In this document: positions 1 to 64,000 of the stretch, piece after piece | How positions within the stretch are numbered: position 1 is the stretch's first letter | Layout: each line of letters begins with the position of its first letter | Assembly: GCF_048403405.1 (NCBI RefSeq) | Contig: NZ_CP183129.1 | DNA length: 64,000 bases | Source of the DNA: Escherichia coli | GTDB lineage: Bacteria; Pseudomonadota; Gammaproteobacteria; Enterobacterales; Enterobacteriaceae | Reading direction: 5' to 3' (one strand) | Made by a program: the position numbers and the translations under genes | The notes under the pieces: model-generated | Databases searched by the model: none | What the model saw: the letters and a program-made list of their open reading frames with translations, nothing else | Told to the model about the DNA's origin: nothing

Positions 1-1013
1 ATGTTAACGGGGTTTCTGAATTTCGCGCGCGTGACGTTTTGCTTATTGATATGTCTGCGGCTGATGTCGATCTCCGGCAATTTTGTAGTGAGCAGTTGCT
101 GGAGCCGATGGTACTACGCGGCGAGTATTTTTCTGACCAGGCCCTTGATGTGGGCATGGCAGAGATTTCATTAATTCCTGAGTCAGAACTGATTGGTAAA
201 TCGGTGCGCGAAATTGGTTTTCGTACCCGCTACGGACTGAATGTGGTGGGGCTAAAGCGCAATGGCGTGGCGCTGGAAGGTTCGCTGGCGGATGAGCCTC
301 TGCTGCTGGGCGATATCATCCTGGTTGTTGGTAACTGGAAACTGATCGGTATGCTGGCCAAACAGGGCCGCGACTTCGTAGCGCTGAACTTACCGGAAGA
401 GGTGAGTGAAGCATCGCCCGCGCACAGCCAGGCACCCCATGCGATTTTCTGTCTGGTGCTAATGGTGGCGTTAATGCTGACCGATGAAATTCCTAATCCT
501 GTTGCCGCTATCATCGCCTGCCTGCTGATGGGGAAATTCCGCTGTATCGATGCTGAAAGCGCCTATAAATCCATTCACTGGCCGAGCATTATTTTGATCG
601 TTGGGATGATGCCGTTTGCTGTGGCATTACAGAAAACGGGAGGTGTCGCGCTGGCGGTGAAAGGGCTGATGGACATTGGCGGCGGTTACGGGCCACATAT
701 GATGCTGGGTTGTTTGTTTGTCTTGTCGGCGGTTATTGGGCTATTTATCTCTAATACCGCAACGGCGGTGTTGATGGCTCCGATTGCGCTGGCTGCTGCC
801 AAAACGATGGGTGTGTCGCCTTATCCATTTGCGATGGTCGTGGCGATGGCAGCATCCGCCGCCTTTATGACGCCGGTTTCTTCACCTGTTAACACACTGG
901 TTTTAGGTCCGGGAAATTACAGCTTCAGTGACTTTGTGAAGTTGGGGGTACCGTTCACCATTATCGTGATGGCGGTTTGTGTGGTGATGATCCCGATGCT
1001 GTTTCCGTTTTGA
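1..1013 (+). CDS. yfbS: Putative transporter YfbS (RCK_C/TrkA-C domain plus C-terminal membrane permease domain); 5'-truncated by window edge
   Basis: Frame 3 is open from the window start to the stop at 1013; translation has an RCK_C-like segment ([24 protein letters not shown]) followed by hydrophobic helices; sits beside yfbR/alaA as in K-12. Confidence 0.85.
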
Positions 1014-1017
1014 CAAG

Positions 1018-1095
1018 AGCCTGATGTCGCATCCGGCGCTTATTGCCTGATGTCGCATCCGGCGCTTATTGCCTGATGCGACGCAGACTCCGGCT
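1018..1095. repeat. REP/BIME palindromic element cluster (two tandem copies of gcctgatgtcgcatccggcgcttatt plus a partial inverted unit)
   Basis: Direct tandem repeat read in sequence between the convergent yfbS and yfbR 3' ends; gcatccggcg / tgatgcgacgc motifs are typical of enterobacterial REP. Confidence 0.75.
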
Positions 1096-1097
1096 GC

Positions 1098-1697
1098 TTA
1101 CAGCGGTGAATCCTGGCTAATCTCATCGAGCGAAAGATGGAAGCTGGGAACAAAGACTTCCATGAAGTAGTCCATCTCCTGGCTGCGGCGCGCTTCAAGC
1201 GTCGCTTCCAGTCGCGTTTTTGCCAGCAAGAATTCATTATTTCCCGCCGCGAGTTCTTCCAGACATTTCAGATATGCACACAGTGCATCTGCCTGTTTCA
1301 CCAGCGATTTCTCTTCATCGCTATATGCATGCTCGTCAATTAACGGCGCAAAAATATCCTGCAGCTCTTCCGGAACCATATCGACCAGTTTTTGCTGAGC
1401 GATTTTTTCAATCGCCTTGTATTCCTGAGCGATTTGCGAATTGAAGTATTTCACCGGAGTAGGGAGATCGCCGGTGAGCACTTCTGAGGCATCGTGGTAC
1501 ATCGCCAGTAAAGCGATACGTTCGGCGTTGACATTACCGCCAAATTTCCGATTTTTGATAGCTGCCAGCGCATGGGCGACCATCGCTACCTGCAAACTGT
1601 GTTCGGACACATTTTCCGTCCGCACGTTGCGCATCAGCGGCCAGCGGTTAATGAGTTTCAGGCGGGAGAGATGGGCAAAAAAATGGCTCTGTTTCAT
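1098..1697 (-). CDS. yfbR: 5'-deoxynucleotidase YfbR (HD-domain dNMP phosphohydrolase)
   Basis: 199-aa ORF; HD motif region ([11 protein letters not shown]...[15 protein letters not shown]); matches recalled YfbR. Confidence 0.93.
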
Positions 1698-1780
1698 AGT
1701 GACCTTACGTATGATGACATCATCAGGTCATTGTGGCGGGATAACACTGCCGGATGCAATCTCCGGCAGTGAAATTAAGA

Positions 1781-2998
1781 TTACAGCTGATGATAACCAG
1801 AAAGGAAACGCGCGAACTTACTCAAAGACAGCTCGATATCATCGACACGCGGTAGCGTGACAATGCGGAAGTGATCCGGCCACGGCCAGTTGAATGCCGT
1901 CCCTTGCACCAACAGAACTTTTTCCTGCAACAGGAAATCCAGCACCATTTTCTGATCGTCGTGAATATTAAAGCGTTTGGCGTCGATTTTCGGGAACATG
2001 TACAGCGCACCGCGCGGTTTCACGCAGGAAACGCCCGGAATATCGTTGATCAATTCCCACGCGCGGTTACGCTGCTCATAAAGACGCCCGCCGGGAGTAA
2101 TAAATTCACTGATGCTCTGATAACCGCCTAGTGCAGTCTGAATGGCGTGTTGCGCAGGAACGTTAGCACACAGGCGCATTGAGGCCAGCATTTCCAGACC
2201 TTCGATGTAACCTTTGGCGTGTTTTTTCGGCCCGTTCAACACCATCCACCCCTGACGGAAGCCAGCAACGCGGTACGTTTTCGACAGTCCGTTAAAGGTA
2301 ATGGTCAGCAGATCAGGTGCCAGCGGCGCAATTGAGTGATGCTCAGCGTCGTCGTAGAGAATTTTGTCATAAATTTCATCGGCGAAGATAATGAGATTAT
2401 GCTGGCGTGCAATCTCCACTATCTCCATTAAAAGCTCTTTGGAATATACCGCGCCAGTTGGGTTATTTGGGTTGATAATAACGATCCCACGCGTACGAGG
2501 CGTAATTTTAGCGCGAATATCATCAAGGTCCGGGAACCAGTCAGAGGATTCATCGCAAAGATAATGCACCGCTTTACCGCTGGAGAGCGAAACCGCCGCG
2601 GTCCATAGTGGGTAATCAGGTGCAGGAACCAACATTTCGTCGCCGCTGTTCAGCAATGCCTGCATTGCCTGAACGATAAGCTCCGATACACCATTGCCGA
2701 TGTAAATATCTTCCACGGTAACATCACGCATGCCACGAGCCTGGTAGTGCTGCATGATGGCTTTACGCGCGGAGTAAAGCCCTTTGGAATCGCAATACCC
2801 TTGAGCGGTAGGCAGGTTGCGAATCACGTCAACGAGGATTTCATCTGGCGCGTCAAAACCGAACGGGGCAGGGTTGCCGATGTTCAGTTTCAGTACCTTG
2901 TTACCTTCTTCTTCCAGGCGTTTTGCTTCTTTCAGCACCGGACCACGGATGTCGTAACAGACATTCTCTAATTTGCTGGATTTTTCAATGGGGGACAT
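1781..2998 (-). CDS. alaA: Glutamate-pyruvate aminotransferase AlaA (PLP-dependent class I aminotransferase)
   Basis: 405-aa ORF; PLP-lysine motif region (NGLSKTYRVAGFRQGW); synteny with yfbR and lrhA. Confidence 0.95.
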   Translation of the reverse strand: MSPIEKSSKLENVCYDIRGPVLKEAKRLEEEGNKVLKLNIGNPAPFGFDAPDEILVDVIRNLPTAQGYCDSKGLYSARKAIMQHYQARGMRDVTVEDIYIGNGVSELIVQAMQALLNSGDEMLVPAPDYPLWTAAVSLSSGKAVHYLCDESSDWFPDLDDIRAKITPRTRGIVIINPNNPTGAVYSKELLMEIVEIARQHNLIIFADEIYDKILYDDAEHHSIAPLAPDLLTITFNGLSKTYRVAGFRQGWMVLNGPKKHAKGYIEGLEMLASMRLCANVPAQHAIQTALGGYQSISEFITPGGRLYEQRNRAWELINDIPGVSCVKPRGALYMFPKIDAKRFNIHDDQKMVLDFLLQEKVLLVQGTAFNWPWPDHFRIVTLPRVDDIELSLSKFARFLSGYHQL

Positions 2999-3914
2999 GA
3001 ATCTTGACCTTTTTTGCTGTTATCGCCACTCCCTGCCGTGGAAGTCAGCTTAGAACAATGTACTCCCCCAGGACGGCGTTTTGAAGGTCTGCAGAATAAG
3101 ATTTTGCCAGAGGGGAAGACTCGATTGTGCTGTTAATAACTTAATAATGGCAAAATAATGAGGTGTATATGCTTAGTAATTAATGTTATGTAGTGAATTG
3201 TTCTGATTCTTAATTGTGAGCGTGGTTTTTTTATCTGTAAGATAATTGTTTGAAAATGCCTCGTTTAAGAATTCACTAATGAATCGTGATGATGATATTT
3301 CCGCATTACGGAGAGTTTAACAGCGTGATGATTTCCGAGGTGTCGTAATGGGTGCAAGGTGTGAAACTATTGTTAAGCGGGATTAATGTATGAGGATGAT
3401 GCTAATTAATTATTATTTAATATTCAAAAAGGTTTTGTTGTGCTTATTAATAATAGAAGATTACTTTGCCTAACATAACATAACTTTGCATCAGATAATT
3501 CGCAATGACCCTTATAAATAAAAGGTTTTTGGGGTAAAATGCTCGCATAAATGACGGATCCCTGCTCTTGATGCCGCCTCACCATTGCTGTTTGTACGTG
3601 TTCGCGTATGACCAGCGATGCTGCACGAGAGTGGAACAAGGACTCACATTTACATTTATACAAACACGCGCATGTCATAAATACAAAAGAGTGAGTAACT
3701 TAATAGATATGCGATTCCTGAAGATATATTCTGTGATCTACTTCAGGCATTATAACGGAACAATGTGAGTCGCTTTTTTAGTGCAACTCATATGCATTTT
3801 TACTTTCGTCCGGGTTCCGGATGAAACTGCCAGGGAGGCACATTACAAATGGAATTGCTTGTTTGTGTGTGCACAGCATTAACCAGCTCAGTATGAGCCG
3901 CCAGTAAGTGATAA

Positions 3915-4856
<942 letters not shown>

Positions 4857-4900
4857 TCGACGGACCATAGATAATTTCTGAGACAATAGTGTAAAAACGA

Positions 4901-4937
4901 GCCGCTGGGGGTGTTTTAAACCCCAGCGGCTTTTTTT
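4901..4937 (+). terminator. Rho-independent terminator downstream of lrhA
   Basis: GC-rich hairpin gccgctgggg-N10-ccccagcggc followed by a T7 run. Confidence 0.7.
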
Positions 4938-5484
4938 AGTAAAAAGCCTTCCTCGTATCGTGCAGAACGTACAAAACTGTTCATTTTTCAATCACCAGAG
5001 ATTCACGTCCCGAACGCACAAATAATCGCCTGAAAAAAATCACCTGCTACAATGATGTTAAAAAATACGTAAATTTGTTGCTGCGTTTTTGTTATGGAAT
5101 GACAAAAGCGTGTCACAGATCAAGAAAATACTCTCTTTTGGGGGGAGGAATCGACACAAATTCCTGTCAAAATAGACCCGTATTTTTTCCATTGCTTCAC
5201 AACGGACACGATTCAACAACATCTAATTATCCTGGAGTCGTCAAGGATCTGGGGTGAAAGGGCATTAAATGCTAATGGTGTTGATATTATGTAAACTAAT
5301 GTGAAGAAGCTTTTGTTAAAGTTGACAAAAGGTTATAGAAAGGAGTAAAAGACCACATCAATTAGCTGTATAAAAGAGTTTCTACAGTGATTGTAAGGTT
5401 TTTTTTATTCCTCCCCATGAATCGATGTGGCGTCCATCTGCCGTGAAGAGCAGTGAATCTGGCGCTACTTTTGATGAGTAAGCA
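4938..5484 (+). promoter_or_regulatory. nuo operon promoter / 5' leader region (about 550 bp, AT-rich)
   Basis: Long non-coding stretch between the lrhA terminator and nuoA; the nuo promoter region is known to bind several global regulators; individual sites not mapped here. Confidence 0.5.
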
Positions 5485-5928
5485 ATGAGTATGTCAACAT
5501 CCACTGAAGTCATCGCTCATCACTGGGCATTCGCTATCTTTCTTATCGTTGCCATTGGCCTGTGTTGCCTGATGCTGGTAGGCGGTTGGTTTTTAGGCGG
5601 TCGCGCACGCGCAAGGTCGAAAAACGTTCCGTTTGAATCCGGTATCGACTCGGTCGGCTCCGCCCGCTTACGCCTGTCCGCCAAGTTTTATCTGGTGGCC
5701 ATGTTCTTCGTTATCTTCGACGTTGAAGCGCTGTATCTGTTCGCATGGTCAACCTCTATCCGCGAAAGCGGCTGGGTAGGCTTTGTGGAAGCTGCAATTT
5801 TTATTTTTGTGTTACTGGCAGGTCTGGTTTATCTGGTGCGTATTGGCGCGCTGGACTGGACGCCCGCGCGTTCACGCCGCGAGCGTATGAACCCGGAAAC
5901 GAACAGTATCGCTAATCGTCAACGCTAA
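5485..5928 (+). CDS. nuoA: NADH:quinone oxidoreductase subunit A
   Basis: 147-aa membrane protein; first gene of the nuo cluster. Confidence 0.97.
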
Positions 5929-5943
5929 CCGCGAGGCATTAAG

Positions 5944-6606
5944 ATGGATTATACGCTCACCCGCATAGATCCCAACGGTGAGAACGACCGTTACCCCCTG
6001 CAAAAGCAGGAGATCGTAACCGACCCTCTGGAGCAAGAAGTTAATAAAAACGTGTTTATGGGCAAGCTCAATGACATGGTTAACTGGGGTCGTAAAAACT
6101 CAATTTGGCCGTATAACTTCGGTCTTTCCTGCTGTTACGTTGAGATGGTGACTTCGTTTACCGCGGTGCATGACGTGGCGCGTTTTGGCGCAGAAGTATT
6201 GCGAGCTTCGCCGCGTCAGGCTGACCTGATGGTCGTTGCAGGAACCTGCTTTACAAAAATGGCACCGGTTATTCAGCGTCTGTATGACCAGATGCTGGAA
6301 CCAAAATGGGTTATCTCAATGGGTGCCTGTGCCAACTCCGGCGGTATGTACGATATTTATTCCGTTGTGCAGGGCGTCGATAAATTCATCCCGGTTGATG
6401 TGTATATCCCGGGCTGCCCTCCGCGTCCTGAAGCGTACATGCAGGCACTGATGCTGTTGCAGGAATCTATCGGTAAAGAACGTCGTCCGCTCTCCTGGGT
6501 GGTTGGCGATCAGGGCGTTTATCGCGCCAATATGCAATCAGAGCGCGAACGCAAGCGCGGTGAACGCATTGCCGTAACCAACCTGCGTACACCTGACGAG
6601 ATTTAA
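5944..6606 (+). CDS. nuoB: NADH:quinone oxidoreductase subunit B (N2 Fe-S cluster subunit)
   Basis: 220-aa ORF with CCYVEM ... GACANSGG ... GCPP cysteine motifs. Confidence 0.97.
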
Positions 6607-6699
6607 TTTGCGCCTGTCGGCAAAGGAATTTTTCTTCGCTTATTCCTAAATCTATTTCGCGAAGCTTACTGCGCCGACAGTCACCACGGACCATTTGCA

Positions 6700-8502
6700 A
6701 TGGTGAACAATATGACCGACTTAACCGCGCAAGAACCCGCCTGGCAGACCCGCGATCATCTTGATGATCCGGTGATTGGCGAACTGCGCAACCGTTTTGG
6801 GCCGGATGCCTTTACTGTTCAGGCGACTCGCACCGGGGTTCCCGTTGTGTGGATCAAGCGTGAACAATTACTGGAAGTTGGCGATTTCTTAAAGAAACTG
6901 CCGAAACCTTACGTCATGCTGTTTGACTTACACGGCATGGACGAACGTCTGCGCACACACCGCGAAGGGTTACCTGCCGCGGATTTTTCCGTTTTCTACC
7001 ATCTGATTTCTATCGATCGTAACCGCGACATCATGTTGAAGGTAGCGCTGGCAGAAAACGACCTGCACGTACCGACCTTTACCAAACTGTTCCCGAACGC
7101 TAACTGGTATGAGCGTGAGACCTGGGATCTGTTTGGTATTACTTTCGACGGTCACCCGAACCTGCGCCGCATCATGATGCCGCAAACCTGGAAAGGTCAC
7201 CCGCTGCGTAAAGATTACCCGGCGCGCGCTACCGAATTCTCGCCGTTTGAGCTGACCAAAGCCAAACAGGATCTGGAGATGGAAGCCCTGACCTTCAAAC
7301 CGGAAGAGTGGGGGATGAAGCGCGGCACCGAAAACGAGGACTTCATGTTCCTCAACCTCGGTCCGAACCACCCGTCGGCGCACGGTGCTTTCCGTATCGT
7401 TTTGCAGCTCGATGGCGAAGAGATTGTCGACTGCGTACCAGACATCGGCTACCACCACCGTGGCGCGGAGAAAATGGGCGAGCGCCAGTCCTGGCATAGC
7501 TACATTCCGTACACCGACCGTATCGAATACCTCGGCGGCTGCGTTAACGAAATGCCTTACGTGCTGGCGGTAGAGAAACTGGCCGGGATCACCGTGCCGG
7601 ATCGCGTTAACGTCATTCGCGTAATGCTTTCTGAGCTGTTCCGCATCAACAGCCACCTGCTGTACATCTCGACCTTTATTCAGGACGTCGGCGCAATGAC
7701 GCCAGTGTTCTTCGCCTTTACCGATCGTCAGAAAATTTACGATCTGGTGGAAGCAATCACTGGTTTCCGTATGCACCCGGCGTGGTTCCGTATTGGCGGC
7801 GTAGCGCACGACCTGCCGCGTGGCTGGGATCGCCTGCTGCGTGAGTTCCTCGACTGGATGCCGAAACGTCTGGCGTCTTACGAGAAAGCGGCGCTGCAAA
7901 ACACTATTCTGAAAGGTCGTTCCCAGGGCGTTGCCGCCTATGGCGCGAAAGAGGCGCTGGAGTGGGGCACCACTGGCGCGGGCCTGCGCGCCACCGGGAT
8001 CGACTTCGACGTGCGTAAGGCGCGTCCGTATTCTGGCTATGAAAACTTCGACTTTGAAATCCCGGTTGGTGGTGGTGTTTCTGATTGCTACACCCGCGTA
8101 ATGCTGAAAGTGGAAGAGCTGCGCCAGAGTCTGCGCATTCTTGAGCAGTGCCTCAACAACATGCCGGAAGGCCCGTTCAAAGCGGATCACCCGCTGACCA
8201 CGCCGCCGCCGAAAGAGCGCACGTTGCAACATATCGAAACCCTGATCACCCACTTCCTGCAAGTGTCGTGGGGTCCGGTGATGCCAGCCAATGAATCTTT
8301 CCAGATGATTGAGGCGACCAAGGGGATCAACAGTTACTACCTGACCAGCGACGGTAGCACCATGAGTTATCGCACCCGTATCCGTACGCCGAGTTATGCG
8401 CATTTGCAGCAAATTCCGGCGGCGATCCGCGGCAGCCTGGTGTCTGACCTGATTGTTTATCTGGGCAGTATCGATTTTGTTATGTCAGATGTGGACCGCT
8501 AA
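6700..8502 (+). CDS. nuoC: NADH:quinone oxidoreductase fused subunit C/D
   Basis: 600-aa ORF; fused NuoC (30 kDa) and NuoD (49 kDa) domains as in E. coli. Confidence 0.97.
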
Positions 8503-8504
8503 TT

Positions 8505-9005
8505 ATGCACGAGAATCAACAACCACAAACCGAGGCTTTTGAGCTGAGTGCGGCAGAGCGTGAAGCGATTGAGCACGAGATGCACCACTACGAAGACCCG
8601 CGTGCGGCGTCCATTGAAGCGCTGAAAATCGTTCAGAAGCAGCGTGGCTGGGTGCCGGATGGCGCGATCCACGCGATCGCCGATGTGCTGGGTATTCCGG
8701 CGAGCGACGTCGAAGGTGTGGCAACGTTTTATAGCCAGATCTTCCGCCAGCCGGTTGGTCGCCATGTGATCCGTTATTGCGACAGCGTGGTCTGTCATAT
8801 CAACGGTTATCAGGGTATTCAGGCGGCGCTCGAGAAAAAGCTGAACATCAAACCAGGGCAAACGACATTTGACGGTCGCTTTACGCTGCTGCCAACTTGC
8901 TGCCTGGGGAACTGTGATAAAGGGCCAAACATGATGATCGATGAGGATACTCACGCACATCTGACCCCGGAAGCGATCCCTGAACTGCTGGAGCGGTATA
9001 AATGA
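8505..9005 (+). CDS. nuoE: NADH:quinone oxidoreductase subunit E (2Fe-2S)
   Basis: 166-aa ORF; cysteine motifs CDSVVC ... CCLGNC; overlaps the nuoF start (ATGA). Confidence 0.97.
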
Positions 9006-10339
9006 AAAACATTATCCGTACTCCCGAAACGCATCCGCTGACCTGGCGTCTGCGCGATGACAAACAGCCAGTGTGGCTGGACGAATATCGCAGCAAAAAC
9101 GGTTACGAAGGCGCGCGTAAGGCGCTGACCGGGCTGTCTCCGGACGAAATCGTTAATCAGGTAAAAGACGCTGGTCTGAAAGGGCGCGGCGGCGCGGGCT
9201 TTTCGACTGGTCTGAAGTGGAGCCTGATGCCGAAAGACGAATCCATGAACATCCGTTACCTGCTGTGTAACGCCGATGAAATGGAACCGGGCACCTATAA
9301 AGACCGCCTGTTGATGGAGCAACTGCCGCACCTGCTGGTGGAAGGTATGCTTATCTCCGCGTTTGCGCTGAAAGCTTACCGTGGCTACATCTTCCTGCGT
9401 GGCGAATATATTGAAGCGGCAGTGAATCTGCGCCGCGCCATTGCCGAAGCGACTGAAGCGGGCTTGCTTGGCAAAAACATTATGGGAACAGGTTTCGACT
9501 TCGAACTGTTCGTCCATACCGGTGCAGGGCGCTACATCTGCGGGGAAGAAACAGCGTTAATCAACTCCCTGGAAGGGCGTCGTGCTAACCCACGCTCGAA
9601 ACCCCCCTTCCCGGCAACCTCCGGCGTATGGGGCAAACCGACCTGTGTCAATAACGTCGAAACCCTGTGTAACGTTCCGGCGATCCTTGCTAACGGCGTG
9701 GAGTGGTATCAGAACATCTCGAAAAGTAAAGATGCTGGCACCAAGCTGATGGGCTTCTCCGGTCGGGTGAAAAATCCGGGCCTGTGGGAACTGCCGTTCG
9801 GCACCACCGCTCGCGAGATCCTCGAAGATTACGCCGGTGGTATGCGTGACGGTCTGAAATTCAAAGCCTGGCAGCCAGGCGGTGCGGGTACTGACTTCCT
9901 GACTGAAGCGCACCTTGACCTGCCGATGGAATTCGAAAGTATCGGTAAAGCGGGAAGCCGTCTGGGTACGGCGCTGGCGATGGCGGTTGACCATGAGATC
10001 AACATGGTGTCGCTGGTGCGTAACCTGGAAGAGTTTTTCGCCCGTGAGTCCTGTGGCTGGTGTACGCCGTGCCGCGACGGTCTGCCGTGGAGCGTGAAAA
10101 TTCTGCGCGCGCTGGAGCGTGGCGAAGGTCAGCCGGGCGATATCGAAACACTTGAGCAACTGTGTCGATTCTTAGGCCCGGGTAAAACTTTCTGTGCCCA
10201 CGCACCTGGTGCAGTGGAGCCGTTACAGAGCGCCATCAAATATTTCCGCGAAGAATTTGAGGCGGGAATCAAACAGCCGTTCAGCAATACCCATTTGATT
10301 AATGGGATTCAGCCGAACCTGCTGAAAGAGCGCTGGTAA
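9002..10339 (+). CDS. nuoF: NADH:quinone oxidoreductase subunit F (FMN/NADH-binding, 4Fe-4S)
   Basis: 445-aa [16 protein letters not shown]-site motif, C-terminal CGWCTPCR Fe-S motif. Confidence 0.97.
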
Positions 10340-10391
10340 CCGAATTTCGATTAACGCTCAGTCTCTGACTGAGAAAACTGGAAGCATGCTA

Positions 10392-13118
10392 ATGGCTACA
10401 ATTCATGTAGACGGCAAAGAATACGAGGTCAACGGAGCGGACAACTTGCTGGAAGCTTGTCTGTCTCTGGGCCTTGATATTCCTTACTTTTGCTGGCATC
10501 CGGCGCTGGGAAGCGTCGGTGCTTGCCGCCAGTGTGCGGTGAAGCAATACCAAAACGCGGAAGACACGCGTGGTCGCCTGGTGATGTCCTGTATGACACC
10601 GGCTTCCGATGGCACCTTTATTTCCATTGACGATGAAGAAGCGAAACAGTTCCGTGAAAGTGTGGTCGAGTGGTTAATGACCAACCACCCGCACGATTGT
10701 CCGGTATGTGAAGAAGGCGGTAACTGCCATCTTCAGGATATGACCGTGATGACCGGACACAGCTTCCGTCGCTACCGTTTCACCAAACGTACCCACCGTA
10801 ATCAGGATTTGGGGCCATTCATCTCTCACGAAATGAACCGCTGCATCGCCTGCTACCGCTGCGTGCGTTACTACAAAGATTACGCTGACGGCACGGACCT
10901 GGGCGTTTACGGTGCACACGACAACGTCTACTTCGGTCGCCCGGAAGACGGCACGCTGGAAAGCGAATTTTCCGGTAACCTGGTCGAAATTTGCCCGACC
11001 GGCGTATTTACCGACAAAACGCACTCCGAGCGTTACAACCGTAAATGGGATATGCAGTTTGCGCCGAGCATCTGCCAGCAATGTTCCATCGGCTGTAACA
11101 TCAGCCCCGGCGAGCGTTATGGCGAACTGCGTCGAATCGAAAACCGTTACAACGGTACAGTAAACCACTACTTCCTCTGCGACCGTGGTCGTTTCGGTTA
11201 CGGTTACGTCAACCTGAAAGATCGTCCGCGTCAGCCAGTACAGCGTCGTGGCGATGATTTCATTACCCTCAATGCCGAACAGGCAATGCAGGGCGCAGCA
11301 GATATTCTGCGTCAGTCGAAGAAAGTGATCGGCATCGGTTCTCCGCGTGCCAGCGTGGAAAGCAACTTTGCGCTGCGTGAGCTGGTGGGCGAAGAAAACT
11401 TCTACACCGGTATCGCTCACGGTGAGCAGGAACGTCTGCAACTGGCGCTGAAAGTGCTGCGTGAAGGCGGCATTTATACGCCGGCACTGCGCGAAATCGA
11501 ATCTTACGATGCGGTACTGGTGCTGGGCGAAGACGTTACCCAGACCGGTGCGCGCGTCGCGCTGGCAGTGCGTCAGGCGGTGAAAGGTAAAGCGCGCGAA
11601 ATGGCGGCAGCACAGAAAGTGGCTGACTGGCAGATTGCGGCAATCCTCAACATCGGTCAACGTGCGAAGCATCCGCTGTTTGTTACCAACGTTGATGATA
11701 CCCGTCTGGATGATATCGCGGCGTGGACTTACCGCGCACCGGTTGAAGATCAGGCGCGTTTAGGTTTTGCCATCGCCCATGCGCTGGATAACTCCGCGCC
11801 AGCGGTTGACGGAATCGAATCTGAGCTGCAAAGCAAAATCGACGTCATCGTGCAGGCTCTGGCGGGTGCGAAGAAACCGTTGATTATCTCCGGGACGAAC
11901 GCTGGTAGCGCTGAAGTGATTCAGGCTGCGGCTAACGTGGCGAAAGCCCTGAAAGGTCGCGGCGCTGACGTCGGTATCACCATGATTGCTCGCTCTGTAA
12001 ACAGTATGGGGCTGGGCATTATGGGCGGTGGATCACTTGAAGAAGCGTTAACCGAACTGGAAACCGGACGCGCCGACGCGGTGGTGGTGCTGGAAAACGA
12101 TCTGCATCGTCACGCTTCCGCTACCCGCGTGAATGCTGCGCTGGCGAAAGCGCCGCTGGTGATGGTGGTTGACCATCAACGCACGGCGATTATGGAAAAC
12201 GCCCATCTGGTGCTTTCTGCTGCCAGCTTTGCTGAAAGCGACGGTACGGTGATCAACAACGAAGGCCGCGCCCAACGTTTCTTCCAGGTTTACGATCCGG
12301 CCTATTACGACAGCAAAACTGTCATGCTGGAAAGCTGGCGCTGGTTACACTCGCTGCACAGCACCCTGCTGAGCCGTGAAGTGGACTGGACGCAGCTCGA
12401 CCATGTGATTGACGCTGTTGTGGCGAAAATCCCGGAGCTGGCAGGTATCAAAGATGCTGCGCCGGATGCGACATTCCGTATCCGTGGACAGAAACTGGCC
12501 CGTGAACCGCACCGTTACAGCGGTCGTACCGCCATGCGCGCCAATATCAGCGTTCATGAGCCGCGTCAGCCGCAGGATATTGACACCATGTTCACCTTCT
12601 CGATGGAAGGTAACAACCAGCCGACCGCGCACCGTTCGCAAGTGCCGTTTGCCTGGGCGCCAGGCTGGAACTCCCCGCAGGCGTGGAACAAATTCCAGGA
12701 CGAAGTTGGCGGCAAACTGCGCTTTGGCGATCCGGGCGTGCGTCTGTTTGAAACCAGCGAAAACGGTCTGGATTACTTCACCAGCGTACCGGCACGCTTC
12801 CAGCCACAGGACGGGAAATGGCGTATCGCGCCGTACTACCACCTGTTTGGCAGCGATGAATTGTCACAGCGAGCTCCGGTCTTCCAGAGCCGTATGCCAC
12901 AGCCATACATCAAACTTAACCCGGCGGATGCCGCGAAGTTGGGTGTGAACGCGGGCACTCGCGTCTCCTTTAGTTACGATGGCAACACGGTCACGCTGCC
13001 GGTTGAAATCGCCGAAGGGCTGACGGCAGGGCAGGTGGGCTTGCCGATGGGTATGTCCGGCATTGCTCCGGTGCTGGCTGGCGCGCATCTTGAGGATCTC
13101 AAGGAGGCACAACAATGA
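10392..13118 (+). CDS. nuoG: NADH:quinone oxidoreductase subunit G (Fe-S, molybdopterin-like fold)
   Basis: 908-aa from [13 protein letters not shown] (alternative in-frame ATG at 10386 gives 910 aa); N-terminal 2Fe-2S/4Fe-4S cysteine clusters. Confidence 0.96.
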
Positions 13119-14092
13119 GTTGGATATCACCGGAACTGATTGAGATCCTGCTGACCATCCTCAAAGCGGTGGTGATCCTGCTGGTGGTTGTCACCTGTGG
13201 GGCATTCATGAGCTTTGGCGAACGTCGCCTGCTGGGTCTGTTCCAGAACCGTTACGGACCTAACCGTGTTGGCTGGGGCGGTTCGCTCCAGCTGGTCGCG
13301 GACATGATCAAGATGTTCTTCAAAGAAGACTGGATCCCGAAATTCTCGGATCGCGTCATCTTTACCCTGGCACCGATGATTGCCTTTACCTCGCTGCTGC
13401 TGGCCTTTGCGATTGTGCCAGTCAGCCCAGGTTGGGTGGTTGCCGACCTGAACATCGGGATTTTGTTCTTCCTGATGATGGCCGGTCTGGCGGTCTACGC
13501 GGTGCTGTTTGCGGGCTGGTCAAGTAACAACAAATACTCGCTGCTGGGGGCGATGCGTGCTTCTGCGCAGACTCTGAGCTACGAAGTGTTCCTCGGGCTT
13601 TCCCTGATGGGCGTGGTGGCGCAGGCCGGTTCATTCAACATGACCGACATCGTTAACAGCCAGGCGCATGTGTGGAACGTCATCCCGCAATTCTTTGGTT
13701 TTATTACCTTTGCCATCGCGGGCGTGGCGGTGTGTCACCGTCACCCATTTGACCAGCCGGAAGCCGAGCAGGAACTGGCGGATGGTTACCACATTGAATA
13801 TTCCGGCATGAAGTTCGGTCTGTTCTTCGTGGGCGAATACATCGGGATTGTGACCATCTCTGCACTGATGGTGACGCTGTTCTTCGGTGGCTGGCAAGGC
13901 CCGTTGTTACCGCCATTCATCTGGTTCGCGCTGAAAACCGCGTTCTTTATGATGATGTTCATTTTGATTCGTGCGTCGTTACCGCGTCCGCGTTATGACC
14001 AGGTAATGTCCTTCGGCTGGAAAATCTGCCTGCCGCTGACGCTGATCAACTTGCTGGTAACGGCGGCTGTCATTCTCTGGCAGGCGCAATAA
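13115..14092 (+). CDS. nuoH: NADH:quinone oxidoreductase subunit H (membrane)
   Basis: 325-aa polytopic membrane protein; start overlaps the nuoG stop. Confidence 0.97.
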
Positions 14093-14106
14093 GGGGCAAT
14101 AAGACC

Positions 14107-24934: not shown

Positions 24935-25396
24935 ATGATTGAATGGCAAGATCTGCATCACTCTGAATTATCGGTTTCCCAGCTTTATGCCTTATTACAA
25001 CTGCGTTGCGCGGTGTTTGTTGTTGAGCAGAATTGCCCTTATCAGGATATCGATGGTGATGATTTGACGGGGGATAATCGCCATATTCTCGGTTGGAAAA
25101 ATGATGAACTGGTGGCGTATGCGAGGATTCTGAAAAGTGATGATGATCTTGAGCCGGTCGTTATTGGTCGGGTGATTGTTAGTGAAGCGTTGCGTGGCGA
25201 AAAAGTGGGGCAGCAGCTGATGAATAAAACACTCGAAACATGTACGCGTCACTGGCCTGATAAACCTGTTTACCTCGGGGCGCAGGCGCATCTGCAAAAC
25301 TTCTACCAGAGTTTTGGCTTTATCCCTGTGACGGAGGTCTATGAAGAAGATGGTATCCCACACATTGGGATGGCACGCGAGGTAATTCAGGCGTAA
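24935..25396 (+). CDS. elaA: GNAT-family N-acetyltransferase ElaA
   Basis: 153-aa ORF matching recalled ElaA. Confidence 0.9.
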   Translation: MIEWQDLHHSELSVSQLYALLQLRCAVFVVEQNCPYQDIDGDDLTGDNRHILGWKNDELVAYARILKSDDDLEPVVIGRVIVSEALRGEKVGQQLMNKTLETCTRHWPDKPVYLGAQAHLQNFYQSFGFIPVTEVYEEDGIPHIGMAREVIQA

Positions 25397-25450
25397 TCAA
25401 TAACCCTTGTCTATAGTTAGTGACAGGTTTTACGCAAATGGAGAACGAGA

Positions 25451-25756
25451 ATGTCTAATCAGTTTGGTGATACACGTATCGATGATGACCTGACGCTGCT
25501 TAGTGAAACACTGGAAGAGGTGCTCCGCTCCTCTGGCGATCCCGCCGATCAGAAATATGTTGAACTGAAAGCGCGTGCAGAAAAAGCGCTGGATGATGTG
25601 AAAAAACGGGTTAGCCAGGCTTCAGACAGTTATTACTATCGGGCGAAGCAGGCTGTTTATCGTGCTGATGACTACGTCCACGAAAAACCCTGGCAAGGAA
25701 TTGGTGTGGGTGCGGCCGTTGGGCTGGTACTAGGACTGTTGCTGGCACGCCGTTAA
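25451..25756 (+). CDS. elaB: DUF883-family membrane-anchored protein ElaB
   Basis: 101-aa ORF with C-terminal TM segment (GIGVGAAVGLVLGLLLARR). Confidence 0.9.
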   Translation: MSNQFGDTRIDDDLTLLSETLEEVLRSSGDPADQKYVELKARAEKALDDVKKRVSQASDSYYYRAKQAVYRADDYVHEKPWQGIGVGAAVGLVLGLLLARR

Positions 25757-25834
25757 AACCTCCCTACACCGGGGTACTGCATTTTTTTTGTAGTACCCCG
25801 TATAATGTGAGGCTTTTAACAGGGAGAGGTCCGC

Positions 25835-27130
25835 GTGCAATCACTTACTACGGCGCTGGAAAATCTACTGCGCCATTTGTCGCAAGAGATTCCGGCGACA
25901 CCCGGCATTCGGGTTATTGATATTCCTTTCCCTCTCAAAGACGCTTTTGATGCCTTGAGCTGGCTGGCCAGTCAGCAAACGTACCCGCAATTCTACTGGC
26001 AACAACGTAATGGTGATGAAGAAGCTGCCGTCCTGGGCGCGATTACCCGTTTTACGTCGTTGGACCAGGCACAAACGTTTCTTCGTCAGCACCCGGAACA
26101 CGCCGACTTACGCATCTGGGGGCTGAATGCGTTTGACCCGTCGCAGGGTAATTTACTTTTACCACGCCTCGAATGGCGACGCTGTGGCGGTAAAGCCACG
26201 CTGCGGCTGACGCTATTCAGCGAAAGCTCCCTTCAGCATGATGCGATTAAGGCAAAAGAATTTATCGCCACACTGGTGAGTATTAAACCCTTGCCTGGGT
26301 TACATTTAACCACCACCCGAGAACAACACTGGCCGGACAAAACGGGCTGGACGCAATTAATCGAACTGGCAACGAAAACCATCGCCGAAGGTGAGCTCGA
26401 CAAAGTGGTGCTTGCTCGGGCAACTGACCTGCATTTCGCAAGTCCGGTCAATGCGGCAGCGATGATGGCTGCCAGTCGTCGGCTTAATCTGAACTGCTAT
26501 CATTTTTACATGGCCTTTGATGGCGAAAATGCTTTTCTTGGCTCTTCACCGGAACGGCTATGGCGGCGGCGTGACAAAGCGCTGCGTACTGAAGCGCTGG
26601 CGGGAACGGTAGCAAATCATCTTGATGATAAGCAGGCGCAGCGGTTGGGTGAGTGGCTGATGGCGGATGATAAAAACCAGCGTGAGAACATGTTGGTGGT
26701 GGAAGATATCTGCCAACGATTACAGGCCGATACCCAAACGCTGGATGTTTTACCGCCGCAGGTACTGCGTCTGCGTAAAGTGCAGCATCTTCGCCGCTGT
26801 ATCTGGACTTCACTCAACAAAGCGGATGATGTGATCTGTTTACATCAGTTGCAGCCAACGGCAGCAGTTGCTGGCTTACCGCGCGATCTGGCGCGACAGT
26901 TTATCGCCCGTCACGAACCGTTCACCCGAGAATGGTACGCCGGTTCTGCGGGCTATCTCTCTTTACAACAAAGCGAATTCTGCGTTTCCCTGCGCTCAGC
27001 AAAAATCAGTGGCAATGTCGTGCGACTATATGCTGGCGCGGGCATTGTCCGTGGTTCCGACCCCGAGCAAGAGTGGCAGGAAATCGACAACAAAGCGGCA
27101 GGGCTGCGTACTTTATTACAAATGGAATAG
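25835..27130 (+). CDS. menF: Isochorismate synthase MenF (menaquinone pathway)
   Basis: 431-aa ORF with GTG start; chorismate-binding C-terminal domain; head of the men cluster. Confidence 0.94.
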
Positions 27131-27218
27131 TAATGAGTCGCATCATTACCGATTCATATCAATAATCTATTTTTGTAGCTCCTTATACTTAGCCGCAATA
27201 TTGATACCGGACAAACTC

Positions 27219-28889
27219 ATGTCAGTAAGCGCATTTAACCGACGCTGGGCGGCGGTCATTCTGGAAGCATTAACGCGTCACGGCGTAAGACACATCTGTA
27301 TCGCCCCTGGCTCGCGTTCTACACCGTTAACGTTAGCGGCGGCGGAGAATTCCGCATTCATTCACCACACCCATTTCGATGAGCGTGGACTGGGGCATCT
27401 GGCGCTGGGGCTGGCGAAAGTCAGCAAGCAGCCGGTGGCGGTGATTGTGACCTCCGGCACGGCGGTAGCAAATCTCTATCCTGCACTGATTGAAGCTGGG
27501 TTAACCGGAGAAAAACTGATCCTGTTAACCGCCGATCGCCCGCCGGAGCTAATTGACTGCGGCGCGAATCAGGCGATTCGTCAGCCGGGAATGTTCGCCT
27601 CTCACCCCACGCACAGTATTTCACTGCCGCGCCCGACCCAGGATATCCCCGCACGTTGGCTGGTTTCTACCATCGACCACGCTCTCGGTACGCTTCATGC
27701 TGGTGGAGTCCATATCAACTGTCCGTTTGCCGAACCGCTGTATGGCGAAATGGACGACACCGGGCTTATGTGGCAACAGCGGCTGGGCGACTGGTGGCAG
27801 GACGACAAACCGTGGCTGCGTGAAGCGCCTCGTCTGGAAAGTGAAAAACAGCGCGACTGGTTCTTCTGGCGACAAAAGCGCGGCGTGGTGGTTGCCGGGC
27901 GCATGAGTGCGGAAGAGGGCAAAAAAGTCGCACTGTGGGCGCAAACTCTTGGCTGGCCGCTGATTGGCGACGTGCTGTCGCAAACCGGACAGCCGCTGCC
28001 GTGTGCCGATCTCTGGTTAGGCAATGCCAAAGCGACCAGCGAACTGCAACAGGCGCAAATTGTGGTGCAACTGGGAAGCAGCCTGACGGGCAAACGGCTC
28101 CTGCAATGGCAGGCAAGCTGTGAACCCGAAGAGTACTGGATTGTAGATGACATTGAAGGGCGACTTGATCCGGCACACCATCGCGGACGTCGCTTAATTG
28201 CCAATATTGCCGACTGGCTGGAGCAACATCCGGCAGAAAAACGCCAGCCCTGGTGCGTTGAAATCCCGCGCCTGGCGGAACAGGCAATGCAGGCGGTTAT
28301 TGCCCGTCGCGATGCGTTTGGCGAAGCGCAACTGGCGCATCGCATCAGCGACTATCTGCCTGAACAGGGGCAATTGTTTGTCGGTAACAGCCTGGTGGTA
28401 CGTCTGATTGATGCGCTTTCGCAACTTCCGGCAGGTTACCCGGTGTACAGCAACCGAGGTGCCAGCGGTATCGACGGGCTGCTCTCAACTGCTGCTGGCG
28501 TTCAGCGGGCCAGTGGCAAACCGACGCTGGCGATTGTGGGCGATCTCTCAGCACTTTACGATCTCAACGCGCTGGCGTTATTACGTCAGGTTTCCGCGCC
28601 GCTGGTATTAATTGTGGTGAACAACAATGGCGGGCAAATTTTCTCGCTGTTGCCAACGCCGAAAAACGAGCGCGAGCGTTTCTATCTGATGCCGCAAAAC
28701 GTCCATTTTGAGCACGCCGCCGCGATGTTCGAGCTGAAATATCATCGTCCGCAAAACTGGCAGGAACTTGAAACGGCACTTGCCGACGCCTGGCGCACGC
28801 CGACCACCACGGTAATTGAAATGGTGGTTAACGACACCGATGGTGCGCAAACCCTCCAGCAACTGCTGGCGCAGGTTAGCCATTTATGA
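27219..28889 (+). CDS. menD: 2-succinyl-5-enolpyruvyl-6-hydroxy-3-cyclohexene-1-carboxylate synthase MenD (ThDP enzyme)
   Basis: 556 aa from [18 protein letters not shown]; the track ORF from 26868 is an in-frame upstream extension overlapping menF. Confidence 0.94.
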
Positions 28890-29644
28890 TCCTGCACGCG
28901 CAGGCAAAACACGGTAAACCAGGTTTACCCTGGCTGGTGTTTTTGCACGGTTTTTCCGGCGATTGCCATGAATGGCAAGAAGTGGGCGAGGTGTTTGCCA
29001 ACTACTCGCGGTTGTATGTTGATCTCCCAGGTCACGGTGGTTCGGCGGCGATTCGCGTCGATGGATTTGATGATGTCACCGGCTTACTGCGCAAAACTCT
29101 GGTTAGTTACAACATCCTTAACTTCTGGCTGGTGGGGTACTCGCTTGGCGGACGGGTGGCGATGATGGCGGCTTGTCAGGGGATGCCGGGGCTTTGTGGG
29201 GTTATTGTCGAAGGCGGGCACCCTGGGTTGCAAAATGCTGAACAACGCACGGAACGTCAGCGTTCCGATCGCCAATGGGCGCAGCGTTTTCGCACAGAAC
29301 CGTTAACGGCGGTATTTGCTGACTGGTATCAACAGCCTGTTTTTGCCTCACTCAATGACGAACAACGCCGGGAGCTGGTTGCGCTGCGCAGCAACAATAA
29401 TGGCGCAACGCTTGCCGCCATGCTGGAGGCGACTTCTCTCGCCGTCCAGCCCGATTTACGTGCTAACCTTAGCGCCCGCACATTTGCGTTTTATTATTTA
29501 TGTGGTGAACGTGACAGCAAATTCCGCGCCCTGGCGGCGGAACTGGCTGCCGAATGCCATGTCATTCCTCGCGCCGGACATAACGCGCATCGGGAAAATC
29601 CCGCTGGCGTAATCGCAAGTCTGGCGCAGATCTTGCGTTTCTGA
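28886..29644 (+). CDS. menH: SHCHC synthase MenH (alpha/beta hydrolase)
   Basis: 252-aa ORF; GYSLGGR nucleophile elbow; start overlaps the menD stop. Confidence 0.94.
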
Positions 29645-29658
29645 CTAAAGGACACAAT

Positions 29659-30516
29659 ATGATTTATCCTGATGAAGCAATGCTTTACGCACCGGTTGAA
29701 TGGCACGACTGCTCCGAAGGTTTCGAGGACATTCGTTATGAAAAATCTGCCGACGGTATCGCAAAAATCACCATTAATCGTCCGCAGGTGCGCAATGCCT
29801 TCCGTCCTCTGACGGTAAAAGAGATGATCCAGGCACTGGCAGATGCGCGTTATGACGACAACATCGGCGTGATCATTCTGACTGGCGCAGGCGATAAAGC
29901 GTTCTGCTCCGGTGGTGACCAGAAAGTGCGTGGTGATTACGGCGGCTATAAAGATGATTCCGGCGTACATCACCTGAACGTGCTGGACTTCCAGCGTCAG
30001 ATTCGTACCTGTCCGAAACCGGTTGTCGCGATGGTGGCTGGCTACTCCATCGGCGGCGGTCACGTTCTGCACATGATGTGCGACCTGACTATCGCGGCTG
30101 ATAATGCCATCTTCGGCCAGACTGGCCCGAAAGTCGGTTCCTTCGACGGCGGCTGGGGCGCTTCCTACATGGCTCGCATCGTCGGACAGAAAAAAGCGCG
30201 TGAAATCTGGTTCCTGTGCCGTCAGTACGACGCGAAACAGGCGCTGGATATGGGCCTTGTGAACACCGTGGTACCGCTGGCGGATCTGGAAAAAGAAACC
30301 GTCCGTTGGTGCCGCGAAATGCTGCAAAACAGCCCGATGGCGCTGCGCTGCCTGAAAGCTGCGCTGAACGCCGACTGTGACGGTCAGGCAGGTCTGCAGG
30401 AGCTGGCAGGTAACGCCACCATGCTGTTCTATATGACGGAAGAAGGTCAGGAAGGTCGCAACGCTTTCAACCAGAAACGTCAGCCTGATTTCAGCAAATT
30501 TAAACGGAATCCGTAA
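29659..30516 (+). CDS. menB: 1,4-dihydroxy-2-naphthoyl-CoA synthase MenB (crotonase fold)
   Basis: 285-aa ORF matching recalled MenB. Confidence 0.96.
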
Positions 30517-31478
30517 TGCGTAGCGCGCAGGTATACCGCTGGCAGATCCCCATGGACGCGGGGGTGGTTCTGCGCGACAGGCGGTTAAAAACCCGCGACG
30601 GGCTGTATGTTTGCCTGCGTGAGGGCGAGCGCGAAGGGTGGGGGGAGATCTCCCCACTACCGGGCTTCAGCCAGGAAACCTGGGAAGAGGCGCAAAGCGT
30701 GCTGCTTGCCTGGGTAAATAACTGGCTGACAGGCGATTGCGAGCTACCGCAGATGCCTTCCGTCGCCTTTGGCGTAAGCTGTGCATTGGCGGAGCTGGCA
30801 GACACGCTCCCGCAGGCAGCCAATTATCGTGCTGCGCCGCTGTGTAATGGCGATCCTGACGATCTGATCCTCAAACTTGCCGATATGCCTGGCGAGAAAG
30901 TGGCGAAGGTCAAAGTGGGATTGTACGAAGCCGTGCGCGACGGCATGGTGGTCAATCTGTTGCTGGAGGCAATTCCGGATCTGCATTTGCGTCTTGACGC
31001 GAACCGCGCCTGGACGCCGCTGAAAGGCCAGCAGTTTGCCAAATACGTTAACCCGGATTATCGCGACCGCATCGCGTTTCTCGAAGAGCCGTGCAAAACC
31101 CGCGATGATTCGCGAGCGTTTGCCCGTGAAACCGGGATTGCCATTGCCTGGGATGAAAGCCTGCGTGAGCCGGATTTTGCCTTTGTGGCGGAAGAAGGTG
31201 TGCGCGCGGTAGTTATCAAACCCACGCTCACGGGCTGCCTGGATAAAGTACGCGAGCAGGTGCAGGCGGCGCACGCGTTGGGGCTGACGGCGGTGATCAG
31301 TTCTTCTATTGAGTCGAGCTTAGGCTTAACGCAACTGGCGCGGATTGCCGCCTGGTTAACGCCAGAGACTATTCCAGGGCTGGACACGCTGGATCTGATG
31401 CAGGCGCAGCAGGTACGTCGCTGGCCGGGTAGCACGCTGCCTGTCGTGGAAGTTGATGCGCTGGAGCGGTTGTTATGA
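30516..31478 (+). CDS. menC: o-succinylbenzoate synthase MenC (enolase superfamily)
   Basis: 320-aa ORF; overlaps menB and menE. Confidence 0.95.
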
Positions 31479-32830
31479 TCTTCTCTGACTGGCCGTGGCG
31501 TCACTGGCGGCAAGTGCGGGGAGAAGCCATCGCCTTACGTCTTAATGACGAGCAACTCAACTGGCGCGAGCTTTGTGCTCGCGTCGATGAATTAGCCTCC
31601 GGCTTTGCGGCGCAGGGCGTTGTTGAGGGCAGCGGTGTGATGTTGCGGGCGTGGAATACGCCACAAACGCTGCTCGCCTGGCTGGCGTTACTGCAATGCG
31701 GGGCGCGGGTGCTGCCCGTGAACCCTCAGCTGCCGCAACCGTTGCTTGAAGAATTGCTGCCCAATCTGACGCTGCAATTTGCGCTGGTGCCGGATGGGGA
31801 AAACACGTTTCCGGCGTTAACGTCGCTGCACATTCAGCTGGTTGAAGGCGCACATGCCGCTGCGTGGCAGCCGACGCGTCTGTGCTCAATGACGTTGACC
31901 TCCGGCTCTACCGGTTTGCCGAAAGCCGCTGTTCATACTTATCAGGCCCATCTTGCCAGTGCGCAAGGTGTGTTATCGCTGATACCGTTTGGCGAGCACG
32001 ATGACTGGTTGCTCTCTTTACCGCTGTTTCACGTCTCCGGTCAGGGAATTATGTGGCGCTGGTTATACGCTGGTGCGCGGATGACGGTACGTGATAAACA
32101 GCCATTGGAGCAAATGCTGGCAGGCTGTACTCACGCTTCACTGGTGCCAACACAACTCTGGCGTTTGCTGGTTAACCGCAGTTCCGTTTCCCTGAAAGCG
32201 GTGCTACTTGGCGGCGCGGCTATCCCGGTCGAGTTGACGGAACAGGCGCGCGAGCAGGGGATTCGTTGCTTTTGCGGCTATGGTCTGACCGAGTTTGCCT
32301 CCACGGTGTGTGCGAAAGAAGCCGACGGTCTGGCAGACGTTGGTTCGCCGCTGCCGGGTCGGGAAGTGAAAATCGTTAATGATGAAGTGTGGCTGCGGGC
32401 TGCCAGTATGGCTGAAGGTTACTGGCGTAACGGGCAACTGGTTCCACTGGTTAATGACGAAGGCTGGTACGCTACGCGCGATCGCGGTGAGATACATAAT
32501 GGCAAGCTGACCATTGTCGGACGTTTAGATAATCTGTTCTTCAGTGGCGGTGAGGGTATTCAGCCGGAAGAAGTCGAGCGCGTTATTGCTGCACATCCTG
32601 CGGTTTTGCAGGTGTTTATCGTCCCCGTTGCCGACAAGGAGTTTGGTCATCGGCCGGTAGCGGTGGTGGAGTATGACCAGCAAACCGTTGATCTTAGTGA
32701 ATGGGTGAAAGATAAGCTGGCCCGTTTTCAGCAACCGGTGCGTTGGTTAACGCTGCCGCCTGAACTGAAAAACGGCGGCATTAAGATTTCACGTCAGGCG
32801 CTAAAAGAGTGGGTGCAACGCCAGGATTAA
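31475..32830 (+). CDS. menE: o-succinylbenzoate-CoA ligase MenE (adenylate-forming)
   Basis: 451-aa ORF with AMP-binding motif [10 protein letters not shown]. Confidence 0.95.
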
Positions 32831-32882
32831 GAAATCATTAGTTTCACTTCGCAATTTTGCCATTCCATTGCCGTTGATAATA

Positions 32883-32898
32883 GGTTTATCTGTTAATC
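32883..32898 (+). promoter_or_regulatory. Possible PhoP-box-like element upstream of pmrD
   Basis: ggtttatctgttaatc about 40 bp upstream of the pmrD ATG; imperfect match to the direct-repeat (T/G)GTTTA-N5-(T/G)GTTTA PhoP box; eye-matched only. Confidence 0.3.
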
Positions 32899-32939
32899 TG
32901 TAAATTAATGTGAAAATTCTTATCAAGCAGGGTGGTGCA

Positions 32940-33206
32940 ATGGAATGGCTGGTTAAAAAGTCATGCTGTGATAAACAAGATAACAGACATGTACTTAAGC
33001 TTTGTGATGCTGGTGGCACGATAAAAATGATCGCCGAAGTGAAGAGTGACTTCGCCGTGAAAGTGGGGGATTTACTCTCGCCTTTGCAGAATGCGCTTTA
33101 TTGTATTAATCGTGAAAAGCTGCATACGGTGAAAGTCCTCTCGGCAAGCAGTTATAGCCCCGATGAGTGGGAACGGCAGTGTAAAGTGGCAGGGAAAACT
33201 CAGTAA
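32940..33206 (+). CDS. pmrD: Signal-transduction connector protein PmrD
   Basis: 88 aa from [18 protein letters not shown]; the track ORF starts 10 codons upstream. Confidence 0.93.
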
Positions 33207-33586
33207 CGTTGTTTTGTCGTGGGCAGGAAAATCAGCATCAACCCGCTCATAATACAGGCTACTCCCAGTAGTGCTTTCAGCGAAAAAGTCCCTTCCCAGC
33301 CGGGAAGTACCATTGAAGCAATCCATACCAGCACATAACTCATACTGAGCAAGGCATAGGCTTTGCTTAGTGCAAGTTTATGTAGTGTTTTATACCAACA
33401 AAAAACGGAAAGCAGATAACCCAGCAGCCCGAGTAACAGTATCCGGGCATCCAGGCCAAAAGCTAACAACGCCGCGATAAAATCCCATAAGTGCGTCATC
33501 GGCGGCAGATGACTCGCCGCAAAACCCAGGCTTAATTGCGCAGCGGAGGCGATAATGACGCTGAATAATCCCCACATCAGGCCCAT
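33200..33586 (-). CDS. arnF: Undecaprenyl-phosphate-L-Ara4N flippase subunit ArnF
   Basis: 128-aa small hydrophobic protein; last gene of the arn operon; 3' end overlaps the pmrD 3' end by 7 bp. Confidence 0.9.
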
Positions 33587-33921
33587 TACACGGTACTCCC
33601 GAGGATCACAATGCCACCAATAATGAACGCCACCCCACACCAGTGACGCGGCGATACCGGTTCGTGCCACAGTTTTACTGCAGCCAGCGTCACCCAGACA
33701 AAATTCAGACTTAACATCGGGTAGGCAATGCCTACCGGTACGTTCTGCAAGACCAGCAGCCAGAGCACCATGGCAAGACCAAGACAAGCCAGCGCCAGTC
33801 CCAGCCACAGCACGATATGTTTGCGCCGTTTGTTTATCGCCACAAAGCAGGTTGCCTGTTTCTGACACAACTGCCCGGCAACGCTAAGCAAGCTGGCAAA
33901 GACTAATGTTAGCCAGATCAT
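33586..33921 (-). CDS. arnE: Undecaprenyl-phosphate-L-Ara4N flippase subunit ArnE
   Basis: 111-aa small hydrophobic protein between arnT and arnF. Confidence 0.9.
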
Positions 33922-35570
33922 TTGGGACGATACTGAATCAGCACCAGACGCTCCTGACGATCGATGGCATCTGCGGGCGGAATGGCGAGACTGTTGATAT
34001 CTTCATCGCGGTCAACCGAAAGCACGAGTGTAATAATCCCCTCCTGACGATGTTGATTAAGCCAGTTTGCGAACTCATCACCGCTGACAAATCTCCCTTT
34101 CGCATCCGGATAATTAAGGCCGTATTTCAACTCACCTGTCTGGCGATACATGATGATGTCATCGCGTTGCAGGCTCCATGCCAGACCTGCGGCAACACCG
34201 ACGCTATCAGTAAGAATATAGCGGCTTGGCTGAAGTGATTCTTGTGTCATCTCGACAAAAAATTGCGGATGTTTTCCTTCCATGACTCTGTCAGGAATTG
34301 AAAATCCTACCAGCAACGCCAGCCCCAGCGGGCAAAGCGCGGCAAAAGACCAGGTCTTTTCGACGTTTGTTAAGGTGTACCAGCCGAAAAATGCCCATAG
34401 CGAAAAAATCGACCAGGCACAAAAGACTTTATAGCTCTCGAAGGTTTGCCACACTGGCGTGTTCATTGGTCCCCAGGGGGAGACCACAAATGTGGCAATA
34501 ATGCCAGTGACACCAAAAGTGATGTTAATCCAGCCATTAATCCGCAGCGCCAGAGGATTATTTTTTGCTGCCAGCAAAGCGTAATGCGCCATCAGCATTG
34601 CCAGAGGTGCAAAGCAGGAAAGAATATAGGTGGGCAATTTGCCTTTAGCGACGGAGAAAAACAGCAGCGGCATTATCGTCCAGCTCAACAAATAGACGGT
34701 TGCGGAATGCTTGCGGTTTTTCCAGCCTGCGTACAGTGCTCCGGGGAGTAATCCCAGCCACGGCAGGCTACCGGCAATGATGACCGGCAAGTAGTACCAG
34801 AACGGAGCTCTATGCTGAGCATCATCCATTGCAAAGCGTTGAATATGCTCAACCCAGAAAAAATAGTGCCAGAAGTCAGGCTCCCGCTGCGCTATCGCCA
34901 GTCCCCAGGGGAGAACCGTCAGTACGCAACTGATAACCGCCAGCCAGCCGTAAATAAAGAGATCTTTCCAGCGTTTTTGCGTTGCAACCCATGGAAGCAC
35001 GCTTAATACCGGCACGGCAAGGGCGAGAAAACCTTTGGTCATCACCCCCATGCCGCAGGTGATTCCCAGCAGTAAAAATCCTGCGCTTTTGCCTTTCCAC
35101 GTCTGTGCCTGCATTGCCAGCCAGAAGCTGCACATTCCCGCCACCAGCCAGAAGGCAATAAACGGATCGAGCACGGCATAAGTGCCGATGGCATAGACAA
35201 TGAACAATGAGAGGTAAATCACTGCGGCGAGTAATGCCAGACGTTTATCGCGCCATAAGCGCAGAGTAAACCAGGCCACCAGCGCGGCAGTTAACAGGGT
35301 CGCAAAGATAACGCCTGCCCGCACACCAAAGTTATTTGCGCCAAATAGCCATTGCCCAATGCTGTTAATCCAGTATCCGGCAATGGGTTTTTCGAAATAA
35401 CGTAGCCCTAACAGATGGGGCACAATCCAGTCGCCGGATGCCAGCATTTCCCGACTGATTTCCGCATAACGCGTTTCATCGGGTTGCCAGAGCAGACGCG
35501 TGCTGATCGGTAACAGGTAATAGCAGGCAATAAACGCGAAGAGGCCGATAAGGTAACGTACCGATTTCAT
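33918..35570 (-). CDS. arnT: Lipid A 4-amino-4-deoxy-L-arabinose transferase ArnT
   Basis: 550-aa polytopic membrane glycosyltransferase. Confidence 0.96.
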
Positions 35571-36460
35571 CAGCGACTACCCGCAATTTGTTGGCAACCC
35601 AGCCAGCCTTCACGTCCGGCAATATTTCCGCGAACAACTTGCCCGAGCGGTAACGTCCCTGATAACAGTTCGCTTAAAGGGCAAAATGTCACGCCTTCCT
35701 GGGCTGCGCGTTTCAGGAGATCCACAAAATTATGCTGATAAGCGCAGCCTTCAACTTCTGCATGAATGGTATAAACCGGCGTGCCTTTATCTCGCAGGAT
35801 GCGGTTGAGTAACCAACCGTTAAAATCTTCTGCTTTCACATCCCGACCAATCACTTCATCCCAGGTGGGTAAGGTCACCGGAATTTGCGCAGTGCCAGGG
35901 TTTCCTGATTCGAGCAGTGGCCGAAACGGCATGGCCCCACGACAATCGCTGTTGTAGCGCAAATGGAACGCTTCTTTTGCTTCGATCACCTGCTGGTCGG
36001 CACGCCAGCCCGCAGCGGCAGAACAGGTTACCGGTTGACCTATGATCTCTTCCAGGGTGCGAAGGCCGCGTGCAATATCGTCGACCAATGTTTGCCGATC
36101 CCAGTTACCGCTATGGGCTTGCCAGGCATGGTGATCCCAGGCGTGCAGGCCGACTTCGTGATGTTTAGCTGCTTCACGAATGATATCGGCATTGGCATGA
36201 CCAATCTCTTTACCCGGCCAGGCCGTACCTGCCAGTAAAATATCCCAGCCATAAAGCGATGCCGCGTTTGAGCGCAGCATCTTCCACAAAAACTGTGGCT
36301 TCACCAGTCGCCAGAGATGGCGGCCCATATTGTCCGGGCCGACGCTGAAAAAAATGCTGGCCTGAATATTATGCTTACTCAAGATTTCCAGCAGACGCGG
36401 CACGCCTTCACGGGTGCCACGAAAGGTATCGACATCAATGCGTAAGCCGACTTTGGTCAT
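35570..36460 (-). CDS. arnD: Und-P-L-Ara4FN deformylase ArnD
   Basis: 296-aa polysaccharide-deacetylase-fold ORF. Confidence 0.95.
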
Positions 36461-38438
36461 GATGGTTTATCCGTAAGATCAACGGTGCGCAGGAAGAAAT
36501 CTAGCGTTTCGTCGATGGTTTCCTGCATATCAATTTTGGGTTCCCAGTCCAGGCAGCGGCGGGCATTGCGGATGCTCGGTTTACGATGCTCTACGTCCTG
36601 ATATCCTTTGCCGTAGTAGCTGCTACTTTCGACAACACGAAAGCCCGCAAACGGTGGGAAGTGATGGCGCAGCGGATGTTTTTCGAAGCTCGCCAGCAGC
36701 ATCTCGCCCAGTTCCTCAATGCTCGCTTCGTTCTCAGGATTGCCAATGTTGATAATTTCGCCGTCGCAGCGATTTCCCGCATTTTCGATAATGCGGTACA
36801 ACGCCTCGATACCATCCCGGATATCAGTAAAGCAGCGTTTTTGTTTTCCGCCATCAATTAGCTTAATTGGTGAACCTTCTACCAGATTGAGAATGAGTTG
36901 CGTAATAGCGCGGGAGCTGCCGATTCGTGCCGCATTAAGGTTATCCAGTCGTGGTCCCATCCAGTTAAACGGGCGGAAGAGGGTAAACTGTAAACCCTCT
37001 TTTTCGCCATAGGCCCAGATAACCCGATCAAGTAATTGTTTAGACACCGAATAAATCCAGCGTGGTTTATTCACCGGGCCGACGATTAAATTAGAATGAT
37101 CCTCATCGAAGTATTTATCGTTACACATCCCATAAACTTCTGAAGTCGACGGGAAGATGATTCGCTTACGGTACTTCACGCAGTAGCGGATAATGCGCAG
37201 ATTCTCTTCAAAATCGAGTTCAAATACGCGCAGCGGGTTGCGGGTATATTCAATCGGCGTGGCTATCGCCACCAGCGGCAACACGACATCACATTTTTTG
37301 ACGTGATACTCAATCCATTCGGAATGAATACTGATATCGCCTTCGACAAAGTGAAAATGCGGATGATTCAGAAAACGGCTTATCGCATCGCTGCCAATAT
37401 CCAGACCGTAAACTTCATAATGATCTTCGCGCAGCAGGCGTTCTGTCAGATGGTTGCCAATAAAGCCATTCACCCCGAGGATGAGTACCCGCGTACGGCG
37501 TCGGGCGGTGCAGGCAGGCTGGCTATTCAAGCGTGAACCTTGCACCAGGCCCAGCGTCTGCGCTAATTGCGAGCCCTGCATAGTAATGCCGTCGCCCGCC
37601 TGTCCGGTGACGATTTCCAGCGCGCCATCGCCACAGGCAATCAGCAGTGGCGCTACAGAAATCACCCTCCCCGGCTGTGCTTTGCTGGCATGAGGATGAA
37701 CACGCGACGACCAGACGGTGAATTTCTGATTGCCAACATAGCTGAAGGCACCCGGCCACGGATCGGCAACGGCACGCACCATGTTGTGCAGTACAGATGC
37801 CGGCTTATGCCATTCGAGGAAACTGTCATCCGGCGTTCTGCGACCAAAACAGGTGGCTTCGTTTTCGCGCTGGGCGATTTCCAGAATATTACCGTGTTTA
37901 ATGGCGGGTAATGTCTGTTCCAGTAGCTGGCGCGCGGCATGGCACAATTTATGATGCAGCGTAATAGCGATATCGTCTGGCGCAATGGCAATGCGCAGTT
38001 GCGCCACAATGGCCCCGGCATCGGCACGTTTCACCATTCGGTGCAATGTAACGCCAGTTTCCGTTTCACCGTTCACCAGCACCCAGTTCAGCGGCGCGCG
38101 ACCACGATATTTTGGTAACAGCGAACCATGCAGATTAAATGCACCTGCGGGAGCGAGCTGCAAAATTTCGTCGCAAATAAGATGGCGATAATAAAAAGAA
38201 AAAATCACATCAGGTGATAGTTGGGCAATGCGTTCCACCCACAGCGGATGATTAACGTTATCTGGCGCATAAACCGGAATGCCTCTTTCCGCCGCCAGAC
38301 GAGCTACCGAACCATAAAAGGCTTTTTCACCGGGATTATCAGTATGAGTAAAAATAGCGCTAATTTCGTAACCGGCAGCCAGCAGGGCTTCAATACCGAG
38401 GCATCCCATATCGTGGTAGGCAAAAACGACGGTTTTCA

Positions 38439-38439
<1 letters not shown>
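36457..38439 (-). CDS. arnA: Bifunctional UDP-glucuronate decarboxylase / UDP-Ara4N formyltransferase ArnA
   Basis: 660-aa ORF; N-terminal formyltransferase domain and C-terminal NAD-binding Rossmann fold ([10 protein letters not shown]). Confidence 0.97.
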
Positions 38440-39410
<971 letters not shown>

Positions 39411-40568
39411 TTATTGTCCTGCGAGTTGCTGAAGGGCTGTGATGACGCGGTCGGCATCGGCGGTAGTCATATCCGGAAACAGCGGCAACGAACAGATGCG
39501 TTCGCTATTCCATTCGGTATTCGGTAACGACAGCGTGGGAAAACGCTCGCGATAATATTTTTGTGTGTGAGCGGCGCGGAAATGTAACCCGGTACCAATA
39601 CCTCTTTCTTTTAACGCTTCCATCAACGCATCGCGACTGATACCACAACGTTGTTCATCGACACGAATAATAAACAGATGCCAGGCGTGAACGTGCGGCC
39701 AGGCGGGAAGGCTTAATGGCTGAAAGGGGAGAGCTGCCAGTGCTTGCTGATATTGCTGGGCAATTTCGCGCCGACGGGTGTTGAGGTGCTCTAATTTTGC
39801 TAACTGTGTCAGGGCAATCGCGGCGTTAATATCGGTCAGATTGTACTTATAGCCCGGTGTTAAGACTTCAGCTTGCGGTGCACGGCCCCAGGTTTGTCTG
39901 TCATAGGCATCGACACCCAGACCGTGAAATTTCAGCATCCGTAGCTGGCGGGCAAGGTTTTCATTATCTGTAACAATCAGGCCACCTTCCGCACAGGTAA
40001 TATTTTTGATGGCGTGAAACGAAAAAATAGCGGTACCTTTTGTGCCAATATGTCGCCCTTTGTAATACGTACCGACGGCATGGGCAGCATCTTCGATAAC
40101 TGCGATGCCGTAACGTTCGCCAATGGCGCGAATGGCGTCAATATCTGCTGGCGCACCGGCATAATGCACCGGAATGATGGCTTTAGTGCGTGGCGTAATG
40201 GCTGACTCGATCGCTTCAGGCGTGACCATCAGCGTATCGTGGTCGACATCCACCATTACCGGCGTTGCACCCAACAAGGAAATCATATTGAGGGTTGAAA
40301 CCCAGGTCAGGGAAGGCGTAATCACTTCATCGCCCTTGCCAATTTCCAACGCCATTAGCGTGATATGCATTCCGGCGGTGGCTGAACTGACCGCGATGGC
40401 ATGCTGATTTCCCGTCAACTGGCAAAAGGCTTGTTCAAGCGCCTGATTCTTCGGACCGGTTGTGATCCAACCGGATTCGAGAACCTCTTTAACTGCAGCG
40501 AGTTCCTCCACGCCCATTGCTGGTCGCGAAAAAGGCAAAAATTCTGACATTGCTTTTCCTTCCGCCAT
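39411..40568 (-). CDS. arnB: UDP-4-amino-4-deoxy-L-arabinose aminotransferase ArnB (PLP-dependent)
   Basis: 385 aa from [10 protein letters not shown] (alternative in-frame starts at 40583 GTG and 40550 ATG); first gene of arnBCADTEF. Confidence 0.94.
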
Positions 40569-40648
40569 TGAATACCTGTCCACTTATATTTGCTATAAAG
40601 AGTGTTGTGTATATTTTGCCATTTGGAGCAAAATTTTAAGGATAGAAT

Positions 40649-40665
40649 ATTAACTTAACCTTAAG
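40649..40665 (-). promoter_or_regulatory. Putative PmrA (BasR) box upstream of arnB
   Basis: Minus-strand sequence CTTAAG-GTTAA-GTTAAT is a hexamer-N5-hexamer direct repeat resembling the PmrA consensus (YTTAAK-N5-YTTAAK), about 80 bp upstream of the arnB ATG. Confidence 0.4.
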
Positions 40666-40857
40666 AAACTAATATTAGACGTAAATATTGAAATTTTTAT
40701 ATTTTTTCTTATTTAGGCTTTGCATTTGGCAAAATTTTGAGGCATTTTGCCGGCATCGCAGGATTTTTAATATTACACCAACTGCTAATTATCGCCAGAA
40801 ATGTCGCTCAATTTCACGGTAATTGTCTGGTTGCGCTTGTCTATAGGTGGAGTTTAC

Positions 40858-41460
40858 GTGTTAGCTTTTTGCCGCTCTTCGTTGAAGTCAAAAAAATATT
40901 TCATCATTTTACTGGCGCTCGCTGCAATTGCCGGACTGGGTACTCATGCCGCCTGGAGTAGCAATGGTTTGCCACGTATCGACAATAAAACGCTGGCCAG
41001 ACTGGCACAGCAGCATCCGGTTGTCGTTTTGTTTCGCCATGCTGAACGTTGCGATCGTTCAACCAATCAATGCTTGTCAGATAAAACAGGTATTACGGTC
41101 AAAGGTACCCAGGATGCCCGTGAACTGGGCAACGCTTTTAGTGCTGATATCCCTGATTTCGATCTTTATTCCAGTAATACCGTCCGGACCATTCAGTCGG
41201 CGACCTGGTTTTCATCGGGTAAAAAGCTGACGGTAGATAAACGACTTCTTCAGTGCGGTAATGAGATTTATAGTGCAATTAAGGACTTACAAAGCAAAGC
41301 GCCTGATAAAAATATCGTTATTTTCACCCATAATCATTGCCTGACATATATTGCTAAAGATAAGCGTGATGCGACATTTAAACCTGATTATCTGGATGGT
41401 TTAGTCATGCATGTGGAAAAAGGCAAAGTTTATCTGGATGGGGAATTCGTTAACCACTAA
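40858..41460 (+). CDS. ais: LPS core heptose(II)-phosphate phosphatase Ais (histidine-phosphatase fold)
   Basis: 200 aa from GTG start ([23 protein letters not shown] signal peptide, RHAER motif); the track ORF is a 19-codon upstream extension. Confidence 0.85.
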
Positions 41461-41498
41461 ATTTTCAATCTGACAGCCAGTAATGGCTGTCATCATTA

Positions 41499-41924
41499 TT
41501 ACAGAAGACCTTTCAAACGTAACGTTTTTCGGGTGGCGACATTCATATCATAGTGCGCCAGATCTTCAGGTTTTACCCACGCGTAGTCTTGAAACTCTTC
41601 GTTTATTTTCACTTCTCGGTTGGCAGAAACGCAGTCAAAAATCAGGTAAATCATATAAATCTCTTCCTTGCGACCATCTGCATACGTCTTGGTGCGAATA
41701 TCATCGCTGAAGGTCCACGGCGTGATTTCTGTCAAAAGCAGCTGTTCTCCCAGTTCTTCGCGAATTTCGCGGCGTAGTGCCTCTTCAATTCGTTCGCCAG
41801 GCTCTACGCCGCCACCCGAAAGCGCCCATTGACCGGGGAAAACGCCGCGATCGTCGGCCATTTTACACAGCAAATAAGCACCATCATTTTGAATCAAAGG
41901 GCATACAATAGTCCGTTGTCGCAC
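41499..41924 (-). CDS. nudI: Nudix hydrolase NudI (nucleoside triphosphatase)
   Basis: 141-aa ORF with Nudix box ([22 protein letters not shown]). Confidence 0.93.
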
Positions 41925-42202
41925 AGGGGTATTCCTTATAAATTAAAAGAAACCATGAGAATACGGTAACTCAGAAATATGTGAAAGTGACAGTAATCTC
42001 TTTTGCGATGATAACTGCACTTATTATTATTTTTGTGTGTATCGATAAAGTGTGTTTATTTTTTCGGCGTTTAATTATTTAAGAAGTATTTAGTTACAAT
42101 AAGTGACTAGATCCCTTTTTTCGCTCATTGAATCCTCTGTGCCAGGCAGTACAATCCCGCAGCTTTGGGAATTTTGATTTATTGCTTGTGGGAGAGGGAA
42201 AA

Positions 42203-42745
42203 ATGAAAAAAATTGCGCTAGCAGGTCTGGCCGGAATGCTGTTGGTTTCTGCATCGGTCAATGCAATGAGCATCAGCGGCCAGGCGGGTAAAGAATACAC
42301 CAATATTGGTGTCGGTTTTGGGACTGAATCGACGGGCCTGGCGTTAAGCGGTAACTGGACACATAACGACGACGACGGTGACGTCGCGGGCGTGGGGCTG
42401 GGGTTGAATCTGCCTCTCGGGCCGTTAATGGCGACCGTTGGCGGAAAAGGCGTTTACACCAACCCGAATTACGGCGATGAAGGTTATGCCGCAGCGGTAG
42501 GAGGTGGTTTGCAGTGGAAAATTGGCAACAGCTTCCGTTTGTTTGGCGAGTATTACTACTCTCCGGATTCGCTCTCCAGCGGTATTCAAAGTTATGAGGA
42601 AGCGAATGCTGGCGCGCGTTACACCATTATGCGTCCAGTCAGTATTGAGGCGGGTTATCGCTACCTGAACCTTTCTGGTAAAGACGGTAACCGCGACAAC
42701 GCCGTGGCTGACGGCCCGTATGTTGGGGTTAACGCCAGTTTCTGA
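42203..42745 (+). CDS. yfaZ: Outer-membrane beta-barrel family protein YfaZ
   Basis: 180 aa from MKKIALAGLAGMLLVSASVNA (signal peptide); C-terminal aromatic residue (F); the track ORF starts 25 codons upstream. Confidence 0.88.
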   Translation: MKKIALAGLAGMLLVSASVNAMSISGQAGKEYTNIGVGFGTESTGLALSGNWTHNDDDGDVAGVGLGLNLPLGPLMATVGGKGVYTNPNYGDEGYAAAVGGGLQWKIGNSFRLFGEYYYSPDSLSSGIQSYEEANAGARYTIMRPVSIEAGYRYLNLSGKDGNRDNAVADGPYVGVNASF

Positions 42746-42844
42746 TCCCTTCCGGCGCGGCATTCTGTCGCGCCATTCAGTTTCTTACTACGCCTTATCT
42801 CCCTTTGCGTTATAGTGATTCGATAACAAAAGCAGGAGATAACC

Positions 42845-44047
42845 ATGTTAAAAGTGGAAATGTTATCCACCGGGGATGAAGTGTTACACGGGCAAATCGT
42901 TGACACTAACGCTGCCTGGCTGGCCGATTTTTTCTTTCATCAGGGGTTGCCTTTAACTCGCCGCAATACGGTGGGGGATAACCTTGATGACTTAGTGACC
43001 ATTCTTCGCGAACGTAGTCAGCACGCCGATGTGCTGATCGTTAACGGCGGGCTGGGGCCGACCAGTGATGATTTAAGCGCACTCGCCGCTGCGACAGCAA
43101 AAGGTGAAGGCCTGGTGTTGCATGAAGCCTGGCTCAAAGAGATGGAACGCTATTTCCACGAACGTGGACGAGTAATGGCACCGAGCAACCGTAAACAAGC
43201 GGAGCTACCTGCCAGTGCTGAATTTATCAATAACCCGGTAGGCACCGCCTGTGGTTTTGCCGTGCAGCTTAATCGTTGCCTGATGTTCTTTACCCCCGGC
43301 GTACCGTCAGAATTTAAGGTGATGGTCGAGCACGAAATCCTGCCGCGCCTGCGCGAGCGTTTTTCTTTACCACAGCCGCCGGTTTGTCTGCGTTTAACTA
43401 CCTTTGGTCGTTCGGAAAGCGATCTGGCACAAAGCCTGGACACTCTACAACTGCCGCCGGGCGTAACAATGGGCTATCGCTCCTCAATGCCTATCATCGA
43501 ACTGAAACTCACCGGACCGGCAAGCGAGCAACAGGCGATGGAAAAACTGTGGCTGGACGTTAAACGTGTTGCCGGACAGAGCGTGATTTTCGAAGGCATC
43601 GAAGGACTGCCCGCGCAGATCAGTCGCGAATTGCAAAACCGCCAGTTCAGCCTGACGTTGAGCGAGCAATTCACCGGCGGTTTATTGGCTTTGCAACTTT
43701 CTCGCGCAGGTGCTCCATTGCTGGCGTGTGAAGTGGTTCCTTCACAGGAGGAAACCCTGGCGCAAACGGCGCACTGGATTACAGAACGGCGGGCCAACCA
43801 TTTTGCCGGGCTGGCACTGGCTGTTTCTGGTTTCGAGAACGAACATCTCAACTTTGCGCTAGCCACGCCAGACGGCACTTTCGCTCTGCGTGTGCGTTTC
43901 AGCACTACGCGCTACAGCCTGGCTATCCGTCAGGAAGTGTGCGCAATGATGGCACTGAATATGCTGCGCCGTTGGTTAAACGGCCAGGACATCGCCAGTG
44001 AGCATGGCTGGATTGAGGTTGTTGAGTCCATGACTTTATCTGTCTGA
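42845..44047 (+). CDS. yfaY: CinA-family protein YfaY (MoCF-biosynthesis-like domain)
   Basis: 400-aa ORF matching recalled YfaY. Confidence 0.88.
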   Translation: MLKVEMLSTGDEVLHGQIVDTNAAWLADFFFHQGLPLTRRNTVGDNLDDLVTILRERSQHADVLIVNGGLGPTSDDLSALAAATAKGEGLVLHEAWLKEMERYFHERGRVMAPSNRKQAELPASAEFINNPVGTACGFAVQLNRCLMFFTPGVPSEFKVMVEHEILPRLRERFSLPQPPVCLRLTTFGRSESDLAQSLDTLQLPPGVTMGYRSSMPIIELKLTGPASEQQAMEKLWLDVKRVAGQSVIFEGIEGLPAQISRELQNRQFSLTLSEQFTGGLLALQLSRAGAPLLACEVVPSQEETLAQTAHWITERRANHFAGLALAVSGFENEHLNFALATPDGTFALRVRFSTTRYSLAIRQEVCAMMALNMLRRWLNGQDIASEHGWIEVVESMTLSV

Positions 44048-44266
44048 TTCCGCCACTCCGTGCCGGTTTACTGCACCGGCACATCCCCCCTCCGGCAAAA
44101 TTTGTCCAACCTGTTGTACTCAATAAGAAAAAATCCGTGCGCTGATTCACAAATTTGTGCGTAATTTCTCCAGTCCGCTGGACGAGGTGCGGGATTTGAT
44201 GCGCTTCACAATTTTACTCCCCCTGAGCAACGAGACTGATTCCAGTATCTAAGACTGGAGTCCAGT

Positions 44267-45049
44267 ATGTTGGAATCAAGCAAAGTTCCCGCCCTGACAC
44301 GGGCTATTGATATTCTCAATTTGATTGCCCGCATTGGCCCCTGTAGTGCTGCGACGATCATTGACACATTGGGGATCCCTAAAAGCACGGCCTATTTGCT
44401 GCTTAATGAACTCAGGCGTCAGCGTTTTCTTAGCCTTGATCACCAGGAAAATTTTTGTTTGTGGACCAAGCTGGTGGAGCTTTCCGGTCATGCGTTAAGC
44501 AAGATGGATCTCCGGGAACTGGCTCGACCGCGTTTGACGCAACTGATGGATACCACCGGGCTGTTATGTCACCTGGGGATTATTGATAACGGCAGCGCTT
44601 ATTACATTTTGAAAGTGGAGTCATCAGCCACTATCAGCGTGCGTTCCCATGAAGGAAAAAGCCTTTCGCTTTATCGCTCCGGAATAGGTAAATGCCTGCT
44701 TGCCTGGCAACCTGCAGCTGTACAGCAAAGTATTATCGAAGGGCTGGTCTGGGAGCAGGCGACACCCACAACGATTACTCATCCACAGCAACTTCACGAA
44801 GAACTGGCGCGTATTCGCCGTCAGGGCTGGAGTTATGACAACGGCGAAGATTATGCCGATGTCCGTTGTGTCGCTGCGCCGGTGTTTAACGCCAATAACG
44901 AGCTTACCGCTGCGATTTCGGTGGTCGGTACCCGCTTACAAATCAATGAAGAATACCGTGATTATCTGGCGGGCAAGGCCATTGCCTGCGCCAGGGATAT
45001 TTCACGTCTGTTGGGATGGAAAAGTCCCTTTGACTTACAGGCCTCATAA
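44267..45049 (+). CDS. rhmR: IclR-family transcriptional regulator RhmR (L-rhamnonate utilisation)
   Basis: 260-aa ORF with N-terminal HTH; head of the rhm cluster. Confidence 0.9.
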
Positions 45050-45063
45050 CAATGGAGAACAGC

Positions 45064-46269
45064 ATGACCCTACCAAAAATCAAACAGGTTCGCGCCTGGT
45101 TTACTGGCGGTGCGACAGCAGAAAAAGGCGCTGGCGGCGGTGATTATCACGACCAGGGGGCGAATCACTGGATTGACGATCATATTGCCACCCCGATGAG
45201 TAAATACCGCGATTACGAGCAGTCACGCCAGTCATTTGGCATTAACGTTCTTGGCACGTTGATTGTTGAAGTCGAAGCAGAAAACGGCCAGACCGGATTC
45301 GCCGTTTCGACAGCCGGTGAAATGGGCTGTTTTATTGTCGAAAAACACCTTAACCGTTTCATTGAGGGTAAATGTGTCAGTGATATCAAACTGATCCACG
45401 ATCAAATGCTCAATGCCACCCTGTATTACTCCGGCTCTGGTGGCCTGGTGATGAACACGATTTCCTGTGTCGATCTGGCTCTGTGGGATCTGTTCGGCAA
45501 AGTGGTCGGGCTTCCGGTTTATAAACTTTTAGGCGGCGCAGTTCGTGATGAGATTCAGTTCTACGCTACAGGCGCGCGCCCGGATCTGGCAAAAGAGATG
45601 GGCTTTATCGGTGGCAAAATGCCGACGCACTGGGGGCCACATGATGGCGATGCGGGGATCCGCAAAGATGCCGCTATGGTCGCGGATATGCGTGAAAAAT
45701 GCGGTGAGGATTTCTGGTTAATGCTCGACTGCTGGATGAGTCAGGACGTGAACTATGCCACCAAGCTGGCCCACGCTTGCGCGCCCTATAACCTGAAATG
45801 GATCGAAGAGTGCCTGCCGCCACAGCAGTATGAAGGTTATCGCGAACTGAAACGCAACGCGCCAGTCGGAATGATGGTCACCAGCGGTGAGCATCACGGC
45901 ACACTGCAATCTTTCCGTACGCTTTCAGAAACCGGTATCGACATTATGCAGCCGGATGTTGGCTGGTGCGGTGGCTTAACCACGCTGGTGGAAATTGCCG
46001 CAATCGCCAAATCCAGAGGGCAACTGGTGGTGCCGCACGGTTCGTCTGTTTACTCTCACCATGCGGTGATCACCTTCACCAATACGCCATTCAGCGAATT
46101 CCTGATGACCAGCCCGGATTGTTCAACGATGCGTCCGCAATTTGATCCGATTCTGCTTAATGAGCCGGTTCCGATGAATGGTCGTATTCATAAATCAGTG
46201 CTTGATAAACCTGGTTTCGGCGTCGAACTCAATCGTGACTGCAATTTGAAACGCCCCTACAGCCACTAA
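45064..46269 (+). CDS. rhmD: L-rhamnonate dehydratase RhmD (enolase superfamily)
   Basis: 401 aa from [13 protein letters not shown] (track ORF starts 4 codons upstream). Confidence 0.93.
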
Positions 46270-46325
46270 TCATTCCGGGCGTTGCTGTGACAACGGTAAC
46301 GCCCACATATTCTAAGGAGCTTTTT

Positions 46326-47615
46326 ATGAGCACCGCTTTGCTTGACGCCGTGGTGAAGAAAAACCGAGCGCGTTTAATTCCGTTTATGTTGGCGCTGTAT
46401 GTGCTGGCATTTCTCGACCGTTCGAATATTGGTTTTGCCAAACAGACCTACCAGATTGATACCGGGCTGAGTAATGAAGCTTATGCGCTGGGAGCAGGCA
46501 TTTTCTTTGTGGTATACGCGTTTCTGGGTGTTCCGGCGAATCTTTTGATGCGAAAACTGGGGGCCAGAACCTGGATTGGTACGACAACACTGCTGTGGGG
46601 ATTTCTTTCGGCAGCCATGGCATGGGCCGATACTGAAGCGAAATTTCTGATCGTTCGCACTCTGCTTGGTGCTGCGGAGGCCGGGTTTTTCCCTGGTATG
46701 ATTTATCTCACCTCGCAATGGTTTCCGCAGCGTAATCGCGCCAGCATCATGGGGCTGTTCTATATGGGCGCACCGCTGGCGTTAACACTGGGATCACCGC
46801 TTTCCGGCGCGCTGCTGGAGATGCATGGATTTATGGGGCATCCCGGCTGGTTCTGGATGTTTGTGATTGAAGGATTGCTGGCAGTCGGCGCTGGGGTATT
46901 CACATTCTTTTGGCTTGATGACACACCGGAGCAGGCACGTTTTCTGAGTAAACAAGAAAAAAAATTGCTTATCAATCAACTGGCAAGTGAAGAACAACAG
47001 AAAGTGACTTCTCGACTGAGCGATGCGCTGCGTAATGGGCGAGTCTGGCAACTGGCGATTATCTACCTGACCATTCAGGTGGCGGTTTACGGATTAATTT
47101 TCTTCCTGCCGACGCAAGTTGCTGCATTGTTGGGGACAAAAGTGGGCTTTACGGCGTCGGTGGTCACCGCCATTCCGTGGGTCGCGGCATTGTTTGGGAC
47201 CTGGCTTATTCCGCGCTATTCCGATAAAACCGGCGAACGGCGTAATGTCGCGGCGCTGACATTACTGGCGGCGGGCATTGGTATTGGTCTGTCCGGGCTG
47301 CTTTCTCCAGTAATGGCGATCGTAGCGCTGTGTGTTGCAGCCATCGGGTTTATTGCCGTGCAGCCGGTGTTCTGGACGATGCCGACACAACTGCTTTCCG
47401 GTACGGCGCTGGCTGCGGGGATTGGTTTTGTAAACCTGTTTGGTGCAGTGGGCGGGTTTATTGCCCCGATCCTGCGCGTGAAAGCAGAAACGTTATTTGC
47501 CAGCGATGCGGCGGGATTACTGACGCTGGCAGCGGTGGCGGTCATCGGTTCGCTGATTATTTTCACTCTGCGTGTAAATCGCACTGTTGCGCAGACCGAC
47601 GTGGCACATCATTAA
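46326..47615 (+). CDS. rhmT: MFS transporter RhmT (putative L-rhamnonate transporter)
   Basis: 429 aa from [12 protein letters not shown]; 12-TM MFS profile. Confidence 0.9.
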
Positions 47616-47631
47616 TAGGTTAAGGAACACG

Positions 47632-48435
47632 ATGAACGCATTATTAACCAATCCCTTTAAAGAACGTTTACGCAAGGGCGAAGTGCAAATTGGTCTGTGG
47701 TTAAGCTCGACTACTTCTTATATGGCAGAAATTGCCGCCACTTCCGGTTATGACTGGTTACTGATTGACGGGGAGCACGCGCCAAACACCATTCAGGATC
47801 TTTATCACCAGCTACAGGCGGTAGCGCCCTATGCCAGCCAACCCGTGATCCGTCCGGTGGAAGGCAGTAAGTCGCTGATTAAACAAGTCCTGGATATTGG
47901 CGCGCAAACTCTACTGATCCCGATGGTCGATACTGCCGATCAGGCACGTCAGGTGGTGTCTGCCACGCGCTATCCTCCCTACGGTGAGCGTGGTGTCGGG
48001 GCCAGTGTGGCACGGGCTGCGCGCTGGGGACGCATTGAGAATTACATGGCGCAAGTCAACGATTCGCTTTGTCTGTTGGTGCAGGTGGAAAGTAAAACGG
48101 CACTGGATAACCTGGACGAAATCCTCGACGTCGAAGGGATTGACGGCGTGTTTATTGGACCTGCGGATCTTTCTGCCTCGTTGGGATACCCGGATAACGC
48201 CGGGCACCCGGAAGTGCAGCGAATTATTGAAACCAGTATTCGGCGGATCCGTGCTGCGGGTAAAGCGGCTGGTTTTCTGGCTGTGGCTCCTGATATGGCG
48301 CAGCAATGCCTGGCGTGGGGAGCGAACTTTGTCGCTGTTGGCGTTGACACGATGCTCTACAGCGATGCCCTGGATCAACGACTGGCGATGTTTAAATCAG
48401 GCAAAAATGGGCCACGCATAAAAGGTAGTTATTGA
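47632..48435 (+). CDS. rhmA: 2-keto-3-deoxy-L-rhamnonate aldolase RhmA (HpcH/HpaI aldolase family)
   Basis: 267 aa from [13 protein letters not shown] with aggaa SD upstream; the track ORF is an upstream extension overlapping rhmT. Confidence 0.93.
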
Positions 48436-48475
48436 TATCAAAGGCCCATGGGGATCGGCTGTGGGCCTGTGTTAA

Positions 48476-48649
48476 TTAGTGGTTATTCGCTGCCAGATCG
48501 GCTTCGCTTAGCTGGGTGGCTGCGAGCACCAGGTCACGATCAATGCCCTGTTCCAGCATGCGCAAAGCAATTTTAATGGCTTGTTCATGCATGCCTTCCT
48601 GCCAGCCAATTTGGTGTCCTTCCTGCCGTAGCCGTTCAGCAATAGTCAT
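48476..48649 (-). CDS. ypaA: YpaA-like small ORF: stand-alone partial duplicate of the C-terminal tail of the adjacent Rpn-family gene
   Basis: Hand translation of the minus strand gives a 57-aa ORF ([57 protein letters not shown]), below the track's length cutoff; strong SD aaggagag 7 nt upstream; nucleotide-level direct repeat of the yfaD 3' end. Confidence 0.7.
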   Translation of the reverse strand: MTIAERLRQEGHQIGWQEGMHEQAIKIALRMLEQGIDRDLVLAATQLSEADLAANNH

Positions 48650-48661
48650 TAATCTCTCCTT

Positions 48662-49621
48662 TTAATGACCGTTCGGAATATCAGCATCAGTGAGTTGGGT
48701 TGTCGCCAGCACAATCTCACGTTCAAAGCCCTGTTCCAGCATGCGCAAGGCAATTTTAATGGCTTGTTCATGCATACCTTCTACTTTGCCTTTCTGCAAC
48801 CCCTCCAATTTCCCCTCCTGCCAACCTTCAATTTTACCTTCCTGCCAGCCAATTTGATGTCCTTCCTGCCGCAGCCGTTCAGCAATAGTCATTAATCTCT
48901 CCTTTTGTAGTGGTGAACGTTCGGCAATCTCCTCAATAAAACGGGTGAAACGGGAGGTATCGCCGCATTGCAGCAGGTAATTAAACAGCGTTTGTAGCTG
49001 GCTGTCATTAGTGAAGCCTCTAACCAAAAGCGTGGTGATCCTGTCGACCATACCGATTAAATCGCGGTCGCGAATATGCTTTTGAATCAGTTCCAGCAGA
49101 GCTATACGCCGATGTTGCATGATCTCATCGTCAGGTACGATGGTGATATCCACCAACGGAAAAGCTTCGGTGTACAACTGCCGGGCAAGTTGCGGATCGT
49201 CAAACTCATCCAGCCAGTTGAGTGAGTACGGGTAGGGCGAGGTTTCGCCATGATAAAACAGCAATGGCACCACCAGCGGAACTCTGTCATAGCCTTTATC
49301 CAGGTGACGCTGCATGGCGGCAGTGGCATAGCGCATTAGCCGAAAAGCCATATTCTTTTCTGCAGAGCTTTGATGTTCAATCACGCAGTAGATATAGCCT
49401 TCACCGTCGCTGGTTTCCACAGACCACAAAACATCCGAGTAGTAAGCGCGTAAACTTTTTTCAATAAAGCTGGTGGGTTCCAGGCGTAAAGTTTGCAGGT
49501 TGCAAAGCTTGCGCAGCGGCTCTGGTAGATGTATTTCCAGAAAATCCCGAGCGGTTTCGGGTGTGAACATAAAGGTTTTAAACACCGCATCATGCGGGGA
49601 GGAGGTTGTTGATTCGGTCAT
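48662..49621 (-). CDS. yfaD: Rpn-family recombination-promoting nuclease (PDDEXK / transposase_31-like) YfaD/RpnE
   Basis: 319-aa ORF; N-terminal PD-(D/E)xK-type region ([24 protein letters not shown]) and C-terminal GWQEGK(I/L)EG repeats. Confidence 0.88.
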
Positions 49622-49765
49622 GGTTGTCCGTCACCTGATATTTATGATGACGCGACATTACGGTTATCCCAGGCCTTTGACATCTGCCAGTTTCAGCCTT
49701 TGCGAGACGTTTTCAGAGGAATTTTCACTGCGTTGCAACGCATACATTGGGCACGGAATCGTGTA

Positions 49766-49800
49766 CGCAAAAATGCCCGGTAACAACATGCTTACCGGGC
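49766..49800 (-). terminator. Rho-independent terminator downstream of glpC (end of glpABC)
   Basis: On the minus strand, hairpin gcccggtaa-gcatgttg-ttaccgggc followed by a T-rich tract (atttttgcg). Confidence 0.6.
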
Positions 49801-49813
49801 ATCAGAAAGGAGT

Positions 49814-53878
<4,065 letters not shown>

Positions 53879-54023
53879 TGTTATCCCTCTGAAGTTCGTT
53901 TTTTACCATTTAGCCATAGTAAAAACATGAATTGTTTGATTTCGCGCATATTCGCTCATAATTCGAAAGTGAAACGTGATTTCATGCGTCATTCTGAACA
54001 TTTCAACCATCGTATTTAATAAT

Positions 54024-54039
54024 GTGTGCGGTAATTCAC
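54024..54039. promoter_or_regulatory. CRP-binding-site-like palindrome in the divergent glpA / glpT control region
   Basis: tgtgcggtaattcaca matches TGTGA-N6-TCACA at 9 of 10 positions; the glpACB-glpTQ intergenic region is known to be cAMP-CRP and GlpR controlled. Confidence 0.5.
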
Positions 54040-54150
54040 ATTTAATTTATGAATGTTTTCTTAACATCGCGGCAACTCAAGAAACGGCAGGTTCTCCCAC
54101 TGAATCAGGCTGTTAATCATAAATAAGACCACGGGCCACGGAGGCTATCA

Positions 54151-55509
54151 ATGTTGAGTATTTTTAAACCAGCGCCACATAAAGCGCGCTTACCTGCCGC
54201 GGAGATCGATCCGACTTATCGTCGATTGCGCTGGCAAATTTTCCTGGGGATATTCTTTGGTTATGCTGCTTACTATTTGGTTCGTAAGAACTTTGCACTC
54301 GCTATGCCTTATCTGGTCGAGCAGGGCTTCTCACGCGGTGATTTAGGTTTTGCCCTTTCGGGGATCTCGATTGCTTATGGATTTTCGAAATTCATCATGG
54401 GCTCGGTGTCGGATCGCTCGAATCCGCGCGTTTTCCTGCCCGCAGGTTTGATTCTGGCGGCGGCAGTGATGTTGTTTATGGGCTTTGTGCCGTGGGCGAC
54501 GTCGAGCATCGCGGTGATGTTTGTACTGTTGTTCCTCTGCGGTTGGTTCCAGGGGATGGGATGGCCGCCGTGCGGTCGTACTATGGTGCACTGGTGGTCG
54601 CAGAAAGAACGTGGCGGCATTGTGTCAGTATGGAACTGTGCGCACAACGTCGGTGGTGGTATTCCGCCGCTGCTGTTCCTGCTGGGGATGGCCTGGTTCA
54701 ATGACTGGCACGCCGCGCTCTATATGCCCGCATTCTGCGCCATTCTGGTGGCACTGTTCGCCTTTGCGATGATGCGCGATACCCCGCAATCCTGTGGCCT
54801 GCCGCCGATCGAAGAGTACAAAAATGATTATCCGGACGACTATAACGAAAAAGCGGAACAGGAGCTGACTGCGAAGCAAATCTTCATGCAGTACGTGCTG
54901 CCGAACAAACTGCTGTGGTACATCGCTATCGCCAACGTGTTCGTTTATCTGCTGCGTTACGGCATCCTCGACTGGTCACCGACTTATCTGAAAGAGGTGA
55001 AACACTTCGCGCTGGATAAATCCTCCTGGGCCTACTTCTTCTATGAGTATGCGGGCATTCCGGGCACCCTGCTGTGCGGCTGGATGTCGGATAAAGTCTT
55101 CCGTGGCAACCGTGGGGCCACCGGCGTCTTCTTTATGACACTGGTAACCATCGCGACTATCGTTTACTGGATGAACCCGGCAGGTAACCCAACCGTAGAT
55201 ATGATTTGTATGATTGTTATCGGCTTCCTGATTTACGGCCCTGTGATGCTGATCGGTCTGCATGCGCTGGAACTGGCACCGAAAAAAGCGGCAGGTACGG
55301 CAGCGGGCTTTACCGGGCTGTTTGGTTACCTGGGCGGTTCGGTGGCGGCGAGCGCGATTGTTGGCTACACCGTGGACTTCTTCGGCTGGGATGGCGGCTT
55401 TATGGTAATGATTGGCGGCAGCATTCTCGCGGTTATCTTGTTGATTGTTGTGATGATTGGCGAAAAACGTCGCCATCAGGAATTACTGCAAAAACGCAAC
55501 GGAGGCTAA
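54151..55509 (+). CDS. glpT: Glycerol-3-phosphate:phosphate antiporter GlpT (MFS)
   Basis: 452-aa ORF matching recalled GlpT. Confidence 0.97.
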
Positions 55510-55513
55510 TGGC

Positions 55514-56590
55514 ATGAAATTGACGCTAAAAAACCTTAGCATGGCGATCATGATGAGTGGAATGATCATGGGAAGCAGTGCAATGGCGGCGGATAGCAAC
55601 GAAAAAATAGTCATCGCCCATCGCGGTGCCAGTGGTTATTTGCCGGAGCATACGCTGCCAGCAAAAGCGATGGCGTATGCGCAGGGAGCGGATTATCTGG
55701 AACAAGATTTGGTGATGACCAAAGACGACCATCTGGTTGTCCTGCATGACCATTATCTCGATCGTGTTACTGATGTTGCCGATCGTTTCCCGGCTCGGGC
55801 GCGCAAAGACGGTCGTTACTACGCGATAGATTTCACGCTCGATGAAATTAAGTCACTGAAATTTACCGAAGGTTTCGATATTGAAAACGGTAAGAAAGTA
55901 CAGACTTATCCGGGGCGTTTCCCGATGGGTAAGTCCGACTTCCGGGTGCACACCTTTGAAGAAGAGATTGAATTTGTTCAGGGGTTAAATCACTCTACCG
56001 GGAAAAATATCGGTATCTATCCAGAAATTAAAGCGCCGTGGTTCCATCATCAGGAAGGGAAGGATATTGCGGTAAAAACGCTGGAAGTGCTGAAGAAATA
56101 TGGTTACACCGGTAAGGACGATAAAGTTTATTTGCAATGTTTTGATGCTGATGAGCTGAAGCGTATTAAGAAAGAGCTGGAACCTAAAATGGGCATGGAT
56201 CTCAATCTGGTACAGCTGATTGCCTATACCGACTGGAATGAAACGCAGCAGAAACAGCCGGACGGAAGCTGGGTTAATTACAACTACGACTGGATGTTTA
56301 AGCCGGGGGCCATGAAACAGGTGGCGGAATATGCTGATGGTATTGGTCCGGATTACCATATGTTGATTGAGGAGACATCGCAGCCAGGTAATATCAAACT
56401 CACTGGCATGGTGCAAGATGCTCAGCAGAATAAACTGGTAGTGCATCCTTACACCGTGCGGTCAGATAAGCTGCCTGAATACACTACTGATGTGAATCAG
56501 TTATATGATGCTCTGTATAACAAAGCGGGTGTAAATGGGCTGTTTACTGATTTCCCTGATAAGGCAGTAAAATTCCTTAATAAAGAGTAA
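55514..56590 (+). CDS. glpQ: Periplasmic glycerophosphodiester phosphodiesterase GlpQ
   Basis: 358 aa from MKLTLKNLSMAIMMSG (signal peptide) with ggagg SD; HRGASGYLPEHT motif. Confidence 0.96.
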   Translation: MKLTLKNLSMAIMMSGMIMGSSAMAADSNEKIVIAHRGASGYLPEHTLPAKAMAYAQGADYLEQDLVMTKDDHLVVLHDHYLDRVTDVADRFPARARKDGRYYAIDFTLDEIKSLKFTEGFDIENGKKVQTYPGRFPMGKSDFRVHTFEEEIEFVQGLNHSTGKNIGIYPEIKAPWFHHQEGKDIAVKTLEVLKKYGYTGKDDKVYLQCFDADELKRIKKELEPKMGMDLNLVQLIAYTDWNETQQKQPDGSWVNYNYDWMFKPGAMKQVAEYADGIGPDYHMLIEETSQPGNIKLTGMVQDAQQNKLVVHPYTVRSDKLPEYTTDVNQLYDALYNKAGVNGLFTDFPDKAVKFLNKE

Positions 56591-57457
56591 TGCTATTGCA
56601 GGATGGCGTTCATGCGCCATCCTGTCTCACATCAAATTTTTCCAATCTCCACTAATTGTTCCGTGCACATTTGCAGTAAAAACAGTGGACTGCCTTCTAC
56701 CGGCTTTTCTTTAGCCAGCAACGAAATCTGTCGATAGAAGGTTGGTTCGAGAGGAACGGAACACAATTCATCTGCAATGGTTTTCAGCGTTAACTCTGGT
56801 AATAAGGCGATGCCTAATCCCTGTCGAATAAAACTGATCGCTGTATCCGGGTGATTAAATTCATATTTTATCTGTGGGGTAATATTCTTTTCTTTAAATA
56901 GTGCCATAATGCTTAATTCATAGCGTCCTTTACTAATAATTAATGGTTCACCCATTAACTCTTCCACTGTAATAGTGCTGTTTTTTGCCAGAGCATGGTT
57001 GGGCGGTAACACTACGGTGAATTTATCCTGATAAATGGGCACGGAGTACATTCCGCTCACCGGAAAATGAACAAAACCGGCATCAATGGATTCATTCTGA
57101 AGGGAATCAATAATCGCTGTGCTATTTTCCTCAAAAGGAATAATTTTTATATTCGGATGATGAATTTCAAAGTAGCGAATCACAGCCGGTAAGATACAGG
57201 CGCAGACGCTGGGGAAACAACCAAGTCTCAGCGTTCTTTGAGGGTTCTGCTTTTCCTGCTCGGCTATCTCTTTTACTGCGTTCACTTCCCGATTAATGGC
57301 GCGCAGATGATGCACAATGCGATGACCTGCTGCGGTCAGTTGTATAGCTTTACGGCGATCGCGTAACAGTATACTCACGCCAAGTTCTTGTTCGAGGGCA
57401 GCAATTGCCTGACTTACCGCCGACTGCGTCATGAACAATCGCTTGCTGGCTTCAGTA

Positions 57458-57466
57458 AAGCCACCG
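57458..57466. repeat. IS1 target-site duplication, copy 1 (AAGCCACCG)
   Basis: 9-bp direct repeat immediately abutting the IS1 end, identical to 58235..58243. Confidence 0.95.
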
Positions 57467-57481
57467 GGTAATGACTCCAAC

Positions 57482-57985
57482 TTATTGATAGTGTTTTATG
57501 TTCAGATAATGCCCGATGACTTTGTCATGCAGCTCCACCGATTTTGAGAACGACAGCGACTTCCGTCCCAGCCGTGCCAGGTGCTGCCTCAGATTCAGGT
57601 TATGCCGCTCAATTCGCTGCGTATATCGCTTGCTGATTACGTGCAGCTTTCCCTTCAGGCGGGATTCATACAGCGGCCAGCCATCCGTCATCCATATCAC
57701 CACGTCAAAGGGTGACAGCAGGCTCATAAGACGCCCCAGCGTCGCCATAGTGCGTTCACCGAATACGTGCGCAACAACCGTCTTCCGGAGCCTGTCATAC
57801 GCGTAAAACAGCCAGCGCTGGCGCGATTTAGCCCCGACGTATCCCCACTGTTCGTCCATTTCCGCGCAGACGATGACGTCACTGCCCGGCTGTATGCGCG
57901 AGGTTACCGACTGCGGCCTGAGTTTTTTAAATGGCGGAAAATCGTGTTGAGGCCAACGCCCATAATGCGGGCGGTTGCCCGGCAT
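57482..57985 (-). CDS. insB: IS1 transposase InsB (expressed as InsAB' fusion by -1 frameshift)
   Basis: 167-aa ORF matching InsB; overlaps insA; A6C slippery motif (minus-strand ttaaaaaac, plus 57922..57928) lies inside the overlap. Confidence 0.95.
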
Positions 57986-58179
57986 CCAACGCCATTCATG
58001 GCCATATCAATGATTTTCTGGTGCGTACCGGGTTGAGAAGCGGTGTAAGTGAACTGCAGTTGCCATGTTTTACGGCAGTGAGAGCAGAGATAGCGCTGAT
58101 GTCCGGCGGTGCTTTTGCCGTTACGCACCACCCCGTCAGTAGCTGAACAGGAGGGACAGCTGATAGAAACAGAAGCCAC
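57904..58179 (-). CDS. insA: IS1 protein InsA (zinc-finger/HTH regulator)
   Basis: 91-aa ORF with CPSC...CSHC zinc-finger cysteines. Confidence 0.95.
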
Positions 58180-58234
58180 TGGAGCACCTCAAAAACACCA
58201 TCATACACTAAATCAGTAAGTTGGCAGCATCACC

Positions 58235-58243
58235 AAGCCACCG
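58235..58243. repeat. IS1 target-site duplication, copy 2 (AAGCCACCG)
   Basis: 9-bp direct repeat immediately abutting the other IS1 end, identical to 57458..57466. Confidence 0.95.
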
Positions 58244-58438
58244 TAATCCAGCACGGCGAGTAAAGAATTTATTTGAGTAAGAGTCATTAGAGTTTGCTAA
58301 TCAATAATATTAAAACGATTAATTTCTCTAATAGCGTGCCGCCATTTATACTTCTGTTCTGCAAAGTACATCACAATTTGACGCAACCGCAGTAACGGGA
58401 GTGTTGTCTGCGTGCGTCATCCTGACAGGCGGTAGGGT

Positions 58439-59629
58439 ATGAAAGAGAAGTTATGGACGAAGGATTTTTGGGCAATAACCATCATCAGCTTTATTATTTT
58501 CTTCGTCTTTTATGTTTTACTAACATTGTTGCCAATTTATATCTCAGACCGCTTGCATGCCTCTCCTGATAAAGCAGGTTTGTTGGTGACTTTATTTTTA
58601 ATTGCCGCCATTGTTATTCGCCCCTTTGCCGGGCAATGGGTAGGTAAATATTCGAATAAAACTATTCTGGGGCTCTCTTCTCTGGCCTTTTTGGTGGTCA
58701 CTGCGCTGTATCCTTTTTGCCACTCAATTGAATCACTGCTTTTTATTCGGGTGCTTCATGGTATTACCTTCGGGGTTATCACTACGGTAAAAGGAACGAT
58801 TTCCGCGCGGCTGATCCCGGCCTCCCGACGTGGGGAGGGCATCAGTTTTTTCTCTCTGGCAATGGGGCTGGCAATGGTGGTCGGGCCGTGGATTGGTCTG
58901 AATATGGCGCGCTGGGAAGCCTTTAATCTGGCTTTCTGGCTATGCACCGGCGTGGCAGCGGTGGGGATTATTCTGTCGCTGATTATGACAGTGCCGCCGG
59001 TTATCAGCCATGCTGATGGTTCAACGCCGAAAATGGGCTTCGCCGCCATGTTCGATCGCGCGGCGTTGCCATTTGCGATGGTCACCTTTTTTATGACCTT
59101 TTCGTATGCCGGGGTTTCTGCTTTTCTGGCGCTTTATGCACGCGAACTTAACCTGATGTCGGCAGCCAGTAATTTCCTGCTTTGCTACGCTATCTTCCTG
59201 ATGATCTGCCGTACCTTTACCGGCAATGTCTGCGACAAAAAAGGACCGAAATATGTGGTTTACCCTTGCCTTGTGTTCTTTACGGTAGGACTGGTGGTTC
59301 TCGGCTACACCCAGGGAAGCATAATGATGGTTGTTTCTGGCGCATTGATTGGTATCGGGTATGGTTCCGTGACGCCAGTTTTTCAGACGCAGATTATCAG
59401 TTCAGTGGAACCGCATAAAATCGGTGTCGCAAACTCCCTCTTCTTCAATGCGATGGATGCAGGCCTGGCGCTGGGAGCCTGTGTGATGGGGATGATGGTT
59501 GCACATACTGGCTACCGAATGATTTATCTGCTGGGTGCACTATTAGTGGTAGTGGCTGGTGGAGTCTATGCGCTGCAAATGAAGGGTAAAAGCGGTGTTG
59601 CGCTAGTAGTGGCAAAAGAAATTCATTAA
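58439..59629 (+). CDS. Uncharacterised MFS-family transporter, divergent from the LysR regulator gene
   Basis: 396-aa ORF with about 12 predicted hydrophobic helices; no specific family recognised; I do not recall this gene at the equivalent K-12 position. Confidence 0.8.
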   Translation: MKEKLWTKDFWAITIISFIIFFVFYVLLTLLPIYISDRLHASPDKAGLLVTLFLIAAIVIRPFAGQWVGKYSNKTILGLSSLAFLVVTALYPFCHSIESLLFIRVLHGITFGVITTVKGTISARLIPASRRGEGISFFSLAMGLAMVVGPWIGLNMARWEAFNLAFWLCTGVAAVGIILSLIMTVPPVISHADGSTPKMGFAAMFDRAALPFAMVTFFMTFSYAGVSAFLALYARELNLMSAASNFLLCYAIFLMICRTFTGNVCDKKGPKYVVYPCLVFFTVGLVVLGYTQGSIMMVVSGALIGIGYGSVTPVFQTQIISSVEPHKIGVANSLFFNAMDAGLALGACVMGMMVAHTGYRMIYLLGALLVVVAGGVYALQMKGKSGVALVVAKEIH

Positions 59630-59709
59630 TACGACACGTTTCATTAAGATTTTTCGCAGGTAACCACCTATAGTCATTGTCGTTAATAAAAAATGACAGG
59701 CGATAGGGT

Positions 59710-60360
59710 ATGGCAGTTTCAGCAAAGCACGACGAATTTAATCACTGGTGGGCAACAGAGGGTGACTGGGTTGAAGAGCCTAACTATCGCCGCAATGGTA
59801 TGAGCGGGGTGCAATGCGTCGAGCGCAACGGCAAAAAGCTATATGTAAAGCGCATGACGCATCATCTGTTTCATTCCGTACGTTATCCGTTCGGCCGACC
59901 AACGATTGTCCGTGAGGTTGCGGTAATTAAAGAACTGGAACGGGCCGGTGTCATCGTGCCGAAGATCGTTTTTGGTGAAGCGGTGAAAATTGAGGGGGAA
60001 TGGCGCGCGTTGCTGGTGACTGAAGATATGGCGGGGTTCATCAGCATTGCTGACTGGTATGCCCAGCATGCAGTAACGCCCTATTCTGACGAAGTACGGC
60101 AAGCCATGTTGAAAGCAGTGGCGCTGGCGTTTAAGAAAATGCATAGCGTTAATCGTCAGCATGGCTGTTGCTATGTTCGCCATATCTATGTGAAAACAGA
60201 AGGTAAGGCAGAAGCTGGATTTCTTGATCTGGAGAAAAGTCGTCGCCGCTTGCGTCGCGATAAAGCGATTAATCATGACTTCCGCCAGCTGGAAAAATAT
60301 CTGGAGCCGATCCCCAAAGCGGACTGGGAGCAGGTGAAAGCGTATTACTACGCCATGTAA
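59710..60360 (+). CDS. inaA: Acid-inducible Kdo/WaaP-family kinase-like protein InaA
   Basis: 216-aa ORF matching recalled InaA. Confidence 0.9.
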   Translation: MAVSAKHDEFNHWWATEGDWVEEPNYRRNGMSGVQCVERNGKKLYVKRMTHHLFHSVRYPFGRPTIVREVAVIKELERAGVIVPKIVFGEAVKIEGEWRALLVTEDMAGFISIADWYAQHAVTPYSDEVRQAMLKAVALAFKKMHSVNRQHGCCYVRHIYVKTEGKAEAGFLDLEKSRRRLRRDKAINHDFRQLEKYLEPIPKADWEQVKAYYYAM

Positions 60361-60413
60361 TCGTTGTAGGCCAGATAATACGCGTAAGCGTCGTATCTGG
60401 CGCTAGTACCCGA

Positions 60414-60668
60414 TCACAACTCGATTTCAATATCGCCTTTTGCCCGGCAACAACAGGGCAAAATTTCCCCCGGCTGAATAAAGGCTAACGGTTCGGCAAT
60501 CCAGTCCACCTGGCCTGCAACAAGGCGCGTGCGACAGGAACCGCAGTAACCTTCGCGGCACTGGTACTCAACCGCCACATTGTGGGATTCCAGCGCCGCC
60601 AGAAGGGAAGGGTGTTCATCCTGGCACAGCAGTTGTGTGCCAGTGATGCGCAGGGTAACGCGAGCCAT
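60414..60668 (-). CDS. yfaE: 2Fe-2S ferredoxin YfaE (NrdB diferric-tyrosyl radical cofactor maintenance)
   Basis: 84-aa ORF with Cys motif CREGYCGSC...CC; immediately downstream of nrdB. Confidence 0.93.
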   Translation of the reverse strand: MARVTLRITGTQLLCQDEHPSLLAALESHNVAVEYQCREGYCGSCRTRLVAGQVDWIAEPLAFIQPGEILPCCCRAKGDIEIEL

Positions 60669-61798
60669 CAGAGCTGGAAGTTACTCAAATCGTCGGTGTC
60701 CACTTCCGAGTCAATCTGCCCGACCAGATAAGAACTGACTTCCACTTCCTGCGGAGCAACCTGCACGTTATCAGACACCAGCCAGGTATTGATCCACGGG
60801 ATCGGGTTGGAGCGCGTCTGGAACGGCAGATCCAAACCGACTGCCTGCATGCGGATATTGGTGATGTATTCAACGTACTGGCAGAGAATGTCTTTATTCA
60901 GACCAATCATCGAACCGTCGCGGAACAGATAATCCGCCCAGTCTTTCTCTTGCTGTGCCGCCTGGACAAACAGGTCATAGCACTCCTGCTTACATTCTTC
61001 GGCAATTTCCGCCATCTCCGGATCATCCGCACCGCTGCGCAGCAGATTCAGCATATGCTGAGTACCGGTCAGGTGCAGGGCTTCGTCGCGGGCAATCAGG
61101 CGAATAATTTTGGCGTTACCTTCCATCAGTTCGCGTTCTGCAAAGGCAAAGGAACAAGCAAAGCTGACGTAGAAGCGGATCGCTTCCAGCGCGTTAACGC
61201 TCATCAGGCAGAGATACAGTTTTTTCTTCAGCTCGCGCAGGCTAACGGTTACGGTTTTACCGTTAACGGTGTGGGTACCTTCGCCCAGCAGATGCCAGTA
61301 GCTGGTCATTTCGATCAGCTCATCGTAATAGCTGGAGATCCCTTCCGCACGTTTCTGGATCTGCTCGTTGGTGACGATATCATCAAACACAACGGACGGA
61401 TCGTTAACGATATTACGAATGATATGGGTATAAGAACGAGAGTGAATGGTTTCTGAGAACGCCCAGGTTTCGACCCAGGTTTCCAGTTCAGGGATCGAGA
61501 TCAGCGGCAGCAGTGCCACGTTCGGGCTGCGACCCTGAATGGAGTCCAGCAACGTCTGATATTTCAGGTTGCTGATAAAGATGTGTTTTTCGTGTTCAGG
61601 CAGTGCCTGGTAATCGATACGGTCACGAGAAACGTCAACTTCTTCCGGACGCCAGAAGAAAGAGAGCTGCTTTTCGATCAGCTTTTCGAAGATGTCATAT
61701 TTTTGCTGATCGTAGCGAGCCACGTTGACCGGCTGACCAAAGAACATCGGTTCTTTGAGCTGATCATTTTTCGTCTGTGAAAAGGTGGTATATGCCAT
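60668..61798 (-). CDS. nrdB: Class Ia ribonucleotide reductase beta subunit NrdB
   Basis: 376 aa from [17 protein letters not shown]; the track ORF is a 17-codon upstream extension. Confidence 0.96.
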
Positions 61799-61819
61799 GA
61801 ATGTGTCCTGTTGGGAGTT

Positions 61820-61938
61820 TAATGCCGGATAAGGCATTTTACGCCGCATCCTGTGCCTGATGCGACGCTGGCGCGTCTTATCAGGCCTACAAACCGAGCC
61901 GTATGCCGGATAAGGCGTTCACGCCGCATCCGGCATCT
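61820..61938. repeat. REP/BIME cluster (three palindromic units) in the nrdA-nrdB intergenic region
   Basis: Three units of gccggataaggcg...cgccgcatccggc type in alternating orientation. Confidence 0.8.
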
Positions 61939-61943
61939 CAATA

Positions 61944-64000: not shown

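Follow-up and report, generated by a model that had tools for sequence, protein, structure and literature searches.

A U-tract-less hairpin between elaB and menF of Escherichia coli lies at the 3′ end of the elaA-elaB mRNA and within the menF promoter

Fold-back inhibition of translation on read-through transcripts was reportedly described for the transposase of IS10/Tn10 by Davis, Simons and Kleckner in 1985. At the other end of transcription units, the steady-state 3′ ends of many Escherichia coli mRNAs lie directly behind stable stem-loops without a U-tract (Dar and Sorek 2018, NAR; PMC6061677). Where transcription terminates diffusely further downstream, such stem-loops halt the exonucleases PNPase and RNase II, and the resulting RNA ends show a mild enrichment of C over G downstream (PMC6061677). 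Here, we investigated a short intergenic spacer of E. coli that can be compared with both systems and that we regard as probably a junction of terminator and promoter, with a single inverted repeat that is used by two transcripts and acts, as RNA, mainly as a protective hairpin.

The spacer between elaB and menF measures 78 nt in the analysed DNA of E. coli 042, a stretch of 64,000 nt that is called the window below and from whose first letter all positions are counted. Both genes are encoded on the + strand, elaB at 25451..25756 with its TAA stop codon at 25754-25756 and menF at 25835..27130 with a GTG start, according to the list of open reading frames and the RefSeq annotation of E. coli 042 and MG1655. 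Upstream lie elaA and, on the opposite strand, rbn, and downstream menD and menH; menF itself is a gene of the vitamin K2 (menaquinone) pathway. Since the spacer shows no difference from that of K-12 MG1655, published K-12 maps transfer directly to the window (window position = 2406478 − MG1655 coordinate).

Directly after elaB, the sequence at 25770-25800 reads cggggtactgc-a-ttttttt-t-gtagtaccccg and forms, on the + strand, a hairpin with a 5′ arm at 25770-25781, a U7 loop at 25782-25788 and a 3′ arm at 25789-25800, which is supported by the predicted fold, by conservation and by the position of an RNA end. An earlier note, made from the sequence alone, had described an 11-bp stem with one G·U pair; the RNA fold agrees with it and adds the closing pair A25781-U25789, which gives 12 pairs in total, with G25779.U25791 as the sole wobble and 7 U in the loop. 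The predicted energy of −20.9 kcal/mol compares with −4.95 ± 2.19 for shuffled sequences (z −7.28; 0 of 200 shuffles as good), and the reverse strand folds more weakly (−15.3 kcal/mol) because the G.U pair turns into C.A. With 12 bp and six G-C pairs, the stem is GC-rich and falls within the range of about 5-14 bp that is expected of an intrinsic terminator. A U-tract 3′ of the stem is absent, the next 8 nt (UAUAAUGU) containing four U of which none are adjacent, and a terminator scan that required at least 5 T in 8 gave no call at the hairpin. The interval 24800-26800 produced only two chance snoRNA matches in Rfam 15 (E ≤ 10), both elsewhere in that interval. A terminator for a minus-strand gene was also considered and rejected, as there is no convergent gene and the minus-strand fold is the weaker one.

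Two independent types of published data place the steady-state 3′ end of the elaA-elaB mRNA (...CCCCGUAUA-3′) at the same base, position 25804 on the + strand. In the Term-seq data of Adams et al. 2021 (PMC7815308, Supplementary file 1), a 'primary' elaB 3′ end is given at MG1655 2380674 (−) in all three growth-condition sheets, with mean reads of 54,112 in the LB OD 0.4 sheet and 221,851 in a later sheet; the layout of this table was calibrated on the sgrS row, where the listed base occupies position 51 of 61. The same coordinate is listed as a 'novelTTS' of full-length primary transcripts by SMRT-Cappable-seq (Yan et al. 2018; PMC6131387), and it corresponds to window position 25804, which lies 4 nt beyond the stem, within the TATAAT hexamer that follows. 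The elaA-elaB transcripts begin at MG1655 2381565, upstream of elaA (window 24913), and of the 30 reads at this start, which come from the single data set behind the read-through figures, 10 end at 25804 and 16 pass through, so that about 38% of the transcripts stop at the hairpin site (PMC6131387). No reads end within 50 bp downstream of 25804, the median read-through is 199 nt and reaches into menF, and a read-through transcript elaA-elaB-menF is also listed (PMC6131387). The hairpin is a leaky 3′-end structure of the elaA-elaB mRNA. The proposal that it is unlikely to be a classical elaB terminator consequently holds for its form, as it has no U-tract and received no scan call, but not for its position, since the elaB mRNA does end there by two methods.

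An RNA end at +4, so close to the stem and without a U-tract, is not the usual release point of intrinsic termination, and what is found instead is a precise steady-state 3′ end right after a stable U-tract-less stem-loop, a feature of the class of Dar and Sorek. The absence of the U-tract, the 199-nt median read-through and the mildly negative GC skew downstream (−0.1 to −0.2 at 25880-26000) appear to fit that class. No bicyclomycin-sensitive (Rho) region is listed for MG1655 2380100-2380699 (Adams et al., Supplementary file 2; PMC7815308), an interval where low elaB expression and transcripts from the menF promoter confound the signal; Rho-dependent termination downstream is thus unsupported, although elaB is weakly expressed in that condition. 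Two further candidates were rejected: if polymerase were blocked by the open complex at menF, the 3′ end would lie about 60 nt away from the observed position, and an Hfq-dependent 3′UTR small RNA would have a U-tail, which is missing here.

Immediately after the hairpin, the hexamer TATAAT (25801..25806, + strand) matches the −10 consensus at six of six positions, as had been pointed out before, and is separated by 28 nt from the GTG of menF at 25835. The suggestion that this hexamer belongs to a menF promoter, with a transcription start just downstream of 25806, is confirmed by the SMRT-Cappable-seq operon table, in which a start at MG1655 2380664 on the reverse strand heads the units b2265-b2264 and b2265-b2264-b2263 (PMC6131387). 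This site, determined from 5′-triphosphate-selected full-length reads, equals window position 25814 (+), the first T of CTTTT, and represents the start of menF-menD(-menH); it lies 8 nt downstream of the hexamer, where a promoter 5′ end is expected at about 6-8 nt, and menF transcription does not start only far upstream. Read-through from the elaA promoter into menF exists beside this local start. The hexamer is TATA.T in all of 34 species, with the variants TATAAT, TATACT and TATAGT, as would be expected for a −10 element. The T-run with which the menF leader begins (25814..25817, +) is likewise conserved, its TTT being invariant in the alignment of 34 species, as is the Shine-Dalgarno (SD) region AGGGAGAGG at 25821..25829 (+), 6-14 nt upstream of the GTG.

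A −35 element near TTGACA at a distance of 16-18 bp was not found, the best candidates read from the sequence being TGCATT (17 bp spacer) and CTGCAT (18 bp spacer) with two of six matches each, and a consensus promoter scan called no promoter at TATAAT. The terminator and promoter scans are silent at this locus because the −35 is poor and the U-tract missing, not for want of function. A sigma-32 promoter, suggested by the resemblance of CCCCGTAT to CCCCATNT, was rejected, as the start site fits TATAAT and a −35 match is lacking. As DNA, the hairpin spans positions of about −44 to −14 in the menF promoter; nothing was found in favour of the earlier idea that it occludes or modulates this promoter. 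In a study of CsrA in EPEC that mentions menF, MenF-GFP reportedly showed no significant change. The supplement of the Cappable-seq study (PMC4782308) has no entry for the locus. Promoter activity is seen in Salmonella and E. cloacae, where luciferase is expressed from cloned PmenFDHBCE regions (PMC11619404).

The comparison with other Enterobacteriaceae was based on 80 elaB loci from other species and 80 metagenome loci with the −10 and T-run motif. A hairpin folds in 59 of 60 distinct orthologous sequences (median −15.5 kcal/mol), within a layout that recurs 5′ of menF after either elaB or elaA: CTCCCT, about 4-8 nt, GGGGTACTGC-loop-GCAGTACCCC, GTATAAT, GTGAGGTTTTTAAC, AGGGAGAGG, about 5 nt and GTG. 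The outer stem of 7-8 bp (GGGTACT/AGTACCC) does not vary between genera that share only about 65% identity in their MenF proteins. A plain RNA hairpin would not need an outer stem so frozen in sequence, which hints at an additional constraint at the DNA level; the double duty of the stem for the end of an mRNA and for a promoter may explain it. The inner stem and the loop vary freely, with compensatory swaps such as CCU/AGG (UBA3516), AUA/UAU (Lelliottia nimipressuralis) and GCC/GGC with a bulge (Huaxiibacter), and the distance between the GGTAC and GTACC blocks is 13, 14 or 15 bp depending on the species. Among stem cells, G.U (38) outnumbers A.C (12), and the + strand gives the more stable fold in 38 of the 60 sequences (22 otherwise), a substitution pattern that weakly favours the + strand. 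Judged from these alignments, the variable spacing, the compensatory inner stem and the G.U excess favour a hairpin at the RNA level over a protein site of fixed geometry, with a strand asymmetry that is modest. RNAalifold on a MAFFT alignment kept only four invariant pairs, and column-based covariation was weak.

In the more distant Cedecea, Atlantibacter, Franconibacter and Enterobacter sp. R1, a classical stem-plus-U-run terminator follows elaB and precedes cGTATAAT, which indicates that the promoter is older than the hairpin arrangement. Conversely, three lineages with the gene order rbn-elaA-menF lack elaB but retain the hairpin-promoter module directly after elaA, so that the module belongs to the upstream region of menF and is not tied to elaB itself. 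Among E. coli records, 5412 of 5422 show at least 99% identity over the 101 nt surrounding the hairpin, which, as estimated from identity bands, are about threefold less divergent than the flanking 471 nt. Forty records sampled evenly down the ranking comprised 30 that are identical to the window, nine with one base change and one at 98%. The variant A25792C was present in all three variant records fetched, including ATCC 25922, and is common in E. coli; despite the resulting 1 × 1 mismatch in the uppermost part of the stem, folding of the hairpin is preserved (−16.6 kcal/mol). The loop of one A25792C strain has T7 in place of T8.

The reading that we prefer combines these observations as follows. 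In RNA from the elaA promoter (start 24913), the repeat folds into the stem-loop with which the elaA-elaB mRNA ends, the last base being 4 nt beyond the stem, and the stop is leaky because there is no U-tract. Most likely, the hairpin acts mainly as a barrier to 3′-to-5′ exonucleases, such that longer, diffusely terminated read-through RNA would be trimmed back to it, perhaps in addition to some weak hairpin-dependent termination. As DNA, the same 31 bp take up the spacer and the −35 region of a menF promoter of the sigma-70 type, with a perfect −10, no recognisable −35 and a start at 25814. Since this start lies downstream of the hairpin, the menF mRNA from its own promoter does not contain the hairpin.

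It is also conceivable, though in our judgement unlikely, that the inverted repeat is chiefly a DNA operator and the RNA hairpin a by-product: a dimeric regulator (SdiA, a LexA-like protein or another one) would bind GGGTACTGC-N9-GCAGTACCC, whose centre is about 29 bp upstream of where menF transcription starts, and modulate or repress menF. The half-sites GGGTACT/AGTACCC are indeed invariant in 34 of 34 aligned species amid flanks that cannot be aligned, the module stays with menF where elaB is absent, and the strand asymmetry in stability is just 38 versus 22. Yet the spacing of 13, 14 or 15 bp would turn the half-sites relative to each other by up to about 70 degrees, the changes in the inner stem preserve pairing and not sequence, and the RNA 3′ end maps exactly at the hairpin. 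The consensus of LexA and lux boxes is CTG-N10-CAG. The inverted half-sites TACTG and CAGTA of most relatives resemble those of a LexA SOS box or a LuxR-type (lux/SdiA) box, but the spacing in the window and in most species is N11, the E. coli 3′ half is degenerate (TAGTA in 042 and K-12, TCGTA in B2 strains such as ATCC 25922) and some species keep the hairpin while losing CTG/CAG; an operator of either specific type was rejected for the N11 spacing and the degenerate E. coli half-site. In E. cloacae, sdiA represses a PmenFDHBCE fusion 105-fold, and in Salmonella it has a weak activating effect, whereas the E. coli menF fusion is unaffected by SdiA (PMC11619404), and the action of SdiA on the menF promoter is not necessarily direct (PMC12086679). 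The protein-binding palindrome put forward in the earlier note is thus disfavoured by the variable half-site spacing, the compensatory inner stem, and an inner 3′ half that is both degenerate and polymorphic in E. coli.

About equally improbable is a factor-independent, two-tier terminator, in which the upper hairpin would sit on a lower helix of CCUC (25759-25762) and GAGG (25809-12), preceded by an A-tract and followed by CUUUU (25813-17), with release at about 25816-25820 and trimming of the tail to 25804. The A-tract and CCUC at 25755..25762 (+) form the 5′ strand of this outer helix and pair with GAGG-C-UUUU at 25809-25817, and the minimum-free-energy fold of 25754-25820 includes it (−28.2 kcal/mol, z −5.7). 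The lower helix is improved in E. albertii and Escherichia sp. MOD1 (CCUCAC or CCUCAU with GUGAGG), being perfect in E. albertii (CCUCAC/GUGAGG), intrinsic terminators are typically flanked by an A-tract and a U-tract (PMC6061677), and the proportion of transcripts that stop at the site is substantial (the 38% given above). Against this, no SMRT-Cappable-seq reads end in the 50 bp beyond 25804, and the lower helix has only 4-6 bp across an internal loop of 6 × 9 nt, followed by 4 U. The helix is moreover specific to Escherichia, as it was not conserved in the compared orthologous loci outside this genus, where the hairpin, the −10 and the T-run persist, and the T-run coincides with the menF start, which is another ground for its conservation. 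Least probable, and in our view quite remote, is an endonucleolytic origin of the end at 25804, with RNase E cutting the AU-rich single strand GUAUA/AUGUG directly behind the hairpin in read-through elaAB-menF RNA and so parting a stable elaAB message from menF. Read-through RNA exists, the end is located in an AU-rich unpaired stretch with U at +2, and its distance of 4 nt from the stem is too short for the usual release by intrinsic termination; the cleavage preference of RNase E is matched here in part only, and exonuclease trimming accounts for the end equally well.

Besides the hairpin, the preferred reading as a terminator-promoter junction includes a segment that would act on the menF leader. 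The anti-SD segment CUCCCU (25760..25765, +) is complementary to the core of the menF SD, AGGGAG (25821-26), and occurs only on RNA from upstream of the menF promoter. As the menF start at 25814 sits between the two arms, in the manner of a fold-back system, a helix between them is possible only in RNA that enters from upstream. The CUCCCU motif is kept in most genera, and in many of them the complementarity is longer, with both arms changing together. Upstream and SD arms are, for instance, ACCCUCCCU/AGGGAGGGU in Salmonella, AAUCCCCUCCC/GGGAGGGGAUU in Phytobacter, CUUCUCCC/GGGAGAAG in Leclercia, CUCCCCCG/CGGGGGAG in Pluralibacter and GAACCUCCCU/GGGGAGGUUC in Trabulsiella, and a paired change distinguishes Enterobacter (AACC...GGUU) from Huaxiibacter and Lelliottia (GACC...GGUC). 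In Yokenella and one metagenome lineage, the pairing is retained in spite of inserted bases between the T-run and the SD.

Co-evolution was assessed by comparing per-sequence duplex energies of cognate and permuted pairings. For 29 lineage representatives, cognate duplexes averaged −17.97 kcal/mol against −15.52 ± 0.43 for permuted ones (z −5.7; 0 of 200,000 permutations), and a first set of 19 representatives gave −18.0 against −15.76 ± 0.52 (p about 1e-5). Column-wise pairing reached a modest 76.6% versus about 50% with the partners slid, column-wise tests being weak because the register of the anti-SD segment shifts between genera. The anti-SD helix co-evolves with the menF SD across genera. 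It is not uniformly strong: Klebsiella-like lineages keep CUCCCU with weak pairing (−7 to −11 kcal/mol), the pairing is weakest in lineages without elaB, and E. albertii and one Escherichia clade have lost CUCCCU, the CCCU being replaced by sequence that strengthens the lower helix. The E. coli duplex, at −11.5 kcal/mol, is one of the weakest and ranks 28 of 29.

Partition-function folding predicts that the SD is completely buried in the long read-through RNA and much more open in the short RNA from the menF promoter in Salmonella, Leclercia, Silvania, Phytobacter, Pluralibacter, Trabulsiella, Yokenella and Huaxiibacter, with unpaired probabilities for long versus short RNA of 0.00/0.58 in Salmonella, 0.00/0.53 in Leclercia, 0.00/0.36 in Phytobacter and 0.00/0.42 in Pluralibacter. 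For E. coli 042, burial of the SD in the read-through RNA is not predicted (0.58 in the long versus 0.58 in the short RNA), and the effect of the anti-SD segment in E. coli is probably small. In such relatives, pairing of CUCCCU with the SD would bury the ribosome-binding site of menF in read-through RNA only and might thereby silence its translation. We propose tentatively, and with less assurance than the junction itself, that many Enterobacteriaceae may translate menF only from the transcript of its own promoter, the elaA-elaB read-through RNA being silent and probably short-lived, and that the helix would have been strengthened, weakened or replaced according to lineage, with a terminator-like outer helix instead in Escherichia.

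Taken as a whole, the junction is compact but ordinary and does not overturn current understanding. Both the 3′ end at 25804 and the start at 25814 appear as rows in genome-wide tables, and no discussion of them was found in the literature searched. What matters for annotation is that a U-less hairpin closes the elaA-elaB unit 10 nt ahead of the menF start and that menFDHBCE has its own promoter without a −35, with some read-through from elaA-elaB into menF. The 78 nt hold much, in that the inverted repeat serves at once as the end structure of an mRNA and as promoter DNA. Only the co-evolving anti-SD helix of the relatives may be new. If it functions as predicted in Salmonella, Enterobacter and their relatives, it would offer a simple case of promoter-specific translation, insulating a metabolic operon from an RpoS-driven, stress-induced neighbour by a design that was gained and lost between genera, and it would bring the fold-back logic of IS10 to a housekeeping operon.

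Compared with known systems, the promoter resembles sigma-70 promoters that have a consensus −10 and no −35, with its TATAAT, a start 8 nt on and invariant hexamer positions 2 and 6; it differs in having no TG of an extended −10, no −35 above two of six matches, and, as non-standard features, a conserved CCCCG before the hexamer and a T-run at +1. With intrinsic terminators, the hairpin shares a stable GC-rich stem-loop directly after the stop codon at which part of the transcripts end, but its U-run is in the loop, the RNA ends at +4 compared to about +7 to +9, and more than half of the transcripts pass through. The anti-SD segment resembles the fold-back system that IS10/Tn10 is said to use in that a sequence complementary to the ribosome-binding site is located upstream of the gene's own promoter, that only transcripts from outside form the helix and that the native start lies between the arms. 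In the case of menF, the system would serve a core metabolic operon, encloses a hairpin and the whole promoter within the helix, is weak in E. coli and has a predicted effect on translation. Among all of these, the class of Dar and Sorek is set apart from the locus by the position of the 25804 end inside the −10 of the next promoter, by the preceding A-tract and by a bicyclomycin data set that gives no flag, and it is matched by a GC-rich hairpin of terminator strength without a U-rich tail, a precise 3′ end a few nucleotides on, read-through RNA and a mild excess of C over G downstream.

The elements between elaB and menF persist where elaB itself is missing. Three lineages, represented by L093, L098 and L132 (Klebsiella-like), by L122 and L152, and by L103, L118 and L149, have the gene order rbn-elaA-menF and retain the hairpin (window 25770-25800, + strand), the -10 hexamer TATAAT (25801-25806) and the T-run (25813-25817) right behind elaA. 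It is in these elaB-less lineages that CUCCCU (25760-25765) pairs least strongly with the menF Shine-Dalgarno region (25821-25829), at -7 to -12 kcal/mol, and this region is itself altered there, e.g., to ACUCCGUGGAGG. Elsewhere, this complementarity is retained despite insertions between the T-run and the Shine-Dalgarno region, which consist of a GAACCUGCC...GGCAGGUUC hairpin in Yokenella (L063:2880-2910) and of AAAACCGUGCCGUUUUU in a metagenome lineage (L128, L141, and L157) that starts menF with ATG in place of GTG.

Within E. coli, 9 records of a 40-record sample carry a single-base difference from the window. All three variant records that were fetched (L083, L084, and L085, among them ATCC 25922) have A25792C, which produces a U-C mismatch in the hairpin stem, and in one strain the loop T-run (25782-25789) is 7 rather than 8 bases long. 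The closest non-coli Escherichia have GCAG, forming a full G-C pair, whereas K-12 and 042 have GUAG.

The T-run at 25813-25817 takes in the position where the menF start was mapped and occupies columns 101-105 of the 34-species alignment, where it reads CTTTT in Escherichia and TTTTT in the other genera, with TTT invariant. With its start inside this run, menF could be subject to reiterative (slippage) transcription responsive to UTP, or the run could act as a U-rich translation enhancer in the menF leader. The conserved CCCCGTAT (25796-25803), which abuts and overlaps the -10 hexamer, matches seven of the eight positions of the sigma-32 -10 consensus, CCCCATNT. A sigma-32 promoter was nevertheless rejected as a reading of this element, as it lacks a matching -35 and TATAAT is a better fit to the mapped start site. 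Farther upstream, SMRT-Cappable-seq tables place the elaA start site at window 24913 (MG1655 2381565) and that of the divergent rbn at 24897 (MG1655 2381581), merely 16 bp apart, and the two promoters therefore lie back to back.

In Pantoea and Erwinia loci where menF is not adjacent (L016, L021-L029, and others), a strong GC-rich hairpin, such as GGGCGCGAC...TCGCGCCC, follows the elaB stop by about 10-40 nt, and a clean U-run is often missing here too (...GAUUCCUG...). Ending in a U-poor hairpin may be habitual for elaB in general. Four metagenome contigs (L092, L104, L127, and L131) matched the search pattern by chance and share an unrelated conserved stretch, GGCCAATGCATTGCGGCCTAACGCCAATACCCCGTATAATCGACGGTTTTCGCAACCCTTGCCTTCCCGC..., that has the look of a promoter with a structured RNA or leader behind it, in another organism.

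LexA and lux-type boxes resemble the TACTG-N11-(C/T)AGTA arrangement at 25775-25795, although its half-sites are separated by a gap one base longer than theirs. A menF promoter fusion of E. cloacae showed 105-fold, sdiA-dependent repression, and the corresponding E. coli fusion showed no sdiA-dependent repression (PMC11619404).

Follow-up and report, generated by a model that had tools for sequence, protein, structure and literature searches.

Organization of the pmrD-arnF locus

The window, i.e., the whole stretch of 64,000 nucleotides analysed here, belongs to the E. coli chromosome and carries two convergent genes, pmrD and arnF, whose coding sequences run into each other at their 3' ends. 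On the plus strand, pmrD (32940..33206) encodes the 88-aa PhoP-activated connector PmrD, and on the minus strand arnF (33200..33586) encodes a protein of 128 aa and stands last in the arnBCADTEF operon, which is annotated at 33200..40550 on the same strand and is transcribed towards pmrD. Both genes are named as such in the RefSeq annotation and are recognized by NCBIfam equivalog models, PmrD scoring 167 bits against a cut-off of 96 (NF011994) and ArnF 140 bits against a cut-off of 99 (NF002816), with the ArnF family profile matching residues 4-122 and the final six residues (TTKQRY) lying outside it. ArnE, encoded upstream of arnF by an annotated gene at 33586..33921 (minus strand), scored 214 bits with its own NCBIfam model.

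The heptamer TCAGTAA at 33200..33206 is common to both coding sequences, which therefore overlap by exactly 7 bp. The 3' codons of pmrD are GGG AAA ACT CAG TAA, with the stop codon TAA at 33204-33206, and those of arnF, read on the minus strand, are AAA CAA CGT TAC TGA, with the stop codon TGA being the reverse complement of 33200-33202. The middle base of the heptamer, G, falls in both of the codons that precede the stops, CAG (Gln88 of PmrD) and TAC (Tyr128 of ArnF). Identical coordinates are found for the two genes in the RefSeq annotation of strain 2012C-4221, in which the 870 bp around the junction are 100% identical to the window, and the 7-bp overlap is also present in the annotation of K-12 MG1655 (arnF 2372892..2373278, pmrD 2373272..2373538). 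The profile matches, the stop codons and RefSeq thus all describe a convergent, overlapping pair, and the sequence, the profiles and the annotation agree with the original prediction in its gene names, its strands, its stops and its figure of 7 bp. The overlap is confirmed as real and is not new, since it is part of the reference annotation.

Within the operon, arnT and arnE overlap by 4 bp (33918-33921) and arnE overlaps the start of arnF by 1 bp at 33586 (TAATG), both being typical translational-coupling junctions. About 100 nt upstream of arnB, a consensus scan found a direct repeat resembling a PmrA/BasR box, CTTAAGGTTAAGTTAAT (40649..40665, minus strand), a candidate PmrA box by the published consensus and presumably the PmrA-dependent element of the arn promoter; the number of PmrA-box matches across the window is not above chance. 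Upstream of pmrD, a candidate PhoP box, CGTTGATAATAGGTTTA (32872..32888, plus strand), is located about 50 nt before the ATG and is a weak match, with two mismatches to the consensus KGTTTA-N5-KGTTTA.

Frequency of convergent overlaps

The frequency of overlap was determined among convergent pairs, as asking whether a coding-sequence overlap occurs more often than by chance is the wrong test for such a feature. We counted 32 pairs, eight in the window and 24 in three arbitrary 50-kb samples of the K-12 genome, of which four overlap (one of the eight in the window and three of the 24 in K-12) and a further two, cueR/ybbJ and ydhK/sodC in the K-12 samples, abut with a gap of 0 bp, so that overlap and abutment together account for 6/32. 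Inside the window pmrD/arnF is the sole overlapping convergent pair, the other seven being spaced by 38-70 bp, and the three K-12 overlaps are those of purR/punR (4 bp), yhbQ/yhbS (14 bp) and yrbL/mtgA (4 bp). At about one pair in eight, convergent overlap is a minority class yet commonplace.

The three K-12 pairs resemble pmrD/arnF in that the stops on opposite strands lie inside the last codons of the partner, in having no intergenic terminator and in being listed in Table 1 of the ExcludonFinder study (PMC12288877). They differ from it in two respects: pmrD and arnF belong to one pathway, in which PmrD regulates PmrA and PmrA activates arn, and arnF is the end of an inducible operon of 7.4 kb. 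Another likeness is found in pmrR-basS (pmrB), where a small gene of the PmrA regulon likewise runs into the 3' end of the gene facing it; that locus is outside the window and, unlike pmrD/arnF, has a longer overlap, reported as 25 bp (PMC8004244). It too is listed as an excludon (PMC12288877).

Conservation of the junction

The 870-bp stretch around the junction is present in 5417 of 5426 complete E. coli genomes, and the 81-bp junction itself is found at an identity of at least 90% in 5321 of them. The most divergent E. coli junction that we examined, that of WL297 (91%), keeps the 7-bp overlap, and the same ends of pmrD and arnF are found in every examined Escherichia locus with an intact arnF. 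In E. albertii the overlap is also 7 bp and reads TCAGTAG. In Salmonella enterica and S. diarizonae the overlap is one of 6 bp (TCATGA) with other C-terminal residues, and in three genomes of the Citrobacter amalonaticus type it is replaced by a gap of 3-9 bp. More distant genes of the PmrD family are located away from arnF, as in Pseudocitrobacter, in Intestinirhabdus alba and in several metagenomic representatives.

The C-terminal residues also vary between genera, with GKTQ, RKPS or HGKV at the end of PmrD and KQRY, PARS or QKTR at the end of ArnF. Since both the exact geometry and the tail residues differ from genus to genus, the position of the stops would appear to have drifted, which argues against a constrained element at the junction. 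By these comparisons, the conserved trait is the very tight tail-to-tail packing within the menE-pmrD-arnF synteny and not the overlap itself, and drift of this sort is to be expected of C-terminal tails that are under no constraint. Such near-zero spacing, ranging from a 7-bp overlap to a 9-bp gap in Escherichia, Salmonella and C. amalonaticus, could nevertheless reflect selection over inertia.

Transcription beyond the two stop codons

Terminators were sought on both strands by a consensus scan of positions 30000-36000 and by sliding 45-nt folds. The scan found eight terminator-like sites, against an expectation of 7.5 in shuffled sequence, and the hits are situated before the stops on their respective strands. 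None of them lies on the minus strand across the 3.2 kb past the arnF stop; on the plus strand the 1.2 kb past the pmrD stop are likewise free of such sites, as far as a weak 5-bp stem at 34447. The scan found no such site between the end of menE (32830) and the start of pmrD (32940) either, nor on the plus strand from there until the same stem at 34447, and transcripts of the menFDHBCE operon may consequently read through pmrD into antisense of arnF.

pmrD and arnF are therefore opposite-strand neighbours with no terminator found between them, which is the arrangement of an excludon. The original prediction held that the two convergent transcripts necessarily share their 3' ends, and the logic of this is sound, as each complete mRNA has to carry its own stop codon and the two must be complementary there; the 7 nt it gave is an understatement, because in the absence of terminator-like sites after both stops the overlap of the transcripts should be far longer, with each mRNA continuing antisense into the partner gene.

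The continuation of the arn mRNA (32882..33199, minus strand) is untranslated and lies antisense to the promoter-proximal region of pmrD as well as to its entire coding sequence. Rich in C and poor in G, it has a C/G ratio of 1.1-2.7 (mostly 1.4-2.7) that peaks at 1.9-2.7 over 33079->32882; the window has a median ratio of 1.0, a 95th percentile of 1.73 and a 99th percentile of 2.4, which places the maximum of the antisense-pmrD RNA at about the 99th percentile. The untranslated continuation of the pmrD mRNA (33207..33364, plus strand), antisense to the 3' part of arnF, is moderately C-rich, with a ratio of 1.1-1.7. As far as composition goes, the RNA antisense to pmrD is of the kind associated with Rho-dependent termination, namely C-rich, G-poor, unstructured and untranslated RNA past a stop codon. 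On the strength of this composition, both the arn and the pmrD mRNAs are probably ended by Rho inside or beyond the partner gene.

The overlap as a probable by-product of gene packing

The explanation that we favour, and consider likely, is that this is an ordinary annotated overlap of convergent coding sequences which arose as a neutral by-product of packing, with Rho or trimming ending both mRNAs and with any interference between them being modest. A small, lineage-specific gene, pmrD, would have been packed tail-to-tail against arnF at the end of the arn operon, and two weakly conserved C-terminal tails would have come to run two codons into each other, so that a terminator would not fit between the genes, nor is there one nearby. 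Each mRNA would then extend into the partner gene as untranslated antisense RNA, and this read-through RNA would be ended by Rho-dependent termination or by 3' trimming. We infer that any effect of the overlap on expression is modest and that no dedicated regulatory device is involved. Counting against a neutral reading is the fact that pmrD and arn serve a common pathway and can be co-induced.

As it stands, the overlap matters little, since it is annotated and the overlap of the transcripts has been catalogued, both thus being already known: in ExcludonFinder (NAR 2025, PMC12288877), arnF-pmrD is one of 165 convergent transcript overlaps in MG1655, is given in Table 1 as overlapping in at least 50% of 58 MG1655 RNA-seq samples, and is singled out as a same-pathway pair.

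Possible interference between arn and pmrD transcription

The original prediction also saw room for antisense interference at this junction, and the alternative that follows from it is a functional convergent excludon, in which read-through of the PmrA-activated arn operon lowers PmrD in cis, be it by RNA polymerase collision, by promoter occlusion or by RNase III cleavage of the sense/antisense duplex. We regard this as unlikely, though it is the alternative with the most in its favour. With no terminator between the genes, arn polymerases must enter pmrD, and as pmrD is merely 267 bp long and the composition best suited to the loading of Rho occurs near its 5' end, the read-through may extend across all of pmrD and the promoter in front of it. 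The transcript overlap recorded in at least half of the RNA-seq samples (PMC12288877) and the tight packing that is kept in the three genera with pmrD beside arnF are consistent with such a function. Convergent excludons are described as having overlapping 3' regions and mutually exclusive expression, the latter through transcriptional interference and RNase III (PMC12288877); for arnF-pmrD, by comparison, what that study documents is the transcript overlap only. Membership of the list also carries limited weight, since all seven of our K-12 sample pairs that are spaced by 11 bp or less appear on it, and listing is thus near-automatic for genes with such geometry, including zero or negative spacing.

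The overlap of yhbQ and yhbS, a pair with overlapping coding sequences, is among the RNase III double-stranded RNA duplexes captured with p19 in the accessible part of that study (PMC7373196), which indicates that pairs of this kind can form RNase III substrates. In the accessible part of the text of the same supplement, in which the yhbQ-yhbS control is present, there is no mention of pmrD, arnF, b2258 or b2259. A search for mapped 3' ends and transcription units likewise found neither pmrD nor arnF in the accessible part of the supplementary text of a Term-seq study (PMC7815308) or of SMRT-Cappable-seq (PMC6131387). Both genes are poorly expressed in standard media. A search of the accessible literature for studies testing whether arn transcription lowers pmrD expression found none, and it returned no data on reciprocal expression of the two genes.

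The logical output of such interference, with active PmrA lowering PmrD, would be the same as that of a feedback known from Salmonella, where phosphorylated PmrA represses the transcription of pmrD, and the difference is in the mechanism, which there is repression and not arn read-through (PMC3140997, PMC2565834). PmrA does not repress pmrD in Klebsiella (PMC3140997, PMC2565834), and in E. coli the feedback loop is described as absent (PMC3140997), which is a further point against the excludon. In its favour, a good PmrA box is missing from the E. coli pmrD promoter, where the best match of a simple scan (32826-32842) has two mismatches and is at chance level; the equivalent place in the Salmonella promoter also has a two-mismatch match, not above chance. 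For Salmonella, Kato et al. in 2003 reportedly found that mutation of the PmrA site at the pmrD promoter abolished the repression by PmrA and that the arn operon was not needed; if so, little would be left there for an antisense mechanism to explain.

A stronger form of this alternative, to which we give still less credence, is that the terminator-less abutment of arnF and pmrD in Escherichia and Salmonella is a selected, cis-acting brake on the synthesis of PmrD. Were it true, PmrA-activated arn polymerases and the antisense RNA would sweep the 267-bp pmrD gene, adding to the PhoP-PmrD-PmrA connector circuit a second layer of feedback that does not depend on the pmrD promoter and that should be missing from the lineages with pmrD away from arnF (Pseudocitrobacter, Intestinirhabdus). 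If arn read-through does damp pmrD, this would be a small cis-acting feedback in the textbook connector circuit of polymyxin resistance, and the pair would join the small number of excludons within one pathway whose physiological logic is clear.

Improbable alternatives: a shared terminator or a misplaced stop

The original prediction also saw room for coupled termination, but it is very improbable that the two transcripts share a bidirectional intrinsic terminator at the junction. Convergent E. coli genes are often separated by such a terminator, and at five of the seven other convergent junctions of the window at least one strand can form a hairpin of -20 to -25 kcal/mol. Against this, the best 45-nt fold at the pmrD/arnF junction reaches only -9.0/-10.7 kcal/mol on the two strands, the weakest of the eight convergent junctions in the window (-13.5 to -25.3 kcal/mol for the best folds of the other seven), and local folding revealed neither a G+C-rich hairpin nor the flanking U and A tracts that would be expected of a bidirectional intrinsic terminator. 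Folds of 200-300 nt around the junction gave z-scores against shuffled sequence of +0.9 to +1.1 on the two strands, with no unusual structure, and a search of 32500-34000 against Rfam returned 0 matches at E<=1. As the scan is also empty past both stops, a shared intrinsic terminator is not supported and appears effectively refuted by the sequence, which has the negative practical value that coupled termination can be dropped.

The one terminator-like hairpin nearby, CTTCCCGGCTGGGAAG followed by GGGACTTTTTC, is inside arnF, at 33307..33292 on the minus strand and about 90 nt before the stop. The conserved LPGWEG motif is encoded there, and the hairpin is present in E. albertii but not in Salmonella. 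We considered whether this hairpin and its T-run could be an early terminator of arn and rejected the idea, as termination there would truncate arnF, the sequence codes for LPGWEG and the hairpin is not found in Salmonella; it is probably a chance match.

An annotation artefact, in which one of the stops is not the real end of its protein, has virtually no probability and is effectively ruled out, since apart from the poor conservation of the C-terminal tails between genera nothing speaks for it, while the reading frames fix the stops, the equivalog profiles cover nearly the full length of both proteins and the ends are the same in all examined Escherichia loci with an intact arnF.

Variant and atypical loci

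A number of genomes depart from the usual arrangement. In E. coli OkiPb01700 (NZ_AP042594.1) the 3' end of pmrD is interrupted by an IS3-family element (locus positions 975-2934), which truncates the gene to 219 bp and places it about 1.3 kb from arnF; this strain is a natural variant without the overlap. E. coli SCPM-O-B-8794, a GTDB species representative, has lost the arn operon by deletion, with the last 22 codons of arnF remaining (3180-3420); here the stop of pmrD has moved and the protein ends in ...KSANNVVLQ*, i.e., the junction was altered once arnF was lost. In Escherichia sp. MOD1-EC7003 (3260-3720) arnF has a premature stop (VLV*ITSM) and arnT-like sequence takes the place of its 5' part, pointing to an arn operon in decay that has undergone an internal deletion, and the TCAGTAA junction is intact despite the broken gene. 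The arnF homology of Salmonella arizonae CCUG 6322T (3256-3626) is split across three reading frames, to be attributed either to frameshifts, making it a pseudogene, or to assembly errors.

Other records concern the placement of PmrD-family genes. The metagenome-assembled genome 'Citrobacter sp.' HRGM_Genome_0066 includes a 3.1-kb contig with pmrD and arnF of the E. coli type (98% identity) and also a 235-kb contig with a Citrobacter-type pmrD (61%), and E. coli contamination of the bin would seem to account for the short contig. An 88-aa PmrD-family protein is encoded on short contigs named as Klebsiella pneumoniae and Salmonella enterica in a different context (2501-3192), where its gene overlaps a co-directional ORF of 142 aa by 4 bp and may be located on a mobile element.

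Elsewhere in the window, elaD (22550-23762) is annotated as a frameshifted pseudogene in this strain, and between yfaU and glpC (48476-49681) there are a transposase gene of the ISNCY family and a hypothetical gene that is truncated.

Follow-up and report, generated by a model that had tools for sequence, protein, structure and literature searches.

One PmrA (BasR) box in the spacer between the divergent arnB and ais genes of Escherichia coli

Introduction

By adding aminoarabinose to lipid A, the arn operon provides a main chromosomal route to polymyxin and colistin resistance. In Escherichia coli it is transcribed away from ais (pmrG), which is itself treated as PmrA-activated (PMC3140997). 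The spacer between arnB and ais raises the question of whether each gene has a PmrA (BasR) site of its own, or whether a single site could potentially serve both. An earlier note on this DNA, made from the sequence alone, had proposed one PmrA-like repeat on the arnB side. Here we place both promoters relative to that repeat with the help of published transcription starts, follow the arrangement through related genomes, and weigh the ways in which ais might respond to PmrA.

Sequences and mapped transcription starts

The window is the whole stretch of DNA analysed, 64,000 nucleotides of contig NZ_CP183129.1 of an E. coli genome, and all positions refer to it unless MG1655 is named. The comparison of arnB promoters covered 80 ArnB loci of the Enterobacterales, including Escherichia, Salmonella, Citrobacter, Klebsiella, Enterobacter, Kluyvera, Kosakonia, Erwinia, Pantoea, Dickeya and others. 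Transcription starts came from a 2026 re-analysis of MG1655 Cappable-seq data, in which an arnB start is given at 2365854 (+) under antibiotic treatment (PMC12987492 Table 1). The same antibiotic-treated set lists primary starts for ais at 2365723 (-) and for ugd at 2099734 (-) (PMC12987492). The genome version is unstated in PMC12987492; its coordinates fit the gene positions of NC_000913.3, and the starts were moved to the window through a gap-free alignment of K-12 and window sequence. No start at these coordinates appeared in the text-form supplementary data of other studies (2016 Cappable-seq, Kim 2012, SMRT-Cappable-seq, Conway 2014).

The arnB-ais locus

Positions 40300–41100 match 5418 of 5426 complete E. 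coli genomes at an identity of at least 95%, with arnB and ais as the annotation, and the neighbouring gene order is menE-pmrD-(arnFETDACB, minus strand)-ais-nudI-yfaZ. The divergent layout described in the earlier note, with arnB on the minus strand and ais on the plus strand around an AT-rich spacer of 289 bp (40569–40857), is borne out by the annotation and by a GC count (32% in the spacer, 52% in the window). The spacer equals MG1655 2365621–2365909 in length and differs from it at five positions with no indel; a sixth difference lies outside the spacer, on the ais side, at the edge of the aligned stretch. In E. coli K-12, this spacer is one of 78 "promoter islands", which are bound by H-NS (ChIP-chip) and occur with presumed-foreign genes (PMC3661553). 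An Rfam scan of 40450–40950 gave no match.

Both flanking genes are readily identified. ArnB scores 740 bits against the NCBIfam equivalog NF008658 (cut-off 631), with the alignment beginning at residue 7. The start codon of arnB is ambiguous: the K-12 RefSeq protein has 385 aa (ATG 40568), and PGAP annotations of other strains give 379 aa (ATG 40550, MSEF...). The NCBIfam profile and the majority of the distant ArnB matches start close to residue 7 (residues 3–7, depending on the genus), and a GAAGGA resembling a ribosome-binding site lies 6 nt ahead of the second ATG. With the latter start, the spacer would measure 307 bp and not 289 bp. Ais matches NCBIfam NF011945 over its full length (390.7 bits, cut-off 142; residues 1–200 on profile positions 1–201). 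The GTG start that had been read for ais finds support in this match, in the RefSeq annotation and in the GTG present at the called start of 14 of the 18 orthologues examined. The features of the locus are collected in Table 1.

Table 1. Features of the arnB-ais spacer and its flanking genes, in window coordinates
Feature	Position	Strand	Details
arnB CDS	39411..40568	minus	ATG 40568, 385 aa; ORF list and RefSeq annotations
arnB 5' leader	40569..40624	minus	56 nt to ATG 40568, 74 nt to ATG 40550
arnB transcription start (A after CC)	40624	minus	Converted from published MG1655 2365854(+)
arnB -10 hexamer TAAAAT	40633..40638	minus	-14..-9; 8-nt discriminator
PmrA/BasR box CTTAAG-GTTAA-GTTAAT	40649..40665	minus	Based on sequence, conservation and motif literature
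Box half-site 1	40665..40660	minus	
Box half-site 2	40654..40649	minus	
A/T-rich stretch, box to ais -35	40666..40719		Length conserved, sequence not
ais -35 TTGCAT	40720..40725	plus	-35..-30; 17 bp upstream of the -10; TTGC conserved in orthologues
ais -10 region GGCATTTT	40741..40748	plus	CATTTT 40743-40748 at -12..-7; G at -14
ais transcription start (A)	40755	plus	Converted from published MG1655 2365723(-)
ais 5' leader	40755..40857	plus	103 nt; Shine-Dalgarno-like AGGTGGAG at 40846-40853
ais (pmrG) CDS	40858..41460	plus	GTG start, 200 aa; NCBIfam NF011945

The PmrA box and its match to the consensus

The hexamer-N5-hexamer repeat that the earlier note had singled out is correct in letters and coordinates when the minus strand is read from 40665 to 40649. 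It agrees with the consensus YTTAAK-N5-YTTAAK at 11 of 12 positions and fits exactly CTTAAG-N5-NTTAAT, the form quoted for verified Salmonella boxes (PMC3973317). The first hexamer, CTTAAG, is its own reverse complement, and the second is ATTAAT, likewise palindromic, in several relatives, so that in these the box scores 11/12 in both directions.

A match to the degenerate consensus is by itself weak evidence. Sites with at most one mismatch to YTTAAK-N5-YTTAAK number four in the window where 2.8 are expected, and 17% of dinucleotide shuffles of the spacer contain a match of at least 11/12. The stricter forms CTTAAG-N5-NTTAAT and TTAAnnTT-N3-TTAAnnTT arise in only 6 and 17 of 5000 spacer shuffles, respectively; they weigh less because they were picked once the site was known. 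The evidence that decides is the comparison between genomes, the position of the box and the mapped starts. The shuffles and the window count are what could be said for a chance match in AT-rich DNA, and that reading is refuted, with virtually no probability left to it, by the retention of sequence, orientation and 10-nt distance in about 80 genomes, by the position of the mapped arnB start and by the published literature.

Elsewhere in the window, a further 11/12 match to the PmrA consensus lies upstream of yfaZ: TTTAAG-AAGTA-TTTAGT at 42078–42094 on the plus strand, which directly abuts a TACAAT. It is probably a chance match, because it does not have the geometry of a box followed by a -10 hexamer at +10.

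PhoP, which controls pbgP directly in Klebsiella and Yersinia, was considered as well. A scan of both strands of the spacer with (T/G)GTTTA-N5-(T/G)GTTTA revealed no PhoP box, the best match being 9/12 at 40840–40856, over the ais ribosome-binding site. No PhoP box has been reported at this promoter in E. coli or Salmonella (PMC2565834).

The arnB promoter

Counted from the mapped arnB start, the box occupies -41 to -25, so that transcription begins 25 nt beyond it, within the range of 40624–40626 predicted from the sequence before the start data were found. A start upstream of the box had been named as the finding that would overturn the reading, and the comparison with mapped starts places it on the opposite side. 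No -35 element accompanies the -10 hexamer: AGGTTA stands in its place and matches TTGACA at 2 of 6 positions. Such a layout is expected where a promoter depends on an activator bound over the -35. The published starts come from antibiotic-treated wild-type cells, and the dependence of the arnB and ais starts on PmrA is therefore inferred.

A simple sigma-70 promoter scan missed both experimentally supported promoters, and the promoter that it proposed, TAGACG-16-TATATT, is unsupported by the mapped starts. A possible second promoter in the arnB direction, at CCTCAAAAT, was rejected, as it has neither a -35 nor a box and is not of the form TAnnnT in E. coli. A third half-site following the box was likewise rejected, being restricted to Escherichia and Citrobacter. 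The 14-nt direct repeat GCAAAATTTTAAGG / GCAAAATTTTGAGG (40628–40641 and 40729–40742, 101 bp apart) occurs in Escherichia only; one copy lies, on the opposite strand, over the -10 and discriminator of arnB, and the second over the spacer between the ais -35 and -10. This repeat is probably a low-complexity coincidence.

Conservation of the box and -10 hexamer

Nearly all of the 80 ArnB loci carry a PmrA-type direct repeat upstream of arnB and on the arnB strand, and 78 of them show a box, exactly 10 nt, and then TAnnnT. In one of the two failing loci, the sequence upstream is only 69 nt long. The background frequency of TAnnnT in these regions is 0.029 per position; after candidate boxes it is found 79 times at +10 and at most three times at any other offset. 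In an alignment of six species that share the ais-arnB arrangement (from Escherichia, Salmonella and Citrobacter), the columns of the box are invariant, as are the first T, the A and the last T of the -10 hexamer, and the flanks drift. A box followed after 10 nt by TAnnnT provides a simple, strongly conserved rule for recognising PmrA-dependent promoters. Together with the mapped start and with the marking of the PmrA consensus in a published arn promoter (PMC10729948), the conservation in 78 of 80 loci supports the assignment of this repeat to PmrA/BasR at arnB.

Several loci depart from the common architecture. In Citrobacter amalonaticus S646 (L008), the distance from the box and -10 to the conserved arnB codon is 327 nt, compared with 115–125 nt elsewhere, which gives the arnB leader about 200 extra bases. 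Phytobacter ursingii (L018) has two tandem boxes 32 bp apart. Four Buttiauxella loci (L055, L063, L064 and L067) carry an extra, perfect CTTAAT-TTAAC-CTTAAT 50–230 bp upstream of the box proximal to arnB. This extra box has no -10 at +10 in three of the four; in L067, it is the upstream box that has TAAATT at +10, and the proximal box is without a -10.

Activation of arnB by PmrA

Taken together, the box at 40649–40665 is very probably the PmrA (BasR) operator of the arnBCADTEF promoter and would also serve ais, the latter part being the more conditional. By what is established for the family, a phosphorylated PmrA dimer would bind the two hexamers head to tail, over the would-be -35. It would then recruit sigma-70 RNA polymerase to the -10 hexamer TAAAAT, 10 bp downstream of the box, and transcription would start at 40624. 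For arnB, this biology is already known and was correctly read in the earlier note, and nothing new is added here. In MG1655, induction of a P_arnB-gfp reporter at pH 5.8 requires pmrA (bioRxiv 10.1101/2020.05.05.080051), and a 2023 study of enteropathogenic E. coli (EPEC) marked the PmrA consensus, "with a slight modification", in the arn promoter (PMC10729948).

The same EPEC study proposes a different model, in which PmrA represses the arnB promoter by occluding RNA polymerase and the paralogue QseB activates it. In an EMSA made with QseB and not with PmrA, the phosphorylated protein shifted a 60-bp oligonucleotide, and arnB and eptA were up in a pmrA qseC double mutant (PMC10729948). The oligonucleotide is the reverse complement of 40626–40685 and thus includes the PmrA box, to which a close paralogue might bind as well. 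Judged by the QseB consensus that the study quotes, the spacer has its best match (11/12, at 40780–40795 on the minus strand) inside the ais leader and outside the oligonucleotide, so that the shift may reflect binding to the PmrA box. The pmrA requirement of the reporter speaks against QseB as the activator, and a box with a -10 hexamer at +10 in place of a -35, at ugd as well as at 78 of 80 arnB loci, is the layout of an activator-dependent promoter. We regard the EPEC model as very unlikely to hold for this promoter.

Comparison with known systems

The closest known system is the orthologous pbgP (pmrH/arnB)-pmrG (ais) pair of Salmonella enterica, which has the same gene arrangement. Its box, CTTAAT-GTTAA-TTTAAT, is followed after 10 nt by TAGGGT and lies 115 nt before the conserved MSxF codon, as in the window, and GGCATTTT is present on the pmrG side as it is in E. 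coli. The two differ in that the Salmonella box matches the consensus at 12/12 and the E. coli box at 11/12, and in that the distance from the box to the pmrG/ais -10 is 65 bp in Salmonella and 75 bp in E. coli.

In Klebsiella pneumoniae, box1 of pbgP (CTTAAT-ATTAT-CCTAAG) has been footprinted and its structure solved with PmrA; it binds a head-to-tail PmrA dimer, and docking of sigma-70 region 4 has been modelled on PhoB (PMC2565834, PMC3973317, PMC4660055). Its promoter resembles that of E. coli in the hexamer-N5-hexamer, the 10 nt to TAnnnT (L042) and the operon downstream. Unlike E. coli, in which there is no PhoP box, Klebsiella carries one together with a second start that depends on PhoP (PMC2565834), and it has no ais upstream.

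The PmrA/BasR-dependent ugd promoter of K-12 provides an independent control, with the layout CTTAAT-ATTAA-CTTAAT, 10 nt, TATTCT and a Cappable-seq start detected under the same conditions as that of arnB (PMC12987492). Its box is a perfect consensus, its start lies 7 nt from TATTCT, with a discriminator of 6 nt compared with 8 nt at arnB, and, unlike arnB, it does not belong to a divergent pair. The pho-box promoters, at which PhoB (like PmrA, of the OmpR/PhoB family) sits over the -35 region and contacts sigma-70 region 4, are also alike, in that a head-to-tail dimer binds direct repeats with an 11-bp period that replace the -35; the half-site sequence differs from that of PmrA, and the contact between PmrA and sigma region 4 is a modelled one.

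The ais promoter and a probable shared box

On the ais side, a core promoter was marked from conservation before the start data were found, and the mapped start agrees with it: the -10 ends 7 nt before 40755. The 8-mer GGCATTTT is invariant in the six-species alignment and present in 17 of 18 ais loci. TTGCAT-17-CATTTT, together with the start, conforms to the layout of a sigma-70 promoter, the sigma factor itself being predicted. The discriminator, GCCGGC, is GC-rich, and the leader measures 58–107 nt among orthologues. A sigma-54 reading of TGGCA...GC was rejected on account of its wrong spacing.

We detected no PmrA site for ais alone in the spacer. The earlier note had seen no equally good box on this side, and a scan of both strands with the PmrA consensus agrees, the next best match being 9/12. 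The only second site of at least 10/12 in the spacer is the arnB box itself read on the other strand (ATTAAC-TTAAC-CTTAAG), and no box stands in the +10 geometry before the ais CATTTT. Since there is no other PmrA site in the spacer, ais probably depends on the arnB box. The regular distance between box and ais, and the retention of the box in genomes without flanking arn genes, both described below, suggest one shared, bidirectional operator for the two genes. A promoter read from the box in reverse orientation was considered for ais and rejected, as TAGACG stands at +10 and none of the Escherichia or Salmonella sequences has a TAnnnT there.

The box lies at -106 to -90 of the ais start; with its centre at -98 (E. 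coli) or -88 (other taxa), it is remote from the positions at which activators usually work. Its spacing to GGCATTTT is nevertheless regular: among 18 taxa, which are related to one another, it is 75 bp in six and 65 bp in ten, with exceptions of 67 and 62 bp. The 10-bp step between the two classes could result from slippage of phased A-tracts and not from selection for helical phase. Within the stretch between the box and the ais -35, a run of T at 40702–40705 (-53 to -50 of ais) is invariant.

Alternatively, ais might have a separate PmrA site near its core promoter and the arnB box might play no part. One candidate is TTTGAG, just upstream of the -10; at the same place, -19 to -9 of the ais start, E. 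albertii, E. whittamii and Salmonella have TTTAAG-GCATT, and TTTAAG fits the PmrA half-site consensus. As a PmrA site, this TTTAAG half-site at the ais -10 was rejected because it is not conserved: the element varies (TTTGAG, TTTTCAG, TTTTAGG, TTTTTGG). Moreover, a partner hexamer 11 bp away never fits the consensus, the element sits inside the spacer between the ais -35 and -10, which is not an activating position, and the best other match in the spacer reaches only 9/12. The distance between box and ais is also fixed even where the flanking arn genes are lacking, as described below. A separate ais site therefore appears unlikely, and the shared box remains our preferred reading.

Genomes without arn genes beside ais

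In five genomes (L084, L086, L088, L089 and L093), namely those of Intestinirhabdus alba, Citrobacter rodentium and three relatives, ais follows straight after pmrD or menE with no arn gene between. In C. tructae (L085), an ArnT-like gene takes the place of arnB beside ais. All six keep a box pointing away from ais with a TAnnnT exactly 10 nt beyond, and the distance from the box to the ais -10 is 65 bp, or 62 bp in C. tructae. Beyond the orphan TAnnnT, the DNA of L084, L086, L088 and L089 is about 50% identical, which is near random, and Ais is 70–74% identical among L086, L088 and L089. These values imply that the loss of the arn genes was not recent and affected at least two lineages. From the retention of box and spacing we conclude that the box is as much a part of ais as of arnB. 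The orphan promoter is without an obvious product, as the DNA downstream of it is not conserved in the four genomes compared. The arnB-type -10 beside ais could possibly have been kept for promoter coupling, in view of the GC-rich ais discriminator, for a role of the orphan transcript or for displacement of H-NS.

Insertions were also seen at the box. In E. coli 266917_2 (L091), an IS1 lies right after the last base of the box (40665) and is accompanied by a 9-bp target duplication, AACCTTAAG; apart from this, the 801 bases compared (40300–41100) match the window at 100%. As a result, arnB keeps the whole box, and on the ais side just the CTTAAG half-site is left, with ais itself shifted 768 bp away from the box. 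Strain EC5931 shows a break at the same position, and an interruption at 40665 is found in only a handful of 5414 matching genomes.

How ais might respond to PmrA

As a tentative explanation, held with considerable doubt, ais could be without an activating PmrA site of its own, its weak core promoter being physically coupled, across 65 or 75 bp, to the divergent, PmrA-dependent promoter of the arnB type. RNA polymerases bound back to back, upstream DNA common to both promoters or local negative supercoiling could provide the coupling. A divergent promoter that works as a regulatory device would explain why a box, 10 nt and TAnnnT persist as an orphan beside an arn-less ais. Divergent promoters can be coupled by local supercoiling, as at ilvY-ilvC, where activity at one promoter affects the other. 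Coupling of this kind would explain why the arnB-type promoter stays with ais, and the comparison, offered as a lead only, concerns arnB and ais starts that are 121–131 bp apart.

Counter-silencing is a rather unlikely alternative, in which PmrA and RNA polymerase at arnB would displace H-NS and affect ais indirectly, with no need for contact or phase. The low GC content of the spacer (32%) and its place among the H-NS-bound promoter islands (PMC3661553) are consistent with this. It does not predict, however, a length fixed at 65 or 75 bp amid sequence drift, and in some relatives, such as Intestinirhabdus alba, the segment is much less AT-rich and the spacing is kept.

Conclusion

This analysis places both divergent promoters precisely on the window and anchors them to transcription starts from the literature. 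It also adds the observation that the box and an arnB-type -10 stay with ais at a fixed distance even in genomes without flanking arn genes. The part of this locus that calls for an explanation is the retained orphan promoter, perhaps the only one worth an experiment. If the coupling of the two promoters is true, ais would provide a modest, testable example of a promoter that is retained for its regulatory effect and not for its transcript.

Follow-up and report, generated by a model that had tools for sequence, protein, structure and literature searches.

The stretch of Escherichia coli DNA that we analysed (64,000 nucleotides, called the window throughout) carries on its minus strand the gene rpnE, also known as yfaD, and, directly behind it, the small gene ypaA. 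Several complete E. coli chromosomes match the region at 100% identity, and RefSeq names the gene rpnE in them. The locus is flanked by glpC on one side and by yfaU/rhmA on the other, in synteny with the glpC-rpnE-ypaA-yfaU order of strain K-12. The features of the locus are as follows.

48662..49621, minus strand: the rpnE (yfaD) open reading frame, encoding the full-length protein RpnE_L of 319 amino acids (list of open reading frames, family model NF007418 and RefSeq naming).
48995..49600, minus strand: PD-(D/E)XK nuclease or Transposase_31 (YhgA-like) domain, residues 8-209 of RpnE (Pfam PF04754, E 6.2e-88).
48893..48906, minus strand: internal Shine-Dalgarno (SD) region AAAAGGAGAGATTA, with an in-frame ATG directly downstream at 48892 (read from the sequence).
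48662..48892, minus strand: rpnE_S, an in-frame internal open reading frame of 76 amino acids and a putative intragenic antitoxin (from translation).
48776..48847, minus strand: hypervariable block of six 4-amino-acid (12-nt) repeats (Tandem Repeats Finder: period 24, 3 copies).
48650..48663, minus strand: second copy of the SD sequence, which overlaps the stop codon of rpnE by the final two bases of that codon (read from the sequence).
48476..48649, minus strand: ypaA (rpnE_Ss), a stand-alone open reading frame of 57 amino acids (list of open reading frames) that has one WQEG repeat and ends in a type A C-terminus, IDRDLVLAATQLSEADLAANNH.
48442..48468, no strand assigned: G+C-rich hairpin with a 10-bp stem that includes 6 G-C pairs, a probable bidirectional terminator (terminator scan).

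The RpnE protein belongs to the Rpn or YhgA-like family (PF04754, COG5464), as its PF04754 domain attests. The rpnE-type equivalog model NF007418 of NCBIfam gives it 707.4 bits (cutoff 583), the RpnA model reaches 416 bits, which is under its own cutoff of 583, and TIGR01784 gives 172.8 bits (cutoff 52.1). Kingston et al. (2017) found that RpnA needs residues D11, D63, E82, Q84 and R94; all six of the positions that we compared, these five and D165 of the PDDEI motif, are kept in RpnE, and the RpnA numbering can be transferred to RpnE because the RpnA profile aligns residues 1-256 to residues 1-256. The nuclease domain has a pN/pS of 0.06 among 19 alleles, a value from which we argue that the domain is functional in the species. 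A PDB sequence search with full-length RpnE returned nothing relevant. NCBIfam FliH matches to the repeat region were rejected, all of them being far under the cutoff and attributable to composition or coiled-coil character. The annotated rpnE start at 49621 lacks a good SD sequence.

Rpn systems are a striking example of an antitoxin that is coded within its own toxin gene. Zhong et al. (2023, PNAS; PMC10400941) described the small RpnS proteins as intragenic antitoxins of the Rpn nucleases (RpnL) and reported that RpnS stops the growth inhibition, SOS induction and DNA cleavage caused by RpnL in the cases of RpnA, RpnB, RpnC and RpnP2. In the same study RpnA_S was a three-helix bundle dimer, co-expressed S protein masked the toxicity of RpnA, and plasmid-borne RpnP2 gave protection against T-even phages. 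A preliminary description of the window had presented the Rpn proteins as toxic nucleases with antiphage activity, held in check by small proteins made from internal starts, and this agrees with what Zhong et al. (2023) report for those four systems.

The four systems resemble RpnE in several features. RpnA_L/RpnA_S (PDB 7TH0), RpnB, RpnC and RpnP2 all have a PF04754 nuclease with the catalytic residues seen in RpnE, and they too have an SD sequence and ATG inside the 3' part of the gene, a small helical fold and 4-amino-acid repeats in its first helix. They have been characterised by experiment, whereas RpnE is likened to them by sequence and by the structural model of YpaA. Unlike rpnE, the rpnA gene is without a stand-alone copy downstream; another published rpn gene does have a free-standing copy of its tail, an identical architecture that phylogeny indicates to have arisen independently (Zhong et al. 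2023).

An in-frame internal start with an SD sequence in the 3' part of the gene, as in the RpnL/RpnS pairs, is found in rpnE as AAAAGGAGAGATTA-ATG at 48906..48890. The in-frame ATG at 48892 behind a near-consensus SD sequence, and a 76-amino-acid product from it, had been pointed out in the preliminary description and are borne out by sequence and translation; the product ends in ...DIPNGH. The spacing of 7 nt given there holds only under another counting convention, the distance from GGAG to ATG being 6 nt (AGATTA). Gene callers have called the identical 76-amino-acid protein on 119 contigs, with the Pfam domain PF27070 (HTH_Rpn_C), and the tail that encodes it has a pN/pS of 0.16. The K-12 rpnE gene has the same SD sequence, AAAAGGAGAGATTA, at its internal start, and the first 19 codons there encode the same peptide; that start has been mapped by Ribo-RET and by Onc112 profiling (Meydan et al. 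2019; Zhong et al. 2023). In the AlphaFold monomer of RpnE_S the repeat helix is poorly modelled, with a pLDDT of 47-52.

The ypaA gene begins 12 nt past the rpnE stop, at the junction CAT TAA AAG GAG AGA TTA ATG. The overlap of its SD sequence with the stop codon of rpnE makes translational coupling between the two genes possible. The 34-nt sequence AAAAGGAGAGATTAATGACTATTGCTGAACGGCT, made up of AAAAGGAGAGATTA, the ATG and 17 nt more, has exactly two sites in the 64-kb window, both on the minus strand (48873-48906 and 48630-48663), and it did not occur in 100 dinucleotide-preserving shuffles. The claim that the SD sequence, the ATG and the reading frame recur as a 57-amino-acid open reading frame at 48476..48649 is thus correct, as is the description of that frame as an extra copy encoded in trans: it has its own SD sequence and ATG and is the orthologue of K-12 ypaA. 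Alignment of ypaA with the rpnE tail likewise confirms a homologous direct repeat, consisting of a block of 70 nt at 97% identity (48837-48906 and 48594-48663) and a block of 102 nt at 83% identity (48680-48781 and 48497-48598). Between the two blocks the downstream copy has a gap of 60 nt, equal to five 12-nt (4-amino-acid) units. The preliminary description had spoken of the exact unit being duplicated, which is true of the 34-nt AAAAGGAGAGATTAATGACTATTGCTGAACGGCT and not of what follows it, YpaA having five 4-amino-acid repeats fewer and a different sequence over its last 21-22 residues.

Divergence between the two copies in the window is uneven. The head segment (19 codons) shows 3 synonymous and 0 non-synonymous differences and the core segment (16 codons) 1 and 0, as against 11 synonymous (pS 0.71) and 12 non-synonymous differences in the 21 codons of the end segment. 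We conclude from this mosaic that the duplication is old and that its 5' part has been homogenised or exchanged. The PF27070 (HTH_Rpn_C) domain is assigned to both the RpnE tail and YpaA in precomputed annotations of identical or near-identical proteins; our own Pfam-A scan of YpaA gave no match, this newer family appearing only in the precomputed annotations. The best PDB match of the YpaA AlphaFold model (pLDDT 74.7) by Foldseek was RpnA-S in 7TH0, with a probability of 1.00 and a target-normalised TM score of 0.73 but a Foldseek E value of only 0.024; phmmer gave an E value of 1.4e-4 for YpaA against 7TH0. Matches of YpaA to designed PPR proteins were discarded as artefacts, being sums of many sub-threshold repeat matches with 0 stretches that pass.

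Taken together, the locus in the window is the chromosomal rpnE-ypaA pair of E. coli; it belongs to the Rpn 'gene-within-gene' toxin-antitoxin family and would share that family's general mechanism, a reading to which we give a probability of roughly 0.85. Earlier papers describe the internal start, the small protein and the duplicate ypaA, and the finding is already known. The preprint by Meydan et al. (2019) reports an internal start in rpnE and remarks that its product is close to YpaA; Zhong et al. (2023) renamed ypaA rpnE_Ss, 'a second copy of RpnE_S', detected both RpnE_S and YpaA in K-12 by means of chromosomal SPA tags and found a YpaA start peak in K-12 ribosome profiling. What that study reports on RpnE, RpnE_S and YpaA is confined to expression data, and in the literature after it we found no paper that tests the function of YpaA. 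The K-12 locus (rpnE, rpnE_S and ypaA) has the same flanks as that of the window, glpC and yfaU, and the same SD and ATG unit in both copies. It also has the type E end in the intragenic copy and the type A end in the stand-alone copy. It differs in the lengths of the small proteins, RpnE_S having 56 amino acids and YpaA 61, compared with 76 and 57 in the window.

We infer that RpnE is toxic, that RpnE_S neutralises it and that YpaA has a role beside them, along the following lines. RpnE_L consists of a PD-(D/E)XK DNA endonuclease domain and a C-terminal helical HTH_Rpn_C domain, which would mediate oligomerisation and whose long first helix bears a variable number of 4-amino-acid repeats. The strong internal SD sequence and ATG (48892) would allow the last 76 residues to be made separately and probably more efficiently. 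On the model of RpnA, RpnB, RpnC and RpnP2, RpnE_S would attach to the matching C-terminal domain of RpnE_L by way of the repeat-bearing helix and keep the nuclease off; phage infection or alkaline conditions are examples of triggers that might release RpnE_L. The ypaA gene is an old tandem duplicate with an SD sequence and ATG of its own.

The K-12 protein poses a difficulty for any such scheme. Kingston et al. (2017) observed no toxicity, SOS induction or stimulation of recombination by K-12 RpnE, which has 299 amino acids and is called 'inactive recombination-promoting nuclease-like protein' by EcoCyc and RefSeq. It may be that RpnE is not a toxin in E. coli and is an inactive or domesticated paralogue, its small proteins having some other role or none in toxin control. 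Inactivity in these three assays speaks for this possibility, as do the neighbourhood of the locus, which is one of core metabolism (nrdAB, glpTQ, glpABC, the rhm, arn and men operons, and nuo) with no defence island, and a PADLOC search in which no Rpn model matched and the only match was a weak one to a 'putative invertase', an outcome that is in itself uninformative. Yet the catalytic residues are intact and the nuclease domain is, by its pN/pS, under strong purifying selection. K-12 RpnE carries the substitutions L107Q and P155L, which the RpnE of the window lacks and which were seen in 0 of the 17 other loci of our first sample; an exact match to the K-12 61-mer that spans P155L turned up in only 356 of 5,420 genomes, with MG1655, C600 and J53 among the best 8 of these 356 records. 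Moreover, the RpnE construct of Kingston et al. (2017) retained the internal start, so that RpnE_S was co-expressed, and it is S co-expression that masks toxicity in RpnA. For these reasons we consider it unlikely that RpnE is no toxin.

To see how the locus varies in the population, we drew a first sample of 18 loci from complete E. coli genomes, spaced along their ranking by similarity, and added 24 loci by way of exact YpaA variants. The type E C-terminus always belonged to the intragenic copy in the two-copy loci sampled, and the type A C-terminus (IDRDL/QVLAATQLSEADLAANNH) always to the stand-alone copy. A type E end joined to the second SD sequence, which marks the two-copy form, occurs in 3,133 of 5,426 complete E. 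coli genomes (~58%), a count that was built from joined BLAST pieces and is approximate. The other ~42% of complete E. coli genomes are without a separate copy. All six of the single-copy loci that we sampled (L004, L009 and L011-L014) have the N-terminal domain of rpnE fused to a type A end, and they are deletion fusions. One of them, L004, is a hybrid in which a repeat block of the rpnE type, including KGKVEG, is followed by the type A end; this structure is what a crossover inside the core segment common to both copies should produce. Beyond the species, the two-copy locus is also present in Escherichia fergusonii, where the tail has 76 amino acids and YpaA 65, which agrees with an old duplication. 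A divergent Escherichia lineage (L040-L042) has a single-copy locus in which rpnE is frameshifted by a 1-nt deletion; the nuclease reading frame stops there at a TGA that overlaps the start codon of S (TGATG), and the S reading frame is intact.

These data bear on the possibility that ypaA is a functionless pseudogene, the remnant of a partial duplication. RefSeq annotates the K-12 gene (61 amino acids) in this way, PGAP calls ypaA 'incomplete; missing N-terminus', and the many genomes that do without a separate copy would fit. Several observations speak against it: no two-copy locus of our sample has lost the reading frame, SD sequence or ATG, the length differences are all multiples of 12 nt, pN/pS is 0.15 among 11 stand-alone alleles, and the gene is conserved in E. 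fergusonii. By their pN/pS values, both small reading frames and the nuclease domain are under purifying selection. The start peak in K-12 profiling also speaks against a pseudogene, and detection of the K-12 protein largely refutes this interpretation, which we regard as highly improbable. RefSeq still labels this expressed and conserved small gene as a pseudogene fragment.

The number of repeats is hypervariable: the E. coli loci that we sampled have between 1 and 9 of them. In RpnE_S the repeats begin at residue 16; in the RpnL/RpnS pairs they begin 8-20 residues in and vary between strains, and the RpnE repeats do both. Zhong et al. (2023) described such a strain-variable count of 4-amino-acid repeats in the first helix of RpnS, and found that RpnC_S with one repeat more or fewer lost the ability to neutralise RpnC_L. 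They likened this to the HsdS subunits of EcoR124I and EcoR124II, in which the number of 4-amino-acid TAEL repeats sets specificity; the families are unrelated, the HsdS repeats setting the spacing of DNA target recognition and the Rpn repeats the pairing of protein with protein. RpnE tails measure 56 to 88 amino acids and YpaA 57 to 89, in steps of 4. A stand-alone copy with the same number of repeats as its nuclease, as looked for in an RpnSs protein, is not what the window has, with 6 repeats in RpnE and 1 in YpaA. The lengths of RpnE_S and YpaA are 76/57 in the window, 56/61 in K-12, and 76/65, 76/61, 68/61, 88/61, 88/73, 88/81 and 60/73 in other loci. In one lineage (L033-L039) the lengths are 72/73, the repeat numbers are matched and both copies have four extra repeats. 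Mismatch was seen in 12 of 12 two-copy loci of the first sample and in 11 of the 12 distinct two-copy configurations, but the matched lineage led us to reject systematic mismatch between YpaA and RpnE_S as a rule. Chance alone would give a match with a probability of ~0.08 per locus, and the observed mismatch is statistically indistinguishable from random; because a match is expected in only ~8% of loci, the data do not point to selection in either direction.

If the repeat rule of RpnC applies here, a rule tested only on RpnC and with a change of one repeat, YpaA should fail to neutralise the resident RpnE_L. This matters for the idea, in line with the preliminary description, that YpaA is a redundant cognate backup antitoxin, which binds RpnE_L in trans, enlarges the pool of RpnE_S and decouples the supply of antitoxin from transcription of the toxin. 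YpaA and RpnE_S share their first 19 residues and the 16-residue core helix without a single difference, and the position of ypaA directly downstream of rpnE suggests co-transcription and perhaps translational coupling. YpaA is expressed in K-12, a PNAS commentary suggests a backup-type role ('enhancing the flexibility of regulation'), and in one lineage the two copies have equal numbers of repeats. Against this stand the difference of five repeats (20 amino acids) in the window and the prevalence of mismatched configurations, when a mismatch of a single repeat abolished RpnC_S function, and the 12 non-synonymous differences in the last 21 codons. We think it rather unlikely that YpaA is such a backup. 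Because its first helix in the window strain is 20 residues shorter than that of RpnE_L and RpnE_S and its last helix has diverged, we infer that it is no simple backup antitoxin; it is more likely to be a paralogous S protein that differs in pairing specificity and whose gene also recombines with the rpnE tail.

An extension of this last interpretation, which we offer tentatively and with low confidence, is that ypaA is an expressed module of alternative specificity and that the two-copy locus is a cassette system that diversifies toxin-antitoxin pairing under pressure from phages. Gene conversion would keep the 5' two-thirds of the two copies near-identical while the 3' ends are anciently distinct, and crossovers between the copies would repeatedly rewrite the repeat number and the last helix of the RpnE C-terminus. 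A mismatched YpaA might then have a partner that is not the RpnE_L of its own strain. Alleles of the kind envisaged include the L004 hybrid, the fused forms in ~42% of genomes and the K-12 tail, the first 35 residues of which (19 of head and 16 of core) are the same as those of the window strain's YpaA.

A scan for sigma-70 consensus sequences found no promoter-like site at the locus, a result that does not establish the absence of a promoter, and a promoter internal to rpnE has been reported from dRNA-seq. At the other end, the hairpin at 48442-48468 sits between the convergent ypaA gene on the minus strand and rhmA/yfaU on the plus strand. Its minus-strand T-run (TTTGAT) is a weak one, and the hairpin probably ends both of the convergent transcripts.

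The RpnE protein of K-12 (locus L001, NC_000913.3) carries two substitutions, L107Q and P155L, that none of the 17 remaining loci of the first sample shares. The position of the second substitution has its counterpart in the window at:

49157..49159, minus strand, codon 155 of rpnE

Only 356 of 5,420 genomes have an exact match to the 61-mer that surrounds P155L in K-12, with MG1655, C600 and J53 among the best eight of these 356. The published outcome of an inactive RpnE may be peculiar to the K-12 allele.

The stand-alone copy of the rpnE tail, ypaA, is labelled a pseudogene by PGAP ('hypothetical protein; incomplete; missing N-terminus') in an identical region of another genome (NZ_CP128875.1 1602337..1602522), and it is a pseudogene in the K-12 RefSeq record too. 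The labelled interval, which starts in frame immediately after the rpnE stop codon, is equivalent in the window to:

48476..48661, minus strand, PGAP ypaA pseudogene

Despite this label, experimental detection of the YpaA protein has been published and the pN/pS ratio of ypaA is 0.15. The 76-aa E. coli YpaA variant P0008 has an internal duplication of 11 residues in the second helix; its extra length comes from this duplication and not from added 4-aa repeats, so that YpaA varies in length in more than one way.

Altered forms of rpnE were found at other loci. In three Logan assemblies from a divergent Escherichia lineage (L040-L042; approximately 88% nucleotide identity to the window) a 1-nt deletion is present near codon 195, and the nuclease ORF ends at a TGA that overlaps the start codon of S, the internal product of rpnE (TGATG). 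The 61-aa S ORF is intact. Either the toxin gene has been frameshifted and an antitoxin-like gene kept, or these loci hold a genuine pair of separate genes. In L038 (GCA_900450255.1), one genome within the matched-repeat lineage (72 and 73 aa), the internal Shine-Dalgarno motif of rpnE is changed from AAGGAG to AAGGTG (E241V), while the stand-alone copy retains a perfect one. This change would weaken translation of RpnE_S, the putative intragenic antitoxin; it was seen in a single genome and could be coincidental. An IS2 element splits rpnE after approximately codon 211 in L018 (NZ_CP157104.1, strain UTME-10).

The neighbouring genes also vary. Beside the fused, single-copy rpnE of some strains (L012, L013), the annotation treats yfaU/rhmA as a pseudogene, cut short and named 'aldolase/citrate lyase family protein, incomplete'. 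In E. fergusonii yfaU, yfaV and rhmD are absent beside ypaA, and just one small IclR-type ORF lies between ypaA and the yfaY homologue.

In the window as a whole, no tRNA genes were found, and the Rfam search gave a single match, located in the gap between two long ORFs of the nuo operon, at 9002..10339 and 10386..13118:

10342..10384, plus strand, nuoG RNA motif (RF01748), scoring 50.3 bits (gathering score 33)

The genome TUM14771, which is 100% identical to the window over the 1.5-kb rpnE-ypaA query, has its deubiquitinase gene elaD annotated as frameshifted (NZ_CP128875.1 1627233..1628456); the counterpart of this interval in the window is:

approximately 22567..23784, minus strand, elaD region

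Follow-up and report, generated by a model that had tools for sequence, protein, structure and literature searches.

A hypervariable four-residue repeat tract in the Escherichia coli nuclease gene rpnE (yfaD) and its tandem duplicate ypaA: rediscovery and strain variation of a known Rpn feature

Background

The 3′ end of yfaD carries an array of short tandem repeats in a 64,000-nucleotide (nt) stretch of an Escherichia coli genome (GCF_048403405.1, NZ_CP183129.1; the whole stretch is hereafter called the window, and coordinates are counted from its first nucleotide). The locus raises the questions of what the array is, how it differs between yfaD and the neighbouring duplicate, how the number of repeats changes among strains, and what such changes would do. 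The repeats are real and were interpreted correctly in outline by the first-pass annotation, which was made from the sequence alone, and they are already known, being a rediscovery of a feature of the Rpn systems described by Zhong et al. (PNAS 2023, PMC10400941).

Each of the five rpn genes of E. coli contains an internal start of translation from which a small C-terminal protein, RpnS, is produced, and the toxic nuclease RpnL is blocked by RpnS, toxin-antitoxin activity having been shown for RpnA and RpnB (PMC10400941). Every E. coli RpnS, including the RpnSs copies, has four-residue repeats in its dimerisation helix that start 8-20 residues past the initiating methionine and vary among strains, and the number of repeats sets the specificity of RpnS for RpnL: one extra repeat in either RpnC_S or RpnC_L alone abolishes neutralisation and one in both restores it, a matching rule shown for RpnC only and with one added unit (PMC10400941). 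In strain K-12, ypaA is a second, expressed copy of RpnE_S, named RpnE_Ss; downstream copies of the RpnSs type can be lost through deletion or fusion; and protection from phage was shown for the plasmid-borne RpnP2 only (PMC10400941). Ribosome profiling of K-12 had earlier detected the internal start of rpnE, the product of which is near identical to YpaA (10.1101/520783).

The locus in the window has the same rpnE and ypaA genes, internal start, repeat position and strain variation as the published RpnA-E systems, and nothing differs in kind; the window allele has eight units in rpnE and three in ypaA, whereas the K-12 allele described with those systems has three and four. The present analysis established how the locus is organised, to which family it belongs, where the tract lies with respect to RpnA_S, and how the tract varies among strains and in what step sizes. 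Three details were not found stated in the main text of PMC10400941: the junction of the duplication, the mutually independent variation of the two tracts, and a frequency of approximately 43% for single-copy genomes in the sample analysed here.

Results and discussion

The nuclease gene rpnE and its internal antitoxin gene

The gene yfaD is rpnE, and the features that define it are as follows.

48662..49621, minus strand: rpnE (yfaD), encoding RpnE_L of 319 aa with the nuclease domain N-terminal and the variable tail C-terminal (translation of the open reading frame)
48662..48892, minus strand: rpnE_S, the intragenic antitoxin gene, an in-frame internal open reading frame encoding 76 aa and ending ...PNGH
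48897..48904, minus strand: Shine-Dalgarno sequence of the rpnE_S internal start, AAGGAGAG, read from the sequence

Residues 8-209 of RpnE match the Pfam family Transposase_31 (PF04754, profile positions 1-202 of 203, E = 4.4e-88), and the protein scores 707 bits with the NCBIfam equivalog NF007418 (cut-off 583) and 172.8 bits with the Rpn family model TIGR01784 (cut-off 52.1). By the Transposase_31 and TIGR01784 matches, RpnE has the PD-(D/E)XK nuclease domain of the Rpn (YhgA-like) family. It also has the C-terminal helical domain of RpnS, as indicated by precomputed matches of Pfam HTH_Rpn_C (PF27070) to the RpnE tail and to YpaA and by the RpnA_S profile match described below. The RefSeq name for rpnE is 'ISNCY family transposase', and a comparison of the tail with PADLOC-DB 2.0.0 gave a weak match to the candidate model 'putative invertase' (E = 3.9e-5).

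The internal ATG of rpnE_S lies at 48892-48890 with the Shine-Dalgarno sequence upstream, so that at the level of sequence rpnE has the internal start and ribosome-binding site of the Rpn systems. In all E. coli loci that matched the pattern the internal start is the same, and the motif KE[RKH]LMTIA[ED]RL is conserved around it in orthologs from Citrobacter and Salmonella. A simple scan for a sigma-70 consensus promoter of a short transcript found none; a transcription start inside rpn genes has already been published.

The repeat tract

The repeats form one tract in the part of rpnE that is shared with rpnE_S, composed of the following units.

48770..48865, minus strand: repeat tract of eight 12-nt units (four residues each, xGxx), beginning at residue 10 of RpnE_S (unit reading and Tandem Repeats Finder)
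48854-48865, minus strand: unit 1, EGHQ
48842-48853, minus strand: unit 2, IGWQ
48830-48841, minus strand: unit 3, EGKI
48818-48829, minus strand: unit 4, EGWQ
48806-48817, minus strand: unit 5, EGKL
48794-48805, minus strand: unit 6, EGLQ
48782-48793, minus strand: unit 7, KGKV
48770-48781, minus strand: unit 8, EGMH

The claim that the yfaD tail contains tandem repeats is thus confirmed, both by the eight xGxx units and by Tandem Repeats Finder, which reported a period of 24 and 3.0 copies at 48776..48847 (70% matches, score 67); the bounds first given for the array, 48740-48835, were displaced leftwards by approximately 30 nt. The self-identity of the 96-nt tract at a lag of 24 nt is 0.64, the highest in the window, reached by 9 of 63,905 positions of a sliding frame, all of them starting at 48770-48778 (mean 0.265, standard deviation 0.055), but at a lag of 12 nt it is 0.38, which is unexceptional. 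The contrast between the two lags implies that at the DNA level the period is 24 nt and that 12-nt units of two kinds alternate. Identity among the three 24-nt copies of the window allele is only approximately 64-70%, which makes this allele a poor substrate for slippage.

Glycine occupies position 2 of essentially every unit in all alleles examined. The lone unit without it is ESMH in place of EGMH, the last ypaA unit of strain E2348/69 (locus L058), the ypaA of which also bears two substitutions near its C-terminus (SETDLAAKNH). With its start at residue 10 and its variation among strains, the tract has the location and the four-residue period of the published repeats, 8-20 residues past the RpnS start.

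The tandem duplicate ypaA

The second copy of the tail lies immediately downstream of rpnE, and the two copies are delimited by the following features.

48476..48649, minus strand: ypaA (RpnE_Ss), encoding 57 aa, a free-standing duplicate of rpnE_S (open reading frame and alignment of the copies)
48587..48622, minus strand: minimal three-unit tract of ypaA (alignment of the copies)
48782..48841, minus strand: 60 nt (five units, 20 aa) present in rpnE and absent from ypaA in this strain (pairwise alignment)
48654..48661, minus strand: Shine-Dalgarno sequence of ypaA, AAGGAGAG, directly past the rpnE stop codon (48662..48664)
48680..48931, minus strand: proximal copy of the duplication, from GAGATTGCCGAACG (EIAER...) via the internal start and the tract to ...GCTGAT (local alignments)
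48497..48682, minus strand: distal copy of the duplication (local alignments), with the junction triplet GAT (48680..48682) common to both copies

The duplicate had been described as having none of the repeat units. Five units (60 nt) are indeed missing, and the DNA alignment of the two copies has one gap, of 60 nt, in ypaA, but the minimal three units are kept. The ypaA gene is in frame with rpnE, four codons beyond the rpnE stop, and the same 17 nt (AAAAGGAGAGATTAATG) precede the MTIAERL starts of both rpnE_S and ypaA. The last 18 nt of rpnE with the stop codon (GATATTCCGAACGGTCATTAA) align, with gaps of 1 nt and 5 nt, to GAGATTGCCGAACGTTCACCACTACAA, which encodes EIAERSPLQ just upstream of the internal start, and this alignment implies a head-to-tail duplication of approximately 186 nt with a junction that shares GAT. 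As the alignment reads, the rpnE ending IPNGH is a remnant, in a shifted frame, of IAERSPLQ at the beginning of the duplicated unit, and ypaA retains what is evidently the ancestral C-terminus (...LAANNH, 48476..48496). The ypaA-type ending (...LAANNH) is shared by all single-copy E. coli alleles, and a related one, AANNH, terminates the Salmonella ortholog.

RefSeq/PGAP mostly annotates ypaA as a pseudogene ('hypothetical protein; incomplete; missing N-terminus') beginning immediately past the rpnE stop, and a few RefSeq records name it 'Rpn/YhgA-type helix-turn-helix domain-containing protein'; the pseudogene label disagrees with the published expression of YpaA. A GC-rich hairpin of 10 pairs (AGGCCCATGGGGATCGGCTGTGGGCCT, 48442..48468, plus strand) lies between the convergent genes rhmA and ypaA and looks like a terminator shared by both. 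On the plus strand, a putative antisense open reading frame of 76 aa (48665..48895) is almost exactly coextensive with rpnE_S and another of 49 aa (48516..48665) overlaps ypaA; the sequence TTAATGAC at the internal start is the reverse complement of GTCATTAA at the rpnE stop. The antisense frames probably arise incidentally from codon composition and from the duplication.

Position of the tract in the RpnS fold

A profile of tail variants matched the PDB entry 7TH0, 'Recombination-promoting nuclease RpnA' (RpnA_S, 49 aa), with E = 1.9e-5; a phmmer search with full-length RpnE against PDB sequences found nothing relevant. Residues 1-13 of 7TH0 align before the RpnE tract and residues 15-45 after it, so the tract of RpnE is an insertion between residues 13 and 15 of RpnA_S. 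The two proteins have the same N-terminus and the following helix aligns, whereas the crystallised RpnA_S (49 aa) essentially lacks the tract, which has eight units in RpnE_S and accounts for an additional 20-32 residues. In the crystal, RpnA_S is a dimer of three-helix bundles joined via the long first helix (PMC10400941). An AlphaFold2 model of the RpnE_S monomer from a 12-sequence alignment was of low confidence (mean pLDDT 67.8, with block means of 48-57 over the tract) and placed helices at residues 25-53 and 58-65, with no single continuous helix over the tract.

Orthologs of RpnE in Citrobacter and Salmonella with 63-70% identity have the conserved internal start followed by four-residue units of the GLQx type, and their lengths step by four residues (309, 313, 317, or 316, 320). 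Residues 205-287 of RpnE, which cover the tract, also gave weak matches to the NCBIfam models of FliH (E = 1e-7 to 4e-4). Membership in the FliH/YscL family was rejected, the best model scoring 31.2 bits against a cut-off of 293, as was membership in the Yae1 family (Yae1_N 13.2 bits against 27.5, E = 0.072); scores so far under the cut-offs indicate shared composition and periodicity, not homology. The GxxxG repeats of FliH/YscL (PMC2674601) and the deca-GX3 motif of Yae1/Lto1 (PMC4523923) have glycine at every fourth residue in soluble helices, their repeat number varies, and a role in helix-helix pairing has been proposed for them (PMC2674601, PMC4523923). The RpnE tract resembles both in its glycine at every fourth residue and its intervening Glu, Gln, Lys or hydrophobic residues, and differs in that the FliH repeat number varies between species and the RpnE tract between strains of one species. 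By analogy, the likeness supports the picture of a glycine-lined pairing helix in the RpnE tract. A further parallel, cited in PMC10400941, is the TAEL repeat of HsdS in EcoR124I/EcoR124II, also a four-residue repeat the copy number of which alters the specificity of a defence protein; the TAEL repeat governs how a DNA recognition sequence is spaced, whereas the Rpn repeat is proposed to set protein-protein pairing.

A search for phage-encoded RpnS proteins that might act as free-standing mimics gave no more than eight matching records with 42-47% identity, among them Sodalis phage phiSG1 and a Leptospira phage. The records include three of phiSG1, in which the annotation reads transposase or gp15 together with a repeat region, as well as two large assemblies of Salmonella and two short, unannotated entries; outside phiSG1, the matches are unannotated or hypothetical. 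In phiSG1, a temperate phage or plasmid-like element, the tail homolog (43% identity) is in a gene annotated as a transposase, and one phiSG1 record has a 'repeat_region' over it. Plasmids bear many Rpn tails (1,401 records), as already reported.

Variation in unit number among strains

The segment 48300..49300 was compared by megablast with 5,426 complete E. coli genomes, and the locus was present in 5,420. Length classes were taken from 60 rows at even steps down the megablast ranking, a systematic sample of the 5,420, and units were counted by a script in 24 E. coli loci chosen from the length classes, 14 metagenome loci and 20 contexts of exact YpaA alleles. An exact-pattern scan of metagenomes that yielded only these 14 loci, and a scan of species-representative genomes that yielded one E. 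coli locus and one chance match, are not to be read as a broad census.

The comparison of copy number across E. coli genomes that the first-pass annotation had proposed shows a repeat number far from invariant, changing in steps of 12 nt. If the second copy, which some genomes lack, is left aside, the locus lengths in the 60-row sample step by multiples of 12 nt: two-copy loci fall into classes of 953, 989, 1001, 1013, 1025, 1037, 1061, 1085 and 1109 nt (query ends allowed for), and a second series in which one whole copy is missing comprises 758, 770, 782, 794 and 818 nt. The window locus is 100% identical to that of strain TUM14771, and the locus of K-12 MG1655 is 48 nt shorter. By direct count, rpnE has 3, 4, 7, 8, 9 or 11 units, ypaA has 3, 4, 5, 7 or 9, and single-copy genomes have 3, 4, 5, 6 (O157:H7) or 8. 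With ranges of 3-11, 3-9 and 3-8 units, respectively, the array does tune the length of the tail and of the small protein between paralogs and strains, as had been suggested. The two-copy haplotypes, given as rpnE units/ypaA units, are as follows.

8/3: this window
3/4: K-12, the reverse of the window pattern
8/4, 8/5, 7/3 and 9/5: each found in two-copy loci
9/7, 11/7, 11/9 and 4/7: each found in two-copy loci
7/7: enteropathogenic strain (EPEC) E2348/69
11/4: rpnE count inferred from gene length

By locus length, approximately 33 of the 60 sampled rows are two-copy, 26 (approximately 43%) are single-copy, and in one row rpnE is interrupted by a Tn7-like insertion. Approximately 15 rows are of the K-12 type, approximately 19 of the single-copy three-unit type and approximately 3 of the window type. 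The YpaA allele of the window stood beside a 319-aa RpnE in 10 of 10 distinct contexts, and the K-12 allele beside a 299-aa RpnE in 10 of 10; this stability within lineages implies that the tract is variable at the level of the species but not hypermutable on short time scales.

Particular strains differ further at or beside the locus. In strain CX04 (NZ_CP081713.1; positions 1677-3407 of locus L021), rpnE is truncated by an inserted Tn7-like element with genes for a transposase and for a protein with a TnsA endonuclease N-terminal domain, and the rpnE remnant is a three-unit tail fragment with 40 upstream codons. The annotation of the neighbouring gene rhmA (yfaU) is that of an aldolase truncated at its N-terminus, both in many strains of the single-copy three-unit type and in one eight-unit locus (L005, positions 1-736). 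In L005 the truncated rhmA adjoins yfaY directly, which suggests that the rest of the rhamnonate operon (rhmR, rhmD, rhmT) has been deleted there.

Relationship between the rpnE and ypaA unit numbers

The numbers of units in rpnE and ypaA are unequal in 11 of the 12 distinct two-copy haplotypes, the sole match being that of E2348/69. One match in 12 is close to the approximately 10% expected under independence, an expectation calculated from frequencies in the 60-row sample, so the two tracts look independent in their variation. After the first ten haplotypes had all proved mismatched, a rule that ypaA never equals rpnE in number was considered, and it was rejected on the existence of 7/7. Equality was tested by searches with synthetic matched queries of 7/7, 3/3 and 4/4 units. 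The 7/7 query matched E2348/69 and its relatives at full length and in one piece with 99.1-99.2% identity, the units being verified as 7 and 7, and some 20 further genomes share this haplotype with E2348/69. The queries of 3/3 and of 4/4 units matched only K-12-type 3/4 loci, with a 12-nt gap. The combination 3/3 does exist in the form of a read-through fusion protein (P0002, described below).

If the published matching rule holds for RpnE, YpaA would usually be a non-cognate antitoxin. YpaA might then be a reserve tract that recombination could transfer into rpnE so as to reset toxin-antitoxin specificity, or a neutraliser of incoming RpnE variants of other lengths, but we consider such a role rather unlikely.

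How unit number changes and what it would do

The closest pairs of alleles differ by exact duplication of neighbouring units. The O157:H7 locus L011 carries two copies of GAAGGTTTGCAG, and its close relative L012 a single copy in a tract that is otherwise identical; two isolates from Swiss rivers (L008, L009) have an identical RpnE protein and ypaA genes that differ by a 24-nt duplication with one mismatch. Such differences are the trace expected of slipped-strand mispairing, or of unequal exchange, inside the tract, and from them we infer slippage as the mutational mechanism. Recombination between the rpnE tail and ypaA also occurs and contributes to the variation, to judge from the sequences of two recombinant products: L005 is a single-copy chimera in which a window-type eight-unit tract is joined to a ypaA-type C-terminus, and P0002 (361 aa; E. 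coli, a cluster of 10 member sequences) is rpnE read through into ypaA, with Gln in place of the rpnE stop codon, giving a nuclease with two tandem tail domains of three units each. The description of the array as prone to slippage therefore stands insofar as exact 12-nt and 24-nt duplications separate near-identical strains, and has to be widened to include recombination between the copies.

The best interpretation of these data, with a probability of roughly 0.8, is that the repeats are the hypervariable four-amino-acid tract of RpnE, the unit number of which tunes the pairing of RpnS with RpnL and moves by slippage or unequal exchange as well as by recombination. The C-terminal domain of RpnE would be made twice, as the tail of RpnE_L and as the separate 76-aa RpnE_S from the start at 48892, and ypaA would be a tandem duplicate of the small gene (RpnE_Ss) with the minimal three units in this strain. 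The units with glycine at every fourth residue would sit in the long first helix of the three-helix RpnS fold, which corresponds to the dimerisation helix of RpnA_S, so that gain or loss of units would lengthen or shorten this helix and thereby determine which RpnS pairs with and silences which RpnL. The number would move in steps of 12 nt and 24 nt by slipped-strand mispairing or unequal exchange within the tract, and recombination of the rpnE tail with ypaA would generate the chimeric and single-copy alleles. This interpretation presumes, by analogy, that the blocking shown for RpnA and RpnB and the number-matching rule of RpnC apply to RpnE. Points that weigh against it are the low-confidence RpnE_S model with no single continuous helix over the tract, the stability of haplotypes within lineages, and the low identity of the 24-nt copies in the window allele.

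The relative weight of the two mutational processes could be otherwise: in place of replication slippage, the main source of variation could be homologous recombination or gene conversion involving both tandem copies (the rpnE tail and ypaA), perhaps with the help of the Rpn nuclease itself. The chimeric single-copy allele L005, the ypaA-type C-terminus of all single-copy alleles, the difference of only 2 of 84 nt between seven-unit tracts in the rpnE position (L004, L058) and in the ypaA position (L016, L018), and the same unit composition in both copies of E2348/69 are all consistent with exchange between the copies, and involvement of RpnL was raised by the authors of PMC10400941. Single-copy genomes nevertheless range from 3 to 8 units without a partner copy, the nearest alleles differ by the exact adjacent 12-nt or 24-nt duplications expected of an event within the tract, and orthologs in other genera, compared in the rpnE counterpart alone, vary likewise; recombination as the main source is doubtful. 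A tandem repeat within the coding region of a defence-type gene, with a copy number that varies among strains, also has the appearance of a phase-variable contingency locus, at which repeat number would switch expression on and off; but the unit is 12 nt, so every observed allele is in frame with a complete tail, no frameshifted allele was present among the recovered loci, and exact alleles are stable across many genomes. As every length step keeps the frame, this explanation was rejected as extremely improbable.

The tract could instead be a low-complexity segment that changes length by slippage and has no function, with the differences between rpnE and ypaA and among strains attributable to drift. 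Neutrality would account for rpnE and ypaA numbers that look independent (1 matched of 12 haplotypes, about chance), for the stable inheritance of haplotypes, and for the approximately 43% of sampled genomes that have a single copy, with as few as three units. Against it, glycine is kept at position 2 of essentially every unit with the one exception of ESMH (L058), a like tract occupies the same position in orthologs of 63-70% identity, and in RpnC neutralisation is lost on the addition of one unit and regained once a matching unit is added (PMC10400941). A neutral length polymorphism is accordingly considered unlikely, and a tract that tunes RpnS/RpnL pairing is the preferred interpretation.

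Conclusions

The finding mainly confirms that the Rpn repeat tract can be spotted from raw sequence. What is added here is the duplication junction, the independent variation of rpnE and ypaA, the stability of haplotypes within lineages, and a picture of the alleles across thousands of genomes. The naming of rpnE as a transposase and of ypaA as a pseudogene in RefSeq is a cautionary case for annotation. If its unit number acts in RpnE as interpreted above, the tract would be a compact means by which a defence toxin and its built-in antitoxin shift their pairing specificity together, and may be a useful model for the co-evolution of genes within genes.

Follow-up and report, generated by a model that had tools for sequence, protein, structure and literature searches.

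How does a single spacer of 272 bases serve the two genes that diverge from it, glpA and glpT, and does the version carried by this Escherichia coli chromosome work as the one in K-12 does? The spacer lies within a stretch of 64,000 nucleotides (NZ_CP183129.1), here called the window, all of which was scanned. A sequence-only reading had named it the glpACB/glpTQ divergent control region, and that identification was borne out by NCBIfam equivalogs, by the annotation of 5419 of 5426 genomes and by collinearity with K-12. GlpA scored 1107.9 bits against equivalog NF008313 (cut-off 425) and GlpT 976.4 bits against NF008433 (cut-off 748); indeed GlpA, GlpB, GlpC, GlpT and GlpQ all exceeded their NCBIfam equivalog cut-offs by a wide margin. 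The 5419 complete E. coli genomes are those in which an 851-base stretch spanning the spacer (53600..54450) was found, every time on the chromosome, and in all of them the genes flanking the spacer are annotated as glpA and glpT. Strain VCSW7 is identical over the 851 bases and has the K-12-like gene order nuo, men, arn, rhm, glpCBA, glpTQ, nrdAB. The annotation of the same strain gives elaD (window 22738..23948) as a frameshifted pseudogene.

When aligned with the spacer of K-12 MG1655, which is also 272 bases long, 263 of the 272 positions were identical, with nine substitutions and no insertions or deletions. One of them, at 53994, falls within the GlpR operator at -41..-60 of glpA, and six (54004..54008 and 54012) lie between the CRP-type sites. 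The remaining two are at 54032, inside the spacer of the strong CRP site, and at 54097, in a part of the glpT leader that belongs to an IHF-binding region. At least two spacer alleles are common among the 5419 E. coli genomes: 1386 match the window at 99% identity or more, and 4032 fall between 95 and 99%. By the 99% limit, roughly one complete E. coli genome in four has the window allele, and the K-12 type is 96.7% identical to it. We conclude, with a probability of roughly 0.93, that the spacer is an allele-level orthologue of the K-12 glpTQ-glpACB control region and that it most likely works in the same way. Such a feature is already published and its binding sites are ordinary ones; for this control region PMC4280137 gives 21 binding sites for five transcription factors in RegulonDB 8.5. 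The features discussed below are collected in Table 1.

Table 1. Features of the glpA-glpT spacer and its surroundings, in window coordinates. Fractions are matches to the 20-base GlpR consensus; published operator and IHF positions are those quoted in PMC3050690.
Feature	Position	Strand	Basis or remark
glpA coding sequence	52250..53878	-	542-aa ORF; anaerobic glycerol-3-phosphate dehydrogenase subunit A; glpB and glpC downstream
glpACB/glpTQ divergent control region	53879..54150		272 bases; spacer between divergent glpA and glpT
Predicted glpA ribosome-binding site, GAGGGA	53884..53889	-	GAGG conserved in most aligned species
GlpR operator, +52..+33 of glpA, GAAGTTCGTTTTTTACCATT	53891..53910		14/20; published position (PMC3050690)
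ATTTAGCCA block, +27..+35 of glpA leader	53908..53916		Most conserved non-coding block of the spacer
GlpR operator, +12..-8 of glpA, ATTGTTTGATTTCGCGCATA	53931..53950		15/20; published position (PMC3050690)
Predicted glpA transcription start	53942	-	64-nt leader; template registration
Candidate glpA -10, GAATAT/GATTAT	53948..53953	-	Conserved hexamer
GlpR operator, -9..-28 of glpA, TTCGCTCATAATTCGAAAGT	53951..53970		10/20; published position (PMC3050690)
Weak CRP/FNR-type site, AAACGTGATTTCATGCGTCATT	53972..53993, centre 53982.5		Consensus, conservation, within FNR footprint
GlpR operator, -41..-60 of glpA, CATGCGTCATTCTGAACATT	53983..54002		12/20; published position (PMC3050690)
Strong CRP site, AATGTGTGCGGTAATTCACATT	54021..54042, core 54025..54040, centre 54032.5		Consensus score, conservation, published footprint
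Predicted glpT -10 hexamer, TAACAT	54062..54067	+	Right distance from CRP site for a class II promoter
Predicted glpT transcription start	54072..54074	+	77-nt leader
IHF-binding region, +15..+51 of glpT	54088..54124		Yang et al. 1997 position (PMC3050690)
GCCACGGAGGC, with glpT ribosome-binding site GGAGG (54140..54144)	54135..54145	+	Almost invariant in aligned species
glpT coding sequence	54151..55509	+	452-aa ORF; glycerol-3-phosphate:phosphate antiporter; glpQ next
Second IHF-binding region, +193..+227 of glpT	54266..54300		Within glpT coding sequence; mapped position (PMC3050690)

The segment 54003..54023 holds the majority of the nine window-versus-K-12 substitutions. Genera other than Escherichia retain there a block, TTGTCATA-N4/5-TGTAACAAT, from which the Escherichia alleles depart, as they also do from one another: 54004..54008 reads CAACC in the window and TGTAA in K-12, and other E. 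coli and E. albertii are different again. One E. coli among the GTDB representatives (L004) carries a different sequence from the CRP site to the glpT -10.

CRP and GlpR sites were scored by counts of matches to a consensus, with dinucleotide shuffles as the control; this procedure stands in for a matrix scan. Conservation was followed in an alignment of the window spacer with 32 other Enterobacteriaceae spacers fetched via GlpT (33 sequences in all). The CRP consensus used was TGTGA-N6-TCACA with A/T-rich flanks. The strong CRP site, scored at 54022..54043, matched 13 of the 16 informative positions of the 22-base consensus, which made it the top-scoring place in 64 kb, and a score of 13/16 had a P of about 0.006 in dinucleotide shuffles of the spacer. 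Its core palindrome, TGTGCGGTAATTCACA, matched nine of the ten core bases. A 10-base core with at most one mismatch is not rare in the 64 kb, where three were observed and 1.9 expected. The core TGTGC-N6-TCACA is retained in 25 of the 33 Enterobacteriaceae sequences, and the six bases between its halves vary freely. The near-consensus CRP palindrome of the sequence-only reading was therefore real and the best in the window, although it had been placed one base to the left, at 54024..54039.

Published work points the same way. In EHEC, Kurabayashi et al. obtained a cAMP-CRP DNase I footprint on AATGTGTGCGGCAATTCACATT, -30..-52 of glpT (PMC5352689), and the sole difference between the footprinted sequence and the window is a C to T change at 54032, in the spacer of the site. 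A CRP matrix scan combined with cross-species evidence ranked the glpT/glpA spacer 2-3 genome-wide (PMC1794230). On its sequence, the palindrome at 54025..54040 is a real CRP site. The site (54023..54042) also gives 14/20 to the GlpR consensus in the window, 13/20 in K-12 and 13-15/20 in many genera, a situation reminiscent of glpFK, where GlpR operators overlap CRP sites; the four GlpR positions that PMC3050690 quotes do not include it.

CRP activates from characteristic positions, class II sites being centred near -41.5 and class I sites near -61.5, -72.5 or -92.5. With the predicted starts at 53942 (glpA) and 54074 (glpT), the strong site would have its centre at -90.5 with respect to glpA and at -41.5 with respect to glpT. 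A second, weaker CRP/FNR-type site lies 50 bases away, at -40.5 of glpA and -91.5 of glpT, so that all four distances match activating positions. We take the weaker site to be the second tandem CRP site of Larson 1992. It matches the CRP consensus at 10 of 16 positions, a score that by itself is indistinguishable from chance; its left half, CGTGA or TGTGA, is conserved in the 33-sequence alignment, and in Klebsiella, Raoultella and Buttiauxella the site becomes a better CRP match of 7-8/10. Read as an FNR-type site at -40.5 of glpA (GTGAT-TTCA-TGCGT, 53976..53989), it scores 5/10. CRP footprinting showed a single protected region, and the weak site falls within the 70-base footprint of FNR(D154A) (PMC5352689).

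GlpR is a repressor of the DeoR family that is released by glycerol-3-phosphate. For its operator we used the 20-base palindrome WATGTTCGWTAWCGAACATW, which we take to be the consensus. The consensus performed as expected at two K-12 control regions: it matched 20/20 just upstream of glpD, together with a tandem 14/20 neighbour, and it gave tandem matches of 14-15/20 upstream of glpF (glpFK). A strict scan allowing up to three mismatches found no GlpR match in the 64-kb window, and the four operators of Table 1 carry 5-10 mismatches. At a threshold of 14/20 there were 17 matches in the 64 kb, three of them within the spacer (53891, 53931 and 54023), and at least three such matches per spacer occurred with P = 0.0014 in shuffles. 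Three positions in the 64 kb reached at least 15/20, with 53931..53950 among them. The other two 15/20 matches are at 22004..22023 (TGTGTAAGATAACGAACTGT) and 43828..43847 (TGGTTTCGAGAACGAACATC); they lie within the yfbL and yfaY coding sequences and were set aside as probably due to chance. The best tandem GlpR pair in the 64 kb is 53931..53970 and the best four-unit array is 53891..53970. The operators that begin at 53891, 53931 and 53951 are in exact 20-base register, and that at 53983 is offset by 52 bases from 53931.

Larson et al. 1992 placed repressor sites of glpACB at -41..-60, -9..-28, +12..-8 and +52..+33, as quoted in PMC3050690. We took these four positions as a fixed template, moved the supposed start of glpA along the 64 kb and summed the consensus scores. 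The sum had a unique maximum of 51 with the start at 53942; all other placements gave 42 or less except for one of 45, and this runner-up is a 40-base alias in the same region. The start at 53942 is also the only registration in the 64 kb that puts all four operator positions on scan peaks, and it yields the canonical CRP spacings of -40.5, -41.5, -90.5 and -91.5. In the comparison with footprinted K-12 operators that had been proposed, the four positions quoted coincide with the 20-mers of Table 1. Because the registration is unique, both GlpR-like sequences offered as examples by the sequence-only reading fall on published operators, at least as the source quotes them: ATGCGTCATTCTGAACATTT, which is at 53984..54003 rather than 53977..53997, lies on the operator at -41..-60, and ATGAATTGTTTGATTTCGCGCAT, whose coordinates (53927..53949) were right, lies on that at +12..-8. 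They had been described as half-sites; they are GlpR sites, but according to the quoted positions each belongs to a full 20-base operator. The operators at 53891..53910 and 53951..53970, the weak CRP/FNR site, the FNR-like motif and the IHF region are additions to that reading, as is the overlap of the operator at -41..-60 with the weak CRP/FNR site.

In the alignment, the operator at 53891..53910 scores 14-16/20 at the same place in most Enterobacteriaceae. That at 53931..53950 covers the glpA start and part of the -10 region; 29 of the 33 sequences reach 15-17/20 there. At 53951..53970 the TTCG..CA and CGAA parts are conserved, and a score of 10/20 is not above chance when taken without other evidence. 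Further operators, such as repression from multiple operators at a distance would imply, were not located inside glpA, where the cross-species mean of the consensus score was at most 11.5/20 at every position.

For the operator at -41..-60 there is another reading, namely that 53984..54003 is a mere flank of the weak CRP/FNR site and resembles an operator by chance. The window scores 12/20 there (13/20 in K-12, the difference being that 53994 is C in the window and T in K-12), and this does not stand out from chance because a shuffled spacer should hold about three 12/20 matches. In the 33-sequence alignment the orthologous stretches score between 8 and 15, with a mean of 11.7, and the stretch does overlap the site centred at 53982.5. 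We nevertheless consider this reading unlikely. PMC3050690 gives a repressor site of glpACB at exactly -41..-60, and the scan peaks locally at 53983..54002, in register with the remaining three operators. Escherichia, Citrobacter and several further genera conserve the right half, TGAACAT, and GlpR operators overlap CRP sites at glpFK as well (PMC5493358). The backing for an operator at 53983..54002 is its exact coincidence with the operator position that the source quotes.

A second alternative concerns the operator at 53931..53950, which also contains the FNR-like sequence TTGAT-TTCG-CGCAT (53936..53949). Kurabayashi et al. proposed this sequence as an FNR motif at -123..-136 of glpT and found that FNR(D154A) protects a 70-base region that includes it (PMC5352689); moreover, glpTQ and glpABC are given as FNR-activated in PMC3688515, where an FNR ChIP peak at glpT/glpA is given for the hns/stpA double mutant only. 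It could therefore be argued that 53931..53950 is primarily an FNR site for anaerobic activation and that its likeness to a GlpR operator is secondary. We scanned with TTGAT-N4-ATCAA as the FNR consensus, for which an activating site is expected near -41.5. The motif matches 7 of the 10 core bases, as against 15 of the 20 bases of the GlpR consensus, and FNR matches with three mismatches are very common across the window, near chance frequency. The motif is centred at about +0.5 of glpA, where a bound protein would occlude the promoter rather than activate it; the site at -40.5 would be better suited to an FNR-type activation of glpA. A GlpR site is reported at +12..-8 in PMC3050690.

Conservation also bears on this choice. 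All eight bases of TGTTTGAT are conserved, and the CG within what would be the FNR spacer is invariant across genera, although a free FNR spacer should vary. The two bases before the CG do vary (TT, AT, AA or TG), as W positions 11-12 of the GlpR consensus permit. Because the CG (consensus positions 13-14) is fixed and the preceding two bases are W-like, the pattern of conservation favours GlpR binding, rather than FNR binding with a free spacer, as the main constraint on 53931..53950. A primarily FNR site is hence very improbable here. GlpR and FNR may nonetheless compete at 53931..53950, so that the site would have dual occupancy.

That all of the motif matches are chance occurrences in an AT-rich spacer with no regulatory function in this strain is effectively refuted: the simple CRP core (one mismatch) does occur at chance frequency and IHF- and FNR-like matches are common, but the extended CRP score and the GlpR clustering are significant against composition-matched shuffles, the bases around the site cores drift over more than 30 genera in which the cores themselves are conserved, and footprints have been published on near-identical sequence (PMC5352689, PMC3050690).

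IHF sites were scanned with the consensus WATCAANNNNTTR. One-mismatch matches occurred at chance frequency in the 64 kb (59 observed, 51.5 expected). One of these, AATCAGGCTGTTA at 54103..54115, lies within the IHF-binding region at +15..+51 of glpT. In the region at +193..+227 the best IHF-like match, at 54270..54282, has two mismatches. A one-mismatch IHF-like sequence on the minus strand, AATCAAACAATTC at 53929..53941, overlaps the operator at 53931..53950 and is no better than chance.

The transcription start of glpA is placed by the template registration described above. The starts of glpA and glpT are reportedly 132 bases apart in the account of Larson 1992, and this separation together with the -41.5 spacing of the strong CRP site would put the glpT start at 54074. 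The numbering used in PMC5352689 (CRP at -30..-52, FNR motif at -123..-136) puts it at 54072-54073. The predicted glpT -10 reads TAACAT, TACCAT or TACAAT in nearly all aligned species. A generic promoter scan detected neither of the two real promoters, as is to be expected of promoters that depend on CRP as activator; the only pair that it gave, TGAACA/AATAAT (53995..54023), was rejected as a promoter, being no better than chance.

The ATTTAGCCA block has a majority base in at least 85% of the 27 non-redundant Enterobacteriaceae sequences at each of its positions. Most of it falls in the 20 bases that separate the operators at +33..+52 and -8..+12. The block matched none of the CRP, GlpR, FNR and IHF consensus sequences and was not found in the glpD or glpFK control regions. 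RNAalifold gave no consensus structure for the glpA leader across 26 species, and Rfam gave no credible RNA family in 53400..54600. A tentative idea, to which we give little credence, is that the block is the site of an additional, undescribed regulator of glpACB that acts at the DNA or RNA level and is conserved across the Enterobacteriaceae. In many genera a CCACA-N6/7-TGTGG palindrome (53911..53930) adjoins the block.

Taken together, the sites suggest the following mode of action. Two back-to-back promoters would start 132 bases apart, on the minus strand for glpA (about 53942) and on the plus strand for glpT (about 54074). The strong CRP site at -41.5 would replace the -35 element of glpT (class II activation), and cAMP-CRP would activate both glpT and glpA, each from a class II position. 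GlpR bound to the four operators would cover the weak CRP/FNR site as well as the start and the -10 region of glpA, and would therefore block RNA polymerase and compete with the activator at glpA. That glpT is repressed at a distance is already established; in E. coli no strong operator lies at the glpT promoter, and glpT would be repressed from the glpA-side operators, with IHF bound in the leader at 54088..54124. Glycerol-3-phosphate would release GlpR from the operators, as it does in K-12 (PMC4790336). Protein binding at these sites comes from the literature, and the window allele most likely behaves as the K-12 allele does. The expected regulatory layout of the sequence-only reading is supported.

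As a discovery the region carries little weight, since it is a textbook multi-operator control region. In practice it is relevant because glpT expression sets the uptake of fosfomycin (PMC4790336, PMC5352689), and E. coli lineages may owe small differences in glpT expression to natural alleles of the CRP-site spacer and of the operator at -41..-60, that of the window among them. On the comparative map, the CRP cores and the glpA-proximal operator stand out as ancient and the missing glpT-side operator as Escherichia-specific.

This map draws on 16 Enterobacterales that are more distant and share the divergent gene order, in which a GlpR-like operator (AATGTTTGATAAGGAACAAA) near glpA scores 15-17/20; Yersinia, Serratia, Pectobacterium, Providencia and others are among these genera. 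Like E. coli, the distant Enterobacterales (Dickeya and Edwardsiella included) combine the divergent order and the glpA-proximal operator with a strong CRP-type palindrome, but their CRP-type site starts 64 bases from the start of the operator, as against 44 and 94 bases in E. coli. In most of them, but not in E. coli, there is on the glpT side a second operator of 14-16/20, at a distance of exactly 200 bases from the glpA-proximal one. Its absence from E. coli fits with the repression of glpT at a distance. The operator at 200 bases, for example GACGCTCGTTATGGAACATA, was seen in Yersinia, Serratia, Pectobacterium, Dickeya and Brenneria. In Kosakonia, Enterobacter sp. Bisph1 and one soil MAG a 13-16/20 match lies instead in the glpT leader, and the position of the strong CRP site is degenerate.

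Among the known control regions of the regulon, that of glpD is served by the same repressor through the same consensus, with its 20/20 operator just upstream and a weaker tandem neighbour. The glpA-side operators (10-15/20) are much weaker, and none equals the glpD operator. The glpFK control region resembles the spacer in having tandem 20-base GlpR operators and dual control by cAMP-CRP and glycerol-3-phosphate. There, GlpR operators O1-O4 overlap two CRP sites (PMC5493358), an arrangement of repressor site upon CRP site that recurs here at 53983..54002. However, glpFK has a single promoter, whereas glpA and glpT have two divergent promoters that share sites, and unlike glpFK, glpT lacks a strong promoter-proximal operator. 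The closest system is the K-12 glpTQ-glpACB region itself (Larson, Cantwell & van Loo-Bhattacharya 1992; Yang, Gerhardt & Larson 1997), which has the same genes and the same length, and in which the four operators, the two CRP-type sites, the -10 regions and the ribosome-binding sites occupy positions identical to those in the window, with only the nine substitutions setting the window allele apart.

Follow-up and report, generated by a model that had tools for sequence, protein, structure and literature searches.

The locus between glpQ and inaA in this Escherichia coli strain is best read, with a probability that we put at roughly 0.7, as an ancestral two-gene module composed of a LysR regulator and a divergent, efflux-type MFS transporter, which is decaying in E. 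coli and whose regulator gene is here split by an IS1 element. In the window (the whole 64-kb stretch of DNA that was analysed), the minus strand carries the LysR-family gene and the plus strand the MFS gene, and the two share a 151-bp spacer (58288..58438); the flanking genes, the length of the shared control region, and the classic divergent LysR/MFS arrangement are as the sequence-only reading had described them. The pair is already known, being the orthologue of z3495/z3494 in O-island 97 (OI-97) of O157:H7 EDL933, with protein identities of 98.0% for the regulator (Z3495) and 98.7% for the transporter (Z3494). Published primers for these genes (PMC10819331) have no mismatches to the EDL933 genes and 0 to 2 to the window. 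The regulator cannot therefore be called uncharacterised, as it had been, since its O-island 97 orthologue has been studied experimentally (PMC10819331), and the value of our analysis is corrective rather than one of discovery, the locus being ordinary and largely known.

The regulator gene starts at 58287 and ends at 56632 on the minus strand, a span lengthened to 1,656 bp by the complete 768-bp IS1 that it contains. Its assignment to the LysR family holds, with an N-terminal HTH_1 domain (PF00126, E=2.1e-15, above the gathering score) and a C-terminal LysR_substrate domain (PF03466, E=4.6e-37), but its description as near-full-length does not, given the IS1 inside. The element (57467..58234) lies at codons 15–18, with its genes oriented like the LysR gene on the minus strand, and has all the expected features of IS1: a length of 768 bp; terminal inverted repeats of 23 nt; insA (57904..58179, minus strand, 91 aa) and the insB frame (57482..57985, minus strand, a 167-aa ORF normally expressed as an InsAB' frameshift fusion), with InsA and InsB Pfam matches (PF03811, PF12759, and PF03400); and a 9-bp direct repeat of the target, AAGCCACCG, present as a left copy (57458..57466) and a right copy (58235..58243). 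In strain 4621, which has an identical genome, it is annotated as an 'IS1-like element IS1B family transposase'.

IS1 parts the 5′ end of the LysR gene (58244..58287, minus strand; MTLTQINSLLAVLDY...), which comprises the start codon (58287-58285) and the first ~15 codons, from the 3′ part (56632..57466, minus strand), which runs from about codon 15 to the stop, includes the left target duplication, and retains PF03466 together with only positions 14–60 of the PF00126 profile. When IS1 and one copy of the repeat are removed in silico, 56632..57466 joins 58244-58287 in frame, which restores an uninterrupted 879-bp ORF whose layout is exactly that of strain ECE204's intact allele. The reconstructed protein has 292 aa, close to the ~300 aa of LysR-type transcriptional regulators (LTTRs), and the full N-terminus that is conserved in all orthologues. 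NCBIfam has no subfamily for it except a model of the yfaH fragment, NF007272 (68 aa), which matches residues 226–292 above its cut-off.

The insertion is recent, because the interrupted gene differs from the intact ECE204 allele by 1 aa with a dS of 0, and because the interrupted allele is found in only 4 of 5,426 complete genomes. It severs the body of the regulator gene from its promoter, its start codon, and the segment for the first helix; the MFS gene, its putative promoter, and the operator are intact. RefSeq annotates the truncated gene as an intact 285-aa CDS, beginning at a TTG codon one base past the insB stop. We consider it unlikely that this ORF is still functional as annotated, when its promoter and start codon are missing and its DNA-binding domain lacks the first helix; some residual activity of the 285-aa product may exist, given the intact RefSeq CDS, and we infer from the sequence that the regulator is probably a null allele in this strain. 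With a null allele annotated as intact, presence/absence screens for 'z3495' would miscount such strains.

The MFS gene (58439..59629, plus strand) is intact and encodes the predicted 396-aa protein, which matches PF07690 with 198.7 bits (cut-off 33.4; E=1.6e-58) over profile positions 2–336 of 347 and thus over both six-helix halves. A simple hydropathy scan gave 11 clear hydrophobic blocks and a weaker one near residues 333–353. Motif A (GNVCDKKGPK, at 262), motif B (LLFIRVLHG, at 100), and the GP motif of TM5 are present, as is a motif-C-like segment (GLAMVVGPWIG, at 143), which is only partly canonical. The closest relatives by sequence are NorA, SotB, CntE, and YfcJ/YhhS-like proteins, and the closest solved structures are those of NorA and SotB. 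The protein is like these DHA1-type exporters (NorA of S. aureus; SotB, YfcJ, and YhhS of E. coli; CntE) in its MFS_1 fold, motifs A and B, and TM5 GP, and differs from them in scoring far below every curated family cut-off: the NCBIfam equivalogs PRK05122 (109.6 bits against a cut-off of 374) and PRK12382 (84.7 against 364) were not reached. It resembles the YfcJ/YhhS proteins but is a member of neither equivalog, and with scores so far below the cut-offs it therefore represents a separate subfamily.

By analogy, the MFS protein is probably an exporter working by proton antiport, with the direction of transport taken from its nearest relatives only. It could instead import a nutrient under LysR control, in connection with the glp genes alongside; MFS uptake systems controlled by LysR regulators are known in this family, and the pair always adjoins glp genes. 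We think this improbable, because the nearest relatives listed above are exporters, the module includes no catabolic enzyme, and the glp neighbour is not constant, being glpQ or glpA depending on the genus.

The divergent control region is intact, and plain counting of T-N11-A LysR boxes, the check that the sequence-only reading had proposed for it, was uninformative (13 matches in 151 AT-rich bases), although two ATTA-N7-TAAT dyads within it do contain T-N11-A. We replaced this counting with dyad-specific patterns and conservation across genera, and three dyads stand out as far above chance and kept across genera. Dyad 1 (ATTAG-N6-CTAAT, 58286..58301) overlaps the LysR start codon and is the proposed LTTR recognition site; its pattern occurs just once in the 64 kb, where 0.04 matches would be expected, and its half-sites are invariant in five independently retrieved genera. 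Dyad 2 (ATTA-N7-TAAT, 58309..58323), a proposed activation site, shares one half-site with dyad 3 (ATTA-N7-TAAT, 58318..58332), which overlaps a weak -35 element; 15 of 16 sequences retain the right half of dyad 3, CTAAT, a half that the search pattern did not include. Since 11 extra species were retrieved with the pattern of dyads 1 and 2, the conservation of these two dyads there is in part circular, and the independent evidence for the operator comes only from the five initial sequences and from positions outside the pattern. Farther into the spacer, an ATCACA hexamer (58370..58375) is invariant in 16 of 16 spacers.

The putative MFS promoter (58324..58352, plus strand) has a -35 element TTCTCT (58324-58329), a 17-nt spacer, and a -10 element TATACT (58347-58352). 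Its position is suggested by a relaxed hexamer scan and by conservation, as a -10-like hexamer (TATACT, TATAAT, or TATTAT) occupies this position in most genera, though it is not perfectly conserved; a strict sigma-70 scan found no promoter in the spacer and only IS1's own promoter. The transcription start predicted from it, at about 58359, would place the centres of dyads 1, 2, and 3 at about -65.5, -43, and -34, respectively. A candidate LysR promoter (ATTAGA-17-TATTAT) is not conserved in Klebsiella or Kluyvera, and we did not rely on it.

In classical divergent LysR-type units, the recognition site lies near -65 and the activation sites lie near -35. The pair described here is like them in its divergent layout, its HTH_1 and LysR_substrate domains, its dyad-symmetric, AT-rich sites in the divergent region, including T-N11-A dyads, and the overlap of one dyad with the regulator's own start. 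It differs in that dyad 1 has N6 between 5-nt arms and is not a strict T-N11-A, and in that binding, co-inducer, and activation are only proposed, by analogy. Among such E. coli units with an MFS partner, YdhB/PunR–YdhC/PunC is an example.

We propose that in intact strains a LysR tetramer would bind the dyad overlapping its own start (about -65) together with one of the two activation dyads (about -43 and -34), and would repress its own gene. With a small-molecule co-inducer bound, LysR would activate the MFS promoter with its weak -35 element, and the MFS protein, acting by proton antiport, would export the compound or one related to it. In the strain studied here, which would have no functional regulator, the pump is predicted to stay fixed at a basal level, and a wider Z3495 regulon, if there is one (rcsF in O157), would be lost. 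The conserved three-dyad operator is a concrete and testable candidate for the primary target of Z3495, and offers a route to the substrate of the pump.

In O157:H7, z3494 has been termed an MFS_YfcJ-like transporter and z3495 a LysR-type regulator, and a 2024 study demonstrated an effect of Z3495 on LEE expression and colonisation (PMC10819331). Deletion of z3495 reduces LEE expression, adherence, and mouse colonisation, whereas deletion of z3494 had no such effect in the published assays; electrophoretic mobility shift (EMSA) and ChIP work addressed the Z3495 target rcsF, and 97 ChIP-seq regions were reported (PMC10819331). The two genes could be functionally uncoupled, because z3494 deletion gave no phenotype and the regulator has reported targets elsewhere. 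On such an account, they are neighbours rather than a regulatory unit, with LysR acting as a broader regulator of rcsF and other genes and the MFS gene expressed independently, and the spacer between them does not appear among the peaks of the published ChIP-seq table. The coordinates of that table, however, are K-12-like, and the spacer is perhaps absent from the reference, so the table says nothing either way about it. The ChIP enrichments are low (log2 1.2–1.8) and mostly over highly expressed genes, the rcsF EMSA fragment lacks the conserved dyads even when one mismatch is allowed, and the divergent layout, the spacer architecture, and the dyads are kept across genera. Independent expression of the two genes thus seems to us hardly likely, and we retain the reading of a regulator coupled to its divergent transporter.

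The wider distribution of the pair points to an ancestral enterobacterial locus that is being lost rather than to an acquired module. In Salmonella, Klebsiella, and Kluyvera, the interval from the glp genes to yfaE-nrdBA contains the same pair, with protein lengths of 292 aa and 396 aa, and Citrobacter, E. whittamii, and a cryptic-clade Escherichia likewise have it next to the conserved operator. A dN/dS of 0.04–0.07 indicates strong purifying selection on the pair, and the E. coli–Salmonella dS of the MFS gene, 1.6 against 0.77–1.33 for flanking core genes, is of the same order as theirs and somewhat higher. The description of the locus as a variable accessory module stands as regards its variability within E. 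coli but not as regards acquisition.

The authors of PMC10819331 interpret OI-97 as a lateral island, gained independently by pathogenic lineages and its regulator recruited for virulence, from its patchy distribution in two clades. Two further observations could be cited in favour of this: the E. coli LysR allele has a GC content of 43%, against 46–50% for its neighbours, which is the sole island-like trait that we found, and a second LysR/operator haplotype, 24% diverged, occurs in about 105 genomes. We nonetheless consider lateral gain very unlikely, since the pair is syntenic elsewhere, with the same position and gene lengths in five other genera or species groups, its synonymous divergence, if somewhat higher, is on the scale of that in the flanking core genes, and both alleles that lack it contain remnants of it, a deletion scar in the K-12 type and a vestige from the 3′ end of the MFS gene in B2. 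The EDL933 locus and that of the window are alike in their site next to inaA, in their gene lengths, and in a spacer that differs at 2 of 151 positions; they differ in that the regulator is IS1-interrupted in the window and not in EDL933, and in that EDL933 has an extra 1.7-kb AT-rich gene between glpQ and the regulator which the window lacks. Also against lateral gain of the pair, it is this 1.7-kb segment next to glpQ (33.5% GC), separate from the pair, that is clearly foreign in EDL933. A Pfam search of the extra AT-rich ORF, which is present in EDL933 and in cq9, gave no family. O-island 97 thus appears to reflect a deletion in the K-12 lineage and not an O157 acquisition, which alters how the virulence role of Z3495 is read. 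The virulence read-out of OI-97 may also not apply to the present strain, whose relatives are human isolates (strain 4621 is from blood).

To describe the loss of this ancestral module within E. coli, we surveyed 5,426 complete genomes, counting the pair as full length where at least 80% of it is present. Full-length pairs occur in 1,215 genomes (22%), such as O157; a deletion scar or other partial remnant in about 3,150 (about 58%), such as K-12, W, and a BL21 derivative; and 1,057 (19.5%) are empty, including UTI89, 536, and ST131 (B2). An intact pair is thus not the state of most E. coli, and a single scar is common to about 2,700–3,100 genomes. The statement that K-12 has only a fragment here was accurate, as MG1655 carries only the 207-bp pseudogene yfaH (b2238) between inaA and glpQ. 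It corresponds to the last 68 codons of the same LysR gene, and K-12 also keeps an unannotated 105-bp remnant of the MFS 3′ end; about 1.9 kb is gone, comprising the 5′ three-quarters of the LysR gene, the spacer, and most of the MFS gene. The junction of the K-12-type deletion lies at 13-nt microhomologies: in the window, the left one (ATTTTATCTG.., 56866..56878), where the deletion begins, is the 13-nt overlap of the two K-12 matches, and the right one (ATTTATCTGCTGGG, 59523..59535) marks where it ends. In the B2 allele, 14 of the 19 nt at the very end of the MFS gene survive as the vestige. Other independent IS1 lesions are also present, making at least three independent IS1 hits including that in the window. 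The module is dispensable and decaying in E. coli, through the microhomology deletion, the older B2 deletion, and several independent IS1 events. Literature on yfaH, and on the guessed Salmonella tags STM2280/STM2281, yielded nothing useful.

More tentatively, we speculate that the module is an ancient and tightly conserved sensor-and-export device for a small molecule that enterobacteria encounter, that its repeated inactivation in E. coli reflects selection for loss and not drift, that the O157 virulence role of the regulator is secondary with the pump as its primary target, and that the diverged haplotype represents replacement of the sensor half; this combination is possible, but we would not favour it. 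The proposal that this strain has an intact, uncharacterised accessory LysR/MFS module missing from K-12 finds some favour in the pair being present here, in its carriage by 22% of complete genomes, and in an MFS protein below every curated cut-off, but is highly improbable with the regulator split by IS1, its orthologue already studied experimentally, and the K-12 state a deletion scar of the same pair. As a separate observation, the pump gene attached to the diverged LysR/operator haplotype is 97% identical, and the existence of this haplotype shows recombination at this site.

The sequence-only reading holds in part, for the observation and for its interpretation alike. The pair between glpQ and inaA is real but already known, as O-island 97 (OI-97) of O157:H7 EDL933 and as yfaH, and the sequence-only reading was mistaken in calling it uncharacterised. 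New here are a probable IS1 null allele in the window, evidence that OI-97 is ancestral and has disappeared from most E. coli rather than being a gained island, and a candidate operator through which the regulator would act on its primary target. OI-97 is a 2006-bp region comprising z3494 (MFS_YfcJ-like) and z3495 (LTTR) (PMC10819331, Microorganisms 2024); deleting z3495, but not z3494, reduces expression of LEE genes, adherence to HeLa cells, and colonisation of the mouse colon, and the regulator is described as laterally acquired and reported to bind the rcsF promoter (PMC10819331). The primers of that study have no mismatches on the EDL933 LysR and MFS genes and 0-2 on the window; the window and EDL933 proteins are 98.0% (LysR) and 98.7% (MFS) identical, with 2 differences between the two 151-bp spacers.

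The ORF map and Pfam matches agree with the sequence-only reading on the glpQ and inaA flanks, the 396-aa MFS gene (58439..59629, plus strand; PF07690, 198.7 bits), and the 151-bp divergent spacer between the LysR and MFS starts (58288..58438), but its near-full-length LysR gene is in fact cut at codons 15-18 by IS1. The 768-bp element (57467..58234) ends in 23-nt terminal inverted repeats, with a copy of the direct repeat AAGCCACCG on either side (57458-57466 and 58235-58243). It carries two minus-strand ORFs, InsB (PF03400) and InsA (PF03811 and PF12759), which lie between the LysR reading frame and the LysR start codon at 58287. That frame, on the minus strand, ends at 56632, matches PF03466 and, from profile position 14 onwards, PF00126, and begins at a TTG one base past the insB stop. 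Removing IS1 and one repeat copy in silico gives an unbroken 879-bp ORF (292 aa), with the same layout as the intact allele of strain ECE204 (879-bp LysR, 151-bp spacer, 1191-bp MFS). Because the insertion parts the promoter, start codon, and first DNA-binding-domain helix from the remainder of the gene, leaving a residual frame from TTG, we infer that this is a null allele. The insertion is recent: a single residue and no synonymous change separate the interrupted gene from the ECE204 allele, and of 5426 complete genomes only 4 have the junction (4621, MS 69-1, TUM1226, and OX030728; a fifth listed match was a joined one to another IS1 insertion, located within the MFS gene). In strain 4621, which has the window's allele, RefSeq/PGAP annotates the truncated LysR as an ordinary 285-aa CDS, WP_071587557.1, starting inside IS1 (window 56632-57489; 2501-3358 in the 4621 locus sequence, L002); it has no pseudogene flag, and presence/absence surveys would therefore count it as intact.

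Orthologues of the MFS gene with 84-86% identity are present in Salmonella, the Klebsiella oxytoca group, and Kluyvera, each divergently adjoining a 292-aa LysR gene and sited between glp genes and yfaE-nrdBA; inaA is an Escherichia addition at this locus. Every orthologue ORF is intact and equal in length, with dN/dS against the window of 0.04-0.07. Between E. coli and Salmonella, dS is 1.6 for the MFS gene and saturated for LysR, compared with 0.77-1.33 for glpT, glpQ, yfaE, and nrdB. A search of species-representative genomes for the composite operator pattern described below found 16 loci (in Citrobacter, Kluyvera, Klebsiella, Salmonella, E. whittamii, cryptic-clade Escherichia, and one mis-binned MAG contig), at every one of which LysR and MFS orthologues flank the operator, one on each side. 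Taken together, the same-site orthologues, intact ORFs, dN/dS and dS values, and operator synteny across genera argue for vertical descent followed by loss, and not for acquisition. The MAG contig (L025, 3474 bp, labelled Collinsella sp.) carries an E. coli-type LysR (98.6% identity) and MFS, and almost certainly comes from E. coli, having been mis-binned into an actinobacterial MAG. What looks truly foreign at the locus is an extra 1.7-kb segment (33.5% GC) that separates the LysR stop codon from the glpQ terminator in EDL933 (L015, ~560-2240) and some other genomes (L014, 7078-8184), including some with the K-12-type allele; it is absent from the window (~56620). It codes for a hypothetical protein of ~356-368 aa, with zero matches in a Pfam search; the ORF is whole in EDL933, and other genomes have it frameshifted or disrupted by IS1.

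The expectation that K-12 holds only a yfaH fragment is borne out: in MG1655, yfaH (b2238) is annotated as a 207-bp pseudogene with inaA on one side and glpQ on the other, and NCBIfam NF007272 (68 aa, built on yfaH) matches LysR residues 226-292 with a score over its cut-off. The K-12-type allele also retains 105 bp from the 3' end of the MFS gene. The two remnants join across a 13-nt microhomology (56866-56878 and 59523-59535 in the window), and the allele is therefore a deletion scar that has lost ~1.9 kb. Across 5426 complete genomes, 1215 (22%) have at least 80% of the pair, ~3150 (58%) have a partial match, mostly the 342-bp scar, and 1057 (19.5%) have a short "empty" spacer. The pair is thus variable, as proposed from sequence, but "accessory module", in so far as the term suggests acquisition, is not supported. 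Among anchor strains, the scar is found in K-12, MC4100, a BL21 derivative, H10407, W, and O111, the empty allele in UTI89, 536, and ST131, and the intact pair in O157:H7; these strains belong to phylogroups A and B1, B2, and E, respectively. The empty allele is also a loss, as 14 of the final 19 nt of the MFS gene still align. Other independent lesions include an IS1B within the 5' part of the MFS gene (L007, from UID2309220009, 2746-4713) and IS1A insertions with adjacent truncations (loci L005 and L013); either the locus is a recurrent IS1 target, or IS1 is recurrently tolerated there.

A second haplotype (L006, from F8111-1SC3, 2240-3640 versus window 56500-58557) diverges by ~24% in nucleotide sequence from the glpQ 3' end through the entire LysR gene and the spacer to ~120 nt into the MFS gene, after which identity is ~99%. 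It occurs in ~105 genomes, including O145:H28 EHEC and O169:H41, and looks imported, as E. whittamii and cryptic-clade Escherichia carry the window-type allele; as to a donor, it is nearer to Citrobacter by only a small margin.

Across five sequences retrieved independently of any motif, the third of the spacer nearest LysR hardly varies. It contains the dyad ATTAG-N6-CTAAT (58286-58301), the sole match in 64 kb with 0.04 expected, and two overlapping ATTA-N7-TAAT dyads (58309-58323 and 58318-58332), a pattern with five matches in 64 kb, these two included, and 0.63 expected per whole window. A -10-like hexamer, TATACT (58347-58352), is TATAAT or TATTAT in other genera, and the putative -35, TTCTCT, is weak and overlaps the third dyad. 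Measured from an implied start near 58359, the dyad centres fall at about -65.5, -43, and -34, which are canonical places for LysR recognition and activation sites. A search for a LysR box in the spacer is thus answered by three dyads, which we propose as a candidate operator of the regulator's primary target, although a stricter promoter scan of the spacer detected zero promoters; no position could be assigned to the LysR promoter. Conservation of the pattern positions in 11 extra species is circular, those loci having been retrieved with that pattern; independent of it are the right half of the third dyad and ATCACA (58370-58375), which lies downstream of the proposed -10 and is invariant in 16/16 aligned spacers. 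The TTGACG that follows (58378-58386, TTGACGCA) is conserved only in Escherichia, Salmonella, and Citrobacter; the two could be another factor's site, part of a 5' leader, or an alternative promoter element.

The reported rcsF fragment has none of the conserved dyads. The Z3495 ChIP-seq regions (PMC10819331 Supplementary Table S4) have low enrichment (log2 1.2-1.8) and lie mostly over highly expressed genes (rRNA, ribosomal proteins, ompA, ompC, pflB, ptsH, and others), and the rcsF label is absent from the table. Its coordinates are K-12-like, with a glpQ peak at 2.351 Mb versus 3.167 Mb for EDL933 glpQ, so the missing peak at the pair's own spacer is uninformative. The reported regulon may need re-analysis.

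The MFS protein reached no cut-off against curated subfamily models. It comes closest to the YfcJ-like and YhhS-like models, to CntE, and, where solved structures are concerned, to NorA and SotB, all of them exporters; motifs A and B are present, as is a GP motif in TM5. For the generic LysR protein, the best matches (GltC, CidR, AlsR, and CynR) fall below threshold. Both a substrate for the pump and a regulatory link between LysR and MFS are presumptive. By eye, a REP-like imperfect palindrome, GTAGGCCAGATAATACGCGTAAGCGTCGTATCTGGCGC, lies downstream of inaA, between it and yfaE (~60365-60405).

Follow-up and report, generated by a model that had tools for sequence, protein, structure and literature searches.

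The window, by which we mean the whole 64,000-nucleotide stretch of Escherichia coli DNA that was analyzed (contig NZ_CP183129.1), carries, from left to right, glpA, glpT, glpQ, a LysR-type regulator gene that is interrupted by an IS1 element, an MFS transporter gene, inaA, yfaE, and nrdB. The regulator gene reads leftward, as do yfaE and nrdB, and the transporter gene reads rightward. The interruption leaves the regulator gene as two minus-strand fragments. The 5′ fragment (58235..58287), with the ATG at 58287, consists of codons 1–17 plus 2 nt, and the 3′ fragment (56632..57466) begins with the third base of codon 15 and ends with codon 292 and the stop; codons 16 and 17 are thus present in both fragments, owing to the target duplication described below. 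Between the LysR start and that of the MFS gene lies a divergent control region of 151 bp (58288..58438), which is intact. The MFS gene itself (58439..59629, plus strand) is likewise intact, codes for 396 amino acids, and is the presumed target of the LysR regulator.

The IS1 element is complete and occupies positions 57467..58234 on the minus strand, exactly 768 bp by a script check of the window sequence, and no other copy of IS1 is present within the window. Its terminal inverted repeats, GGTAATGACTCCAACTTATTGAT and GGTGATGCTGCCAACTTACTGAT, are imperfect and match at 18 of 23 positions. IRR (57467..57489, minus strand) adjoins the 3′ part of the LysR gene, and IRL (58212..58234, minus strand), on the insA and promoter side of the element, faces the LysR start and the MFS gene. 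The 91 amino acid product of insA (57904..58179, minus strand) is the zinc-finger/HTH repressor and the N-terminal part of the transposase; the insB′ frame (57482..57985, minus strand; 167 amino acids) is expressed solely as the InsAB′ fusion. A −1 shift at the programmed frameshift site AAAAAAC (A6C; 57922..57928 on the minus strand, element position 307) yields the 232 amino acid InsAB′ transposase, and RefSeq annotates a "programmed frameshift" at the same IS1 CDS. In a profile search, both products matched NCBIfam NF033558 (transpos_IS1), InsB′ with 143.8 bits against a cut-off of 100, and InsA with 90 bits, covering profile positions 1–81. All sequence features are intact, and this copy may be able to transpose.

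Published IS1 is 768 bp long, generates an 8- or 9-bp duplication, and has an A6C frameshift site and a weak promoter that overlaps IRL (PMC12428005). The copy in the window has the same length, imperfect repeats beginning GGT, insA and insB′, the A6C site, and a target duplication within the 8–9 bp range; it is a standard, ordinary copy, with nothing unusual in the element itself. It is 100% identical to many E. coli chromosomal and plasmid copies labeled "IS1-like element IS1B family transposase". The nearest K-12 copies, IS1B and IS1C, are 2 nt apart from it, and the K-12 IS1A/IS1E "consensus" is 7 nt apart; the two changes specific to K-12 IS1B/C that the window copy lacks are one that is synonymous in insA and one that exchanges L for Q near the InsB′ C-terminus. 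An identical element has also inserted, independently, 290 bp away in another lineage, represented by strain UID2309220009.

Directly abutting the two ends of the element are identical 9-bp copies of AAGCCACCG, the left one at 57458..57466 and the right one at 58235..58243; the probability that 9 bp would match by chance at a fixed position is ~4e-6. Joining 58287..58244 to 57466..56632, i.e., removing IS1 together with one copy of the repeat, gives 879 nt, equal to 292 codons plus a stop, and the rejoined ORF contains no internal stop. The larger reconstruction made from the window in the same way, 25,757 bp in length, is 100% identical, without gaps, to the sequence of E. coli strain MB31, where the empty site has a single copy of the repeat, and it differs by one SNP from TUM14771 and by two SNPs from GN02461. 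The restored 292 amino acid ORF is identical at the DNA level to the intact MB31 gene (WP_001445880.1). Because the reconstruction equals MB31 and the restored ORF equals the MB31 allele, it is established that IS1 transposed cleanly and duplicated 9 bp of its target. The first-pass annotation had described a 768-bp element with both ends and both ORFs intact, a perfect 9-bp target duplication, and a clean 292-codon ORF on rejoining the flanks, all of which agree with the analysis, the rejoined ORF being the one found in the sister strains. That IS1 was misplaced here by repeat collapse during assembly would be conceivable for a multi-copy element found at about 5–10 places per chromosome in the four strains known to carry this insertion, but four complete genomes, each sequenced independently, have the same junctions, the 9-bp duplication is perfect on both sides of the element, and taking IS1 out restores a known allele exactly, such that this possibility can be virtually dismissed.

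The reconstructed 292 amino acid protein has the two domains of a LysR-type regulator, PF00126 HTH_1 at residues 3–63 (E = 6.4e-18) and PF03466 LysR_substrate at residues 88–267 (E = 1.4e-36). IS1 entered after codon 17 plus 2 nt, between LDYGG and FTEASKRLFMTQSAVSQAI, immediately before the HTH helices proper; a split after codon 17 within the DNA-binding domain, as read earlier from the DNA letters, is thus correct. The 3′ fragment holds the remainder of HTH_1 and the entire LysR_substrate domain. None of the named LysR subfamilies among the NCBIfam models (GltC, CidR, AlsR, CynR, CysB, and others) was reached, with scores of 70–130 bits against cut-offs of 250–600; the best full-length matches, all far under their curated cut-offs, were GltC, CidR, AlsR, CynR, HcaR, and CysB. 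The sole NCBIfam model that the reconstructed protein passes is NF007272/PRK09729, the 68 amino acid model of the YfaH "hypothetical protein", which residues 226–292 match with 143.8 bits against a cut-off of 139. Because these residues pass the PRK09729 cut-off, the interrupted gene is taken to be yfaH, a pseudogene in K-12, in its full-length form. Gene and position, between glpQ and inaA, are the same in both, but the two loci have decayed differently: K-12 derivatives retain a 243-bp LysR 3′ stub (yfaH) and a 105-bp MFS 3′ stub, an internal deletion having taken the greater part of the two genes together with the control region, whereas in the window both genes are complete and the regulator is split by IS1. 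A literature search on yfaH returned nothing on the function of this gene.

The distribution of the two states of the site was determined among 5,426 complete E. coli genomes. With a 300-bp reconstructed query that had to be covered over at least 80%, the uninterrupted site was found in 1,116 genomes; this is the empty-site search that the first-pass annotation had proposed. The occupied site, counted by requiring that the 300-bp left junction be matched in full as a single uninterrupted match, was found in four: strain 4621 (blood, Houston), MS 69-1 (colon, USA), TUM1226 (Japan), and isolate 68/OX030728 (Spain). These differ from the window by 0–4 SNPs over 25.8 kb, and their IS1 copies are all identical, from which it follows that the four are one clone. 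The last 26.7 kb of the window is identical to both MS 69-1 and TUM1226, and the first 38 kb differs from MS 69-1 by three SNPs and one indel. A 25-kb flank search found three insertion-free sisters of the same clone, namely MB31 (poultry, Cuba), TUM14771 (human feces, Japan), and GN02461 (human blood, USA). These data show a single insertion event in one E. coli clone: a sub-lineage acquired the element, and its descendants have kept it. The transposition had been judged relatively recent and unrearranged, and on an evolutionary scale that description is apt, as near-identical sisters have the site empty; the insertion is recent, yet it is older than the spread of the sub-lineage over three continents. 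Having arisen before that spread, it is not restricted to a single isolate but shared by four, which come from three continents. A literature search on MS 69-1 gave the provenance of the strain and nothing further.

Strains 7/2, MLI106K2, CRE389, and UID2309220007 were also considered as sisters for dating, each being 100% identical over the 300-bp query, but they are ~1.4% different over a 20-kb flank and were left out because they belong to another lineage. A larger protein collection has the exact LysR protein in intact form on 510 contigs and a 285 amino acid form fused to the IS1 end on 15. Since assemblies from short reads are usually broken at IS copies, the latter figure is probably too low.

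Reading from the native LysR start now leads into IS1 and gives a stub of 24 residues, MTLTQINSLLAVLDYGG followed by LVMLPTY, the latter derived from the end of IS1. The LysR promoter and ATG would accordingly be spent on this stub, and the remaining 275 codons would be left with no promoter, ribosome-binding site, or start codon, the winged HTH having also lost its first helix; for these reasons, the allele is most probably null. We considered whether an N-terminally truncated regulator might nevertheless be made from IS1 read-through transcripts and retain function. The frame is open from inside IRR down to the native stop (282–285 amino acids), with TTG at 57480 and ATC at 57489 as the alternative starts, and the TTG lies 1 nt past the insB′ stop codon, a position from which re-initiation is conceivable. 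PGAP/RefSeq indeed calls a 285 amino acid protein, WP_071587557.1, as an intact CDS starting inside IS1 in all four occupied genomes; the exact 282 amino acid TTG-start remnant is absent from the protein collection, in which the 285 amino acid PGAP form alone is present. However, this ORF would arise simply as an artefact of a frame that happens to remain open across 14–23 nt of IS1. The IS1 end shows no recognizable Shine–Dalgarno sequence, a TTG or an ATC would have to serve as the start codon, and translation would take place downstream of an ORF that needs a rare frameshift and is transcribed from an extremely weak, InsA-repressed promoter (PMC12428005). Moreover, the product would lack residues 1–14 and with them the first HTH_1 helix, and its DNA-binding domain would be expected to be destabilized. 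A functional truncated regulator is thus highly improbable, and, because its start lies just past the insB′ stop and residues 1–14 are missing, WP_071587557.1 is regarded as an annotation artefact.

Given a null allele, the effect on the transporter depends on how the regulator acted. The link between the two genes is presumed from their divergent arrangement and from a candidate LysR box in the control region, the T-N11-A dyad ATTAAAACGATTAAT at 58309–58323; such short AT-rich dyads are common. The control region is identical in strain 7/2 and has two substitutions, all outside the box, in O157:H7 and in UID2309220009. The MFS protein itself aligns over residues 10–379 to PRK05122 "MFS transporter" (best hit, 109.6 bits, cut-off 374) and to many other MFS models, and among the NCBIfam models no curated cut-off for a specific MFS subfamily was reached. 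Among proteins of solved structure, the efflux pump NorA comes closest, with a resemblance confined to the N-terminal half (E = 6.5e-13), which suggests a distant relationship to efflux-type MFS proteins. GltC, CidR, AlsR, CynR, and HcaR are activators with adjacent genes as targets, and CysB is an activator as well. Since these best-matching LysR families are activators, loss of induction would, by analogy, be likelier than de-repression. With the MFS gene and its whole control region intact, the transporter would lose LysR control and gain no IS1 promoter, and the most probable outcome would be a transporter locked at a basal, non-inducible level. We favor this over de-repression, albeit with only modest assurance.

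The interpretation given in the first-pass annotation, that the insertion probably deregulates the transporter or places it under outward transcription from IS1, can be accepted in its first part, as the loss of the regulator is well founded, but the part assigned to IS1 transcription is unsupported. Both insA and insB′ run the same way as the LysR gene and are read away from the MFS gene. A scan of 57300–58600 for promoters and terminators, in which the total number of hits was no higher than the shuffled expectation and which is therefore weak evidence either way, found no outward promoter toward the MFS gene at the IS1 end; the only plus-strand promoter-like site in that interval, 58469–58497, is inside the MFS coding region. 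The promoter-like site CTGCCA-16-TATGAT (58227..58200, minus strand) is IS1's own and lies where the weak IS1 promoter overlaps IRL (PMC12428005). The orientation of the element, the scan, and the untouched 151-bp native control region together leave the idea of IS1-driven MFS expression unsupported.

The most specific form of such activation would be an outward promoter, or a hybrid one with its −35 in IS1 and its −10 in the flank, at IRL. IS1 is reported to activate genes through fusion promoters (PMC12428005), and the IRL end does contain TTGGCA at 58221–58226 on the plus strand, a 5/6 match to the −35 hexamer. The arrangement is also that of the fusion promoters and of bgl activation by IS1 (PMC12428005), in that IS1 is upstream of the gene with its IRL end facing it. 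Unlike those cases, the window has no usable −10 at the right distance: the positions available with spacers of 16–18 nt read GTAATC, TAATCC, and AATCCA, none of which resembles TATAAT. The 204 bp from the IS1 end to the MFS start codon also include the complete native control region, and the native promoter region thus lies intact between the IS and the gene. Taken with the direction of insA and insB′ transcription and the lack of a plus-strand promoter-like site at the IS1 end in the scan, this makes IS1-driven MFS expression very unlikely.

Transcription in the inward direction is a separate matter. Because IS1 and the LysR gene share an orientation, transcription from the LysR promoter would enter IS1 at IRL and read into insA and insAB′. 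LysR proteins usually autorepress, and if this regulator does so the promoter may now be de-repressed. In recent work, read-through from upstream is reported to raise insAB′ transcription and transposition (PMC12428005); according to its title, a 1983 study cited in the same source found that transcriptional read-through from the flanks represses IS1 cointegration.

Judged from its distribution, the LysR gene is accessory and non-essential, and the LysR-MFS module appears to be dispensable. The pair is covered over at least 80% in 1,219 of the 5,426 complete E. coli genomes (~22%). Genomes of the CFT073 type match 17% of the LysR-MFS query, and under that match glpQ and inaA alone are annotated. 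In the different lineage of UID2309220009, the independent insertion is of the identical IS1 isoform in the same orientation, but it is in codons 29–32 of the MFS gene and is flanked by a 9-bp duplication of its own, CATTGTTGC, at the equivalent of window positions 58524–58532. In strain ES11, ISKox3 is annotated within the MFS gene.

Relaxed selection acting on a dispensable module would account for these repeated losses better than would selection for regulatory change. An alternative to neutral decay is that the insertion was positively selected, regulator loss being of advantage to a human-associated sub-lineage, for example by altering efflux. Carriers have been obtained from blood, colon, and a hospital on three continents, inactivation of the locus has occurred more than once and in different ways, and the MFS protein resembles efflux pumps. 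However, relaxed selection equally predicts repeated loss, and the other IS insertions are in the transporter gene rather than in the regulator, as would better suit dispensability of the whole module. The empty-site sisters of the same clone include human blood and human fecal isolates, and the numbers of contigs carrying the intact and disrupted proteins (510 vs. 15) also speak against an advantage. We consider positive selection unlikely. An adaptive knock-out in a fuller form, in which expression of a NorA-like exporter is shifted, tolerance to a drug or a gut metabolite is altered, and read-through, de-repressed if the regulator autorepresses, raises the level of IS1 transposase, would be less probable still.

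Overall, the locus is very probably the product of a simple transposition of a standard IS1 into codons 15–18 of an accessory LysR gene, the full-length yfaH between glpQ and inaA, with a probable null allele and, more likely than de-repression, loss of induction as the outcome. Since near-identical sisters keep the intact gene, this is a textbook insertional knock-out with nothing new in its making; it is ordinary biology, already known, and the insertion is both present and annotated in public genomes. The locus does reveal the origin of the K-12 pseudogene yfaH, and it allows one accessory module to be seen decaying through deletion and through several independent IS hits. It also provides a natural near-isogenic set for studying the LysR-MFS pair, with MB31, TUM14771, and GN02461 as intact members and, as disrupted partners in public collections, MS 69-1, TUM1226, 4621, and isolate 68. 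An annotation correction is also in order: WP_071587557.1, the first residues of which are encoded by the IS1 end, merits a pseudogene flag.

The nearest familiar parallels are the insertions of IS1 or IS5 in mgrB, marR, or acrR, which change resistance phenotypes. As in those cases, the element in the window has struck a small regulator gene beside its presumed target and would abolish regulation, and the MFS target resembles efflux pumps. The difference is in the expected sign of the effect, as the regulator in the window is likelier to be an activator, and its knock-out would then probably silence the target rather than de-repress it.

MS 69-1 and TUM1226, two of the four genomes that carry the IS1 junction, each match the final 26.7 kb of the window without a single difference. 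Over window positions 1-38091, comparison with MS 69-1 (locus L017) revealed three SNPs, at window positions 11820, 21037, and 24385, together with one indel of 1 bp at 20553, in the nuoN-yfbM interval. The window is therefore of the same clone as MS 69-1, though not identical to its CP146675 assembly. The deubiquitinase gene elaD (window ~22543-23766, minus strand) is frameshifted according to the MS 69-1 annotation, and its region in the window contains a 405 amino acid ORF with a TTG start at 22567-23784. A gene annotated rpnE or "ISNCY family transposase" (WP_000140596.1; window ~48476-49621, minus strand) lies between yfaU and glpC, with a partial Rpn/YhgA-type HTH protein annotated on an adjoining 186-bp fragment. 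Isolate 68 (OX030728), which is among the four occupied genomes, has a glpT gene annotated as frameshifted (L006 16836-18193); the frameshift may be genuine or may stem from a sequencing error in that assembly.

The interrupted LysR gene leaves a 3' remnant that RefSeq/PGAP calls as an intact CDS of 285 amino acids, WP_071587557.1 (minus strand, window 56632-57489; 3316-4173 in comparison locus L001), and in none of the four occupied genomes does this RefSeq/PGAP entry carry a pseudogene flag. The right end of IS1 supplies the codons for the first residues (M-NKLESLP) of this CDS, whose start is a non-canonical ATC. The exact protein is carried by 15 contigs in a large protein collection.

The LysR-MFS locus itself differs between lineages. 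K-12-type genomes retain only a 243-bp 3' stub of the LysR gene (yfaH) and a 105-bp 3' stub of the MFS gene (L016 1717-2058, from the K-12 derivative NEB Turbo), and nothing more of the pair, which implies that a single internal deletion removed the control region and, on either side of it, the 5' part of each divergent gene. CFT073-type genomes match over only 17% of the query, with glpQ and inaA alone under the match. In O157:H7 and several other lineages, glpQ and the LysR gene are separated by an extra insert of ~1.7 kb. It encodes a 356 amino acid "hypothetical protein", WP_001301786.1 (L015 699-1769, from E. coli O157:H7 Z887), which is absent from the lineage of the window.

Insertion sequences have entered this locus elsewhere. 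In UID2309220009, which belongs to a different lineage, the neighbouring MFS gene is interrupted at codons 29-32 by an IS1 (L003 3440-4207). The site corresponds to window positions 58524-58532, just 290 bp away from the window's own insertion, in a surrounding stretch of ~35% G+C. The IS1 there is the same isoform as the window IS1, with 100% identity, and has the same orientation; it is flanked by its own 9-bp duplication, CATTGTTGC, and arose independently of the insertion studied. The annotation of ES11 (search match H76, NZ_CM184321.1 2924879-2928903), with the transposase of the ISL3-family ISKox3 under the match and "MFS transporter" listed twice, suggests a third independent IS disruption.

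The window IS1 (57467-58234), evidently a mobile isoform, was compared with K-12 IS1A, IS1B, and IS1C (L018 and L019). K-12 IS1B/C show nine differences from the IS1A "consensus"; the window element has seven of them, including the L81F change that gives InsA F81. Only two IS1B/C-specific changes are missing, one synonymous in insA and the other an L-to-Q substitution near the InsB' C-terminus. K-12 IS1B/C have been reported as nearly inactive, and L81F in InsA was suggested as a possible limit on activity (PMC12428005). As a mobile isoform has F81 and lacks the two IS1B/C changes, it may be speculated that those two changes, or genomic context, weigh more heavily than L81F in the near-inactivity of K-12 IS1B/C.
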